Shown: positions 1 to 55,241 of the stretch, one piece after another
How positions within the stretch are numbered: the first letter of the stretch is position 1
Layout: every line of letters begins with the position of its first letter
NCBI GenBank assembly: GCA_050742295.1
Contig: JBOGID010000565.1
Span: 1 to 55,241, forward strand
From: Acidimicrobiales bacterium
GTDB taxonomy: Bacteria > Actinomycetota > Acidimicrobiia > Acidimicrobiales > AC-14
Reading direction: 5' to 3'
DNA: 55,241 nt
Program-made: the position numbers and the translations under genes
Notes under the pieces: generated by a model
The model's database searches: none
What the model was told of the DNA's origin: nothing
Seen by the model: the letters and a program-made list of their open reading frames with translations, nothing else

Positions 1-1584
1 GTGCTCGCCGGCGAGGAGCTCGAGGTCGCGGTCCAGCTCTATCCCGGCGGGACCGTCGACTTGGTCGTCGATCTGGCGACGCATGAGGCCGCGGACGACC
101 TCAAGGCGATTGCCAGAGACGCCCTGATCCGACCGGGGAGCCCGGGGTGGACCGCCGAACTGGCCTGCCGCCTCCTCGATTCGAAACTGCCGGTCGTGCG
201 GGCGCTCCGACTCGGTTCCCTTCCCGAGGAGTGGGCGCAACTGCAGCCCCTCGTCGATCGGCTCCCCCGTAGTGTGCGCGTGCGCGACGTGATCGGCAAT
301 CCGGAGCGGCGGGTCGACACGACGATCGGCGAGGCCCTCAAGGTGGCGACCGGCAACGCAGCCTGGGCGGAGGACGGCCCGGACGGGGGGTTGCATGTCC
401 GGCCTGAGGCCACTGCGATCGCCGACAGGCTTGAGAGCGGCGCCAACGCCCTGCTCCCAGCGTTCGTGTCGCAGGTGGGCGCCCTCCGGGTGGAAATTGC
501 GAAGCTTGGTTCCTGGGCCGACGGGGTGCCGCGGAGCCTGGTGCGCTGGCAGTACTCCGGCGAGGACAGCGTCTCGCATTTCAACATGCTCGGCGCCGGC
601 ATCCGGCGGTGGGTCGCGGCCGGGCTCGACGCGGCATGTGGCGACATCCTCCGGTCGGCGGCCGGCGCGGTCGAGCCCCTGTACCTGATCGACGAGCCGG
701 AGATGCACCTGCACCCGCTGGCCCAGGTCGAGGTACTGGAATGGATCGAGGCCCGGGTGGTGGCAGGCGCCACGGCGGTGCTAGCCACACACAGCCCGCT
801 GATCTTGGCGACGAGCAGGCAATCGGCCAGCCTGATCGGCCTCGTCCGTGAGGGCACCTCTGTCTCGCAGATCGACATCACCGCCTCACTCCTCGACGCG
901 ATCGGCGGCAGCGACGGTCTCGCGGAAGCGATCGGGAGCGATCGGATCGCCGCCCTCCAACTGACTCGCGGCATCCTCGTCGTCGAGGGCGAGCACGACC
1001 GGAAGGTCATCGGGAAGTTCTTCGGCGTCGAGCTCGCCAGGGCCAGGATCCGCATGTTGCCGATCCGTGGCACCGGCAACGCCAAGGCACTCGCGGATTC
1101 CGAGCTGTTCGCATCGCTCGGGCTGCCCCTGTGCCTGGTCTTCGACGAGGTCAGGGAGCGCGTCATCGCCAACCGGGACCTGAACACGGCCCCAACGGCC
1201 GAGGAGAGGAAGATGATCGAGGTGCTCGATGCGTTCGCCCACTTCGAGCATCGCGATCGGCGGGTGGACTACGCCGGATTCGCGCTCCCCGACGTGATCT
1301 GCGCGATCCCGATTCCGGCAGTCCGGCGCGCCTTCCCTGCGGCGCAGGGCAACGTCGACTGGCCGGCAGTCATCGCCGAGTGGCGTTCGCTCCGGCAACA
1401 GAAAACAGGGTTCAAACCCTTCGCTTTGAAGCTGCTTGGGCTGGAAAGGGTTAACCCCGACCAGTTCGTGGAGGCGTCCCTGCTTGCGATCCAGCCGGAG
1501 GACATCCCGGCACCCGAGCTGATCCGGGCGGTGAAGACCGCCGAAGCGAAGCTCCTGGGGCCGAGGAAGGCATATGGCGGCTAG
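1..1584 (+). CDS. OLD-family ATP-dependent endonuclease (ABC-type ATPase + C-terminal Toprim); 5' end lies outside the window
   Basis: ORF is open from the window edge. Walker B/D-loop LYLIDEPEMHLHP (nt 691-717), H-loop LATHSP, then Toprim-like ILVVEGEHD (nt 973-999) and a later acidic CLVFDE. TAG stop at 1582-1584. Walker A is not visible because the N-terminus is upstream of the window. Confidence 0.6.
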   Translation: MLAGEELEVAVQLYPGGTVDLVVDLATHEAADDLKAIARDALIRPGSPGWTAELACRLLDSKLPVVRALRLGSLPEEWAQLQPLVDRLPRSVRVRDVIGNPERRVDTTIGEALKVATGNAAWAEDGPDGGLHVRPEATAIADRLESGANALLPAFVSQVGALRVEIAKLGSWADGVPRSLVRWQYSGEDSVSHFNMLGAGIRRWVAAGLDAACGDILRSAAGAVEPLYLIDEPEMHLHPLAQVEVLEWIEARVVAGATAVLATHSPLILATSRQSASLIGLVREGTSVSQIDITASLLDAIGGSDGLAEAIGSDRIAALQLTRGILVVEGEHDRKVIGKFFGVELARARIRMLPIRGTGNAKALADSELFASLGLPLCLVFDEVRERVIANRDLNTAPTAEERKMIEVLDAFAHFEHRDRRVDYAGFALPDVICAIPIPAVRRAFPAAQGNVDWPAVIAEWRSLRQQKTGFKPFALKLLGLERVNPDQFVEASLLAIQPEDIPAPELIRAVKTAEAKLLGPRKAYGG

Positions 1585-2099
1585 TGCTAGTGCCCCGACC
1601 ACGATCTTTCGCTCGGATGGGGTCCACCGGTCCCGATGAGGGATCCCGTCCCGGGACGCGCGTGCCGCGCGCCCCGGGGGCCGATCCCGCTCCGGGACGC
1701 GCGTGCCGGCGCCACGCCTGCGGAGGGCGCAGACGCGGTGACAGTGTCACCGACGACCACGATGACCAACGCCGCCGCTCGCCACCAGCGCCCTGTCCGC
1801 ATCGTCGAGGAAGAACGCCCGCTCCAGCTCGCCCCGCGACGGCGAACCCTCGCTCCGGCCGAAGGGGCGGCCTTGCGGTCCGACAGGAACTCGACGGGCA
1901 CTGCTCATGCCGTGGGGAGCCGTTCCGAGCCACGTACCCCCGCAAGACGGTCACGGATTCCGAGCCCACACCCGCCGTCCCCGACGGAAGTGCCTCACGC
2001 CAGTTTTCGTTGCGACGATCGGACAGTCAGGGCCAGATTCGCCGCCGCTGGCCCGAACCCCGACGTAGTGGCCGGGGAGTCGCGCTGGCCGGTTCCGCC

Positions 2100-4221
2100 C
2101 CTGGCGGTGCCCGATGCCGGAACCGTGTCGTCCGACGGGTTGTGCGAGTCCGACGCCGCCCGGCTGTTCGTCGAGCGCGCGTCGGCAGCCGATCCCGGCT
2201 TCTCGCTCTCGCACGACAACGCCCCCGCCGTCGCCGACATCTGCCGCGCCCTTGACGGCCTCCCGCTGGCCATCGAGCTGGCGGCAGCACGAACCCGATC
2301 GCTGTCGGTGCAGGACATCGCCACCCACCTGCGTGACCGGTTCCGGCTGCTGGTCGGCACCGATCCGACGGCGCCCGACCGCCATCGCACGCTCCGCCAC
2401 GCCGTGGATTGGAGCTACGGCGCCCTGTCCGCGGCTGAACAGCGTCTGTTCCGGCATGCGTCGGTGTTCGCAGGTGGGTTCACGTTGGACGCGGCCGCAG
2501 CGGTCGGCGGCGAGGACGATGCGGACGTACTCGACGGGCTGGCGGCGCTGGTCGACCAGAGCCTTGTGGGGGCGGACCGGTCGGGGGCGTCGACCCGCTA
2601 CCGGTTGCTCGAAACCCTGCGCCAGTATGGGGCCGAGCAGCTGGCGGCCTCGGCGAGCAGGACGCGGTGCGCGCCCGTCACCTGGCATGGGTGCGCGCCC
2701 TGGTGGAGCGGGCCGAGCCGGAGCTGGAAGGCGGCCAGCAGCAGGAGTGGCTACATCGACTCGACGCCGAGGAGGACAACGTCCGCGTCGCCCTCGACTG
2801 GGCCATCGCCCACCCGGACTGCACCGACGGGCTCCGGGCCGGTGGCGCGCTGTGGCGGTACTGGCAGGTCCGCGGCCGGTTCGACGAGGGCCAGCGTTGG
2901 CTACTGGCGTTGATCGCGGCGGACGGCCGCACCGATCCGGCGGCGCGGGCAAAGGCATTGGGCTCGGCCGCGATCCTCCTGCTCACCCAGTCCACTGCGA
3001 CCCTCACCGACGAGGAAGCGGGCGACGCCCAGGCGTGGTTCGAGGAGAGCCTGGCGCTGCGGCGGCAGATGGGGGACGAGCGCAGAGCAGCCTCGACGCT
3101 CCACGGCCTCGGCGGCATGTACTACCGCCGTGGAGACACCAAGCAGGCCCGGGCGTGCTTCGCCGAGACGCTCGCCATCGGCCGGGAGCTTGGTGAGAAG
3201 CGCCTGGTAGCCGCGTCGCTGGTCAATCTGGCCAATGTGGACGACGTCGCTCGCGACCGGAGCGCGCCCCGACTGGCGCGACGGGCGGCCACTGCTCGAG
3301 GAGGCGGTCGGGCTGTACCGCTCTCTGGGCGACCACTACGCAACGGCCCGGGCACTCACCGACCTATCGGTCCTCGCGAGCCGGGATCACGACTGGATGG
3401 CGTGCCGCGCCCTCCTCACCGAGGCGGCGGGGATCCAGCGTGCCCTCGGCGACCTCCGCGGCCTCACCATCAGCATCGCGGGGCTGGGAGAGGTGGCGCG
3501 CCGCTCCGCCGAACCCGACGAGGCCCGAGCACGGCTGGAAGAGGCGTTGGCGATTGACCGCGAGCTTCGCAACCCGCCCCAAGTGACGAGGGAACTCACC
3601 TGGCTCGGTTTCCTGGCGTGGATGCAGCGGGACCACGCCGAGGCGCGCCGCCGCTTCCAGGAGGCCACCGCCGTCGCCCGGCCGCTCGCTGTGAAGTGGA
3701 TCTTTCGCAACGCGGTCGAAGGCCTGGCCGGCCTGGCGCTGGTCGAGGGTGACGTCGCGGAGGCCCGGCGGCTGTTTGACGAGATGGAGGCGCTGGCCGA
3801 GCAGACCAACGACCTCAGACCGGGGACGCCGTGGCGGTTCATCGTCCTGGCCATGCTGGCGTTGGCAGAGGGCGACTGGGGCGAGGCCACGCGGCAGTGC
3901 CGGCGCGCGTTCGAGGGTTCCGCCACTACGCCGCATCGGCCGTCCGAGACGTTCGGCATGATCCTCGACGTGCTGGCGGCGTTGACCGCAGGGGCTGGGG
4001 ACGAGGAACAAGCGGCCCGGCTCGTCGGTGTTGCCGACACCAGCCGAGATGACCCGTTCGCTCCGTTCCGGTCGGCAGCCTTCTTCTCGCCAGCCCTCGC
4101 GGCAGCGAGGGCGTGCCCGGCGGCGTGCACAGAGGGTGCGGCGCTGGACCTCGAAGGAGCCGACACGCTGGCCCGGACCGCCCTCGACGACCTGGAGCGG
4201 CGCACCGCCCCGACTACGTGA
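2100..4221 (+). pseudogene. STAND-type NB-ARC/TPR protein remnant (AfsR / large-ATP-binding-LuxR-like), no P-loop region, two frame switches
   Basis: Frames 1->3->1 read as one protein: LPLAIELAAARTRSLSVQDI, RHASVFAGGFTLDAA, then EWLHRLDAEEDNVRVALDWA and more than 10 TPR-like repeats up to TGA 4219-4221. Frame switches lie near 2650-2670 and 3235-3260. The upstream part of the ORF (1636-2100) is low-complexity and has no NTPase motif. Confidence 0.6.
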
Positions 4222-4246
4222 GGCGGTGCTGGCTGCGCCCTCCGGC

Positions 4247-5245
4247 TCACCCCGTCATCGACAGGCGAGCCGGGGTCGCGTCCGCCTTCGGCGTCGCCGG
4301 TTGCGCTTGACCGTGGACCTTGAAGAAGGCGACCGAGGATCCCTGCTTCCATCTCGTCGAGACGACGAGCCATGTCGGCCCCTGCGGCACGTCCACTTCG
4401 AACGTGGTTGGGTTCGCGGGCTGGAGCGGCACGCCGGCCACCCCGAAGACGGGGCTCGCCGTGCGAAGCGAGCTGCGAGTGGGGGTAGACAACGACCTCG
4501 AGCGGCTGTTCGGAGGTGTCGAAGCGCAAGCGGAGCTGTTCGGAGGTGTCGAAGCGCAAGCGGAGCTGTTCGCCGCGCGTCACCGGGAGGGCGGCGCTCG
4601 GGTCGAGGAACACCGACTCCCGGCACTGGGCCTGACCGGTCGATCCCGACGTCCAGCAGAATGACCCCTGCTCGCCGCGCGTCTCGCCCTTCGGCCCACT
4701 CAGGAACGCCGCAGGCGGCTGGTCGGCGCAGCTGCCGGGCGAGCATCTGACCGTCGTCGTCGTCGTGGTGGTTGTCGAGGTTGTGGGGGCCAGCGGCACG
4801 ATGCAGTCGGCCGCGACCAGGAACACGCCGCGCTCACGAAAGACTGTCGTTCCGGCGTCTGTCACAGCGACATTGAGCTCCACGTCCCAGCCCGCCAGTG
4901 AGCCGGGTCGGAATCGGCCGAAGAGCGTCTCACGGAGGTCGTACACCACCGTCCGGCTGGCACCGTCGAGCACGATGTGTCGGCGCGTATCACCGCGTCG
5001 CCCTCTTTCGGCACGGTCGGCGCGAGCGACCGGAACTCGATGCTCACCCGCTGGCCGGCGGTGAAGCCTGCCAATCCGATGCGGAACGAGCAGCTGTAGA
5101 GGCCGTCGCTACGACGCCGCCCGGGAACGGCTTGTCGCCGACCGTCACCGCCGGAGCAGCCTGCGCAAGCTTGCGCGGTGACGAGGAAAGGAACGATGGC
5201 GCTCGTGAGCGCCGCCAGAAGAACGATGCGTCGGAAGGGAGTCAT
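4247..5245 (-). pseudogene. Secreted lipoprotein-like gene split over three reading frames
   Basis: ATG 5245 opens a signal peptide with lipobox (MTPFRRIVLLAALTSAIVPFLVTAQAC). Plausible coding continues in a second frame (LDGASRTVVYDLRETLFGRF, poly-Thr linker TTSTTTTTTTT). It then moves to a third frame (GVPLQPANPTTFEVDVPQGPTWLVVSTRWKQG, stop at 4247). Switches lie near 4975-4990 and 4455-4475. Confidence 0.45.
4505..4572. repeat. Perfect 30-bp tandem duplication (2 full copies + 8 bp)
   Basis: gctgttcggaggtgtcgaagcgcaagcgga occurs at 4505-4534 and again at 4535-4564, followed by gctgttcg. On the minus strand it encodes EQLRLRFDTS twice, in frame. Confidence 0.9.
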
Positions 5246-5593
5246 GGCCCTTCTGACTCAGGGGGAGCCCGATTTCTTCGTCGCCCTCGCAGGCGACGCC
5301 GTCGGCCTCACGGACGCGTCGACGCGCCGGCGCCCCTCCCCGGAGGTGGGGCCGGGGGCGGGGCGTCGGGCTCCGGACCGTCCGTCGCGGCCCGAAGGGC
5401 TCATCGATGGCGGGTACGGCAGCGCAGAAATGGTGTGATCTGCGGTCCGGTTCCTCCTCGTTCCTGGACCCTTTGACGGACCAAGCCGACGTTTCCTTCG
5501 CGCACCCGTCCGCAACGCCGGGCGGGCCTGACCTTGCAGGCACGTTGCGCGAACGCTGCGGCGGTGCTGCGCCCCAGCCGGAGGATGCGTTGC

Positions 5594-5932
5594 ATGAACT
5601 CAACACCGTGCACAGTGGCGGCCGCGCCGGATCAGGATCGTGTGATGGCGGCCCAGAATGTTGTCTACGACGTCGCCCAGAGCAGCGGGTGGCACGCCCA
5701 CGCCGGGCTCCACGCCATCGCCGTTGTGTCCGGGGAGCTATCCATCCATGGGCGGGACTGCGTCCCCCAGCGGCTCGTCCCCGGCCAGCCCTACGTCGGC
5801 GGTCGCGAACTGCACCTCGCCAGGAACGAGTCGGGGGCGCCGGTCGACATGATCGTCACCTACCTGAACCCGGCGACGCCCTCTGCGGACACGGGCCGGT
5901 CCTCGCCGCCCGCCAACTGCAGGGTCTCATGA
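5594..5932 (+). CDS. Cupin-fold protein
   Basis: GGAGGA lies 8 nt upstream of ATG 5594. Cupin-like His cluster SGWHAHAGLHAIAVVSGEL and a second strand block ELHLARNESGAPVDMIVTY. Confidence 0.55.
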   Translation: MNSTPCTVAAAPDQDRVMAAQNVVYDVAQSSGWHAHAGLHAIAVVSGELSIHGRDCVPQRLVPGQPYVGGRELHLARNESGAPVDMIVTYLNPATPSADTGRSSPPANCRVS

Positions 5933-6034
5933 CGTCCGGTCCAGCTATGACCGGCCGTGATGAGAACGCGTGAAGGACGGCGGCGGTGGCGGCGTCAAAC
6001 GACGCGAACGCAAACGGCAAGAAGGAGCCTTCGA

Positions 6035-6718
6035 GTGAACGCTTTAGACTGTGACCCCATCATCGAACCGACCCCGGCCGGGACGGCCCACCGATCCCGC
6101 CGTCGCTGGCTGGCTTTGGGTACCGCCGCACTCTGCGTGACCGGCATCACCGCCGGACTTGCGGTGGTCGCGCCGGACGGCGGTCCCGCCCCTGAGATCG
6201 TGGACACGCCGGTCGGGGAGTCCTCGAACCCGCCGGTCCCGGCACCCAAGATTCTGACGGATTCCAGCCGCTTGGAGCTGAACGGCATCGGCCCCATCGT
6301 CGTGGGCATGACCCCCGACGAGGCCTCGGCCGCCCACGGCAAGCCGGTCACCATCGACCCCCGGAGCGACCGGGGAAGGGGCTGCGCGCACGCCGTGGCC
6401 GAGGGCGGGCCTGCAGGCCTTCAGTTCATGGTGGTCAACGGCAGGATCGTGCGGATCGAGGTGGGACCGGGACCCGTGGCGACGGTTGAGGGCATCACGA
6501 CCGGAAGTCCGGTGCAAGATGTGCTCGCCGCCTACGCCGGTCGTGTCCGGACCGAGCCGCACACCTATACGGCCCGCACGGGCGGGCAGGACCTCATCGT
6601 CGACGAGGCCAGTGGCGGCAACCCGATGAGCATCCTGTTCGAGACGGACGGCAAGCAGGTCAGGACCTTCCGCTCGGGTCTGACAGGTGCAGTCATGGCG
6701 CCCGAGGGCTGCTCCTGA
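6035..6718 (+). CDS. Hypothetical membrane-anchored/secreted protein
   Basis: AAGGAG (6022-6027) precedes GTG 6035. Arg-rich N-terminus, one TM/signal helix (WLALGTAALCVTGITAGLAVV), a Pro-rich linker and a globular domain. No family recognised. Confidence 0.55.
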   Translation: MNALDCDPIIEPTPAGTAHRSRRRWLALGTAALCVTGITAGLAVVAPDGGPAPEIVDTPVGESSNPPVPAPKILTDSSRLELNGIGPIVVGMTPDEASAAHGKPVTIDPRSDRGRGCAHAVAEGGPAGLQFMVVNGRIVRIEVGPGPVATVEGITTGSPVQDVLAAYAGRVRTEPHTYTARTGGQDLIVDEASGGNPMSILFETDGKQVRTFRSGLTGAVMAPEGCS

Positions 6719-7473
6719 CCGTTCCGTAACCGCGACTCGCCGCCGGGGAAGCCCACGTCCCCGACGGCGAGGCGCGTCTGGAGGGCTTGAGCGACTCGAC
6801 CATTGCCTACATCGGCTGGAGAACGAGCGGTATCTCGTCGCTGAAGGGCCAAGAGGGGCGAGCGCCCGTTCTGGGCACCGGTCGTCCGCCGGGCCCACGC
6901 ACCGGCGAAGGCTCCTTTGGAGCCGCATGCCGGGTCCAAATTCGACACGCGGGATGCTCGAACCCTGCAACTCGGAGGAGGCGTCGTGCTGCGGGCGGTG
7001 GCTCCACGAAGGCGGGCGGTCCACGGTCTCGTACTCCCGGCGCCCCGGGCCGTCACAATCACCTCGTCGAGCCCCGAGCGGTAGGCGGCGGGGACGTTCC
7101 GCCGCGGTCGCACCGCTTGGGTCTGCGCCCCACCGCAAGCCGACCGCCGACCGGGGCGCGCTGCACGCGCGTCCCGGAGGCCGAACGCCGACCGGACGCG
7201 GCCGGCTGCTCGATGGCCCGCGACATGAACGTCCCGTAAGGCTGGTCCGGTGAACCGTCCCGGGAGCGGGAGGCTATGCGTGCAACCACCTCCACCGTGT
7301 CCACGGGCGAGCGACGCCCCAGGTTGTCGTGAGGGCAGAGTCCCAGAGCCCCAGCCCGAGAGGCGCTCGGCGGCCCCCGGGAGCATCCACCACTCAGGCA
7401 GGGCCACCCGGAGATCTTCGACTTCCGACCATAGAGAGCTGAACGGAGTTTCCGGTGACCCTGACCCAGTCAC

Positions 7474-7870
7474 GTGGACGAGCTGCTCGACGCGATCCGC
7501 GCCGGCGGCGACATCGACGTGATCCGCAAGGGGCGTCCAGTTGGTGTCGCAGGCTTTGATCGACGCGGGGGGCACCGAGCCGGTTGGCGCCGCCCGCTAC
7601 GAGCGCACCGAGGCCCGCGCGAACCAGCGCAGTTAGCTTCCGCGACAGGCGACCAAGGCGGGCGATGTCGACCTGAAGATCCCCAAGCTCCGCAAGGGGT
7701 TCGCTCTTCCCCGCGATCCTGGAGCGCCGCCGGCGCATCGACCGTGCCCTGTTCGCAGTGATGATGGAGGCCTAACGTGTACGGGGTCTCCACGCGCAAG
7801 ATGATGACCTTCTCGGAGCCCAGCCCTGGCGCCGCCACCTGGATCTCCAAGACAAGAGCAAGGCAGCGAC
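7474..7870 (+). mobile_element. IS256-family (mutator-type) transposase remnant, N-terminal ~130 codons only, multiply inactivated
   Basis: Reads ELLDAIRAGGDIDVIRKG..LVSQALIDAGGTEPVGAARYERTEARANQRS*..TKAGDVDLKIPKLRKGSLFPAILERRRRIDRALFAVMMEA*..GVSTRK..ISK across shifting frames. This matches the conserved IS256 Tnp N-terminal block (YERT, IPKLR.GS.FP, LE.RRR.D.AL, EAYV.GVSTR). In-frame TAG at 7634-7636 and TAA at 7773-7775, at least two frameshifts, no catalytic DDE region. Confidence 0.7.
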
Positions 7871-8092
7871 CTTGTGCTGGTGGTCGATGTGGCCGGTCAG
7901 CGTGACGTGGCGGGTGTTTGTTCAGACCGGCGCCGACTTGATTTCGAGAGCCTCGATGAGCCGGACCGGCAGGCGCTCTCAGGCGAACCCTTCCTCTCGG
8001 TCACACAAGGTCCTCCCGGCAAGCGACGTGAAGTTCTCGGCGTGAAGATGTTCGACGATGCCCGGACCGGGCCGTAGACGCCACCGGGCGGA

Positions 8093-8566
8093 CTACGTCA
8101 TCCGGAGTTCCTGGCGGGCGGCGGCGATGAAGTTCTCCCGAGCGGCGCGGTAGTTGGCCACCGACGTCTTCCAGTCCTCGCTCTCGGTGGTGTGGTGGTC
8201 GATCGCGAGGTTGAGCAACGACTGTGAGCACTTCACGGCGTCCCAGGCCTTGTCGCTGATCCCCGTCGACGCGATCAGGACGATGGCCGCGGCCTGCGAC
8301 GCGGACTCGGCCAGCAGTTGGTGGGTGCGTTCGATGGCGCTCCCCCGGTCGGGCGTCTCGCCCAGCTCGATCCGGCGGTTCAACCGGGCGAGCATCAGCG
8401 TCCCGGCGTTGAACGGGTCGGCCAGGGAGGCCAGGAACCGCCCGGTAGGCGACTCGGCGGGTGGGTCTCGTCCCACCGGGCCCGTTGGTCGGCGTCCGCC
8501 CGGTTGCGTTTCCAGCAACCACGCACCGCCCGCACCGGTGATGGCGCCACTCAATGTTCCGATCAC
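8093..8566 (-). CDS. Hypothetical protein (last gene of the lipid operon?)
   Basis: 157-aa ORF, same strand as the PAP2 gene and 32 nt downstream of it. Gly-rich N-terminal hydrophobic segment followed by helical sequence. No family recognised. Confidence 0.4.
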   Translation of the reverse strand: MIGTLSGAITGAGGAWLLETQPGGRRPTGPVGRDPPAESPTGRFLASLADPFNAGTLMLARLNRRIELGETPDRGSAIERTHQLLAESASQAAAIVLIASTGISDKAWDAVKCSQSLLNLAIDHHTTESEDWKTSVANYRAARENFIAAARQELRMT

Positions 8567-8597
8567 CGCAGCCCAGTCCCAGTCAGCCCCTATCGCC

Positions 8598-9209
8598 TCA
8601 TTTTGCTTCGCGGCTGGCCAGCCAGGCGTAGAGGGGGGCGCCGATGATCAGGCCGAGGCCGGTCCCACCCACGATGTCGAGCGGGTTGTGGGCGCCCACG
8701 TAGACCCGGCCGATGCCGTTGAGGGCGACGACGACCCACGGCACGTACCGCCACCGACCCGGCAGCACCGCCGTCAGGGTCATGGCCGCGGCCGTCGTGA
8801 TCCCCGCGTGGCCCGACACGAAGCTGAGGCCGTGGGTGGAGACGTCGCCCCGCAGTACGACGTCGGCCACGGTGGAACCGGGCCGGCGCCGTTCCACCAC
8901 TGACTTCACCACCCGCTCCAGGGCGAGCTTGGCGGCCACCGCGATCGCCGCCGCCACGCCCAGCCGCCACGACCGCAGCACCAGGGCGAGCACGACCAAG
9001 ATGGCGAAGGCCACGACGATGTTCCCCATCTGCTGGAACACCCACAGCGGGCCCTCCAGCCAGCCGGGCAGGTCGTTGACGAAGTGGAAGACCCGCCGTT
9101 CGGCGGGGCCGACGCGGCCGTTGCGGGCCACCAGGCCGCACGCCACCAGCAGGACGAGCCCCCCAGCCGCAAGTGCGGCGGCGACCCGGACTGCAGGCCG
9201 GCTCCTCAT
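8598..9209 (-). CDS. PAP2-family phosphatase (phosphatidic acid/undecaprenyl-PP phosphatase type)
   Basis: ATG 9209 overlaps the upstream stop (ATGA). Multi-TM protein with PAP2 motifs KSVVERRRP, SFVSGHA and RVYVGAHNPLDIVGG. Confidence 0.8.
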   Translation of the reverse strand: MRSRPAVRVAAALAAGGLVLLVACGLVARNGRVGPAERRVFHFVNDLPGWLEGPLWVFQQMGNIVVAFAILVVLALVLRSWRLGVAAAIAVAAKLALERVVKSVVERRRPGSTVADVVLRGDVSTHGLSFVSGHAGITTAAAMTLTAVLPGRWRYVPWVVVALNGIGRVYVGAHNPLDIVGGTGLGLIIGAPLYAWLASREAK

Positions 9210-9723
9210 TCCGCGTACCGGGCTTCGATCTCGGCCCGGGACAGGAAGCCCACGGCCAGCGAGCTCTCGTCCACGAACCCGCCGTTGGCCCCGTTCGGCT
9301 CGACCCGGTACGTCACGCAGCCGCCTTCGAATTCGAACGTGTACATCCGCTCCATCCGGGTCCCAGTCTGGGTCGGGAGGCGGTCCCAGCGCACGGTCCC
9401 GGGCTCGTCGGTCGGGACCTCGGTGGCGCCCGCCACCGAGCACTCCTTCTCCAGGACGACCCTCAGGCGGGTGGTCGGTCCCCCGTTGCTGTCGAGGCGG
9501 AACGACGTGTGGCCGTCGCGGACGTCCACGGCGCCGATCTTCCAGCCGACGGGCAGGGCGGCGATGCAGGGGATGCGGTCGGCGGTGGGCACCGACGGGG
9601 TGAGAAGCAGGAGGGGCTCGACCATCCAGCTCGTGCTGGGAGCCGTGGCGTGGTGCAGCCGGTGCCGAGCACCAGGGCGAGGAGGGCACCGCCGGCGGCG
9701 GCGAGGGTACCGAAGCGGTTCAT
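9206..9723 (-). CDS. Lipoprotein, apparent frame switch after the signal peptide
   Basis: ATG 9723 overlaps the kinase stop (ATGA) and opens MNRFGTLAAAGGALLALVLGTGC (lipobox). The convincing mature part (LLLTPSVPTADRIPCIAALPVGWKIG...MYTFEFEGGCVTYRVEPNG) is in another frame (ORF 9206-9625). The switch is near 9630. Confidence 0.5.
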
Positions 9724-11503
9724 AGCAGGCTCGCTCCTTGGAACGTGGTGACGACCAGGTTGACCAGCACGATCGCCGTAATGGCGACGCTGGTGGTGAG
9801 GGCCAGGCGGCGCAGGCTCCACCGCTGGAGGTGGATGGGCGGGGCGGGCGGCGCCAACAGCCGGAAATCGGCCACCAGGTCCCGGCCGTCGCTCTTCATG
9901 CGGGCGCGCAGCTGGCTCGTCAGGGCGATGCCCCGGGTGGCGGCGAACGCCTCGCCGATCTCGTCGGCGGTGAAGTAGTGCAGGGCCCGCTCGTAGACGT
10001 GCTCGGGCCGGCTGCCCAGGGCCAGGACCAGCATCATGTTGGCCAGGTCCACGGCCTGGCGCCACGGCGAACGCCGGACCTCGGCGAAGGCCACGTCGAT
10101 GAACAGCACCCGACCGTCCCGCACCAGCACGTTCGCCGGCTTCACGTCACGGTGGGCCAGGCCGGCGTCCCAGACCTGGCGGACGACGGACATGGCGTCG
10201 TCGATGACCTCGTCGGTGATCTCGGCGTCGCCGATCTCGATGGCCCCGTCGAAGAACTCGGTCACGAGCAGGTACTCCCGCTCGGGCGTGATCTCCACGA
10301 ACCCGTAGGGCCTGGCCGTGGGGATGCCGGCGCCGTGCATGAGGCGCAGCAGGTAGTCCTCGTACTGCACCAGGCGACGCACGCTGGAGAACGTGGATTC
10401 GTCCTCCAACCGCCCGTAGACGAGGGTGCGGAACAGCTTGTACCAGCGGTCGGACCGAAGGTGGTCCTTGGCGTAGAGCTTGCCGAACAGCTTGGTCCCC
10501 ACCTCGTCCGCCAAGGTGATCTTCAACGGCGTCGACCCGGCCGAACCGTCTAGATGGACGCTGATCTACTCGGTCGTGCCTGGCGGCCCGAAGCCCTGAC
10601 CAGCACCTTCGCAAGCTCAGTTGCTGTTCATGGCTAATAGGTCAGCGCCCATCTAGGCCAAAGGGCTTGACCGAGACGGCTTCGAGGCCGAGCTGCTCAC
10701 GGAGGGCGGTGAGGATGGCCTCACCGCGCCTCCCGCCGACGTCGAGGTGGGCGGCCTTGCCGCGCCGGTAGGTCACCTGGAAGCTGTCGGTGGGCACGAA
10801 GACCCGGAACACGATCAGGGTGACGGCGACGCCGATGATGAGCCCGAAGGCGGCATCGACCGGGTACTCGACGCCCAGGTAGAGCCGGGTCGCGGCCAGC
10901 AGGCCGAGGTGGGCCCCGACGGCGACCTTGGCCCACTGCCGCAGCCGCCCCCGGGGGATCACCACGTAGATGAAGCCGACCAGGGCCACGGCCACGTTGG
11001 CCAGCGGCGGGACGGGTGGGAGAAGCCGCTCCAGCTCCCGATGATCTCGACCGTGTCGGGCCGGGGGCGGGCGAAGGCGATGCTCAGGACCGAGGTGACC
11101 CAGGTCGTGAACACGACGCAGCCCAGGAAGGCGACAAGGTGGCGGAACCGGCGGAAGGCGAGGGCCACGACGATGACGACCCAGCTGGTGAGCAGGATGC
11201 CCACCGGGGAGCCGAGGACATCGAGGTGGTGGGCCAGGTGGGTGGCGGCACCCGCGCGCAGCGAGGCGATGCGCTCGAGCAGGAAGTGGTCGACCTTGTC
11301 GACGGGGTCGCCGGCACCCAGCAGGGCGACGGCCAGCCAGGTGACGAGCACGCCGCCGCCGATCCAGGCCCAGCGCCGGCCGCTGCGGCCGAGGTTGTGA
11401 GGAAGGGGGGCGCTTCGCCCGAGGGACGGCGCCGGCGGCGGGCCGCCGCCTTGGCCGCGGCAGCCGGGTCGGCGACGGGGGTGAGGAGCGTGGTCTGGGA
11501 CAC
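9720..11503 (-). pseudogene. Fusion of a PAP2-like membrane domain and a Kdo/WaaP/RIO-like kinase domain; disrupted by frameshifts and a MITE
   Basis: N-terminal TM domain with FARPRPD, SHPS and RLYLGVEYPVDA (ORFs 10959-11351 and 10642-10995). C-terminal kinase-like domain with LAHRDVKPANVLV and LFIDVAF (9720-10526), then a C-terminal TM helix. Frame switches lie near 11390 (C-run) and 11000. A 103-bp insertion splits ...VKPFGL/DGSAGSTPLKITL.... Confidence 0.65.
10550..10656. mobile_element. MITE-like non-autonomous element (~103 bp) inserted in the PAP2-kinase gene
   Basis: Terminal inverted repeats TAGATGGACGCTGATCTA (10551-10568) and TAGGTCAGCGCCCATCTA (10638-10655) are 16/18 complementary. 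CTAG flanks both ends (10550-10553 and 10653-10656). Deleting 10551-10653 rejoins the two ORFs in frame as ...VSVKPFGLDGSAGSTPLKITLADEVG.... There is no internal ORF, and G+C is lower than in the flanks. Confidence 0.7.
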
Positions 11504-11505
11504 GG

Positions 11506-12624
11506 TCACACCGCCTGGGAGAACTTCGCGTCGAGCGGAGGGGCCGAGTCGATCCAGGATGTGTTGCGCTTCCAGAAGAGGTAGGTCAGCACCCCGAACA
11601 CGATGGGCACCACGTAGGTGAGCATGCGGTAGACGAGCACGGCCGCCACGACCTGGGCCTTGCCCCCGCCGGCCGTCGTCAACCCGGTGATCAGGCCCAG
11701 CTCGATGATCCCGAGCCCGCCCGGCGTCAGGGGGACGGCGGTGAGGAGGCGGACGAAGGCGAACACGGCCAGGGCCTCGATCCAGCCCACTTCGGCCTCG
11801 GAGACGCCGATGGACCGCAGGGTGACGACCAGGACGGCGAACAGGGAGAGGTGGCCGACCAGGGAGGTGACCGTCAGCCGCCCCCACCGCTCCCGCACCA
11901 GCCCGATGACCCGGTTGCGGAACTTGAGGGTCGCCTCGCCCCACCCCTCCGCCGGCGGCTTGCGGAACAGGCGGCGGACACGCGAGAGCCGGCGACCCGT
12001 CCACTCGCCCGCCCGGTGGGCGTTGCTCTCGCTGTGCAGGATGACGGCGAACAGCACGATGGCGCCGATCAGGGCCCCGATGCCGATGGCCCCGGCGACG
12101 ATCCGGGAGCCGCTGGCCTGACCTTGGAAGGCGAGGAGAGCGAGGGCCTGGACGGGCATCCCCAGCTTCACGAAGTTGTTCCAGATGCCGGACACGACCA
12201 GGGAGACGGTGCTGCGGGACTTGGAGAAGCCCCAGGACTTGAGCATGGAGTAGGTGAGGGCGACGGAGATGGCGCTGCCGCCGGGGACCGTGTTGGCCAC
12301 GGCCGTTGACGACTCGGTGAGCACCATGGCCTGCGGGTAGGTCAGGCCCGGCGTGGCGGCCACGGTGACCAGCCAGTAGGTGACCAGGTTCCAAGTGGCG
12401 GCGACGGCCAGGATCCCGAGCTCGATCCAGGTCATGGCCCCGATCTCGGTCCACACCTTGGAGAAGTCGGCGAACTGGGGCAGGACAAGGACGAACCAGA
12501 AGATCGCCACGATCAGCACCACCGAGACGCCGATCGAGACGATCTGCTTCGTGCGCTTCGAGCACTTGTCTCCCTCGGTCGGGCTGTCGGTGGTGGGGAT
12601 GGTCGGTTCCTGCGTCGTGAGCAT
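11506..12624 (-). CDS. Flippase-like / lysylphosphatidylglycerol-synthase TM-region (UPF0104) family membrane protein
   Basis: ATG 12624. Polytopic protein (about 8 TM helices) with the family-typical C-terminal block FAFVRLLTAVPLTPGGLGIIELGLITGL. The stop at 11506-11508 lies 2 nt from the next start. Confidence 0.8.
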   Translation of the reverse strand: MLTTQEPTIPTTDSPTEGDKCSKRTKQIVSIGVSVVLIVAIFWFVLVLPQFADFSKVWTEIGAMTWIELGILAVAATWNLVTYWLVTVAATPGLTYPQAMVLTESSTAVANTVPGGSAISVALTYSMLKSWGFSKSRSTVSLVVSGIWNNFVKLGMPVQALALLAFQGQASGSRIVAGAIGIGALIGAIVLFAVILHSESNAHRAGEWTGRRLSRVRRLFRKPPAEGWGEATLKFRNRVIGLVRERWGRLTVTSLVGHLSLFAVLVVTLRSIGVSEAEVGWIEALAVFAFVRLLTAVPLTPGGLGIIELGLITGLTTAGGGKAQVVAAVLVYRMLTYVVPIVFGVLTYLFWKRNTSWIDSAPPLDAKFSQAV

Positions 12625-12702
12625 GGGCAGACGATCCGCCTGGCGGCCGTCCCGGCGCTGTCATCCCGCTGTCATGGGCGACTTCTGGGGAACTCCGCGG
12701 CG

Positions 12703-14664
12703 GTGGAAGCCTTCGGCGTCATCGGACGCCTGCTGGCCGAAGTGCCGATCGCGGTGGTCACGACCGTCCTGGCCGGCCGCCTGCTGGGCGTCCGCCGGTC
12801 CTGGAACGCCCTGACGCTGGCCGGGGTCATCGGCTGGACGGCCGGCAACGTGCTCCAACTCGACCTCGCAGGCAGCGACGCCGTGGGCCCGTCCGTGGCC
12901 ACCGCTGCCTTCTCGGTCTTCTTCACCATGCTCACGGCCCTGGCCCTGGACTTCACCGCTCGCCCCGGCAGCCTGGCCCGGGCGGAACGGGCGGGGCTGA
13001 TCGTCGTGCCGCGGCCGCTCCGGGACCTCCGCCGCCGCCTGGAGCCCATCGCCCGCTACCGCGAACTGCTGGCGATCGCCCGGGCCAACGGCCTCGACCG
13101 CGCCGTCGGCCTCGGGGGACGGCGGGCCCGCGGCCGGGCTGCGGGCGGGGAGCGGGAGCCTCTCGCGGTGGCCCTTCGCAGGACCCTGGAGCAGGGCGGC
13201 GTGATCTTCGTGAAGCTCGGGCAGATGGCCTCGACGCGGGCCGACCTCATCCCCGAGGACATCTACAAAGAGCTGAGCCTGCTTCAGAGCCAGGTCGACG
13301 CCGTCCCCCCCGAGGAGATGAAGTCGCACCTGGAGGCCGAGCTGGGCGGGGCCGTCGAGGACCTGTTCGCCGAGTTCGACTGGGAGCCGCTCGGCACGGC
13401 CTCGATCGCCCAGGCCTACGCGGCCCGCCTCACCACCGGCGAGCCCGTCGTCGTGAAGGTGCAGCGCCCCGGCGTGGACGACCTGGTGGCGCGGGATACG
13501 GCGGCTCTCCTCCAGGTCGCCCGGATGATCGAGAGGCGGACGCCCCAGGGCCGCGACCTGCACGTCGCCGACATGGCCGAGGAGTTCGTCCGGTCGCTCC
13601 TCCGGGAGCTGGACTTCCTGCGCGAGGCAGCCAGCACCGACGCCCTGGCCGCGGCGACGAGTCCCGACTCGGGGGTGCGGATCCCGCGCATCCACCGGTC
13701 CCTCATGACCCGCCGGGTCCTGGTGGAGGAGCGGTTCGTCGGCAAGAGCGTCCAGCACCGCGAGCGGGTGGCCGAGCTGGGGGTGGCGCCGACCGAGCTG
13801 GCCGACCGCCTGGTGGCCACCATGGTCGGCCACATCCTCCAGGGCGATTTCCACGCCGACCTGCACCCGGGCAACGTCCTGCTGCTCGACAGCGGCGACC
13901 TCGGGCTCATCGACTTCGGATCGGTCGGGCACCTGGACCCCTCGCAGCGGGCGGCCATCCTCCAGATGACCGCCGGCTTCCTGCAACGCGACGCCGCCGC
14001 CCTGCGCGACGCCTTCGCCGCCGTGGCCATCCTGGGCGAGGACGTCAACGACGTGGCCCTCGAACGGGCTCTCGCCCACTTCCTGTCCGAGCACGGCGAG
14101 AACGTCGACGCCACCGCCCTCAACGACGTGATCCCGCTGCTGGCCACGTTCGACATTCAGCTGCCGGGCGAGCTGACCACGTTCTTCCGGGCCATGGTGC
14201 TGGTGGACTGCACGTGCCGGGCGATCCACCCCGGCGACTCGGTCATCGACGCCATGGGCCGGCTGATGCACGGCGACGGGGCGGCGGCGGCCGTGCCCGC
14301 GGGGACGGTGGAGGAGCAGGTGAAGGCTCAGCTCCTGACCGAGCGGCCCCGCCTGGCCCGCCTGCCGGCCCTGGTCGAGCGGGTGGCCACCCAGGCCGCT
14401 CGGGGCGAGCTGCGGGGCCGCACCGCCCTGTTCTCGACGGCACGGGACGCCCGGGTCGTGTCCACCCTCGTCAACCGGCTCGTGCTCGGACTGGTCGGCG
14501 GACTGATACTGCTCGGGTCGGCGATCCTCGTCGGGACCAGCTCCGGTCCGACCGTGAGCGACAGCACGTCGTTCGCCCAGGTCTTCGGCTTCGTCGGCCT
14601 GGGCGTGGCCGGGATCCTGCTCCTGCGCGTCGTCGCCGCCATCGTCCGGGACGGCTACAACTAG
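12703..14664 (+). CDS. ABC1/UbiB-family atypical kinase with N- and C-terminal TM segments
   Basis: Motifs FVKLGQMASTRADLIPEDI, ASIAQAY, VVVKVQRPGV, HADLHPGNVLL and LIDFGSVG. Divergent from the flippase-like gene across a 78-bp gap. Confidence 0.85.
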   Translation: MEAFGVIGRLLAEVPIAVVTTVLAGRLLGVRRSWNALTLAGVIGWTAGNVLQLDLAGSDAVGPSVATAAFSVFFTMLTALALDFTARPGSLARAERAGLIVVPRPLRDLRRRLEPIARYRELLAIARANGLDRAVGLGGRRARGRAAGGEREPLAVALRRTLEQGGVIFVKLGQMASTRADLIPEDIYKELSLLQSQVDAVPPEEMKSHLEAELGGAVEDLFAEFDWEPLGTASIAQAYAARLTTGEPVVVKVQRPGVDDLVARDTAALLQVARMIERRTPQGRDLHVADMAEEFVRSLLRELDFLREAASTDALAAATSPDSGVRIPRIHRSLMTRRVLVEERFVGKSVQHRERVAELGVAPTELADRLVATMVGHILQGDFHADLHPGNVLLLDSGDLGLIDFGSVGHLDPSQRAAILQMTAGFLQRDAAALRDAFAAVAILGEDVNDVALERALAHFLSEHGENVDATALNDVIPLLATFDIQLPGELTTFFRAMVLVDCTCRAIHPGDSVIDAMGRLMHGDGAAAAVPAGTVEEQVKAQLLTERPRLARLPALVERVATQAARGELRGRTALFSTARDARVVSTLVNRLVLGLVGGLILLGSAILVGTSSGPTVSDSTSFAQVFGFVGLGVAGILLLRVVAAIVRDGYN

Positions 14665-14833
14665 TCCGCTATCCGGTTTTCCGTCTCGGGAACGGCCCGA
14701 TCCTCTTTCTGCCTGCCACGTGACAACGCAGGGTCGGCCGAATACAATTCGCATCCAACAGGGTCAAACTGCACGATTCGGCGGGATCAATCTCCTTAGC
14801 CGTTTTGTGCAGTAACAGAGCTGGGGGGATCCA

Positions 14834-17800
14834 ATGCGAGCTGGGCTCGGCAAGCTTTTCTCGTTGGTCGCAATCGTCACGTCGGCCGTCGTTTTCCTCG
14901 TTCCGCCGCCGGCGCGTGCGGCGTCGACCGTCGGAAGCTTCGAGATCGACGGCAACCTCGTCGACCCCGTGGCTGGGGAGCCCATCGACTGGGCGACGCC
15001 CCCGCCGAACCTGACCAACTTCACCGACCTCGCCGCCAGCACGTCTGACGACTCGTTCGGCGGCGGTTCCAAGGAGCTCGAGCCAGGGCAGTGGAGCTGC
15101 ACCACCAATAAGGCACCGGGCAAGGACGACATCACGGCCGGCCAGGTCGCCTTCCGCACCTTCGGCGGGAAGCAGTTCATCTACGTCGACTACACCCGGG
15201 CCGCAGCCAGCGGCGACGCCCACATCGACTACGAGTTCAACGCGTCGTCGCTCCCGAACCCCGCCTGCCCGGCCCTCCCCATGCGGACCAATGGCGACAT
15301 CGTCATCGCCTTCGACACCGAGAACGGCGGGGCCCAGATCTTCGTGCGTGCGTTCCGGTGGACGTTCACCGGGCCCGGCGTCGGCACCTTCACCGAGCTG
15401 CCCACGGGCAGCCAGGAAGTCACCTTCGACGGCGCCGTGAACATCCCGAACACGATCCCCGGCCACGTCGCTGGTGACTTCGGAGAGGCCGCCCTCAACC
15501 TGACCGACACGATCGGCTCGGTGTCGTGCGGGCAGTTCTCGAGCGTCTACATGAAGAGCCGGTCGTCGACCGCCATCAACTCCGCCCTCCAAGACCGGAC
15601 GACCACGCAGCCCGTCGCCCTCGGGGACTGCCCCAACTCGGCGCTGGCCAAGGCCGTCCGGAACGTGACGACCGGCACGGGATTCGCCACGAGCGTCAAC
15701 GCCAGCCCCGGGAACATTCTCGAGTACCGGCTCCGGTACTCGAACACGGGTGCGGCCGCCGCCACCAACGTCGTGATCACCGACACCATCGCGCCTCGGC
15801 AGACGTTCCAGTCCTGCACGAACGGCTGCGCGAACAGCAGCGGCACGCTGACCTGGACCTTCCCTTCGATCGCGGCGGGGGCGACCCAGGACGTCTTCTT
15901 CAGGGTGCTGCTCGACTCGGTCTTCCCGTCGGGCGATACGCCGATCCCCAATGTGGGTTCCGTCGACACCAGCCAGGAACCGCCCAAGTCCTCGAACACC
16001 ACGACGGTCACGGTCTCGGCCAGTGCCGTCCTCTCGTCGGTCAAGACCGTGAGCCCCACGACGGCGGCCGTCGGCGGCACGGTGACCTACACCGTCAAGG
16101 TGACGAACTCCGGCGGCGCCGACGCCACCACCAACGTGGTCGACGACTACGACCAGGCCCACATCACGGTGAGCAACATCTCCAACGGCGGCGTCGACAA
16201 CGGGAACACGATCAGCTGGGCCAACCTCGCCGTGCCGGCGGGCCAGACGGTGACGCTCACCTACTCCGGGCTGGTGAAGGGGTCCTTCTCGGGGACACCG
16301 GGGCCGAACTGCACCGACGGCCACTTCCCCGTCGTCAACACCGTCACCGTCAGCGGCGGCACCGGCAGTGAGGCAACCCTTTGCGTGAACGCGGCCCCCA
16401 TCCTGACGACGACGAAGACGGTCAGCCCGACTTCGGCCGCGGTCGGAGGATCGGTGACGTACACGGTCAAGGTGACGAACTCGGGCGCGGCCGATGCCAC
16501 GACGACCGTCACCGACGACTACGACCAGGCCCACATCGCGGTCAGTAACATCAGCAACGGCGGGTCCGACAACGGGAACGCGATCATCTGGACGGACCTC
16601 CCGGTGCCTGCCGGCCAGACGGTCACGCTCACCTACACGGGCATCGTGAAGGGGACGTTCTCCGGTCCGCCGGGCGGCGGCGGCTGCGGTTCCGGCCAGT
16701 TCCCCGTGGTGAACACGGTCACGATCACCGGTGGCACCGGGGCGAACGCAACCCTCTGCGTCAACGCGGCCCCCAACCTGACGTCCGACAAGACGGTCAA
16801 CCCGACGACGGCCACGGTCGGCCAGACGGTCGCCTACAAGATCGTCATCACCAACTCCGGCGCGGCCGACGGCACGACCACGGTCGTCGACGACTACGAC
16901 CAGGCTCACATCACGGTGAGCAACATCTCCAACGGCGGCATCAACAACGGCGACACGATCACCTGGACGAACCTGTTGGTGCCGGCAGGCCAGACCGTCA
17001 CGCTGACCTATGACGGCACAGTGAAGGGCACGTTCTCCGGTTCGCCCGGCGGGTGCGGGGCGGGTCAGTTCCCGGTCTCGAACAGCGTGACGATCACCGG
17101 CGGCGCCGGTGACAGCGCCACGTTGTGCGTCGCCGCGGCTCCGGTGCTCAGTTCCACCAAGTCCGTCAACCCGACGTCGGCCAACGTAGGCGGCAGCGTC
17201 ACGTACACGATCACCGTGACCAACTCGGGCGCGGCCGACGGCACGACGACCATTACCGATGACTACGACCAGGACCACATCACCCCGAGCAACATCTCGA
17301 ACGGCGGCAGCAGCAACGGCGACAAGATCACGTGGTCGAACGTGACGGTGGCGGCCGGCCAGTCGGTCGTCCGGACTTACACCGGCACCGTCATCGGGAC
17401 GTTCGCCGGTTCGTCCGGCGGCGGCGGGTGCGGGTCGGGGCAGTTCCCCGTGCTCAACAGCGTGACGATCACCGGGGGGACGGGCTCGAATGCGACGCTC
17501 TGCGTCAACGCCAGCCCCAACCTGACATCCGACAAGACGGTCTCCCCGACCACGGCCAGCGTCGGCCAGACGGTCGCCTACTCGGTCAAGGTCACCAACT
17601 CGGGCGCCGCGGGCGGCACGACCACGGTGGTCGACGACTACGACCAGGCCCACATCACCGTGAGCAACGTCTCCAACGGCGGCGTCGACAACGGCGACAC
17701 GATCACATGGACCGACGTGTCGGTCCCGGCGGGCCAAAACGTCACGCTCACCTACTCGGGGCTCGTGAAGGGCACGTTCTCCGGTCCTCCGGGCACCGGG

Positions 17801-20188
17801 TGCGGCGCGGGCCAGTTCCCCGTCCTCAACTCGGTCACGATCACCGGCGGTACGGGTGACTCGGCGACCCTGTGCGTGAACGCAGCCCCGTCGTTCTCGT
17901 CGGACAAGACCGTGAACCCCACGACGGCGAGCGTCGGCGGCACCGTGACCTACTCGATCAAGGTGACGAACTCGGGAGCGGCGGACGGGACCACGACGGT
18001 GGTCGACGACTACGACCAGACGCACATCTCGGTCAGCAACATCTCCAACAGCGGCGTCAACAACGGGAACACGATCACGTGGGGGAGCGTGTCCGTCCCT
18101 GCGGGCCAGACGGTGACGCTCACCTACGACGGCACGGTGATCGGGACGTTCGCCGGTCCGCCAGGAGCCGGGTGCGGGCCGGGCCAGTTCCCCGTCGTGA
18201 ACCAGGTCAGCCTCACGCCGGGCAGCGGTGACACCAACACGCTGTGCGTCAACGCCGCCCCGGCGATCACGACCGACAAGACGGTGACGCCGACGACCGC
18301 CACCCCGGGTCAGGCGGTGACGTACAAGATCGTCATCACCAACTCGGGGGACGCGGCCGGCACCACGACCGTCACCGACAACTACGACCAGGCCCACATC
18401 ACCGTCAGCAACATCACCGGCGGGGGTGTGAACAACGGCGACACGATCGTGTGGTCGAACGTCGTCGTCGGGGCAGGCCAGATGGTGACCTTCACCTATA
18501 CGGGCACCATCGGGGGCTCGTTCACGGGCACGCCGCCGGCGGGCTGCGGCCCCAACCAGTTCCCGGTCGTGAACCAGGTCACGCTGACCGTCGGAAGCGG
18601 GGACACGAACACGCTGTGCGTGAACACGTCGACCACCCTGACGGTCTCCAAGTCGGCGTGCCCGACGACGGTCGTGCCCGGCGGGCTCCTCACCTACACG
18701 ATCGCCTTCAACAACACCGGCACGATTGCGGCGACCAACGTGGTGCTCGTCGACACCATCCCGACCGGCACCGAGGTGGCCCACGCCGGAGGTGGCACGG
18801 TCAACGGCAATCAGGTGACCTGGAACGTGGGGACCGTCAACGCGGGTACGGGCGGCACGAGAACGCTCGTGGTGCTCGTCAATGCGGCCAACGGAACGGT
18901 GCTGACGAACTCGATCCAGATCTCGGCTGACAACGCGGCCACGGCAACGGCAACGGCGATGACCAGCGTCACCAATGCCGGCGCGATCACGCACGGGGCG
19001 GCCTACGGCCTCGACGTCGACCTCCTCGGCATCCCGCTCATCAACGAGCTCGGACGGGCCGCCTCGGTGGCCCCGGGCTCGCCCCAGGCGGACACCGAAC
19101 AGCTGCTCGGCGTCGGGGTCCCCCTCATCGCCACCGCGAACATCATCCGTCAGACGTCGAACTCCTCGGTGACCGACCAGGCCGTCAGCACGGCGACGTC
19201 CGAAGTCCTCGGGCTGAACCTGCTGAGCGGGGCCATCACCGCCGACGTCATCCGGGGCGTCTCGCAGTCGGTGGCGACCCCGACGGCCGCCACCTCCAAC
19301 TCCACCGGGTCGTCCTACGCCAACCTCAAGATCAACGGGAACTCGATCGGCAACGTGCCTCCGAACACGAAGGTCACCGTGAAGAACCCGCTGATCCCGA
19401 GCCAGAACCTGGCCGAGGTCGTGATCAACGAGGAGGTCAAGTCGGCGACCTTCGTCGGCGGGAAGTTCACCGCGACCCACTCGGTGAACACGCTGCGGGT
19501 CACGCTGCTCAAGGCGTTCCTCACCCTGCCCAAGGGCGCCGAAATCATCGTCGCCCACGCCAACACCGATGCCACCTACCCCTCCGGCCTGGCCTGTGGG
19601 ACGGCACCGGCGACAGTGAGCGCGAACGCGTTCATCGCCTTCGCCGAGGGCACGTTCTTCGGCACGCCGATCGTCACCACCCAGGTGGGCGACGCGTCGA
19701 TCACGCCCCTGGGCGGGAGTGACTCCGACGCGGTGGCGTCCGTCCTGCTTCCCCCGGCTGCGGTCGCGGGGGTGGCGACCGACAGCGCCAGCGGGTCGAT
19801 CAGCCCGAACCCCAACGCCCAGGCCCAAGCCCGCGTGGCGGGGGCGAGCCTCCTCAACGGGTTGATCACCGCAGACGTGCTCGACGTCCAATCCAGCAGC
19901 ACATCGAACGGGACCACGGCGAGCACGACGTTCACGACGACGTTCCTCAACGTGAAGGTCGGCACGCTCACCCTCGGCGCCGTCGTGCCGCCCAACACGA
20001 CCATCGCCGTCCCGTCGGGCGGGGGCATCATCCTGGTGATCCTGAACGAGCAGATCAGGGGCGGGAACGGCACCAAGGACACCGAGGGCACCATCAACGC
20101 CGTCCACGCCTACATCCTCAACAGCTCCAACGTCGTCACCGCCGAGCTCATCGTGGCCTCGGCCCACAGCGACGCCCACCGGCCCTGA
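14834..20188 (+). CDS. Giant secreted repeat protein (DUF11/TIGR01451-like domains + seven tandem Cys-pair repeats), putative surface adhesin
   Basis: ATG 14834 follows GGGGGGA. Signal peptide MRAGLGKLFSLVAIVTSAVVFLVPPPARA/AS. About 235-aa N-terminal domain (FEIDGNLVD...). DUF11-like units (ILEYRLRYSNTGAAAATNVVITDTI; LLTYTIAFNNTGTIAATNVVLVDTIP) plus seven tandem repeats. The ~470-aa C-terminal region has an internal duplication (LNLLSGAITADVI...EIIVAHANTDA and ASLLNGLITADVL...ELIVASAHSDA). TGA at 20186-20188. No LPXTG motif and no C-terminal TM helix. Confidence 0.85.
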   Translation: MRAGLGKLFSLVAIVTSAVVFLVPPPARAASTVGSFEIDGNLVDPVAGEPIDWATPPPNLTNFTDLAASTSDDSFGGGSKELEPGQWSCTTNKAPGKDDITAGQVAFRTFGGKQFIYVDYTRAAASGDAHIDYEFNASSLPNPACPALPMRTNGDIVIAFDTENGGAQIFVRAFRWTFTGPGVGTFTELPTGSQEVTFDGAVNIPNTIPGHVAGDFGEAALNLTDTIGSVSCGQFSSVYMKSRSSTAINSALQDRTTTQPVALGDCPNSALAKAVRNVTTGTGFATSVNASPGNILEYRLRYSNTGAAAATNVVITDTIAPRQTFQSCTNGCANSSGTLTWTFPSIAAGATQDVFFRVLLDSVFPSGDTPIPNVGSVDTSQEPPKSSNTTTVTVSASAVLSSVKTVSPTTAAVGGTVTYTVKVTNSGGADATTNVVDDYDQAHITVSNISNGGVDNGNTISWANLAVPAGQTVTLTYSGLVKGSFSGTPGPNCTDGHFPVVNTVTVSGGTGSEATLCVNAAPILTTTKTVSPTSAAVGGSVTYTVKVTNSGAADATTTVTDDYDQAHIAVSNISNGGSDNGNAIIWTDLPVPAGQTVTLTYTGIVKGTFSGPPGGGGCGSGQFPVVNTVTITGGTGANATLCVNAAPNLTSDKTVNPTTATVGQTVAYKIVITNSGAADGTTTVVDDYDQAHITVSNISNGGINNGDTITWTNLLVPAGQTVTLTYDGTVKGTFSGSPGGCGAGQFPVSNSVTITGGAGDSATLCVAAAPVLSSTKSVNPTSANVGGSVTYTITVTNSGAADGTTTITDDYDQDHITPSNISNGGSSNGDKITWSNVTVAAGQSVVRTYTGTVIGTFAGSSGGGGCGSGQFPVLNSVTITGGTGSNATLCVNASPNLTSDKTVSPTTASVGQTVAYSVKVTNSGAAGGTTTVVDDYDQAHITVSNVSNGGVDNGDTITWTDVSVPAGQNVTLTYSGLVKGTFSGPPGTGCGAGQFPVLNSVTITGGTGDSATLCVNAAPSFSSDKTVNPTTASVGGTVTYSIKVTNSGAADGTTTVVDDYDQTHISVSNISNSGVNNGNTITWGSVSVPAGQTVTLTYDGTVIGTFAGPPGAGCGPGQFPVVNQVSLTPGSGDTNTLCVNAAPAITTDKTVTPTTATPGQAVTYKIVITNSGDAAGTTTVTDNYDQAHITVSNITGGGVNNGDTIVWSNVVVGAGQMVTFTYTGTIGGSFTGTPPAGCGPNQFPVVNQVTLTVGSGDTNTLCVNTSTTLTVSKSACPTTVVPGGLLTYTIAFNNTGTIAATNVVLVDTIPTGTEVAHAGGGTVNGNQVTWNVGTVNAGTGGTRTLVVLVNAANGTVLTNSIQISADNAATATATAMTSVTNAGAITHGAAYGLDVDLLGIPLINELGRAASVAPGSPQADTEQLLGVGVPLIATANIIRQTSNSSVTDQAVSTATSEVLGLNLLSGAITADVIRGVSQSVATPTAATSNSTGSSYANLKINGNSIGNVPPNTKVTVKNPLIPSQNLAEVVINEEVKSATFVGGKFTATHSVNTLRVTLLKAFLTLPKGAEIIVAHANTDATYPSGLACGTAPATVSANAFIAFAEGTFFGTPIVTTQVGDASITPLGGSDSDAVASVLLPPAAVAGVATDSASGSISPNPNAQAQARVAGASLLNGLITADVLDVQSSSTSNGTTASTTFTTTFLNVKVGTLTLGAVVPPNTTIAVPSGGGIILVILNEQIRGGNGTKDTEGTINAVHAYILNSSNVVTAELIVASAHSDAHRP
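16025..18627 (+). repeat. Seven in-frame tandem coding repeats of 369-375 bp (123-125 aa)
   Basis: Unit starts at 16025, 16394, 16769, 17138, 17513, 17885 and 18257. Each unit contains K[TS]V.PT.A.VG..V.Y...[VI]TNSG, DDYDQAHITVSNISNGG, PAGQTVTLTY and a Cys pair (C...GQFPV.N.V....G.G...TLCV.A). Confidence 0.9.
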
Positions 20189-20195
20189 TCGCACC

Positions 20196-20228
20196 GAGCA
20201 CGCGGCCTCACTGGGAGGCCGCGTGCTC
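20196..20228 (+). terminator. Intrinsic-terminator-like hairpin after the giant gene
   Basis: Perfect 14-bp stem GAGCACGCGGCCTC / GAGGCCGCGTGCTC with loop ACTGG, starting 8 nt after the stop. No clear U-tract (GTCTGTGG follows). Confidence 0.65.
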
Positions 20229-20340
20229 GTCTGTGGTCGGCAGCGGCCGGCCGTGACAGCGTGGGGACAGGGTGGTGCCAGCGCCATCCAGGACAGTTGC
20301 TCCAGACGCCGCGAACGACGTGGCGGAAAGGAGCAAGTCC

Positions 20341-20726
20341 ATGTCCGTCTACGCACCCCCGCCCCGCAGGACACCGCCCGTCCCATCGGCCGCCAGCAGA
20401 GGATCGGCATCCAGGTCCTGCTGTCGGTCGTGACGCTCGGCCTGTACGGCATCAACTGGGCCTGCATGAGCCACCAAGACATCCGTCAGCACAGCAATGA
20501 CGGCGTGGGCGGCGTCGTCGGTGGGCTCCTGTACTTCTTTGCCTTCCCGGTGACGGCGTTCCTGCTGCCCATCGAGATCCAGCGGATGTACGAGCGCGAC
20601 GGCCAGCGGAGCCCGGTGCGGGCCGCCACCGCGTTCTGGTACCTCGCCTTCGGCATCCCGTGGTACGTCAAGTGCCAGAAGGCCCTGAACGGCTACTGGG
20701 CCTCCAAGGGCGCCCCCGCCGCCTAG
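20341..20726 (+). CDS. DUF4234-like small membrane protein; apparent 5' frameshift
   Basis: AAGGAG precedes ATG 20341 (MSVYAPPP...), but that frame ends after 31 codons. The conserved body (IGIQVLLSVVTLGLYGINW...FLLPIEIQRMY...YWASKG) is in the next frame and has no start codon of its own. The switch is between 20345 and 20400. Confidence 0.55.
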
Positions 20727-20737
20727 CCCCTCGTCGT

Positions 20738-20774
20738 TGTGTAGTTGCGTACCGAATCGGTACGCAACTGCACA
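20738..20774. promoter_or_regulatory. 37-bp near-perfect palindrome (operator or terminator candidate)
   Basis: TGTGTAGTTGCGTACCGA-A-TCGGTACGCAACTGCACA. Arms match 17/18 and the core 13+13 bp is perfect. It lies 12 nt after the DUF4234 stop and 30 nt before the next candidate start. Confidence 0.5.
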
Positions 20775-20803
20775 CGCGCCTCGCGCTTGAAGGAGCCCAT
20801 GCC

Positions 20804-21056
20804 ATGAGCCAGGTCACCGCCTCGCTGTTGCCCGCCCCCGCCGCCACCCGCCATTCCCCCACCGGCCTGCGCCGAGCAATCGGCCGGCGCCACCCCGGCG
20901 ACGCGCTACGCGTCGTCATCGGGCTCGGCGTGCTCGCCGTCACCGTCGCTGTCGATGACGGCCTACACGGTCGGGTGCGAGGAGGTCCACCCCGCCGCCA
21001 ACGACGAAGGGGCACCGGTGCTGCCACCGGTGCCCCCCGACGAAACCAACATCTGA
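20804..21056 (+). CDS. Possible small membrane protein (weak call; needs a frame switch to terminate)
   Basis: AGGAG (20791-20795) precedes ATG 20804. One TM helix (ALRVVIGLGVLAVTVAV). That frame then runs antisense through the YceI gene without a stop. A neighbouring frame gives ...MTAYTVGCEEVHPAANDEGAPVLPPVPPDETNI with TGA at 21054-21056. Confidence 0.25.
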
Positions 21057-21073
21057 GGCTCGTCCCCTCAGGC

Positions 21074-21658
21074 TCAGGCCGCCTTGATGGCCGAGACGTC
21101 GAACTCCAGGGTGACCTTCTCGCTCACCAGCAGGCCACCGGCCTCCAGCGGCGCGTTCCAGCTCACGCCCCAGTCCTTGCGGTTGACGGCGGTCGAGCCC
21201 TCGAAGCCGACCCGCAGGTTGCCAAAGGGGTCGGTGGCCACCCCGGTGTGGGCGAATTCGACGGTGATGGGCTTGGTCACGCCCTTGATGGTGAGGTCGC
21301 CCGTGACCCGGAACGTCTCGTCGTCCACCTGCTCGACGGCGGTCGAGGCGAACGTGATCTCGGGGTAGGTCTCCATGTCGAAGAAGTCGTTCGAACGGAG
21401 GTGGTTGTCACGGTCGGCGTTGCGGGTGTCGATGCTGGCCGCCTGGATCGTGAGCTTGACCCACGAGGCGGACGGGTTGGCGGCGTCGAAGTAGGCGCGC
21501 CCGTCGACGTCGTTGAACGTCCCCCGGACCTTGGTCACCATGGCATGGCGGGCCGAGAACCCGATCCTGCTGTGGGCGCCGTCGAGCTGGTACTCGCCGG
21601 TGGCGACGACGGGGCTGGCCTGCGTGGCCTGAACGCCCTGAGTGGTGATGGTGGACAT
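21074..21658 (-). CDS. YceI-family (polyisoprenoid-binding-like) protein
   Basis: GGAGG lies upstream of ATG 21658. Motifs HSRIGFSARHAMVTKVRGTF, IDTRNADRDNHLRSNDFF and GDLTIKGVTKPI. Confidence 0.85.
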   Translation of the reverse strand: MSTITTQGVQATQASPVVATGEYQLDGAHSRIGFSARHAMVTKVRGTFNDVDGRAYFDAANPSASWVKLTIQAASIDTRNADRDNHLRSNDFFDMETYPEITFASTAVEQVDDETFRVTGDLTIKGVTKPITVEFAHTGVATDPFGNLRVGFEGSTAVNRKDWGVSWNAPLEAGGLLVSEKVTLEFDVSAIKAA

Positions 21659-21694
21659 CGCGAGCGCCTCCAAACTGTTGAACGATCAACCTTA

Positions 21695-22331
21695 TCAACC
21701 AGTTGACCGCTCAACTATTCCCGTCCCATGAGACGGCTTCGCAGGCTCGCGCGCGTACGTGAGAACGGCCTCCGGCGCCGCGCCCTCCACCAGGGACAGG
21801 GACTTGCGGGCCGTCAGGACGCCCGGGCTGTCCCCGTGGAAGCGGCCCGAGGTGGGCGCGCCACGTCGGTGTAGTCGCGGCCGACAGCCACCGTCACGTA
21901 GCCCCACTGCGCCCGCCGGTCGTGGGTGGGGTCGAACGCGACCGCCATCCTCCGGCCCACGATGACCTCCACCCACGCGTGGGAGCCGCCCTCCCACCAG
22001 GTGGCCCGACACGTAGCGGGAGGGCAGCCCGGCGGCCCGGCACAGGGCGAGCATGACGTGGGCGTAGTCCTGGCAGACGCCCCGCCCGCCGGCCACGGCC
22101 TTGGCCGCGGTCGTCCGCACCGTCGTGGCGTCGTGCTGGTAGGCCAGGGCGGCGTGGGTCCACGAGCACACCCGCTCGGCCAGCGCGACACCGGACCGGT
22201 CGCCGGCCGCGGCCGCCAGCTCGCTGGCGACCTCGGTGAGGAACCCGTCCGCAACCGTCAGCGGGGTCGCGGCCAGGAGCGCTCGTAGCGGAACGTCTGG
22301 CGCAGCAGGTAGGTCCCGGACTCGGCCTCAC
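21695..22331 (-). pseudogene. Transglutaminase-like cysteine protease family remnant (internal deletion + frameshifts)
   Basis: Starts ...[11 protein letters not shown] (Bact_transglu_N-like) and then stops. The core reappears in other frames: [39 protein letters not shown] and AFDPTHD. At least three frames are needed, and about 100 aa of the N-domain are missing. Confidence 0.6.
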
Positions 22332-23134
22332 GAGTCATCGGTCACCTCGTCGGCCCAGACCTCCATGACCTTGAGCTCGGCCGAGCCCCAGGTCGTGACC
22401 ATCGCCGCGTCGAGGGCGTCGCGGCCCCGGGCGATGACCACCCGTCCGATGCGGGGCTCGTTGTTGCGGGGGTCGAACGTCCACCACCGGCCGTCGAGCC
22501 ACACCTCCAGCCACGAGCAGAAGTCCATGGGCAGGTCGGGCGGCGTGACGGCGATGTCGGGCAGGTAGCCGGCCACGTAGCGGGCGGGCACGTTCAACGA
22601 CCGGCAGAGCGTGACCATGAGCTGCGTGAGGTCCCGGCAGACGCCGGTCCGAGTCTGCCAGACGTCGAAGGCCGTGGTCATCGGCCCGCTCGACCCCACC
22701 TCGTAGCGGATGTGCTCGTGCACCCAGTCGGACACGGCGTGCACCCGGGTCCAGCCCGGCTCGACGCCGCCGAACAGCTCCCACGCCTGGTCGTGGAGGA
22801 CGTCGGGCCAGCAGAAGCGGCTGGGCAGGAGGTAGACGAACGCCTCGTCGGGCAGGTCCTCGATGGCGTCGTGGGCCGCCCCCTTGTCGGCCTCGTCGAA
22901 CGTGGCCGGCACCTCGACGGTGGCGTCGTAGCGGAGGACGGACGGCCCCTCGGGCAGGGTGAGGCGGTCGCACAGGTTCCCGTAGCCGTCGACGTAGACG
23001 TGGGCGGGCGCCGGGGGCTCCCACGTCTCGGCCACGATGCGGTGGGCGCCGTCGGGCCGCGGCCGTACCTGCCACAGCGACGGCGCAGCCGCGGCGGCTA
23101 CATGGTCGAACCGGCACCCGATCCGAACCAGCAC
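22328..23134 (-). CDS. Transglutaminase-like family protein (Bact_transglu_N + transglutaminase core)
   Basis: GTG 23134 (VLVRIGCRFDH...). Core GVCRDLTQLMVTLCRSLNVPARYVAGY and ...DFCSWLEVWLDGRWWTFDPRN. The start codon is uncertain (the ORF is open to 23260). Confidence 0.7.
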   Translation of the reverse strand: MLVRIGCRFDHVAAAAAPSLWQVRPRPDGAHRIVAETWEPPAPAHVYVDGYGNLCDRLTLPEGPSVLRYDATVEVPATFDEADKGAAHDAIEDLPDEAFVYLLPSRFCWPDVLHDQAWELFGGVEPGWTRVHAVSDWVHEHIRYEVGSSGPMTTAFDVWQTRTGVCRDLTQLMVTLCRSLNVPARYVAGYLPDIAVTPPDLPMDFCSWLEVWLDGRWWTFDPRNNEPRIGRVVIARGRDALDAAMVTTWGSAELKVMEVWADEVTDDS

Positions 23135-23198
23135 CCCAGCAGTCTGGCCCAAGGCCGTGAACGCGCTGTCGCCGCTCCATGTCGGCTTTGTGAACTGG

Positions 23199-24489
23199 CT
23201 ACGAGGCGCGAGGCGTGATGAGCGGGTCGACCAGGACCGGCTCGCCGGGGGGGAGCACAACCTCGTCCGCCGCCGTCCCGCGGTCGCGGCGGGCCGCCAG
23301 CAGGCCGTAGGCCCCGGCCACGAGCGTGCCGGCGGCCCCGAGGGCCACGCTGTCGCGGGCCCCGAACGCCTCGGCGATGGTGCCCACGATGGGCCCTCCG
23401 ATCGGTGTGCTGCCCAGGAAGACCATGGCCTGAAGGGCCAGCACCCGGCCCCGCATCGAGGGGATGGCCCGCGTCTGCACGATCGCCGTCGACGAGGTCA
23501 TGAAGGCGATGCTGGTCAGGCCGACCACGAAGCCGTCGGCGTAGGCGACGGGCTGGTTGGGGGCGGCCGCCAGCACAGCCATGGCCACGCCGAAGGCGAG
23601 GGCGCCGAGGCTCACCCCGTGCACGCCGAGTTGGGGCCGCCGGGCGGTGGCCAGCGCGCCGACCACCGACCCCACGCTCAGCACCGACATCAGCAGCGTG
23701 AACGTCACGTCGCTGCCGCCCAGGTCACGGGTGGCGAACAGGGGCAGGACGGTCTCGAAGTTGAAGGCCAGCGTGCGATCACGGCCAGCATCACCAGCGG
23801 GATCCACAGCTCGGGGATGCTCCGCACGTAGCGAAGGCCCTCGCGCACCTGCCCCTTGCCCCGCGGCGTTATCGGCGGCTGGCGCAGCAGCCCGGTGTCC
23901 ATCCGCCACAGGCCCCAGAGGACGGCCAGGTAGGACACGCCGTCGACCACGAAACACCAGCCGAAGCCCACGGTCGTCACCAGCAGCCCGGCCAGGGCCG
24001 GCCCGATCACTCGGGCGGACCTCATCACGGCGCTGTTCAGGCTGACGGCGTTGCCGATGTCCTCCTCGTCGACCATCTCGGCCACGAACGACCGCCGGGA
24101 GGGGTTGTCGAACGCCGTGCAGAAGCCGCCCAGCAGGGCCACCCCGTACACCGCCAGCAGGGGCGGGTCGCCGCCGAACACCAGGGCCGCCAGGCAGAAC
24201 GACTGCAGCATGACGAGGGTCTGGACCGTGAGCAGGAGCCGCCGCTTGTCGGACCGGTCGGCGACGAGGCCGGCGAAGGGCCCGAACACGAGCAGCGGCC
24301 CGAACCGGGCCACGGCAAGCAGGCCGAGGGCCACGCCGCTGTCGGTCAGGTCGAGGACGAGCAGCGTCTGGGCCACGAGCGTCAGCCAGTTGCCGACCTG
24401 GGAGATGAGCTGGCCGCCGAAGAACAGCCGGAAGTTGCGGACGCGCAGCGACCGGACGTGTCCCGCGCCGCCAGCCGCAGCCTCCTCAC
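23199..24489 (-). pseudogene. MFS transporter (EntS/MFS_3-like), at least two frame switches
   Basis: RNFRLFFGGQLISQVGNWLTLVAQTLLVLDLT..., LVADRSDKRRLL and 12-TM-type sequence spread over ORFs 23705-24376 and 23199-23957. The switch is near 23760-23800. The only start candidate (GTG 24489) is in yet another frame. Confidence 0.7.
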
Positions 24490-24594
24490 GACCAGTTAGT
24501 TCACCGCACTAATTAGGTTGACTAACCATTTTTTTGCATGAAACGTCCCGGCCGCAGGGGCAGACTGACCATCGAACCCGTTCAAGGAGGACAC

Positions 24595-24957
24595 ATGGCA
24601 GGCGTGGTCACGCGGAATTTCGACACACCGGACACGACGCGGACGCCGGACAAGGCGATCGTCCACAGCGTGGACCTCGGCGGCACGACCGTGGGGCGAG
24701 CCACGTTCCAGCCGGGGTGGCGCTGGTCGGAGTCAATCAAGCCCATCGTCGGCGGCGACCAGTGCCAGGTCCACCACCTGGGCATTCTCCTCAGCGGAAA
24801 GATGCACGTCGCCCATGGGGACGGCACCGAGGCCGACCTGCTCGTCGGCGAGGTCTACAACATCCAACCCGGTCACGACGCGTGGGTCGTCGGCGACGAG
24901 CCCGCCGTGGCCGTCGAGTTCGACCCCACCACCGCCGCCATCTTCGCCAAAGACTGA
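24595..24957 (+). CDS. Cupin-domain protein
   Basis: AAGGAGG (24584-24590) precedes ATG 24595. Beta-barrel motifs CQVHHLGILLSGKMHVAHGDG and VYNIQPGHDAWVVGDEP. Divergent from the MFS gene across an AT-rich 105-bp spacer containing TTAGT-N7-ACTAA (24496-24512). Confidence 0.7.
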   Translation: MAGVVTRNFDTPDTTRTPDKAIVHSVDLGGTTVGRATFQPGWRWSESIKPIVGGDQCQVHHLGILLSGKMHVAHGDGTEADLLVGEVYNIQPGHDAWVVGDEPAVAVEFDPTTAAIFAKD

Positions 24958-24978
24958 CCGGTCCGGGTCAGGGGCTGG

Positions 24979-25575
24979 TCAGGCGGTGCGCAGCCAGGGG
25001 TCCTTCAGGTCGATGTAGGTCAGGTCCTCGACCAGGGACGTGAACTCGCCCATGTCGTCGCCCGGCTGGTCGGCCGTGGCCGCCTCGCCCTTGCGGGCGT
25101 CGGCCTCGCTCGTGAAGTAGATGGCATCGACGAACCGGTCCCCGTCCCACGCCCGCACGCTTCCGATCACGTCGGGGCGCAGTTCGGCCATCTTGGGCAT
25201 GAACTCGGCTTCCAGCTCCAGGAGCCGGGCCTTGTCGGTCACCCGGCCCTGCATGACCTGCACGAAGCCGGCATCGTCGGTCCCGCCGCCCATCGTCACG
25301 TCGACGTCCCGGCAATCCCGGAAGGTGACCTCGCCGTCGAAGCACGTGGCCGTCCCGTTCCACCACTCGCCCTGCTCGGGCCGCTCGCTGTTGGCCCGGG
25401 CCGCCTCCTCGCTCTCGAACCGGACCAGGGCGATGGAGGTGCCGTCCTCGGCCACTCCGCTCGTGCTGCCCAGGTAGCCGGTCGCGCCGGGCTGCACCTC
25501 CTGCTCCCAGCGGTCGAGCCGGGCCCTCAGGGCTCCGGCGTTGGAGACCTTGCCTTGGATCACCTGGATGAACAT
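24979..25575 (-). CDS. Hypothetical protein with two tandem ferredoxin-like (ABM/dimeric alpha-beta-barrel-like) halves
   Basis: GGGAGG lies upstream of ATG 25575. The two halves begin FIQVIQGKV... and FVQVMQGRV.... Each ends in an acidic ...F.SEE/SEADAR segment. Confidence 0.5.
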   Translation of the reverse strand: MFIQVIQGKVSNAGALRARLDRWEQEVQPGATGYLGSTSGVAEDGTSIALVRFESEEAARANSERPEQGEWWNGTATCFDGEVTFRDCRDVDVTMGGGTDDAGFVQVMQGRVTDKARLLELEAEFMPKMAELRPDVIGSVRAWDGDRFVDAIYFTSEADARKGEAATADQPGDDMGEFTSLVEDLTYIDLKDPWLRTA

Positions 25576-25621
25576 CGGATGCCTCCCTCTCGTTTCACCG
25601 AGGGACGCTACGCCCTTCCGG

Positions 25622-27408
25622 TCAGGCCCGGGCCGGGCCGCCCGTCGCCCGGGCCGCCGCAGCGGCCGTCGTCGTCGTGGCCGTGAGGGTGCCACCGCTG
25701 TAGGCGCCCGCCTCGAACAGGCCGAAGGTGCTGGACCCGGTGGCGGTGCCGCCCAGGAAGACCTGGTAGCTGGCCGTCCCGACAGCTCGGCGCTGGAGAG
25801 CACGATGGACTGGATGGACTTGGTGGGGACGAAGGTCAGCACCCCGGTGCCGTCGGTGGACGGGATGTGGACGGGGGTCCCGGCGGGCTGGGAGGCGAAG
25901 GTGCTCAGCAGCGAGCCCTGGCTGGAGGTGCCGCTCGGAGCCATGACCATGCCCGAGCTCCCGGCCCCCACCAGCAATCCACCGGAGATGTTGGACGTCC
26001 CGTCGTAGTCGACGGCGCTGTTCCCCCTGGCCGTGGGCCCATTGACGAGGACGGTCCCGTTGGTCTTGGTCGCCGACCCGTTCACGTCGATGCCGTCACC
26101 GTTGGCGGCGACCCGGAGCGTGCCGCCCGAGATCGTGAGCGTGGGCCGGCCGGCGGCGAAGGTGTCGGTGGCCTGGGCGCCGGGCCGGGCCAGGCCCGAG
26201 CCGTCGTTGCCCCCGGCCACGTTCACCCCGTCGTCCCGAGAGACGAGCCGCACCTCACCACCGGTGATGACCAGGGCCAGGCTCTCCAGGCCCTCGTAGG
26301 ACTCGGTGACGTCAATCGTGCCGCCGTTGACCTCGACGGTGGCGTCGGCGTGCACCCCGTCGTCGCCCGTCTTGATGGCGATGTCGCCCCCGTTGATCCG
26401 CACCTTCTGGTCGGAGTGGATTGCGTCGTCGGCGGCGTTGATGGCGATCGAACCGCCGTCGACCACCACCGAGGCGGTGCCCTTCAGGCCCTCAGCCGAG
26501 GGGGTGGCGGCGACCGTCTTGGTGCTGCCCCCGCCGGCGGTGATGTCGAGCTTGCCGTCGCCGACCAGGAGCTTGGTCACGGCCGAGATCCCGTCGCCGG
26601 CCGCCGTCACCTTGATCGTCCCGGCCTTCACGGCCACATAGCCCTGCTCCGCCTCCTCGGCGTGTCGGCCTTGCGGCCGTCGCCGCCGGCGGTGACGGTC
26701 AGCGAGCCGCCGTCGACTACGAGTCCTTGCCCCGGACGCCGTCGTCGACGGCGTCGAGGGTGAGGGTGCCGTCGGAGAGGACGAGGCCGTCCTGGCTGGC
26801 GATGGCGTCGTTGAAGTTGCCGTCCACCGTGAGCGATCCCTTGCCGGCGATGGTGAGGTCGGCAGCGCTGTAGGGGGCGGCGTTGGGCTCGTCCACGTCG
26901 GCGCTCGGGAAGACGTAGCGGGCGGCGTCGACCAGGCGGTTGGTGCTGCCGTCGGCGAGGACGACCATGGCCTCGTCCGCCTTCATCACGGTGATGGCGG
27001 ACGTGGTCGAGCTGGTGATGTCGGCGCCGTCGAGGACGAGCCGCACGATCCCGTCGGCCGGCGAGTCGACCACGACCTGCCCGTCGTCGAGCCTGCCCGG
27101 AAGCAGGTAGGTGCCGGGCGCCCCGATGGTGATCGTCGAGCCGTCCACCTTGACGGTGGACCCCGAGGCGCTGGCCGTGCGGCCGCTGAGGGTGACCTTG
27201 ACCTCCTCGGCGGTGTCCCACTCGGAGTCGGCGGCATCGAGGTGGTCGGGGGCAGCCACGGCCGCAGTCGAGCCGTCGGTGCCGGAGCCGGAGGCGGAGC
27301 CCGTCGAGTTGAGCCGCCGCCGCCCGAGGAGCAGGCGGCCAGGGCGAGCAGGGAGACGACGCTCAGTGAGAACGTCCGGAACCGGCGCCTGGCTGTGGAC
27401 TTGGACAT
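25622..27408 (-). pseudogene. Cthe_2159/DUF4353-like carbohydrate-binding beta-helix lipoprotein, at least four frame switches
   Basis: AGGAGA precedes ATG 27408. Lipoprotein signal MSKSTARRRFRTFSLSVVSLLALAAC. Repetitive DG[IV]...G.L.[IV] beta-helix-like sequence is spread over ORFs 26986-27456, 26717-27259, 26628-27221 and 24979-26637, plus a final frame ending at TGA 25622-25624. Confidence 0.65.
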
Positions 27409-27536
27409 GGCAGGGCTTCTCCTAATCAACGGGGTGGCCACAGTCTCGAATCCCAACCTGGGAACCAGCCCTGAGCCCGTCCCCAGAACGCCCTGAGTGG
27501 AACCGGCGACTCCTGCAGCCGGGATACCGTGCGGAC

Positions 27537-28376
27537 GTGCGACGGTTCAGATTGGTAGCGATGACGTTGGTAGTGGCAGTCGTGGCGGCGGCCTGCGGCG
27601 GCGGGGACGGCGAGGAGAGCGGCGACGGCGAGGAGCCCACCCTCACCACCGCGGCGGCGGGCACGACCGGGACGACGGCGGCGGGGACGGCCACCACCGC
27701 GGGCGGCTCCGCCACCAACCTCAGCCTGCGCGTCACCGACGTCCGCCTGGTGAACTCCGAGGAGTCCGACAGCGGGATGCGCATCCTGCTTCCCGCCGGC
27801 ACGGCGTCGGCCTCGGTGACCCTCACCGGCGTGCCCTCGCCCAATCGCATCATCTCCGTCTGCCAGGCCCGCGAGCTGGCCAGCCGCCTGAGCGGCGCCA
27901 CCTGCCGCATGCCGGCCAGCGGGGAGGCGATCACGCTGCCCCTCGGCTCGGCGGCGTCGGGCGTCGAGATCATCCAGGTCGGACCGACGGGGTCGGGGCC
28001 GTCGGGCAACTCGGCCGTCGTGGACGAGGTGACGATCCGCTACGCGGCGTCGTCGCGCGACCTGAACGTCCGCTTCCCCCAGATCGCGTCCGGGGACTCG
28101 GGCGGACGCCCGGCGTTCACCCTCACCCCCCCGAGCACGACCGGCACCTACCAGGCAAACCTCAAGTGGACGGTGATCGCCGTCTACGGCGGCACGCCCA
28201 CCAGCGCCCAGCTCGAGCTGGTGCAGGGCGGCAACGTCGCCAACCAGGCTCAGAACAGCGCGTTCGACGTGCGCCTCAACGGCACCGTCTCGCCCCCGGG
28301 CGAGGCCGCCATCCGTGTCCAGAACGGCGGCACCGCGGCCCTGGTCAACCCCACGCTGAACGTCACCCTTCCCTGA
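27537..28376 (+). CDS. Lipoprotein, unknown function
   Basis: GTG 27537. Signal with lipobox MRRFRLVAMTLVVAVVAAAC, a Thr/Gly/Ala linker and a beta-rich body. Confidence 0.6.
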   Translation: MRRFRLVAMTLVVAVVAAACGGGDGEESGDGEEPTLTTAAAGTTGTTAAGTATTAGGSATNLSLRVTDVRLVNSEESDSGMRILLPAGTASASVTLTGVPSPNRIISVCQARELASRLSGATCRMPASGEAITLPLGSAASGVEIIQVGPTGSGPSGNSAVVDEVTIRYAASSRDLNVRFPQIASGDSGGRPAFTLTPPSTTGTYQANLKWTVIAVYGGTPTSAQLELVQGGNVANQAQNSAFDVRLNGTVSPPGEAAIRVQNGGTAALVNPTLNVTLP

Positions 28377-28609
28377 ACCGGGGTCGAGCCGTGCCCTTGC
28401 CGGCCTCCGGTTCCTGACCGCGATCGTCGGCCTGGCCACGGGCGGCCCGGGTACGGACTTGACAGCCTCGTCGACCGGGCAGGCGACGCCCCGGCCGCCG
28501 CCTGCCGCGCCAACCGCGACGGTCCCCGGTCCGGGGCTAGAGGACACCGGCGCCGCCGCCCCCTCTCATCCCGGCGCGCGCCCGCGTTCGGACCTCAAGA
28601 CGCACGCCT

Positions 28610-28640
28610 GACGTGTCGATTCAATGAATATCGTCACGTC
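28610..28640. promoter_or_regulatory. Inverted repeat in the long leader of the GGDEF-EAL gene
   Basis: GACGTGTCGAT-N9-ATCGTCACGTC (10/11 complementary) in a locally AT-rich patch, about 160 nt upstream of ATG 28802. Confidence 0.35.
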
Positions 28641-28801
28641 GGCAGGGAAGGGGTCCCGGGTCGTCCGGCTCGCAGGAATGCCTCACCGGAATGGAGGTGC
28701 GATGAGCCGGTCCCGGATCCCCGTGCAGCGACGGAACCCTCGCATCGCACTGACCACCGTCGCGATACGGTCCTCCTGGTACGGAGCCTGGGAGTAAGGC
28801 C

Positions 28802-31150
28802 ATGATCCTTCCGGCAAAGGTGCGGGCCGTGGTCGCGGCGATGGCGGTCACCGGCGCGGCCACCCTCGCCGTGGCCGGCGTGCTGGCGCCGCGGACGGGC
28901 GTGGGCCCCGTCGGCGAGTTCGTCAGCCTCACCCTGCTGCTGGGCCTGACCTGGGCTTTTCCCGTCCTGGTGCTGCGGACCGAGGAGACCGAGGCCTTCC
29001 AGCTCGACGAGGCGTTCTTCGTCGCCATGGCCCTGCTGCTCCCGCCCGCGGGCGTGCTGTTCGGGTTCGCCACCGCCGTCGCTGCCGGCCTCGTCTTCCG
29101 GCGGCGCCCGCTCGTGCGGGCCGTCTTCAACGTGGGCCAGACGGTGACGGCGACCGGCCTCGGCCTGGCCGCCATGTACCTGATCGCTCCCGGCGTGGGC
29201 ACGCCCCTGACGGCTCGGGTCGTCGGCGCGGCCCTGGCCGGCGCCGCCGTCTTCGCCCTGACCAACAGCGCGGTGGTGTCCGTCATCATCTCGCTGAACG
29301 AGAAGCGGCCGGCCGCCCGGGTGTTCACCGAGGGGCTGGACCTGCGGGTGCTGGTGTGGGCGGGGGGCACGTCCCTGGGACTGCTGGCCGCCATCGGCGC
29401 CGCCGCCAACCCGTGGTCGCTGCTGCTGGCCGCCGTCCCCATGGCGGCGTTGAACCTCATCCTCCGGGAGCACGCTCACGCCCGCCGGGAGACGCGCCGG
29501 GCCGAGGGCCTCCTGACGGTGGCCAACCAGGTCCACGCGGCCGTGGCCCTCGGCAACCTCGAACAGACGGTCGTCGCCGCCACCCGGTCATTGCTCCAGT
29601 GCCGGCACGCCCGCTTCGACAGCGACCTCCCCCGCGCCGGCGAGATCGGGGCGTGGCTGCCCGACGCCGAGGCCATCCGCTGGCTCATCGCCGGCGAGCC
29701 CATCGGCTTCGAACGCCTCGGGAAGTCCGACCGCGAGCTCCTCGAGGTCATCGCCGGCATCACCACGGTCGCCATGGAGAACGCCCGGCTGGTCGAGGGC
29801 ATCCGCCACCGGGCCATCCATGATCCCCTCACGGACCTCCCCAACAAACTCCTGTTCGTGGACCGCCTGCAGCACGCGCTGGCGTCCAACGACCGCCTCG
29901 GCCAGCGCATGGCCGTGATGTTCCTCGACCTCGACCAGTTCAAAGTCATCAACGACAGCCTCGGGCACGAGGCCGGCGACCAGGTGCTGCTGGGCGTGGC
30001 CGCCCGCCTCAAGGCGTCGCTGCGCCAGGGCGACACCGCCGCCCGCCTCGGCGGCGACGAGTTCGCCATCCTCTGCGAGAACGTCGACGACCTCGACGAC
30101 GGGATCCTCATCGCCGAACGAGTCCGGGCCGCGGCGGCGGGCACGTCGGTCACCAAGGGCGGCGAGGTGAGTGTCACGACCTCGGTCGGCGTCGTGATGG
30201 TCGAGCCCGACTCCACCATGTCGGCCGAGGAACTGCTCCAGGCGGCGGACACGGCCATGTACCGGGCCAAGGAGCGGGGCCGGGACCGGGTCGAGACGTT
30301 CGACGACGGCCTCCGCCGCCGGGCCGTGCTCCGGCTGGAGACCGAGGCGACGCTGCGCGCTGCCATCGAGGAGGGTCGCCTGCGCGTCTTCTACCAGCCC
30401 ATCGTGGAGGCGGCCAGCGGACGGGTGGTCGAGGTCGAGGCCCTGCTGCGGGTGGAGACGGCAGCCGGGATCCTGGCGCCCGCCGACTTCATCGAGGTGG
30501 CCGAGCAGTCGGGGCTGATCGCGACAATCGGCCTGCGGGTTCTGGAGGAGGCGTGCCGGCAGGCGGTGCGGTGGCGGGAACGGTTCGGCGACGACGCCCC
30601 CCGCCGGGTCGCCGTCAACCTATCGGCCCGCCAGCTGACCCGCATTCCGGTGCGCGAGGCGGTGCAGACGGCCCTCGCCACCACCGGCTGCCCGCCCGAG
30701 ATGCTTGCCCTGGAGATCACCGAGACCGTGCTCATGGAGGCGGGCCAGGACGTGCGGGCGGAACTGGAAGACCTCCGCAACCTCGGCGTCACCATCGGCC
30801 TGGACGACTTCGGCACGGGCTACTCCTCGCTGGCGTACCTCAAGCGGTTCCCGGTCAGCTTCGTGAAGATCGACCGCTGCTTCGTGGCTGGCCTGGGCCA
30901 GAACCCCGAGGACGAGGCCATCGTCGACGCCATGATCAGCCTCGCCCGGTCACTGGGCCTGTCCACGATCGCCGAAGGCGTCGAGACCACCGACCAGCTG
31001 GCCCGCCTCCGCCTCCTGGGCTGCGACCGGCTCCAGGGCTACCTGATCGCCCGCCCCACGCCGGCCAGTGGCTTGGAGTCCCTCTTCGCCGGCAACGCCG
31101 CGTGGCAGCCCGGCGCCGCCACCTCCGCCACCCTTACCGGCCGTCCGTAA
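28802..31150 (+). CDS. Membrane-bound diguanylate cyclase/phosphodiesterase (multi-TM sensor + GAF-like + GGDEF + EAL)
   Basis: About 230-aa polytopic N-terminus. GGDEF domain (DPLTDLPNK, RLGGDEFAIL) and EAL domain (EVEALLRV, LEITE, DDFGTGYSSLAYLKRFPVSFVKIDRCFV). Confidence 0.9.
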   Translation: MILPAKVRAVVAAMAVTGAATLAVAGVLAPRTGVGPVGEFVSLTLLLGLTWAFPVLVLRTEETEAFQLDEAFFVAMALLLPPAGVLFGFATAVAAGLVFRRRPLVRAVFNVGQTVTATGLGLAAMYLIAPGVGTPLTARVVGAALAGAAVFALTNSAVVSVIISLNEKRPAARVFTEGLDLRVLVWAGGTSLGLLAAIGAAANPWSLLLAAVPMAALNLILREHAHARRETRRAEGLLTVANQVHAAVALGNLEQTVVAATRSLLQCRHARFDSDLPRAGEIGAWLPDAEAIRWLIAGEPIGFERLGKSDRELLEVIAGITTVAMENARLVEGIRHRAIHDPLTDLPNKLLFVDRLQHALASNDRLGQRMAVMFLDLDQFKVINDSLGHEAGDQVLLGVAARLKASLRQGDTAARLGGDEFAILCENVDDLDDGILIAERVRAAAAGTSVTKGGEVSVTTSVGVVMVEPDSTMSAEELLQAADTAMYRAKERGRDRVETFDDGLRRRAVLRLETEATLRAAIEEGRLRVFYQPIVEAASGRVVEVEALLRVETAAGILAPADFIEVAEQSGLIATIGLRVLEEACRQAVRWRERFGDDAPRRVAVNLSARQLTRIPVREAVQTALATTGCPPEMLALEITETVLMEAGQDVRAELEDLRNLGVTIGLDDFGTGYSSLAYLKRFPVSFVKIDRCFVAGLGQNPEDEAIVDAMISLARSLGLSTIAEGVETTDQLARLRLLGCDRLQGYLIARPTPASGLESLFAGNAAWQPGAATSATLTGRP

Positions 31151-31320
31151 CTGACGGTCTCCTGGCTCGAAGGTGTGAGAGCCCGGGAACCTTGACCGCA
31201 GTCCGAGCGCGTCGCGCGGATATCCGAAACCGCCCTCTCACAGCCAGCAATTGCGGGGCGGATGCCCATGCCGCCCACACGAGGGTCAGGAGAGCCCGAA
31301 ACAGGATCGGGATCGCGCGG

Positions 31321-32040
31321 CTATCCATCAGTCGCAGCCGATCGTGTCGACCGAGCCCGATCGTTCGCATCCTCGGATGTCAGCGGCAGCGGCTCGACGT
31401 TGGTGCTGACGGCCAGCAACCTCGGGAAGTACGAGCGTCGACAGGTTCGGGGATTCGGGCAGAGGCAGCGGCTTCTTGTCCGTTGTCGTCCAAGACACTT
31501 GCGTCTGCCTTCGCTCCTCATCAACTGTCGCGACCCAAACCAGGTCGACGCCGAGCAGCTTCCAGCTGGCCGCGTGGAACTTACGATCGCCGAGTCGAGT
31601 CGTCCAGGGATGAACTCGACCTTCGACTGGTGGAAGGCGAACCTCCCCTTGACAATTGGCGCCTCGAGCCGGTGGTAATCGCCGCTCGCCTCGTGGTGAA
31701 GGAGGTAATTGCAGGAGGCGACAGGCGCGAGCAGGAGGAACTCATTCAGGGAATCCCGGTTGGGATCCTCGTGCGCCGCCTTGAGGCAGTGCTCCCGGAT
31801 CGCGGTCAGGTCGTTAGTTCGACACCGAGCCTCCCGATTGGGCCCCGCTCGCTTCCCTCGGAGTCGTACACCCACACGTCTCCCGGAACGCGCTCCCGGA
31901 CCTGTTTGTCTGTGGTTGGCTGGCGCGCAGGCGCGCAACAATCTCGAACTTCTCGGGGCTGAGGGTGACCATGTCGAGATAGAGGTCCCTCACTCGCGGG
32001 TCTCGCGCCGCGTCATCGAAGTCTGGTCGGATCGCATCGA
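31321..32040 (-). pseudogene. Unidentified ORF broken over at least four frames, in a lower-G+C stretch
   Basis: Protein-like segments VDAIRPDFDDAARDPRVRDLYLDMVTLSPEKFEIV, GDVWVYDSEGSERGPIGRLGVEL, DLTAIREHCLKAAHEDPNRDSLNEFLLL...GRFAFHQSKVEFIPGRLDS and KFHAASWKLLGVDLVWVATVDEE follow each other on the minus strand in different frames. No family recognised. Confidence 0.3.
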
Positions 32041-32049
32041 CCCAGCCAC

Positions 32050-32401
32050 CCCCGGCGGGCGGGCTCGGCTGGCCGGGTTGCTCACGGCGGCCGCGCCTCC
32101 GGCGATGGTCGATCACGTCCCTGCCCTCATGTGCGACGTCCGACCGGCGGGCAACCGGCCGATGCTCCACGCTATGGCCGAAGCTGACCTCCGCGACGTC
32201 CTGCCGCGGATCAAGGCGCCGACCCTGTTGCTCTACGGCGGCGCCGGCGAACGCTCCCCGCTGGATGTCGGCCAGGCGCTCCACGCGCAGATCCCCGCGT
32301 CAACGCTCGTGGTCTTGCCCGGGACTGGTCACCTCAGCAACGTCGAGGGAGCTGAACGCTTCAACGAAGAGGTCCGAGCCTTCATACGGACGCGCACCTG
32401 A
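32050..32401 (+). pseudogene. C-terminal ~115-aa fragment of an alpha/beta-fold hydrolase
   Basis: Ends ...DLRDVLPRIKAPTLLLYGGAGERSPLDVGQALHAQIPASTLVVLPGTGHLSNVEGAERFNEEVRAFI, which is the acid/His part of the triad region. No nucleophile-elbow region lies upstream. Confidence 0.5.
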
Positions 32402-32439
32402 CAGCGCGGCGCCTCTCTTCGCCCGATTGCGCCGTGGTG

Positions 32440-32460
32440 CTACACTGTAGTAGCTGTAGT
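32440..32460. promoter_or_regulatory. Candidate operator of the toxin-antitoxin operon
   Basis: CTACACTGTAGTAGCTGTAGT contains the palindrome TACACTGTA and the direct repeat CTGTAG-TAG-CTGTAG. It sits immediately upstream of GAGGAGG and ATG 32473. Confidence 0.4.
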
Positions 32461-32472
32461 GAGGAGGCCGAC

Positions 32473-32886
32473 ATGGCGAAGGGCCAGCCGTTCAGCGTGC
32501 GCCTGGAGGAGCAGACGCAGAAGCTTGTCGAGGCTGAGGCACGGCGGACCCGGCGAACAAAGAGCGCGGTCGTCGAGGCCTTCACGGAGGAGACAGCCCG
32601 CACCCGGCGGTTTCCGGGCATCGCGTTCCGCGGAGACGATGCGCGGCGTCGCGCCTGGGTGATCGGCACAGGCCTCGATGTGTGGGAGGTCATCCACATG
32701 CTGGAGGACTTCGGGTCGGCGGAGGCGCTCGTGGGCGACTCATCGTTGTCGCTTGCCCAGGTGCGTCTCGCCGTCGCCTATCGAGATGCCTACCCGGATG
32801 AGGTCGACGCGGCGGTCGCCGACAACCGCCGTCCGCTCGCCGACGTCGCCGTTCTGTTTCCGTTCATCGACGTCGTGGACGCGTGA
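32473..32886 (+). CDS. Antitoxin-like protein: N-terminal ribbon-helix-helix (CopG-like) fused to DUF433
   Basis: GAGGAGG precedes ATG 32473. RHH-like FSVRLEEQTQKLVEAEARRTRRTKSAVVEAF and DUF433-like RRAWVIGTGLDVWEVIHMLEDFGS...LSLAQVRLAVAYRDAYPDEVD. Confidence 0.7.
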   Translation: MAKGQPFSVRLEEQTQKLVEAEARRTRRTKSAVVEAFTEETARTRRFPGIAFRGDDARRRAWVIGTGLDVWEVIHMLEDFGSAEALVGDSSLSLAQVRLAVAYRDAYPDEVDAAVADNRRPLADVAVLFPFIDVVDA

Positions 32887-32889
32887 GGA

Positions 32890-33240
32890 TTGCGTCTGCT
32901 CTTGGACGCCAACCTGTCACCTAAGCGGATCGGGTCTGCGCTCCAGAAGCGAGGCCACGACGTGTTGAGCCTGGCGTCGGATGCCGCGTTGGGCGCGCTG
33001 GACGATCCGCGGGTTCTGGAGCTCGCAGCCGAGCAAGACCGCATTCCGGTGACTCGAAACTCCCGGGACTTCGCACCAGTTCTGCGGGAGTGGGCCGAGT
33101 CCGGCCGTCATCATGCGGGCTGCATCCTCATCTGGACGCTCGACCACCACGAGTTCGGCGCCATCATCAAGAAGGTCGCCCAGCTGTTGCACGATCGCCC
33201 GGACGTCGAGCAGTGGCGTGATCTCACGATCGCGGTCTGA
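32890..33240 (+). CDS. DUF5615 (PIN-like / Mut7-C RNase-like) toxin candidate
   Basis: TTG 32890 lies 3 nt after the antitoxin stop. MRLLLDANLSPKRIGSALQKRGHDV...DDPRVLELAAEQDRIPVTRNSRDF matches the DUF5615 pattern (LlDenls...GhdV...D..il..A......vT.D.DF). Confidence 0.75.
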   Translation: MRLLLDANLSPKRIGSALQKRGHDVLSLASDAALGALDDPRVLELAAEQDRIPVTRNSRDFAPVLREWAESGRHHAGCILIWTLDHHEFGAIIKKVAQLLHDRPDVEQWRDLTIAV

Positions 33241-33396
33241 CTGGCCGACATGTTCTGGCGCGGCGGCGAGGTCGAGTCGCACGCCCGAGCCGTCGTCATG
33301 GTCGCGGCGCGCTCGCGTCACAGCGCTCCACCAGTCAAGGCCACGGGACAGCGGCGCTGGGACGGGCGGCCCGGTTAGCCGAACCTAACCCAAGGC

Positions 33397-33424
33397 AAAA
33401 GGGGAGGCCAGTGTCGGCCTCCCC
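33397..33424 (-). terminator. Rho-independent terminator of the hydrolase gene
   Basis: On the minus strand: GGGGAGGCC-GACACT-GGCCTCCCC followed by TTTT, starting 31 nt after the stop at 33455. Confidence 0.75.
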
Positions 33425-33454
33425 CCTGCACAACCTTCGCCTCGGAGCCCGGGG

Positions 33455-35008
33455 TCACGACACCAGCTCGGCGGTCCGGGACCAGCTGCACGCGGACCCG
33501 TCCGTGTCCGGCGCCGGGAACCGGCCACGACCCTGGTGGTCCCATGCGATGTCGAGGGCGAGGAGAGCGACGTTCGCACCGACCGCCGCTCCGACGACCG
33601 CCGTCACCAGGGCCACCAGCCCCTCGGTTGCGTTGAACCCCAGCCACGCCCCGACGAGGGCGGCTCCGGCTGCCGCCCCGTACCCCGTGGCCCTGGTCGT
33701 GACGGACCAGTCACGGTTCGTCCAGGCCAGCCAGATCCCGAGGCCGTCGGGCACGCCCACCGAGAGGGCGACGAGCCGTTCGCCGTCGACCGGGACACCG
33801 GGCATGGCCGTCATCACGACAAGGGCAACGAGGAACCACCCGCCCAGCCCGAGGACGACGGGGTGCAGCGTCCGCAGCACCGCACCGGCCGTCGACCCGA
33901 TGCGCCCCCGCTTGTGCACCCGGCGGGCCATCCACGCCAGCGAGATGACGGTGACGAGCGCGAACCCGACCATGGTGCCGAAGACGATCTTGGCGATGGC
34001 AGTCTGGGTCAGGCTCGGGGTGAAGTCGACGATCCCCGGCTTGTAGAGCGAATCGTCGACCTGCCCGCTGTCGAAGAACGTGTTGATCAGCCGCGTGCCT
34101 GCTTCGGGCTGCTCGCCACAGAAGGTGAGGGTGTGCCCGAAGCCGGCCAGCACGACCTGGTGACCGTTCGGCAGGTAGGGAAGCAGCTCCTTGGTGGCCG
34201 CCTGGGGCGGCGTCGCGAAGTCGAGCTCCCCGCCGATGAGCAGCGTCTCCACCCTCGACGTCCGGACCCGGCGGTACCGGGCGTCGTCGGGGCTGACGGG
34301 CCAGGCGTGGCCCAGACGGCCGCCACCCCAGACGAAGTCGGTCAACGCGTTGCCGAGGATCGAGCCCTGGTCGCCGCCGGCCGCGAAGGAGGCGTCCGCC
34401 ACGTGGGCATCCTGGGCACCGATGCCGGCGTACTGGCCCCGGGTGAACATGCCCGGGAACAGGAACTCGCCGGCGAGCGATGCGAGCCACAGCCCGGCGG
34501 CGTCGCCCTCGGCCGCCGACAGCGACGAGTCCAGCGTCGCCGGCCCGTTGACCGGCCCCGCCTTCGTCGTCGACTCCATGAGCCCCAGGAACGCGGCCGC
34601 ACGCACGTTGGCCTCCTCGATGGGCAGGATGCCCCACCGGTCGGGCATGTCCGCCGCGACCCGCTTCATCGACGCCGCCAGGTCGTCGGTCCGCCCGCGG
34701 CAGGCGTCGTCCGCGGCACAGAGCTCGGCGTAGCGGGCGATCTGGCGGCCGGTGGTCTCCCCGTCCCAGAAGTAGTGGCCGGGAGGGTTGACGGCGAGCA
34801 TGACCGACCGGCGGATGCTCTCGGGGTACCGCCAGGCGTAGATCATTGTCGTGCGGGTCCCCGCGCTCTCACTGAGGAGGTTCACCGGGCCGTAGCCGAG
34901 CGCGACCCGAGCCGCCTCCATGTCGTCGGCCTGCTGCGTGAGGCTGTAGCCGGCGAGGTCGACGCGGTCGCCGGTGAGGCGCTGGGCACAGGACCGCAAG
35001 CCGTCCAC
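33455..35008 (-). CDS. Alpha/beta hydrolase (TAP/tripeptidyl-aminopeptidase-like) with a C-terminal multi-TM domain; probably 5'-truncated
   Basis: Nucleophile elbow LLSESAGT sits only ~45 aa from the first possible start. Late acid/His region LLIGGELDFATP...AGFGH, then about 170 aa containing 4-5 TM helices. The upstream frame has a TAG near 35083 and no signal peptide or oxyanion region. Confidence 0.6.
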   Translation of the reverse strand: MDGLRSCAQRLTGDRVDLAGYSLTQQADDMEAARVALGYGPVNLLSESAGTRTTMIYAWRYPESIRRSVMLAVNPPGHYFWDGETTGRQIARYAELCAADDACRGRTDDLAASMKRVAADMPDRWGILPIEEANVRAAAFLGLMESTTKAGPVNGPATLDSSLSAAEGDAAGLWLASLAGEFLFPGMFTRGQYAGIGAQDAHVADASFAAGGDQGSILGNALTDFVWGGGRLGHAWPVSPDDARYRRVRTSRVETLLIGGELDFATPPQAATKELLPYLPNGHQVVLAGFGHTLTFCGEQPEAGTRLINTFFDSGQVDDSLYKPGIVDFTPSLTQTAIAKIVFGTMVGFALVTVISLAWMARRVHKRGRIGSTAGAVLRTLHPVVLGLGGWFLVALVVMTAMPGVPVDGERLVALSVGVPDGLGIWLAWTNRDWSVTTRATGYGAAAGAALVGAWLGFNATEGLVALVTAVVGAAVGANVALLALDIAWDHQGRGRFPAPDTDGSACSWSRTAELVS

Positions 35009-35242
35009 ATAGGCGTTGAACGACTTCTCGCTGAGGACGTCGGTGGAGCGCTTGAGCGCCGACGTGACCTGCCACGGAACCTACGGACGGGGCCGCCCGG
35101 CGCCGTCGTAGGAAGGCCGGATTTCGCACTCGGACCAGCCGACGATCCGAAGTCCTACCTGGGTAGGAGGCGCCCAAGGAGGGCCTGGAATACCTTCAGC
35201 ACGTGAGTCGGATGGGACCCGTGGCCCGGCGATTCGGGTTCG

Positions 35243-35928
35243 ATGTGCTGGTTCGTCCTCCTGGCGGTGGTGGGCATGCTCGCCGCCGTCGTCGGACGCG
35301 AGTCCGCGAACGCGCCGCGCACGACGCTGTGGTTCGCGGTCCCGGCCATCGGGGTCATGGTGCTGCCGCTCTTCTGGCGCCGGCGCCTTCCGGCACCGGC
35401 TCCCCGAACGCGCTGGCCGAGGACCGCGATTCGCTCCAGAGCATCGAGAAGGCGGGCCGCACGGCGCTGACCGAGATGCGCCGCCTGCTGGCCGCCATGC
35501 GCCACGACGGGGGCGACCTCGAGCTCGTGCCGCAGCCCGGCCTCGACGCCCTCGACGCCCTGGTGGAGGAGATCGGCCGCGCCGGCCTGCCCGTCCGCCT
35601 CCGCATCGACGGTGAGCCCTTCCCGCTCCCCGCCGCCATCGACCTCTCCGCCTGCCGGATCGTCCAGGAAGGGCTGACCAACGCCCTGAAGCACGCCCGG
35701 GCCACGCAGGCCGACGTGACCGTCTGCTACCGGACCGACGAGCTGCAGCTCGAGGTGCACGACGACGGGCGGGGCAGCCCGACGACGGCAGGCGACGGCG
35801 TGGGCCACGGGCTCGTGGGCATCCGGGAACGGGTCAAGATCTACGGCGGTGAGATGACGGCGGGGACCGCCGCCGCAGGCGGCTTCGTCTCAGCACCCGC
35901 CTCCCGCTCCGCACCGACTGACCGATGA
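35243..35928 (+). pseudogene. NarL-class sensor histidine kinase with internal deletion (H-box lost)
   Basis: TM N-terminus (WFVLLAVVGMLAAVV, WFAVPAIGVMVLPLFWRRRLP) in one frame. It joins another frame that starts after the HisKA_3 H-box (LQSIEKAGRTALTEMRRLLAAMR). The HATPase_c boxes are present (QEGLTNALKHA, DDGRG, GHGLVGIRERV). Confidence 0.65.
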
Positions 35929-36570
35929 CGATCCGGGTGCTGGTCGCCGACGATCAGGCCATGGTCCGCGCCGGCTTTCAGATGCTGCTCTCGCGCGAAC
36001 CCGACTTCGACGTCGTGGCCGAGGCCGGCAACGGCCTGGAAGCCGTGGAACGGGCGGCGCGGTACCGGCCCACGGTTGTCCTGATGGACATCCGCATGCC
36101 CGAGCTCGACGGGCTGGAGGCGACGCGACGTATCATCGCCGCCGACAGCTCGGCGCGGATCCTGATCCTGACCACCTTCGACCTCGACGAGTACGTGTAC
36201 GAGGCGCTCCGCGTCGGCGCCAGCGGCTTCGTCCTCAAGGACGATCCGCCCGAGCAGCTCCTGGCCGCCATCCGGGTCGTCGCCGGCGGGGAATCGCTCC
36301 TGTCCCCCGCCATCACCAAGCGCGTGATCAAGCAAAAGCAGTTCACGCGCCTTCCCCGTCCCGCGCCACCGCGAGAGATCGACGACCTCACCGAGCGCGA
36401 GCTGGACGTCTTCCGGCTGATCGCCCGGCCTCTCGAACGCCGAGATCGGCCAGGACCTCTACATCAGCGAGACGACCGTCAAGACGCACATCACGCACAT
36501 ACTGCAGAAGCTCAACCTCCGCGACCGCGTCCAGGCCGTGGTGCTTGCCTACGAGCGCGGGCTCTTCCAC
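35925..36570 (+). pseudogene. NarL/FixJ-family response regulator (REC + LuxR HTH) with a 1-nt deletion and no clean stop
   Basis: REC motifs (IRVLVADDQ, VVLMDIRMPELDG, ILILTTF, VLKDD). After about nt 36426 the HTH reads only in the next frame ([45 protein letters not shown]). No in-frame stop precedes the next gene, so the 3' end given is approximate. Confidence 0.65.
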
Positions 36571-36598
36571 GCCGACGGGAGGCCGTTGCCGGGCCGAC

Positions 36599-37456
36599 AT
36601 GGGGGAACACCGGGGCACCCGGCGGACGACCCGGCCTATCCTGGCCGCCGTGCCCCTTTTCCGCCGGCGGCGGGACGACGTGGTGGTGGAGCCGGAGCCG
36701 GTCGTCCCGGTCGGGCCGGCCCCTCGTGGAGAGGTCGCGCAACGGCTGCAGTCGGTGGCCCCCGACTCGGGGCGCCAGCTGGCCGACGGTCTCCTTCCTG
36801 CCATCCGGTTCGCCATCCGGCGCGAGCCCGACGTCGCCATCGACATCGCCCGCAGCAAGCTCGGCGGCGCGCCCGACCTGCCGCGGGGCACGTTCTGGCC
36901 GAGCTGGACCCGGCCCGACGGCGAGAAGCAGCTGCTGCAGTTCTTCGCCCAGGTCGACCTGGCCGAGGCGGCCGCCGCCGCGCCTTCGGAACTGGGCCTC
37001 CCGGCGGACGGGCTGCTGTCGTTCTTCGCCGACTTCGATCCCGAGAACGGGTCGGTACCGAGGCCCGAAGCCGTCGTCTTCTACTCGCCCGCGAACTCCC
37101 AGTTCGCCCGGTGCAGCCTGCGGATGGTTCCCGTCGCGACGGCCCAGCTCCATCCCCTCGGAACGTGGAGCTGGCCTGCGTCGAGCGATGGCGCCGGGCT
37201 CAAGGCCTTCGAGCAGGAGCACGAGTCCGGGCTGCACACCCAGGCGCCGGAGCATTACCACGTGACGGCCCGCCACCAGCTCGGTGGGCACATCAGCGGC
37301 GCCGACGGGTTCGTCCTCCTCCAGTTCGACTCCGACCCGACCATGGAGGTGGCGTGGGGACAGGCCGGGGGCGCGGGCCGCCTGGTGTGGACCATGCCCG
37401 CCGCCGACATGGCCAGCCGGAACTGGTCAACGGGCCGGTTCAGCCTCCTCCCCTAA
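36599..37456 (+). CDS. DUF1963 (YwqG-like) family protein
   Basis: ATG 36599. Motifs [42 protein letters not shown] and HQLGGH. TAA at 37454-37456. Confidence 0.75.
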
Positions 37457-37499
37457 CACGCCGGCGCGTGACACCGGGCAGTATCTGGGCGTGGGGAAC

Positions 37500-37862
37500 A
37501 TGGCGCGGCTCGAGGCGATCGCCGCCCGACTGCCGGAAGCGGAGCGGGTCGACATCGAGGCCTGGGGCGGCGAGCCGACCTTCCGGGTCCGAGGCAAGAA
37601 CTTCGTCTTCACCGACCAGGCCGCCTCCGGCGTGAGCGTCAAGCTCCCGAAGGAGGAGGCCGCCGCCGTGGTGGCGACCGACCCCCTGTCCGAGCCGACG
37701 GGCTACGGCCTTGGTCGCCACGGTTGGGTGTCGATCGCCGTGGGCGACCGCGCCGACGATGCCCGGTGGCAGCAGGTCGAGGAGTGGGTGCGGACGTCGT
37801 ACTGCCTGGTGGCCCCGAAGGCGCTGGCCAAGATCGTGCTGGCCGAGGACGGAATCGCCTGA
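37500..37862 (+). CDS. MmcQ/YjbR-family protein
   Basis: ATG 37500. Motifs [28 protein letters not shown] and SYCLVAPK. Confidence 0.75.
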
Positions 37863-37909
37863 GACCGGCCAGTTGCCCGCCTCGTTACCCCGCCGCGGGA
37901 GCGGTCACC

Positions 37910-39078
37910 TCAGGCGCCGTCGACGGCGATCCGCCACAGGCGTCGCACGGTCACCCGGCGCAGGGCACGGAGGCCAATGGCGTGGGGGGCCGACACCGCC
38001 GGTACGAGCACCCGCAGCGCGAGCGGCAGCACGCGGAACTCGAGGGGGCGTGACAAGCACAACCGCCTCCCCGTCGACGCCCGCCGGCAACGTGGGCAGC
38101 GGGCTGGTCACCGTCAGGGACGTGGTCTCCCACTGCGCCCAGCCGTTCGCCTTGTCGGACGCGCCCACCGCGACCCGGCCCACCATGGCGGCCAGCGCCG
38201 CACCGGTCCGCGCCCGCACGGCTGACACCTGCAACACGCCGGCGTCGAGGCGTTCCCGGGCCCCGAGGGCCGACGGGCGCCGGACCCTGCAGCCTGCACC
38301 CCGTCGTAGCGCCGCCCCGTTGGGTCGCAAACGCTGACGTCGAGAGGCACACGTTTCGGCGCGGGCCGTCCTGCGCACGATCACGCGCGCCGTGTCCAGC
38401 TTCCGGTCCCGGTAGCGAGGCTCGGCGACGACATCGGCGTAGGTCCCCGGCGAGACGTTGTTCAGGAAGACCCGCTCGCCGACGCGCGCCGCGTCCACCC
38501 GCCGTTCGAGCCCAACGAAGGAACCAAGGGCACCCACGGGGTCGGTGCGGTCGAGGCCGAGGCCGTGGGCGAAGTGGTTGCGGGTGCCGGCGGGCACGCA
38601 CACGAAGGGGACGGCGGCGTCCATGGCGACAGCCGCCCACCAGCCCCAGGGACCCGTCCCCGCCGGCGACGCCCAGGGCATCGGCTCCTTGGGCGACGGC
38701 GTCCCGGGCCAGGGCGGCCGGGTCGTCACCTGCCACGAGGAGGTGGACGGTGACCCCTCGTGCCTCGGCGGCAGGGACGAGGCCGGTTCTGCCGGCCGTC
38801 CCTCCGCCGGAGCGGGGGTTGACGAGCAGCCACGGTCGGGCGGGAGCGGCAGCGGGTGTGACGGCGGCCCCTGACTTCAGCCGGTCGCCGGCCAGGGCCC
38901 GCCGGGTCGAGACGGCATAGGCGAGCGCCGTGGAGGCGATGGCCAGGACGCCGCCCGCCCTAGCCGCCGCGGCGGTGACGTAGATGCCCCGCTTCCACCC
39001 TTTGCGGGTCGTGATCGCCCACCACGACGCGGTGAGACCGAGGACCACGAAGGCGGCAGCGGCGAGGATGAACCCCAA
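37910..39078 (-). pseudogene. Diacylglycerol-kinase-catalytic-domain lipid kinase with N-terminal TM helices; at least three frame switches
   Basis: PWLLVNPRSGGG and ALGVAGGDGSLG in ORF 37951-39078. VPFVCVPAGTRNHFA and the middle domain are in ORF 37905-38729. The C-terminal PLEFRVLPLALRVLVP is in a third frame ending at TGA 37910-37912. Start taken as TTG 39078 (uncertain). Confidence 0.65.
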
Positions 39079-39149
39079 CAGCTTGGTGCCCGGTGATGCT
39101 GACGTCGTCCGCCGCCACCGGCGGTCAGGCCGTCCCAGGGGTGGAACAC

Positions 39150-40233
39150 ATGAACAAGAAGCGGGTCGTCTCGATCTCGATCGGCGTGTCGGTGGTGCTG
39201 CTGGCCGCCATGTTCTGGTTCCTGCTGCCGAAGCTGCCGGACTTCTCCCTGGTGTGGAGCGAGATCACGGCCATGACCGCGATCGAATTGGCCATCCTCG
39301 GGGTCGTGGCGGCCTGGAACCTGACCACGTACTGGATCGCGCTGGCGGCGGCGACGCCCGGGCTCCGCCTACGCCAGGCGATGGTGGTCAAGGCCCGTCG
39401 ACGGCGGCCGCCAGTACCATTCCGGGCGGCAGCGCCCTCGCCGTCGGTCTCGCCTACGCCATGCTCGGGTCGTGGGGCTACTCGAAGTCCCGCAGTTCGG
39501 TGTCCCTGGTCGTCGCCAGCATCTGGAACAACTTCGTGCGCCTGGGCCTCCCGGTGCTGGCCCTCGTCTTTCTGGCGTTGCAGGGCGACGCCAGCGGCGC
39601 CCGGGTGCTGGCCGGGATTGGCGGCAGCGTCGCTCTGGTCGCCGCCATCGCCCTGTTCGTGCTCGTCCTGCGCAGCGAGCGGTTCGCGTTCCGGACCGGC
39701 GAAGCCATGGGCCGGCTGTTGAGCCGACTCCTCGGGGTGGTGCACCGTCCGCCGCTGGAGGGCAGCGGAGGCGCCACCGTCAAGTTCCGCGGTCGCTCAT
39801 CGGGCTCGTGGAGAAGTCCTGGAAGAAGCTGACCGTCACCGCCCTGGTGAGCCACTTTTCGCTGTTCGCCGTCCTCCTCGTCGCGCTGGGGGCTATTGGT
39901 GTGTCCGACGACCAGGTCGGATGGGCCGAGGTGCTGGCCGTGTTCGCCTTCGTGCGGCTCCTCACGGCGGTGCCCCTGACGCCGGGCGGCATCGGGTTCG
40001 TCGAGCTCGGACTGATCGGTGGCCTCACCAGCGCCGGCGGCGACCGGGAGGCGGTCGTCGCCGCCGTCCTCGTCTACCGGCTGCTGACCTACGTGCTGCC
40101 CATCTTCGTCGGCACCCGCACCTACCTGTTCTGGCGGCGGAACACGTCGTGGCGCCGAGGCCCCGCCGAGTCCACCGCCACCGTCGCCGGCGCTGGCGCC
40201 GGCCAGCCTCAGACGGCCCTGGCTGCGGGCTGA
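39150..40233 (+). pseudogene. Second flippase-like / LPG-synthase-TM (UPF0104) gene, paralogue of 11506-12624, two frame switches
   Basis: ATG 39150 (MNKKRVVSISIGVSVVLLAAMFWFLLP...). Collinear with the intact paralogue through three frames (switches near 39385 and 39790). Shares FAFVRLLTAVPLTPGGIGFVELGLIGGL. Divergent from the DAG-kinase-like pseudogene (71-bp gap). Confidence 0.7.
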
Positions 40234-40488
40234 GCGCACAGGCCAGGCCGAAGCGCGAAACCGGCGCCTCGGGCGGGCGCCGGTCGCGGGGTTCAGCTGG
40301 GTCAGCCCCGGGCGGGCTCGCCGCCCGGCGCGTTCCTTCAGTCCTTGTCGCCCTTATCGGCCGCGCTGCCGCCAACCTTGAGGGGAGGCTGGGGCATGTC
40401 GCAGCACCTACCCTCGTCGCCGAATTGCTCCGCGCCGGCGACGCACGCACCAGACTGGTCCCCGCATTCAAGACCAAGGAGCGTCCGC

Positions 40489-41415
40489 ATGACCGTCCTC
40501 CGCCGTCTCGCCCTGGCCGCCGCCTCGGTGGTCGTCCTCCTCGGTGCCGCCAGCTCCCGGCTCATCGTGCGTCCTGGGCGCAACCCCGCGTGGTCCGACC
40601 CCAAGAGGGATCAGGGCCTGGACTTCGAGGACGTCACGTTTCCTTCCCAGGACGGGGTGGCGCTCCACGGCTGGTTCATCCCCAGGGCGGGCGGGGGCGT
40701 GGGCCCGACCCTTGTCATGCTGCACGGCTGGCCGTGGAGCCGGATGGGCACCCGCGCCACGTCCAAGCTGAACGATCTGCCCAGGAGCAAGCCGGTGTCG
40801 CTCCTCCCCCTCGCCAAGGCGTTCCACGACGCCGGCTACCACGTGCTGATGTACGACGCCAGCGGCTTCGGCACCAGCGGGCGGCGGGGCGTGTACACCA
40901 GCGGCTGGCTCGAAGCCCGCGACACCCTCGGCGCCTTGACCTGGTTGGACGGCCGGGCCGAGGTCGACCAGGACCGGATCGGCGCCATCGGCTTCTCGAT
41001 GGGCGGCGCGACGTTGACGTTCGTACTCCCACAGACCGACCGGATCAAGGCCGCCATCTCCGTACAACCGACGACGCCGGCGGTGTTCACGCCCCGGTAC
41101 GGCCGGGACCTGCTCGGGCCCCTGCACGCCCTGACCGCACCCGTCACCGAACTGTGCTACCGCCTGGCCGGCGGCCCGACCCTGCGCTTCATCCGCCCCG
41201 CCATGGCGGCCGTGGGCTGCCGGGCGCCGATCCTCTTCGTCCAGAGCCGCGGCGACCGCTGGGGCAGCGTGGAGGACGTCCAGGACATGGTCGACGCCGC
41301 CCCGGGGGCGGTGGACCCGCTGTACCTGGACCTGCCCGACCGCTTCGACGGGTACACCCACATGGTCAACAACCCGCAGATCTCCCTCGACTTCTTCGGG
41401 AAGTACCTGGGGTAG
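40489..41415 (+). CDS. Alpha/beta hydrolase with N-terminal signal/anchor
   Basis: AAGGAG precedes ATG 40489. MTVLRRLALAAASVVVLLGAAS, HGWPWS and nucleophile elbow GFSMGG. Confidence 0.8.
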   Translation: MTVLRRLALAAASVVVLLGAASSRLIVRPGRNPAWSDPKRDQGLDFEDVTFPSQDGVALHGWFIPRAGGGVGPTLVMLHGWPWSRMGTRATSKLNDLPRSKPVSLLPLAKAFHDAGYHVLMYDASGFGTSGRRGVYTSGWLEARDTLGALTWLDGRAEVDQDRIGAIGFSMGGATLTFVLPQTDRIKAAISVQPTTPAVFTPRYGRDLLGPLHALTAPVTELCYRLAGGPTLRFIRPAMAAVGCRAPILFVQSRGDRWGSVEDVQDMVDAAPGAVDPLYLDLPDRFDGYTHMVNNPQISLDFFGKYLG

Positions 41416-41416
41416 C

Positions 41417-41935
41417 TCAGGGGTTGACCGTGAATGCCGTCAGCACGGTGCCTCTGCTGTCGAGGGCGGCCAGCGTTCGGATGGGGGCACCTGCGGGCAG
41501 GGGCACAGCTGGGAACCGGCCCACGGTCGTGAACGAAGCCGCCACCGTCTCGCGGTCGACGACCGTCGCGCCCCGGAGCTCCACCCGGACCCGTGCCACG
41601 TTCGGACGGGTCACGCCGATCACGAACCTCCCGCCACCCGCGACCGTGTAGCGCAGGACGTCGGCCTGGAACGTCCCCCGAGGCTCCGCACACGCCAGGC
41701 CCGCTCGCGACCCGGACTGAGCGACGAGCTGCCAGGAGCCGGCCGCTCAGGTGCCGCTGTCGACCACCGCCTCGACCGGTCCGGTCGGGCTGGTCGTGCT
41801 TGTCGTGCTGGGCGCCGCGGTCACCGGGCTGAGGGTGGTGGCCGTGCCCGTGCTGGTCGCCCGTGCGGCCTCGCTCTCACCGGCGTCGCCGCCGCACCCG
41901 GCCGGATCGGCAAAGGTGTGGCCATGACGACCCAC
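41417..41935 (-). pseudogene. Hypothetical Thr/Ser-rich protein interrupted by an in-frame TGA
   Basis: ORFs 41747-42094 and 41417-41623 share one frame, separated only by TGA at 41747-41749: ...TSPTGPVEAVVDSGT*AAGSWQLVAQSGSRAGLACAEPRGTFQADVLRYTVAGGGRFVIGVTRPNVARVRVEL.... The 5' end is undefined because it overlaps the DUF1697 start on the other strand. Confidence 0.35.
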
Positions 41936-42460
41936 ATCGCTTTCCTGCGAGCCGTCAACCTGGGCAAGCGAAGGGTGAAGATGCCGCACCTCGTCGAGCT
42001 CGTCAGCGGTCTCGGCCACGGCGACGTCTGGACCCACATCAACAGCGGCAACGTCGTGTTCGAGGCCACCGGGGCCCGGGCCGCCCTCGAGCACGCGCTC
42101 GAAGCCACGCTCGAGGACGCCCTCGGCTTCGAGGTGACGACGTTCGTCCGGACCGCGGCGGAACTACGGCGGGCGCTTGCCTTCGAGCCGTTCCCGGTCG
42201 CATCCGGAGACACCTACTTCGTGACGTTCCTCAAGGACCGCGTGCCCCCGACCAAGGCACGGGCGCTCGAAGCGCTCAGCAACGACTTCGACACGCTCGC
42301 GGTCCAGGGACGTGACGTGCACTGGCTGATGCGTGGCAAGTCGACCGATACGAAGCTCACGACGAAGGCCTGGGAGAACGTCGTGGGCCACCACCGGAGC
42401 ACCAGTCGCAACACGAACATGCTCCGCAGGCTGATGGACAAGATCGAGACCAAGGTCTGA
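41918..42460 (+). CDS. DUF1697-family protein
   Basis: THIAFLRAVNLGKRRVKMPHLVELV... fits the DUF1697 N-terminal signature. Start is GTG 41918 or ATG 41924. Confidence 0.8.
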   Translation: MAMTTHIAFLRAVNLGKRRVKMPHLVELVSGLGHGDVWTHINSGNVVFEATGARAALEHALEATLEDALGFEVTTFVRTAAELRRALAFEPFPVASGDTYFVTFLKDRVPPTKARALEALSNDFDTLAVQGRDVHWLMRGKSTDTKLTTKAWENVVGHHRSTSRNTNMLRRLMDKIETKV

Positions 42461-42523
42461 CGATGGGCCTGACGCGTACGGGGCCGGCTCGTTGGTTACC
42501 CTCGCCTCGGGACGGAGCGGAGC

Positions 42524-44398
42524 ATGCGCACGAAGCGGTGGATCGTCGTGGTGGTCGGGGCGGCCGTCGTCGCCCTCGTGGCCGTCGGCGCCACTCGCCT
42601 CTTACGCGACGAGCCCGAAGGACCGGCCCGGGAGGTCAACGCCTACCTGCGGGCGTGGGAACGGTTCGACGCCGGGGCCATGGCTGCCGTCGTGGTACCT
42701 CCCGAGCAGGTCGGTCCGGCCGTGACCGCCCTGAAGGAACAGCTGGCGGTCACGACCATGCGGGTCACGGCGGGGATCATCGAGCGGGACGGCGATAGCG
42801 CTCGCGTTCCCTTCACCGCCAACCTGGACCTCGCCGGCCTCGGGACCTGGCGCTATGGCGGGCGGCTGATTATGAGGCGAACGAATGACCAGTGGCGGGT
42901 GGAGTGGGCGCCGGCCGCCCTCCATCCCGACCTCAAACCCGAGCGACAGTTTGCGGTGACTCGCTCGTGGCCCGAGCGGGCGCCCATCCTCGGCGCCGAC
43001 GGTGCCTCCCTCGTCGCCGTCGGCCACGTGATGGTGGTCGGCCTGCAACCGGGCCGCATCCAGGACCAGGCCGCACTGGAGACGTCGCTCCAAGGCCTGC
43101 TCGGCATCCAACCGGCGGAGATCCGCGCCGCCCTGGCCCAGCCCTGGGTGCGGCCCGACTTCTTCGTGCCGATCGCGGAAGTCCGCCCGGAACGGTTCGG
43201 GGCGCTGCGCCCGCAGCTCGAGCCGATCCCGGGGGTGTTCTTCCAGCGCGGGCGCAGCCGGCTCGCGCCTGCGGACGGCTTTGCGGCCCACGTCGTCGGC
43301 TCGGTCAGAGAGATCACGGCCGAGCGCCTGGAGGAACTGGGGACGCCCTACGTGGTCGGCGACCGGGTCGGCTTGTCCGGCATCGAGGCGGCCCACGAGC
43401 GCCGTCTGGCGGGGACACCGTCGGGCGAGGTGCAGCTCCGCGAGTCGGACGGGCGCGTCGTCAGCATCCTCCACCGCTTCGAGGGCGCGTCGCCCCAACC
43501 CGTGCGCCTGACTCTCGATCGCGCTGTCCAGCAGGCGGCCGATCAGGCCCTCGACGGCGTCGCCCAACCGGCCGCCTTCGTGGCGATGGACGCGGGCACG
43601 GGCGAGATCCGAGCGGTCGCCAGCCGGCCGCTGAGCGAGGAGTTCAACCGGGCCCTGGCCGGTCGCTACCCCCCGGGTTCGACGTTCAAGATCGTCACGA
43701 CGGCCGCCCTTCTCTCCACCGGGCTGCGTCCCGAGGAACCGGTCGGATGCCCGGCGCAAGCCGTCGTCGGAGGCCGGACGTTCGTCAACTTCGAGAGCGG
43801 AGCCCTGGGCTCGGTCCCGTTCGCCACGGCCTTTGCGCAGTCGTGCAACACCGCGTTCGTCAGCCTCTCGACCCGGCTGTCGGGCGGCTCGCTGGTCCAG
43901 GCGGCAGCAGGGTTCGGGTTCGGGAGTTCGTACGAAGTCGGGCTCCCGGTGGCGGGAGGACAGTTCCTACACCCCGGGGACGCCACCGAACTGGCCGCCG
44001 CCGCCATCGGGCAGGGTCGAGTGGTGGCGAGCCCGGTCCAGATGGCATCGGTGGCGGCGGCCGTGTCGTCGGGGAGCTGGCGTTCGCCCCGCCTCCTCGC
44101 CGACGCGCCACCAGGCGAGGTGAAGCAGTTGGACGCTTCAGTCGCCGCCACGCTCCGCCAGCTCATGACCGCGGTCGTGCGGGAGGGGACGGCAGCGGCG
44201 GTGGCGCACGCCGGGCAGGAGATCGCCGGCAAGACGGGGACGGCCGAGTTCGGAGGCGGGGACCCTCCCCCCACCCACGCTTGGTTTGTGGGCTACCGCG
44301 GCGCGTTGGCGTTCGCCGTGGTGGTGGCAGGCGGAGGCGTCGGCGGTCGCGTGGCGGCGCCGCTCGCGGCCCGCTTCCTCGACGCCGCTCCCCGCTGA
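42524..44398 (+). CDS. Penicillin-binding protein (transpeptidase) with NTF2-like MecA_N-type N-terminal domain
   Basis: N-terminal TM anchor and NTF2-like EVNAYLRAWERFDAGAM. Active-site motifs STFK (SxxK), SCN (SxN) and KTGTAE (KTG). Confidence 0.9.
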   Translation: MRTKRWIVVVVGAAVVALVAVGATRLLRDEPEGPAREVNAYLRAWERFDAGAMAAVVVPPEQVGPAVTALKEQLAVTTMRVTAGIIERDGDSARVPFTANLDLAGLGTWRYGGRLIMRRTNDQWRVEWAPAALHPDLKPERQFAVTRSWPERAPILGADGASLVAVGHVMVVGLQPGRIQDQAALETSLQGLLGIQPAEIRAALAQPWVRPDFFVPIAEVRPERFGALRPQLEPIPGVFFQRGRSRLAPADGFAAHVVGSVREITAERLEELGTPYVVGDRVGLSGIEAAHERRLAGTPSGEVQLRESDGRVVSILHRFEGASPQPVRLTLDRAVQQAADQALDGVAQPAAFVAMDAGTGEIRAVASRPLSEEFNRALAGRYPPGSTFKIVTTAALLSTGLRPEEPVGCPAQAVVGGRTFVNFESGALGSVPFATAFAQSCNTAFVSLSTRLSGGSLVQAAAGFGFGSSYEVGLPVAGGQFLHPGDATELAAAAIGQGRVVASPVQMASVAAAVSSGSWRSPRLLADAPPGEVKQLDASVAATLRQLMTAVVREGTAAAVAHAGQEIAGKTGTAEFGGGDPPPTHAWFVGYRGALAFAVVVAGGGVGGRVAAPLAARFLDAAPR

Positions 44399-44423
44399 CG
44401 GAGCGACGGCATAGGTGCGCATC

Positions 44424-44700
44424 AGGTCAGCTTGCCCGTGGCGTGGGGGCGAAGGGCCTGGGCTGAGCCGGTGCCCCGCAGGTGGATGGCGATGATCAGG
44501 CTGGTGACGGCGGCCCACGCGCACCACAGGGAGACGAACCCCCGAAGCGTGAGCCAGCCCAGCCAACACGCCGACCACGTTCACAACCCCGAACACGACG
44601 ATGAACCGGTGGCTCGACGCAAGGAAGCAGCCGAGGGTGGCCGTTCCGTGGCGACCACGCCGAGCCAGCTCTCGGGCGCAGCGATGTGGCGGACGAGGTC
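44424..44700 (-). pseudogene. Possible small multi-TM protein, frameshifted (weak call)
   Basis: Hydrophobic stretches WLGVVAT.., HRFIVVFGVVNVVGVLAG and LTLRGFVSLWCAWAAVTSLIIAIHL follow each other on the minus strand in three frames. TGA at 44424-44426. Confidence 0.25.
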
Positions 44701-44961
44701 GAGATCAGCGCCCAGTTCGCCGACTGTAGGCGCCGCGAACGCAACGCCGGTGTCGCCGGAGGCCCGTGCCTTACGGTCGTGCGGGAGCGGGATCGTCGAC
44801 CACCTCATGCGAGTGGCCGATGCGGTCGCCTCGGCCCGAAGACCGGCGGGACGTGCTGCTCCTGTGCCGCGCGTTCGGGTTGGACCTACCGCAGGAGTAC
44901 CTCCCGGCCGCGTCCGACTGAGTCCATACGACGGGGCGGGCCGCGCCGTACACCTTGCGCC

Positions 44962-45609
44962 ATGGCCGGACTTCTCCGATACACGGGTGTCGCCGCGGTC
45001 ACCGCCGTCTGGACACTTCTGCTCACGGCCACGGCCCGGAGCGGGTTCGACCTTTTCGGGGAACAGCCGCTCAGCTACCTCGGCACGCAGGCGCCGTCAG
45101 CGGTTCTGTTCACCGTCGGGCTGGCGGTCCCCGCGCTACTCTTCGGGGCCTTCCACCAGTACGTGAGACGCGAGTTCCCGGTGTCGTCGTACTTCTCCGT
45201 GGCGATGCTGTCCGGCCTGGCAGGTCAGATGGTTGCGGCGTTCGTTCCCATCGGTGGCGACGCCATCGCCCATCGCGTCCACACGATCAGCGCACTGGTC
45301 CTGGGTGCCTCGCTGCCATTGCTCATGTGGCGCTTCGCCGCCGGCCAGGCCCCGGGGCCGTTTCGCCGGCTCAGTTATGCATTGTTCTGGGTTGAGGTCG
45401 CGGCCTGCGCGGTCGGCCTCTACCTGTCGGCTCGAAGCGTCGCGCCCGTCGCAGAGATCCTGCCCGGAGCCGCGTTCCACGCGTGGGTCCTCACCGTCAC
45501 GTGCGCCGTACCCTCGGTTGTTCGCGACCCTGGTCGCGGAAGAGGGCTCGTGGGCGTTCCTGTCGCCGCATCGCTCGCCGCCCGCAGCCTCGGTGCCCCT
45601 TCTCGCTGA
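44962..45609 (+). CDS. Integral membrane protein, DUF998-like
   Basis: ATG 44962. Six predicted TM helices and a ...QPLSYLGTQAPSAVLFTVGLAV... segment resembling the DUF998 ISxLG region. Confidence 0.5.
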   Translation: MAGLLRYTGVAAVTAVWTLLLTATARSGFDLFGEQPLSYLGTQAPSAVLFTVGLAVPALLFGAFHQYVRREFPVSSYFSVAMLSGLAGQMVAAFVPIGGDAIAHRVHTISALVLGASLPLLMWRFAAGQAPGPFRRLSYALFWVEVAACAVGLYLSARSVAPVAEILPGAAFHAWVLTVTCAVPSVVRDPGRGRGLVGVPVAASLAARSLGAPSR

Positions 45610-45655
45610 CGGGCGTGGCGACTCGGTCAGGTGCGCCGCGGCGCCCGTTTGTCGG

Positions 45656-46581
45656 TCAGGGCTTGGCGCCGGCCGGAGTCCCGTTGGCGTGATCGAGTCC
45701 CGGCGGGTTCGGCGAGTTGCCCTTCCCCGATTCCGGTCCTCGGGTCGGGTCCGCCGCCTCGGCCCCGCCCGGTGTCCCGTTGGTGTGGTCGGGCCCCGGT
45801 GGGCTCCCTGCCTTTCCGCTCGCCTGCCCCGATTGCGGCGCGGGACCCTCGGTCTCGCCGTCGGCCGGCGTCACGCCTGAGGCGCCGTTGCCGTTCCCCT
45901 CACCCGACTGCGGCGCGGCGCTCTCGGTGTCGGCGCCCGCCGGCGTCCCATCCGTGGCGCCGTGAGCCGCAAGCTCCCGGCGTCGCCGTTCCCCTGCCCC
46001 GGTCCCGGACTGCCGCGTCGACGTGCGGGGTCCGATGGCGCGTCCGCAGCCTCGTTGGCCGGGGTCCGGTTGGAGTCGTCAAGGCCCCGGGCGGACTCCC
46101 CGAATTGACGTTCGCCTGGCCCCCGGACGGCGCGGGGTGCACGGCCTCACCATTTCCCGGTCCTGGCGGCTCCCTGTGTTGGCGTCCCCGAGCGGCGAGC
46201 CCGCTCGCGCCGGGTCCGCACTCTGGCCACCGGCCGGCGGCGGCGGCAGCGACGCCGAGCCCCAGACCGAGCTTGGCTGCCAGCCCCAGCGCCGCGAGCC
46301 TGGCCGGAAGCTCGGTCGAGCGCTGGCCGCCCCCTGTTTCCTCGCCGACGAGCTAGATGGCTGGTCGGACGTGGGCGACGAGCCGGCGGCAAGCAGCGTG
46401 GCGAGAGCCGTTCGGACCACCGGCGCGGGCCTGGTGGCGATGGCACCGAGGTCTTCGACGAACGGGGCGAGCCACTCGAACGCCGACGTTGGCGACAGCG
46501 CCCATCCAAGAGGGCCTCGAGCGTTCGATCGTCGAGGGTCTCAACAGCCATGTCGTGAATGTCACCGTCGAAGTCGGTCAT
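45656..46581 (-). pseudogene. Anti-sigma-factor-like membrane protein with Pro/Gly-rich repetitive C-terminus; several frame switches
   Basis: ATG 46581 overlaps the sigma-factor stop (ATGA): MTDFDGDIHDMAVETLDDRTLEALLDGR. A TM helix (LAALGLAAKLGLGLGVAAAAAG) and repeats such as SPNPPGLDHANGTPAG / SPPGPDHTNGTPGG lie in other frames. Confidence 0.45.
45660..46140. repeat. Degenerate tandem repeat, period ~96 bp (about 5 copies)
   Basis: GTTGG(c/t)GTG(a/g)TCG(a/g)G(t/c)CCCGG(c/t)GGG occurs near 45683 and 45779, and a related GTTGGAGTCGTCAAGGCCCCGGGCGG near 46068 (offset about 3 x 96 bp). Weaker copies lie between them. Confidence 0.5.
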
Positions 46582-47173
46582 TGCGATACCGGGTCCAGGT
46601 CGAGTGCGTTCCGGAGGTTGGCCAGCCCCCGACGCTGCAGCGCCTTGACGGCGGTGGCCGACGTGCCCAACGCCTCGGCGATGGCCTCGATGGTGAGGCC
46701 GGCCATGAGGCGCACGAGGAGCACATCGCGCTGGTCGGCGGGCAACCTCTCGCAGAGGGTCCGCACGCGCTCGTCGCTCAAGCTCTGGAGGGCGTCGTCC
46801 TCGCTGTTGTTCCCGACGGTGCGGAGCAGAGCGCGGTCGTCGCCGACCTCACACGGTCGAGGGTCCCTTCGCCGCCGATCGTCCACGAGTCGGGAATGGG
46901 CGACGGTGCAGATCCAGGTCTGAGGCTCGGAACTTGTCCTCGTTGCCCGTAAAACGACCCGATCCGGGTCAGGACTCCCAGGAACACCTCGTTGGCGAGG
47001 TCATCGGGGTCGGAGGCTCCTTGGACCCGGAGGTACCCGGCCACAGGGGGCGCCATGGCTTGATACAGCCGCTCGAGGGCCCAAGCCGCCCCGGCCTGGG
47101 CGGCGCACAGCAGGTCGTCGAAGCCAGGCCCAACCCGGCCCGGGCGGGCAACGGAGCCCCGACGACCCGTCAC
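46578..47173 (-). pseudogene. ECF (sigma-70 family group 4) sigma factor with one frame switch
   Basis: Region 2 (FDDLLCAAQAGAAWALERLYQAMAPPVAGYLRV...DDLANEVFLGVL) in ORF 46778-47281. Region 4.2 (LPADQRDVLLVRLMAGLTIEAIAEALGTSATAVKALQRRGLANLRNAL) in ORF 46578-46886. The switch is near 46890. The start is approximate. Confidence 0.7.
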
Positions 47174-47490
47174 GTGTCGCTCGACGGTCTCGACCCCATC
47201 GCACGCGAGCGCGGCCCACAACCTGGGCACCGGACGACGCAGGGTGGCAGGCACCCCGTCATGCCGAAACGCCCGGCGCAACCTCCAAGACGCCGCCCCA
47301 GGCGCACCACCTGGGGACTCCTACCCGAGTTGTTACCACCTCGTGGACGTGCCCGAACGCGAGGATGTCCGCACCCGTATCCCTTTCGGCGCCTCAAGAC
47401 GGTCACCAAGGTGATGGACGATCCGTCCCTCCGTCGAGCCCGAGGCGAAGCCGTGTCGGGCTCACGTCTCCTCCGCCAAACCCAGGTCCG

Positions 47491-47713
47491 ATGACCCTTC
47501 GCACGGAGGATGAGAGATCCGGCGGTGACGATCTCTTGACGATCAGCGACGCCGCCGCAGTGTTCGGTCTCTCTCCGCGGACTCATCGTCCGGTGGGTGC
47601 CGGACGGACGGATTCGCAGCGCCACGGTTGAGGACCAGAAGCTGGTTTGGCGTTCCGACCTGGAAGCCATAGTGAGCCGGCGGCCCGACAAGAACCACGG
47701 CGGCACTGAGTAA
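47491..47713 (+). CDS. Excisionase/MerR-type helix-turn-helix protein, one apparent frameshift
   Basis: ATG 47491. LLTISDAAAVFGLSPRT then (next frame, switch near 47585) IVRWVPDGRIRSATVEDQKLVWRSDLEAIV...NHGGTE, with TAA at 47711-47713. Confidence 0.55.
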
Positions 47714-47756
47714 CCACGGCGGCACTGAGCAACCACGGCGGCACTGAGTAACCACG
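47693..47756. repeat. 19-bp tandem direct repeat, 3.4 copies
   Basis: AACCACGGCGGCACTGAGT (47693-47711), AACCACGGCGGCACTGAGC (47712-47730), AACCACGGCGGCACTGAGT (47731-47749), then AACCACG. The first copy holds the last six codons and the stop of the HTH gene. Confidence 0.9.
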
Positions 47757-47919
47757 CCCGCTCGCCCATGCCGAGGTACTGACGGCCGCCGAACTGGCCG
47801 AGCAGCTGAAGCATTTCGACACGGCAACGCCGTTCTTCCGTTTCGGACCACCCGAGCGCTAACCGCGGCTGGGGCTGGCGGTTGGCTGGCCGTTGGCGAT
47901 TCAGGGAGCGATCGCCCGA

Positions 47920-47959
47920 GCCGGCCGGCGGAGAACCTTCCGGGAAGCCGCCGGCCGGC
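47920..47959. terminator. GC-rich hairpin between the convergent HTH and hydrogenase-like genes
   Basis: GCCGGCCGGCGG (47920-47931) pairs with CCGCCGGCCGGC (47948-47959). On the plus strand it is followed by GTTTGGG. Confidence 0.5.
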
Positions 47960-48000
47960 GTTTGGGCGAGGGGGGGGAACGATCGACCCCAACGCGATCC

Positions 48001-49881
48001 CTATTCGAGCGAGCAGCCGCAGGAGTTGACGTCGCGGACGATCACGCTGCGACCGGTGTCCATGTGCGTTGTGCACGGCATGCACGGGTCGAGGCTCCGC
48101 ACCGCACGGAGGACGTCGATCCCCTTGATCTGGTCCTCGGGGACGGTCTCCAGCAAGGGCGTGCCCACGACCACCTCCTCATAGGGCCCAAGCTGGCCGA
48201 AGGGGTCCGTCGGCGACGCGTTCATCGTCGACGGGGTGGTGATCTGGTAGTTCACGAGCTTGCCGTTGTCGATCTCGTTGTGATGCACGAGCCACCCGCG
48301 GCCGGCCTCCCAGAACCCCACCCCGATGCGGTGGTCCTTGGGGATCCTGAAGGGGGAATGCAGCTTGGTCTCACCCTGTCGCCAGTACTCGAACGACTGG
48401 AGCAGGCAGTTGATGCCGATCGTGGCCTGCCAGCCGACGGCGTAGGCCCGGGCCCGGTTCCGCTCGAGGGCGTTCAGGGTCCTAGGGATGGCCCAGAACA
48501 GTTCGGTCTCGGGAAGCGCATGGCGAGGCAGCAGCATGCGGATGCCGTCCCCGGTGGCCTCGTAGAAGGGGTTCTCGGGGTGCTTCTGGGCCAGGGCCGT
48601 CGTCCACATGCGGCCGTACACCCCCGTCTCCACGACCTTGCGATCCCATCGAAGCGAGGTGTCCCAGGTGTACTTCTCGCGGAAGTTCGTCGCGCTTGGC
48701 TTGGGGATCGTCGTCTTGTTCCAGGGGTGGTAGGGCGACAGGGCGTTCCCCAACGGGTCGGTCTGATGCTTCTGTGGCCCGCTCTGGGTCCAGTCCTCGT
48801 AGAAGGAGTGCTCGACGAACTCCTCGGTGCCGATGTTGATGTCGTGCAGGTTCGTCGTGACGAGCTTGCCGTCGATGACGATGCCGGGGGTGGACCACCT
48901 GGCGTTGCCCCACTGGTTGGCATTGCCGTACGACGCGTCGTAGACGTCGGACTTGTCAAAGATCCCGGTCTGCGCCAGGTTGACCTGGCGGGCCCCGACC
49001 TGCTCGTAGTCCGGATTGGCCTCGTAGAGGAAGTCGACGAGGTCGTCCCAGATGCGGGGCAGGACCTTGGCGAAGTCAACGATCTTGCCCAGCTGGGCGT
49101 AGTACTCGTTGAACGACGACGTGGTGATGGTTGTCGACACGCCGCCCGGGACCAGCGTCGACGGGTGGGGGTACTTGCCGTACATCAGCTGGCACATGAT
49201 CCGCCCCACCCGCGTCCACTCGAGAGCCTCGAGGTAGATCTTGCCGCTGAGGGGGTTCATGGCGTCCATGATGTCTTTGACCGTCGCGTAGCCGTGGATG
49301 TCGGCGTTGGGGGCGAGGGTCTTCTCGGCCCGGGTGACCAGCTCAGGGTTGGTGACCGAGATGAGCGAGGTGGAGTAGTCCGGCCCGGCCAGGAGGCCGA
49401 GGTGCAGCGGGTTGTCGTAGAACATCTCCGCGACCTCACCCAGGTTCCGGACCTCGACGCCGAGGGGCGGCGGCACGATCCCGAACGTCTGCTCCAGGCC
49501 CAAGGCGGACACGGTTGCGTGCACACCACCGCACACACCGCAGGCCCTCGACGAGATGTCGATGGCGTCGCGGGGGTCACGGCCCTGGAGGATGATCTCG
49601 TAGCCCCGGAACAGCATGGCCCGCGAGTGGCACTCGACGGCCTTGCGGTTTTCGAGGTCCAGCACGGTGTGGATGGCGAGGGCGCCGGCCACGCGGGTCA
49701 TGGGGTCGATCGACCACTCCCGCAGGCGGGGCGGGGCGGCCACCTGGGCCCCCGGACCGGGTCGGCGGCGGACGTAGCCCTTGCGCTCCGCCCCCTGGAC
49801 GGCCCACGGGTCTGCGGTCCCCTCGCGCAGCCTGGCCGTTCCCGACGCGTCGAACTCAATGGGTAGGTTCTTGAAGCACAT
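48001..49881 (-). CDS. [NiFe]-hydrogenase large-subunit homologue (divergent, no adjacent small subunit)
   Basis: GGGGAGA precedes ATG 49881. N-terminal metal motif RACGVCGGVH (49519-49548) and C-terminal DPCMPCTTH (48064-48090), followed by a 20-aa tail. The length (626 aa) is typical of large subunits. Confidence 0.85.
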   Translation of the reverse strand: MCFKNLPIEFDASGTARLREGTADPWAVQGAERKGYVRRRPGPGAQVAAPPRLREWSIDPMTRVAGALAIHTVLDLENRKAVECHSRAMLFRGYEIILQGRDPRDAIDISSRACGVCGGVHATVSALGLEQTFGIVPPPLGVEVRNLGEVAEMFYDNPLHLGLLAGPDYSTSLISVTNPELVTRAEKTLAPNADIHGYATVKDIMDAMNPLSGKIYLEALEWTRVGRIMCQLMYGKYPHPSTLVPGGVSTTITTSSFNEYYAQLGKIVDFAKVLPRIWDDLVDFLYEANPDYEQVGARQVNLAQTGIFDKSDVYDASYGNANQWGNARWSTPGIVIDGKLVTTNLHDINIGTEEFVEHSFYEDWTQSGPQKHQTDPLGNALSPYHPWNKTTIPKPSATNFREKYTWDTSLRWDRKVVETGVYGRMWTTALAQKHPENPFYEATGDGIRMLLPRHALPETELFWAIPRTLNALERNRARAYAVGWQATIGINCLLQSFEYWRQGETKLHSPFRIPKDHRIGVGFWEAGRGWLVHHNEIDNGKLVNYQITTPSTMNASPTDPFGQLGPYEEVVVGTPLLETVPEDQIKGIDVLRAVRSLDPCMPCTTHMDTGRSVIVRDVNSCGCSLE

Positions 49882-50021
49882 ATGCGTCTCCCCGTTGTGT
49901 GAATCAGGGGGGTCCCGTCGAGCCGACGTCGAACCGTGCCGCCTTCAGCGACGAGCAACCGGCTCGTCCAGCCTCAGGCGAGGCCTCCCAACACCCACAT
50001 TCTACCCCGCCTGTAGATGTT

Positions 50022-50041
50022 TTTCACACTTATCTGTGAAA
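50022..50041. promoter_or_regulatory. Perfect AT-rich palindrome TTTCACA-N6-TGTGAAA upstream of the hydrogenase-like gene
   Basis: TTTCACACTTATCTGTGAAA lies in the 167-bp spacer, 8 nt beyond the cyclase stop and about 140 nt upstream of ATG 49881. It is the most AT-rich patch in this part of the window. Confidence 0.5.
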
Positions 50042-50048
50042 CGTCTCC

Positions 50049-51199
50049 CTACGCTCCCTGCGCGCCGTGCCGTGCGTCAACAAGCCTGATGGCGGGGGTC
50101 GGGCGCTGGAAGCCGGCAAGCGTGATGTCGCCGAGCATCTCCACGTCGAAGGCGTCCTCGATGGAGGCGCAGAGGCGCTGGGCGATCAGGATCTGGCCCG
50201 GACCTGCCTGTTCGGCGAGGCGGCCCGCCAGGTTCACCACCGATCCGATGGGCGTGTACTCGTAACGACCTTCGAACCCCGACATACCGAGGGTGGCGTA
50301 CCCCGAGGCCACCCCCATGCCGACGTCGAGCTTGTACCCCAGCGATTGCCAGTGGGCCGTGGGCTCGACCATGGCTCCGCGTAGGGCGAGGGCCATCCCC
50401 GCCACCCGGGCCTCGGGGTCGTCGCAAGGAACCGGGTCGTTGAGGTACGCCAGCACGCTGTCGCCGGCTAGGTAGCCGACGGCGGCGCCGAACAGCCGGA
50501 GCACCTCTCCCAGGGCCTCGTAGAAGCTGCCCAGGACACCGAGCAGCTCCTCGGGCTCCGCGGCCTCGATGAACGTGGAGAACCCGTGCAGCTTGCACAG
50601 GCACACCGCGATGAACCTGCGGTGGGGCTTGAGGAAGGCGTCGTCGCCCGACGACAGGACGAGATCGGCCACCTGGTCGGAGAGGAACCGCCGGAGCCGG
50701 CCGAGCCGCTCGATCTCGTCGACCTGATCGGCGACCCGGCGCTCCAGGTCGCGGTTCCAGGCCGCCAGCTCGACCCGCTGGTCCTGGATCAGATCGTGGT
50801 ACCGCTTGATGCGCAGCAACGAGCGGATACGAGCCAGGAACTCGCCGCGGTCGAAGGGCTTCACGAGGAAGTCGTCGGCCCCTGCGTCGAGGGCCGACAG
50901 CTTCTCGTCCGGCCCTTCGGCCGTGATCATGACCACGGGCAGCGCCTGCGTCTCGGGGACGGCGCGGATGCGCCGGCAGACCTCGTAGCCGTCCATGGCC
51001 GGCATGCGGATGTCCAGCAGGACGATGTCGAAGCACTCCTGGGCCAGCAGGTCGAGGGCCCGGCGCCCGTCCTCGGCCAGGGTCGTGCAGTGACCCTCCT
51101 GCTCGAGCATGTGGGAGAGGATGCGGCGGCTCACGGAGTCGTCGTCGACTACGAGCACCGACGCGCCCGGCACCGGGCCGCCGGCCGGTGCCGGTGCCG

Positions 51200-51203
<4 letters not shown>
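50049..51203 (-). CDS. Response-regulator receiver + class III nucleotide cyclase domain (metal-site variant)
   Basis: ATG 51203 overlaps the upstream TGA (ATGA). REC motifs (VLVVDDD, IVLLDIRMPAMDG, VVMITA, LVKPF), a coiled-coil linker and a cyclase domain (AVCLCKLHGFSTF, AGDSVLAYLNDP, EGRYEYTPIGSVVNLAGRL). TAG at 50049-50051. Confidence 0.85.
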
Positions 51204-54050
<2,847 letters not shown>

Positions 54051-54068
54051 AAGGCGCGGCCCATTCGC

Positions 54069-55241
54069 TCACTTCACGTTGAAGGCCCGGACCGGGGCGT
54101 GGAATCCCTTGAGCGAGAGCTCGACTGGGTCGTCGACGTCGAACCTGCCCCGCACCGCCAGGTGGACGCGTCCGCTGATGAGGACCTGGCCGGCGGCGGC
54201 CTGGTCGCACAGCCGAGCCGCCAGGTTGACGACGCTGCCGATGACCCCGTAGTCGTAGCGGCCCTCGAACCCGATCTGGCCGAGGGTGGCATAGCCGAAG
54301 GCCACCCCCTCGGCGAATCCGAGCAGATGGCCCCGCTTGCGCCACTGCGCCAGGGGCACGCTCATGGCGGCGCGCATCTCCACGGCCAGCCGAACCGCCC
54401 GTTCCGCGGGGTCGGGCACGGGAACCGGGTCGTTGAAGAACACCATGAGGCCGTCGCCGGCGAAGAAGCCCACGGCTGCCTCGAACCGGTGGATCAGGCT
54501 CCCGACGGTCTCGTGGTACGCGGCCAGCACCTCCATGACCTCCTCGGGCTCCGCCGCCTCGGCGAAGGCCGTGAACCCCCGCAGGTCACAGAACAGGACG
54601 GCGATCTCGCTGCGATGGGTCGCCAGGACTGCGTCACCAGCAGAGACAACCGCGTCCGCCACCTGGGGCGAGAGGAAACGCCGGAGCTGGGCCAGGCGAC
54701 CGATTTCCTCGACCTGTTGACGTACGCGCGTCTCCAGCGTCTCGTTGAGCTCCGCCAGGGACGCAGCCTGGTCGCGGACGGTCCCGAGCAGGGCCCGCTC
54801 CTGGTCGCGCAGCCGCTTGCGCTCCAGCGACGCGTTGACCCGGGCTTGCAGCAGCACGGGGTCGAAGGGTTTGGGCAGGAACTCATCGGCGCCCATCTCG
54901 ATGCAGTCGACGATCGTCGCCAGCCCCGTCCGGGCCGAGATCATGATGAACGGCGTCTCCTGGAGGCGAGGATCGCCCTGGCGCTCCTCGAGCACCTCGA
55001 AGCCGTTCATCCCGGGCATCACCAGATCGACGAGGACGACGTCGACTGGCTCATCCCGCAGCACGCTCAGGCCCTGCTCACCGCCCTCGGCCACCAGGAC
55101 CCGGTGCCCGAATTCCCTAAGCCACCGCGCAAGAAGGTCCCGACTGGCAGCTTCGTCGTCGACCACGAGGATCGTGGCCGCGGCCGGCGTTGGGGAGGAA
55201 CCGGCCAGGCGCGGAACGACGCGGACGGTCCTCCGCGAGGC
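54069..55241 (-). CDS. Response-regulator receiver + class III nucleotide cyclase; 5' end at or beyond the window edge
   Basis: The frame is open to nt 55241 with no credible start. REC motifs (ILVVDDE, VVLVDLVMPGMNG, FIMISA, LPKPF), linker and cyclase domain (VLFCDLRGFTAF, AGDGLMVFFNDP, EGRYDYGVIGSVVNLAARL). TGA at 54069-54071. Confidence 0.85.
   Translation of the reverse strand, partial: ASRRTVRVVPRLAGSSPTPAAATILVVDDEAASRDLLARWLREFGHRVLVAEGGEQGLSVLRDEPVDVVLVDLVMPGMNGFEVLEERQGDPRLQETPFIMISARTGLATIVDCIEMGADEFLPKPFDPVLLQARVNASLERKRLRDQERALLGTVRDQAASLAELNETLETRVRQQVEEIGRLAQLRRFLSPQVADAVVSAGDAVLATHRSEIAVLFCDLRGFTAFAEAAEPEEVMEVLAAYHETVGSLIHRFEAAVGFFAGDGLMVFFNDPVPVPDPAERAVRLAVEMRAAMSVPLAQWRKRGHLLGFAEGVAFGYATLGQIGFEGRYDYGVIGSVVNLAARLCDQAAAGQVLISGRVHLAVRGRFDVDDPVELSLKGFHAPVRAFNVK

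What the first reader, a model, noticed from the sequence alone, without database searches (positions are those of the whole stretch)
48001..49881. Orphan, divergent [NiFe]-hydrogenase large-subunit homologue with an altered proton-gate motif
The 626-aa ORF keeps both pairs of Ni-Fe-ligating cysteines: RACGVCGGVH at 49519-49548 and DPCMPCTTH at 48064-48090. It also has a 20-aa C-terminal tail, the kind normally removed by a maturation protease. Three things are atypical. (1) The near-universal N-terminal R-[IV]-E-G-H motif reads IDPMTRVAGA (RVAGA at 49681-49695). The Glu of that motif is the residue identified as the proton-transfer gate in the Desulfovibrio fructosovorans enzyme (Glu25). Here both that Glu and the following His are Ala. 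(2) About 60 extra residues precede the motif (MCFKNLPIEFDASG...). (3) No Fe-S small-subunit gene, hyp gene or endopeptidase gene lies anywhere in the 55 kb, although small and large subunit genes are normally adjacent. The tail also ends in an unusual extra Cys pair (NSCGCSLE). Together this points to a non-canonical, possibly sensory or non-redox, hydrogenase-like protein.
Basis: partly seen in the sequence, partly recalled or inferred. Interest (0 to 1): 0.8.

Follow-up and report, generated by a model that had tools for sequence, protein, structure and literature searches.

The report
Solitary extra hydrogenase catalytic-subunit gene
This is an intact, selectively maintained extra copy of the catalytic subunit of an air-tolerant hydrogen-oxidising enzyme from a soil Acidimicrobiales bacterium; its odd-looking motifs are normal for its lineage, and the only real oddity is that it sits alone, as do many sister copies in related genomes.

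Summary
They do not mark a divergent protein. The MCFKNLPIEFD N-terminus, RVAGA in place of RIEGH, the SRACGVCGGVH and DPCMPCTTH motifs, and the NSCGC tail are conserved in more than 70 Acidimicrobiia homologues. That includes 49 copies lying directly after a small-subunit gene, with HypC/D/E/F and protease genes nearby. The closest solved structure is the group 1h enzyme of C. necator (5AA5, 44% identity), which also lacks the Glu (RIVGS).

The solitary state is real. No small-subunit, hyp or protease gene lies in the 55 kb, and the nearest orthologues (86-91% identity) are also solitary, in several different neighbourhoods. Related genomes carry one canonical operon plus one to three solitary copies. 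Solitary copies keep 247-255 of the 255 invariant family positions (dN/dS about 0.11) and show mosaic gene conversion with the operon copy. Orphan small subunits are rare (1 of 70).

Best reading: an alternative catalytic subunit matured and partnered in trans. A small-subunit-independent sensor role is not excluded. One paralogue class is coupled to a protease-like/PP2C phosphatase fusion.

The parts
48001..49881 (-). Solitary hhyL-like gene: 626-aa [NiFe]-hydrogenase large-subunit paralogue of the Acidimicrobiia group-1h-type clade, stop codon included
   Evidence: ORF. Pfam NiFeSe_Hases E 2.7e-63. 5AA5_C E 2.4e-150. GC3 0.92-0.93. dN/dS about 0.11 against orphan orthologues.
49849..49881 (-). 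Conserved N-terminal peptide MCFKNLPIEFD (residues 1-11), the start of a roughly 32-37 residue extension relative to HofG and Hyd-1
   Evidence: C2 F3 K4 N5 L6 P7 F10 are invariant in 44 homologues. Present in small-subunit-linked copies and in Cys-less distant relatives.
49681..49695 (-). RVAGA (residues 63-67), the position of R-[IV]-E-G-H in most [NiFe] hydrogenases
   Evidence: Aligns to RIEGH of Hyd-1 and to RIVGS of 5AA5. Invariant across the family.
49519..49548 (-). L1 motif RACGVCGGVH (residues 112-121) carrying the first two Ni-Fe cysteines
48064..48090 (-). L2 motif DPCMPCTTH (residues 598-606) carrying the last two Ni-Fe cysteines
48004..48063 (-). 20-residue C-terminal extension MDTGRSVIVRDVNSCGCSLE, the presumed endopeptidase-removed tail with a family-wide C-x-C
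   Evidence: 5AA5 chains end at the aligned His. Three of the eight deviations of the window copy from family-invariant columns fall here.
49888..49893 (-). Shine-Dalgarno-like GGGGAG, 6 nt before the ATG
   Evidence: Sequence read.
49999..50027 (-). Promoter-like site (GTGAAA, 17 nt spacer, TAGAAT) in the 167-nt gap upstream. Suggests the gene has its own transcription start.
   Evidence: This is a consensus match only.
47250..48000 (.). About 750 nt downstream with no convincing coding signal on the gene's strand. No protease, hyp or small-subunit gene follows.
   Evidence: GC3 frame plot. tblastn negative.

Best explanation
Shown: the ORF is an intact, independently placed paralogue of the catalytic large subunit (HhyL-like) of the Acidimicrobiia branch of the group-1h-type (actinobacterial, O2-insensitive uptake) [NiFe]-hydrogenases. 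Its unusual motifs are traits of that whole branch.

Inferred mechanism:
1. The precursor receives the NiFe(CN)2CO cofactor from HypABCDEF proteins encoded elsewhere in the genome.
2. Its 20-residue tail is cut after His606 by the family's endopeptidase.
3. The mature protein pairs with the single HhyS iron-sulfur small subunit encoded in the canonical hhyS-hhyL operon.
4. This gives an alternative isoform of the H2-oxidising enzyme, expressed from its own promoter under separate control.

Proton transfer cannot use the classical Glu. It must use whatever route group 1h enzymes use.
For: Family membership:
- Pfam NiFeSe_Hases.
- 5AA5 is the best match by sequence (E 2.4e-150, 44% identity) and by fold (TM 0.69/0.77 against about 0.5 for all others).

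Lineage traits: the N-terminus, RVAGA, L1, L2 and the CGC tail are identical in 49 copies that directly follow a small-subunit gene (Oxidored_q6 + NiFe_hyd_SSU_C). HycI-type protease, NifU-like, HypC, HypD, HypE and HypF genes lie nearby at those loci.

Constraint on solitary copies:
- They differ at only 0-8 of the 255 columns that are invariant in small-subunit-linked copies, apart from one outlier (L054, 17 changes clustered at 359-393, possibly a sequence error). The window copy has 8 changes, all conservative.
- dN/dS is about 0.11 between the window copy and its solitary orthologues.
- GC3 is 0.93.

Partners in trans:
- Six MAGs (SMAG_U1870, SD8030, SMAG_U13592, SMAG_U13564, SMAG_U15509, AVDCRST_MAG10) hold one small-subunit-linked copy plus one to three solitary copies.
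- Orphan small subunits are rare: 69 of 70 HhyS genes with room downstream are followed by HhyL. Solitary large subunits therefore have no private small subunit.

Co-evolution with the operon copy: within-genome paralogues show mosaic identity, with 96-99% windows next to 66-80% windows. Identical runs are 71-129 nt, against 33-36 nt between genomes. They also cluster by genome rather than by context.

Own expression signals: a Shine-Dalgarno sequence and a promoter-like site.
Against: - No direct evidence that the window's own genome has hhyS or hyp genes; only 55 kb is available.
- No expression or biochemical data.
- An operon-encoded small subunit is presumably made 1:1 with its own large subunit, so it is unclear where free HhyS for extra large subunits would come from.
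- Gene conversion from the operon copy could by itself keep solitary copies looking constrained.
- One paralogue class is translationally coupled to a protease-like/PP2C phosphatase fusion. That looks more like signalling than catalysis.
- The small-subunit interface could not be examined, because the tools give no coordinates.
Confidence: 0.55

Rival explanations
1. Small-subunit-independent sensor. The solitary large subunit binds the Ni-Fe cofactor and acts alone as an H2 (or redox/O2) sensing module. Its state is read by a partner protein: a protease-like/PP2C phosphatase fusion in the sister paralogue class, and an unknown partner or the neighbouring two-component/cyclase genes in this window.
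For: - In 15 related loci a solitary copy is followed by a gene fusing a hydrogenase-protease-like domain to a SpoIIE/PP2C phosphatase, and preceded by a divergent HTH_3-cupin regulator. In the two loci with called genes (L001, L002) that gene starts 4 nt inside the hydrogenase gene.
- In the window the gene lies 167 nt downstream of, and co-directional with, receiver-cyclase, V4R/XylR_N hybrid kinase-Hpt and receiver-cyclase genes.
- Isolated large subunits of other [NiFe] hydrogenases can activate H2 (PMC8159394, found).
- Large subunits outnumber small subunits.
Against: - The window gene has no protease-PP2C or HTH-cupin neighbour.
- Its nearest orthologues sit in other, unrelated neighbourhoods, so the signalling neighbours here are not conserved.
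- There is no sensor-specific sequence change. Solitary and operon copies are nearly identical at invariant positions.
- The C-terminal extension, which I recall the known regulatory hydrogenases lack, is kept.
Confidence: 0.2
2. Evolutionary by-product. The solitary copies are dispersed duplicates with little or no function of their own. They are kept intact mainly by recurrent gene conversion from the operon copy, or are too young to have decayed.
For: - Mosaic identity tracts between within-genome paralogues.
- Solitary copies occur in many unrelated contexts.
- An excisionase-like HTH_17 remnant and a tandem repeat lie just downstream in the window.
- The window copy has slightly more changes at invariant positions (8) than any small-subunit-linked copy in the leave-one-out control (mean 0.9, maximum 7).
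Against: - All 27 solitary copies examined are full-length and intact.
- dS between paralogues is 0.25-0.54, so the duplicates are old, yet dN/dS stays at 0.07-0.29.
- Specific solitary arrangements are conserved across several MAGs: BNR-H-methyltransferase in L003/L004/L008/L083, and HTH-cupin-H-PP2C in 15 loci.
- Codon usage is that of a well-adapted gene.
Confidence: 0.12
3. One reading: loss of the Glu/His of the R-x-E-G-H motif has turned this particular protein into a non-redox or catalytically crippled hydrogenase-like protein.
For: Glu and His are indeed both Ala at the aligned position.
Against: - The same RVAGA is invariant in all small-subunit-linked operon copies.
- The solved group 1h enzyme 5AA5 has RIVGS.
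- All four metal cysteines and 247 of 255 invariant positions are kept.
- Truly non-catalytic relatives look different: they have lost the cysteines.
Confidence: 0.03

Closest known systems
Group 1h (formerly group 5, 'actinobacterial-type') [NiFe]-hydrogenase large subunit: HofG of Cupriavidus necator H16 (PDB 5AA5); HhyL of Mycobacterium smegmatis (MSMEG_2719)
   Same: - Best sequence match (E 2.4e-150, 44% identity over 560 columns) and best fold match (TM 0.77).
- All four metal cysteines are present.
- No Glu in the N-terminal motif (RIVGS against RVAGA).
- A C-terminal extension follows the His.
- Sister copies sit next to a Tat-less-looking small subunit with NifU-like, protease and hyp genes.
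- One homologue is annotated by its source as 'large subunit MSMEG_2719'.
   Different: - L1 and L2 read SSRACGVCGGVH and SLDPCMPCTTH, against TSRICGICGDNH and SFDPCLPCGVH in 5AA5 and P0124.
- About 32 extra N-terminal residues with an invariant Cys2.
- A C-x-C at the end of the tail.
- This copy has no adjacent small-subunit or accessory genes.
Group 1l [NiFe]-hydrogenase (HylL/HylS of Hymenobacter roseosalivarius)
   Same: An aerobic, soil, high-affinity type related to 1h and modelled on 5AA5. Large- and small-subunit genes are not adjacent in that group (bioRxiv 10.1101/2020.08.06.239558).
   Different: - Group 1l shares less than 40% identity with 1h and has large insertions.
- Candidate 1l-like representatives (P0144, P0151, P0165) keep RIEGH and are 641-709 aa.
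- In 1l the two structural genes are separated by five small membrane-protein genes within one cluster. They are not dispersed as solitary copies.
Regulatory (H2-sensing) hydrogenases, groups 2b/2c (HoxBC/HupUV)
   Same: A [NiFe] large subunit used for signalling rather than energy. This would be the functional analogue if the sensor reading is right.
   Different: - Those sensors, as I recall, keep a small subunit, lack the C-terminal extension, and signal through a histidine kinase or cyclic-di-GMP enzymes.
- Group 2 structures match far more weakly here (7UTD, E 1.9e-27).
Isolated large subunits studied in vitro (HoxC of the regulatory hydrogenase, HoxG of the membrane-bound hydrogenase of C. 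necator)
   Same: They show that a large subunit alone can hold the cofactor and activate H2 at low rates (PMC8159394 and PMC9886862, found).
   Different: Those are laboratory preparations of subunits whose genes lie next to small-subunit genes. No natural solitary large-subunit gene family was found in the literature searches.

Membership tests
[NiFe]-hydrogenase large subunit (Pfam PF00374) | Profile match above the curated cut-off | tested here: met
   215.1 bits against a cut-off of 25.8.
[NiFe]-hydrogenase large subunit (Pfam PF00374) | Two CxxC pairs: RxCGxCxxxH near the N-terminus and DPCxxCxxH near the C-terminus | tested here: met
   RACGVCGGVH (112-121) and DPCMPCTTH (598-606).
[NiFe]-hydrogenase large subunit (Pfam PF00374) | Carries the NiFe(CN)2CO cofactor and is processed at the C-terminus | not testable with these tools
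   A 20-aa extension is present and 5AA5 chains end at the aligned His. Cleavage and metal content need biochemistry.
Group 1h [NiFe]-hydrogenase (Hhy / actinobacterial type) | Closest to characterised 1h enzymes in sequence and fold | tested here: met
   5AA5 scores 505 bits against at most 154 bits for any other PDB hydrogenase. TM 0.77 against at most 0.63. 44-45% identity to HofG and P0124.
Group 1h [NiFe]-hydrogenase (Hhy / actinobacterial type) | 1h-type L1/L2 signatures as seen in 5AA5 and P0124 (TSRICGICGDNH; SFDPCLPCGVH) | tested here: inconclusive
   The motifs differ at several non-cysteine positions (SSRACGVCGGVH; SLDPCMPCTTH). HydDB-style classification was not available. I therefore call the clade 1h-type or 1h-related, not a proven 1h member.
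Group 1h [NiFe]-hydrogenase (Hhy / actinobacterial type) | Large-subunit gene directly follows the hhyS small-subunit gene | tested here: not met
   No small-subunit gene in the 55 kb. Met for 49 sister copies. This gene is a paralogue outside the operon.
Group 1h [NiFe]-hydrogenase (Hhy / actinobacterial type) | Clustered endopeptidase, NifU-like and hyp maturation genes | tested here: not met
   None in the window. Present at small-subunit-linked loci of the family.
Group 1l [NiFe]-hydrogenase (Hyl) | Less than 40% identity to 1h, large insertions, five small membrane-protein genes between the structural genes | tested here: not met
   44% identity to 5AA5 in a single ungapped-like stretch. 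No such genes adjacent. Criteria taken.
Regulatory hydrogenase (groups 2b/2c) | Group 2 affiliation; large subunit without a C-terminal extension; adjacent small subunit and signalling partner | tested here: not met
   Group 2 structures match only weakly (E about 1e-27). The extension is present. No small subunit. The signalling neighbours are not conserved in orthologues.

The most novel reading that the evidence does not exclude
Soil Acidimicrobiales have recruited solitary copies of their high-affinity hydrogenase catalytic subunit as small-subunit-independent H2 or redox sensors. One class signals through a fused hydrogenase-protease-like/PP2C phosphatase and an HTH-cupin regulator. Others, such as the window gene, signal through as yet unknown partners, perhaps the adjacent receiver-cyclase/hybrid-kinase genes. 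This would be a new way for aerobic bacteria to sense H2 and a natural 'minimal hydrogenase'.
Probability: 0.15. Interest if true: 0.85.

Novelty: new variant of a known kind. Interest (0 to 1): 0.45.

Why it matters
1. It corrects a tempting misreading. The missing Glu 'proton gate' is a normal trait of group-1h-type enzymes and of this whole Acidimicrobiia clade, not a sign of a non-redox protein.

2. The large-subunit gene is the standard marker for counting atmospheric-H2 oxidisers in soil metagenomes. If Acidimicrobiales carry two to four copies per genome with only one small subunit, marker-based abundance estimates for this abundant soil and desert class are inflated.

3. Conserved, selected, solitary catalytic subunits raise a testable question: are [NiFe] hydrogenases built from exchangeable catalytic isoforms, or can the large subunit work alone, for example as a sensor? 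How the high-affinity hydrogenases are regulated is, to my knowledge, still unresolved. The protease-like/PP2C-linked paralogues give a concrete entry point.

Tried and rejected
- Synteny: I searched for synteny between the window flanks and the flanks of the closest relatives (blastn and blastx). The only match is a homologous hybrid kinase about 6 kb from the gene in L056. The signalling neighbourhood is not conserved.
- Hidden genes: I looked for a protease, PP2C or small-subunit remnant downstream of the gene. There is none.
- Rfam: a scan of 44000-51000 gave only chance-level hits.
- Structure: the AlphaFold model from a shallow 44-sequence alignment was mediocre (pLDDT 65.9) and low-confidence exactly around the metal motifs. 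It served only for a fold match. The tools return no coordinates, so the small-subunit interface could not be mapped.
- Naming distant representatives: cluster look-up of P0122-P0133 returned no organism or group names, so the 1h/1l placement rests on identity, motifs and PDB matches.
- Literature: searches for solitary hhyL paralogues, hydrogenase-PP2C links and natural stand-alone large subunits found nothing relevant.
- The window protein itself is not on record in the gene-position index.
- Pseudogene rejected: the ORF is intact, GC3 is 0.93 and dN/dS is 0.11.
- Group 1l and group 2 sensor rejected: see the membership tests.
Full report
**1. The observation**

The window has about 70% G+C. 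The minus-strand ORF 48001-49881 encodes 626 aa and has the codon signature of a real gene, with GC3 of 0.92-0.93.
- RACGVCGGVH at 49519-49548.
- DPCMPCTTH at 48064-48090.
- RVAGA at 49681-49695.
- A 20-residue tail after His606.

Pfam gives NiFeSe_Hases at E 2.7e-63. In HMMER alignments to solved structures, RVAGA lines up with RIEGH of E. coli Hyd-1, so the Glu/His to Ala/Ala statement is correct. tblastn of family-specific HhyS, HypC/D/E/F and two protease types against all 55 kb finds nothing. A GGGGAG Shine-Dalgarno sequence lies 6 nt before the ATG. A promoter-like site lies in the 167-nt upstream gap. About 750 nt downstream carry no coding signal on the gene's strand.

**2. The 'atypical' motifs are lineage traits**

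The best solved relative is the group 1h 'actinobacterial-type' hydrogenase of C. necator, 5AA5 chain C:
- E 2.4e-150, against 1e-44 or weaker for every other hydrogenase.
- 248 of 560 aligned positions identical, 44%.
- Best fold match, TM 0.69/0.77 against about 0.5 for the rest. The AlphaFold model behind this is only moderate, with pLDDT 65.9.

That active enzyme reads DPITRIVGS at the motif, so it also lacks the Glu and His.

A search of 5.8 billion proteins returns more than 100 homologues of 73-91% identity. Nearly all are exactly 626 aa, from Acidimicrobiales/Acidimicrobiia MAGs. A scan of one genome per species finds at least 568 relatives. I aligned 78 full-length copies from those loci. 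The MCFKNLPIEFD N-terminus, RVAGA, SRACGVCGG[VT]H, DPCMPCTTH and the tail ending NSC[GS]C[TS]LE are essentially invariant.

**3. The family includes ordinary operon-encoded hydrogenases**

I called genes in 79 genomic loci and clustered the neighbours. In 49 loci the gene directly follows a 430-aa protein with Oxidored_q6 + NiFe_hyd_SSU_C, which is the small subunit. Nearby at those loci lie a HycI-type endopeptidase, a second weakly HycI-like gene, a NifU-like gene, HypC, HypD, HypE, HypF and a CooC/ParA-like ATPase.

These small-subunit-linked copies carry the same motifs as the window gene. The motifs therefore say nothing about a non-redox role. Candidate group 1l-like representatives (P0144, P0151, P0165) keep RIEGH and have large insertions. 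Published criteria put 1l at less than 40% identity to 1h. I place the clade as 1h-type or 1h-related. Its L1/L2 signatures differ from 5AA5 and P0124 at non-cysteine positions, and no formal HydDB classification was possible.

**4. The orphan state is real, conserved and widespread**

The nearest orthologues of the window gene are all solitary and sit in different neighbourhoods:

| Locus | Identity to window gene | Neighbourhood |
|---|---|---|
| L082 | 91% | HTH_20 regulator upstream; YajQ, M23 and M48 peptidases downstream |
| L083, also L003/L004/L008 | 89% | BNR protein - gene - O-methyltransferase |
| L084 | 86% | PRK and NTP-transferase upstream |

The window's own neighbours are receiver-cyclase, a V4R/XylR_N hybrid kinase with REC-REC-Hpt, and a second receiver-cyclase. 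None of these orthologues shares them. An 80% relative (P0009) is again small subunit + large subunit.

A second solitary class, 15 loci, has a fixed architecture. A divergent HTH_3-cupin regulator lies upstream. A gene downstream has an N-terminal ~140 aa homologous to the protease-like gene that follows hhyL in operons, and a C-terminal SpoIIE/PP2C phosphatase domain. In the two loci with called genes (L001, L002) that downstream gene starts 4 nt inside the hydrogenase gene.

Individual MAGs combine the types:
- SMAG_U1870 has a small-subunit-linked copy (L006), an HTH-cupin-linked copy (L007) and an orthologue of the window gene (L008).
- SD8030, SMAG_U13592, SMAG_U13564, SMAG_U15509 and AVDCRST_MAG10 likewise hold one small-subunit-linked copy plus one to three solitary ones.

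The converse is rare. Of 80 metagenomic loci found with the family's small subunit, 69 have the large subunit directly downstream, 10 run out of sequence, and only one (L128) lacks it. Large subunits therefore outnumber small subunits in this lineage.

**5. Are solitary copies functional?**

- All 27 examined are full-length.
- Of the 255 alignment columns invariant in the 49 small-subunit-linked copies, solitary copies differ at 0-8. The one exception, L054, has 17 changes clustered at 359-393, possibly a sequence error. The window copy has 8: P380A, P410L, M490I, A570V, S579T, G612S, E617D and T624S, three of them in the tail. A leave-one-out control on the linked copies gives a mean of 0.9 and a maximum of 7.
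- dN/dS between the window gene and its solitary orthologues is 0.11. Between within-genome paralogues it is 0.13-0.28 (0.07-0.29 over all 19 pairs compared), with dS of 0.25-0.54, so the duplicates are old.
- In a neighbour-joining tree the copies cluster by genome or lineage rather than by context.
- Within-genome pairs show mosaic nucleotide identity. Windows of 96-99% lie next to windows of 66-80%, with identical runs of 71-129 nt against 33-36 nt between genomes. This indicates gene conversion between operon and solitary copies.

**6. Mechanism**

The evidence best fits an alternative catalytic subunit. It would be matured by Hyp proteins and an endopeptidase encoded elsewhere, and it would pair with the one HhyS. 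This rests on three points:
- Full conservation of the catalytic and structural positions.
- No private small subunit.
- Concerted evolution with the operon copy, as expected if both must fit the same partners.

Those steps are inferred, not shown. Two caveats apply. Gene conversion can mimic constraint. And the source of spare HhyS for extra large subunits is unexplained.

The main rival is a stand-alone sensor. The PP2C-coupled class, and published work showing that isolated large subunits can activate H2 (PMC8159394), make this plausible. For the window gene specifically there is no conserved signalling partner.

A functionless duplicate is unlikely, given the age, intactness and conserved arrangements of the copies.

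**7. Novelty**

The protein is a new member of a known enzyme type. The dispersed, selected, solitary large-subunit paralogues, and the protease-like/PP2C coupling, did not turn up in seven full-text literature searches. I rate the finding a new variant of a known kind, of moderate interest. The practical consequence is for hhyL-based counts of H2 oxidisers in soil surveys.

Noticed in passing
Related loci: L001 8800-13077, L002 8700-13344; also L014, L016, L017, L019, L026, L028, L029, L032, L035, L039: A conserved three-gene module. A divergent regulator (weak MEDS-like N-terminus, HTH_3, cupin) sits upstream of a solitary hhyL paralogue. The next gene fuses a hydrogenase-protease-like domain (about 140 aa, homologous to the gene that follows hhyL in operons) to a SpoIIE/PP2C phosphatase; in L001 and L002, which have called genes, it starts 4 nt inside hhyL. 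Possible signalling use of a hydrogenase subunit.
   Followed up: partly
L167 7096-14358 (same arrangement in L168): Distant relatives that have lost all four metal cysteines (SRTRGLSSGAH and SRNSGSASAAH, both ending ...IRSFDP) but keep the (V/I)FKNLPIE(I/L)D N-terminus. Two such genes lie in tandem after a 282-aa small-subunit-like gene and before an 866-aa multi-PAS protein. This looks like a hydrogenase-derived complex without Ni-Fe.
   Followed up: partly
window about 52295-52310, within overlapping ORFs 52107-54050 and 51200-52534, minus strand: The hybrid histidine kinase (XylR_N/V4R-HisKA-HATPase_c-REC-REC-Hpt) is split between two frames inside its first receiver domain. This is an apparent frameshift, either a pseudogene or an assembly indel.
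   Followed up: partly
window 46578-47281, minus strand: An ECF-type sigma factor appears split between two overlapping frames: a region-2-like part in 46778-47281 and region 4 in 46578-46886. This is a second apparent frameshift within a few kb.
   Followed up: partly
window about 47480-47710, plus strand: A small excisionase/MerR-like HTH_17 gene convergent with the hydrogenase gene. It gives a clean Pfam match (E 7e-9) only after removing one base near 47570, a third apparent frameshift. It may be a remnant of a mobile element beside the solitary gene.
   Followed up: partly
window 47693-47761: A tandem repeat of a 19-nt unit (AACCACGGCGGCACTGAGT, about 3.6 copies) starting at the end of the excisionase-like ORF.
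   Followed up: no
window 14834-20188, plus strand: A 1784-aa protein with nine DUF11 repeats plus DUF7927, DUF7507, DUF7619 and CARDB-like domains, and unusually low first-codon-position G+C (0.54). Probably a large repetitive surface protein.
   Followed up: no
L013/L035, L031/L039, L010/L015/L018, L002 (two copies), L019 (two copies): Within-genome hhyL paralogues have patchwork nucleotide identity, with 96-99% tracts beside 66-80% tracts. They group by genome rather than by gene context, which indicates gene conversion.
   Followed up: partly
L128 3963-5147: The only small-subunit gene among 70 informative metagenomic loci with no large-subunit gene in the 1.5 kb downstream.
   Followed up: no
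Small-subunit-linked loci, e.g. L055 16-19 kb, L061 about 7.9-8.3 kb, L074 about 16.9 kb: Several 85-96-aa predicted single-helix membrane proteins (ORF clusters c12, c19, c21, c22) recur beside the Acidimicrobiia hhyS-hhyL loci. They are reminiscent of the HylTM genes described for group 1l.
   Followed up: no
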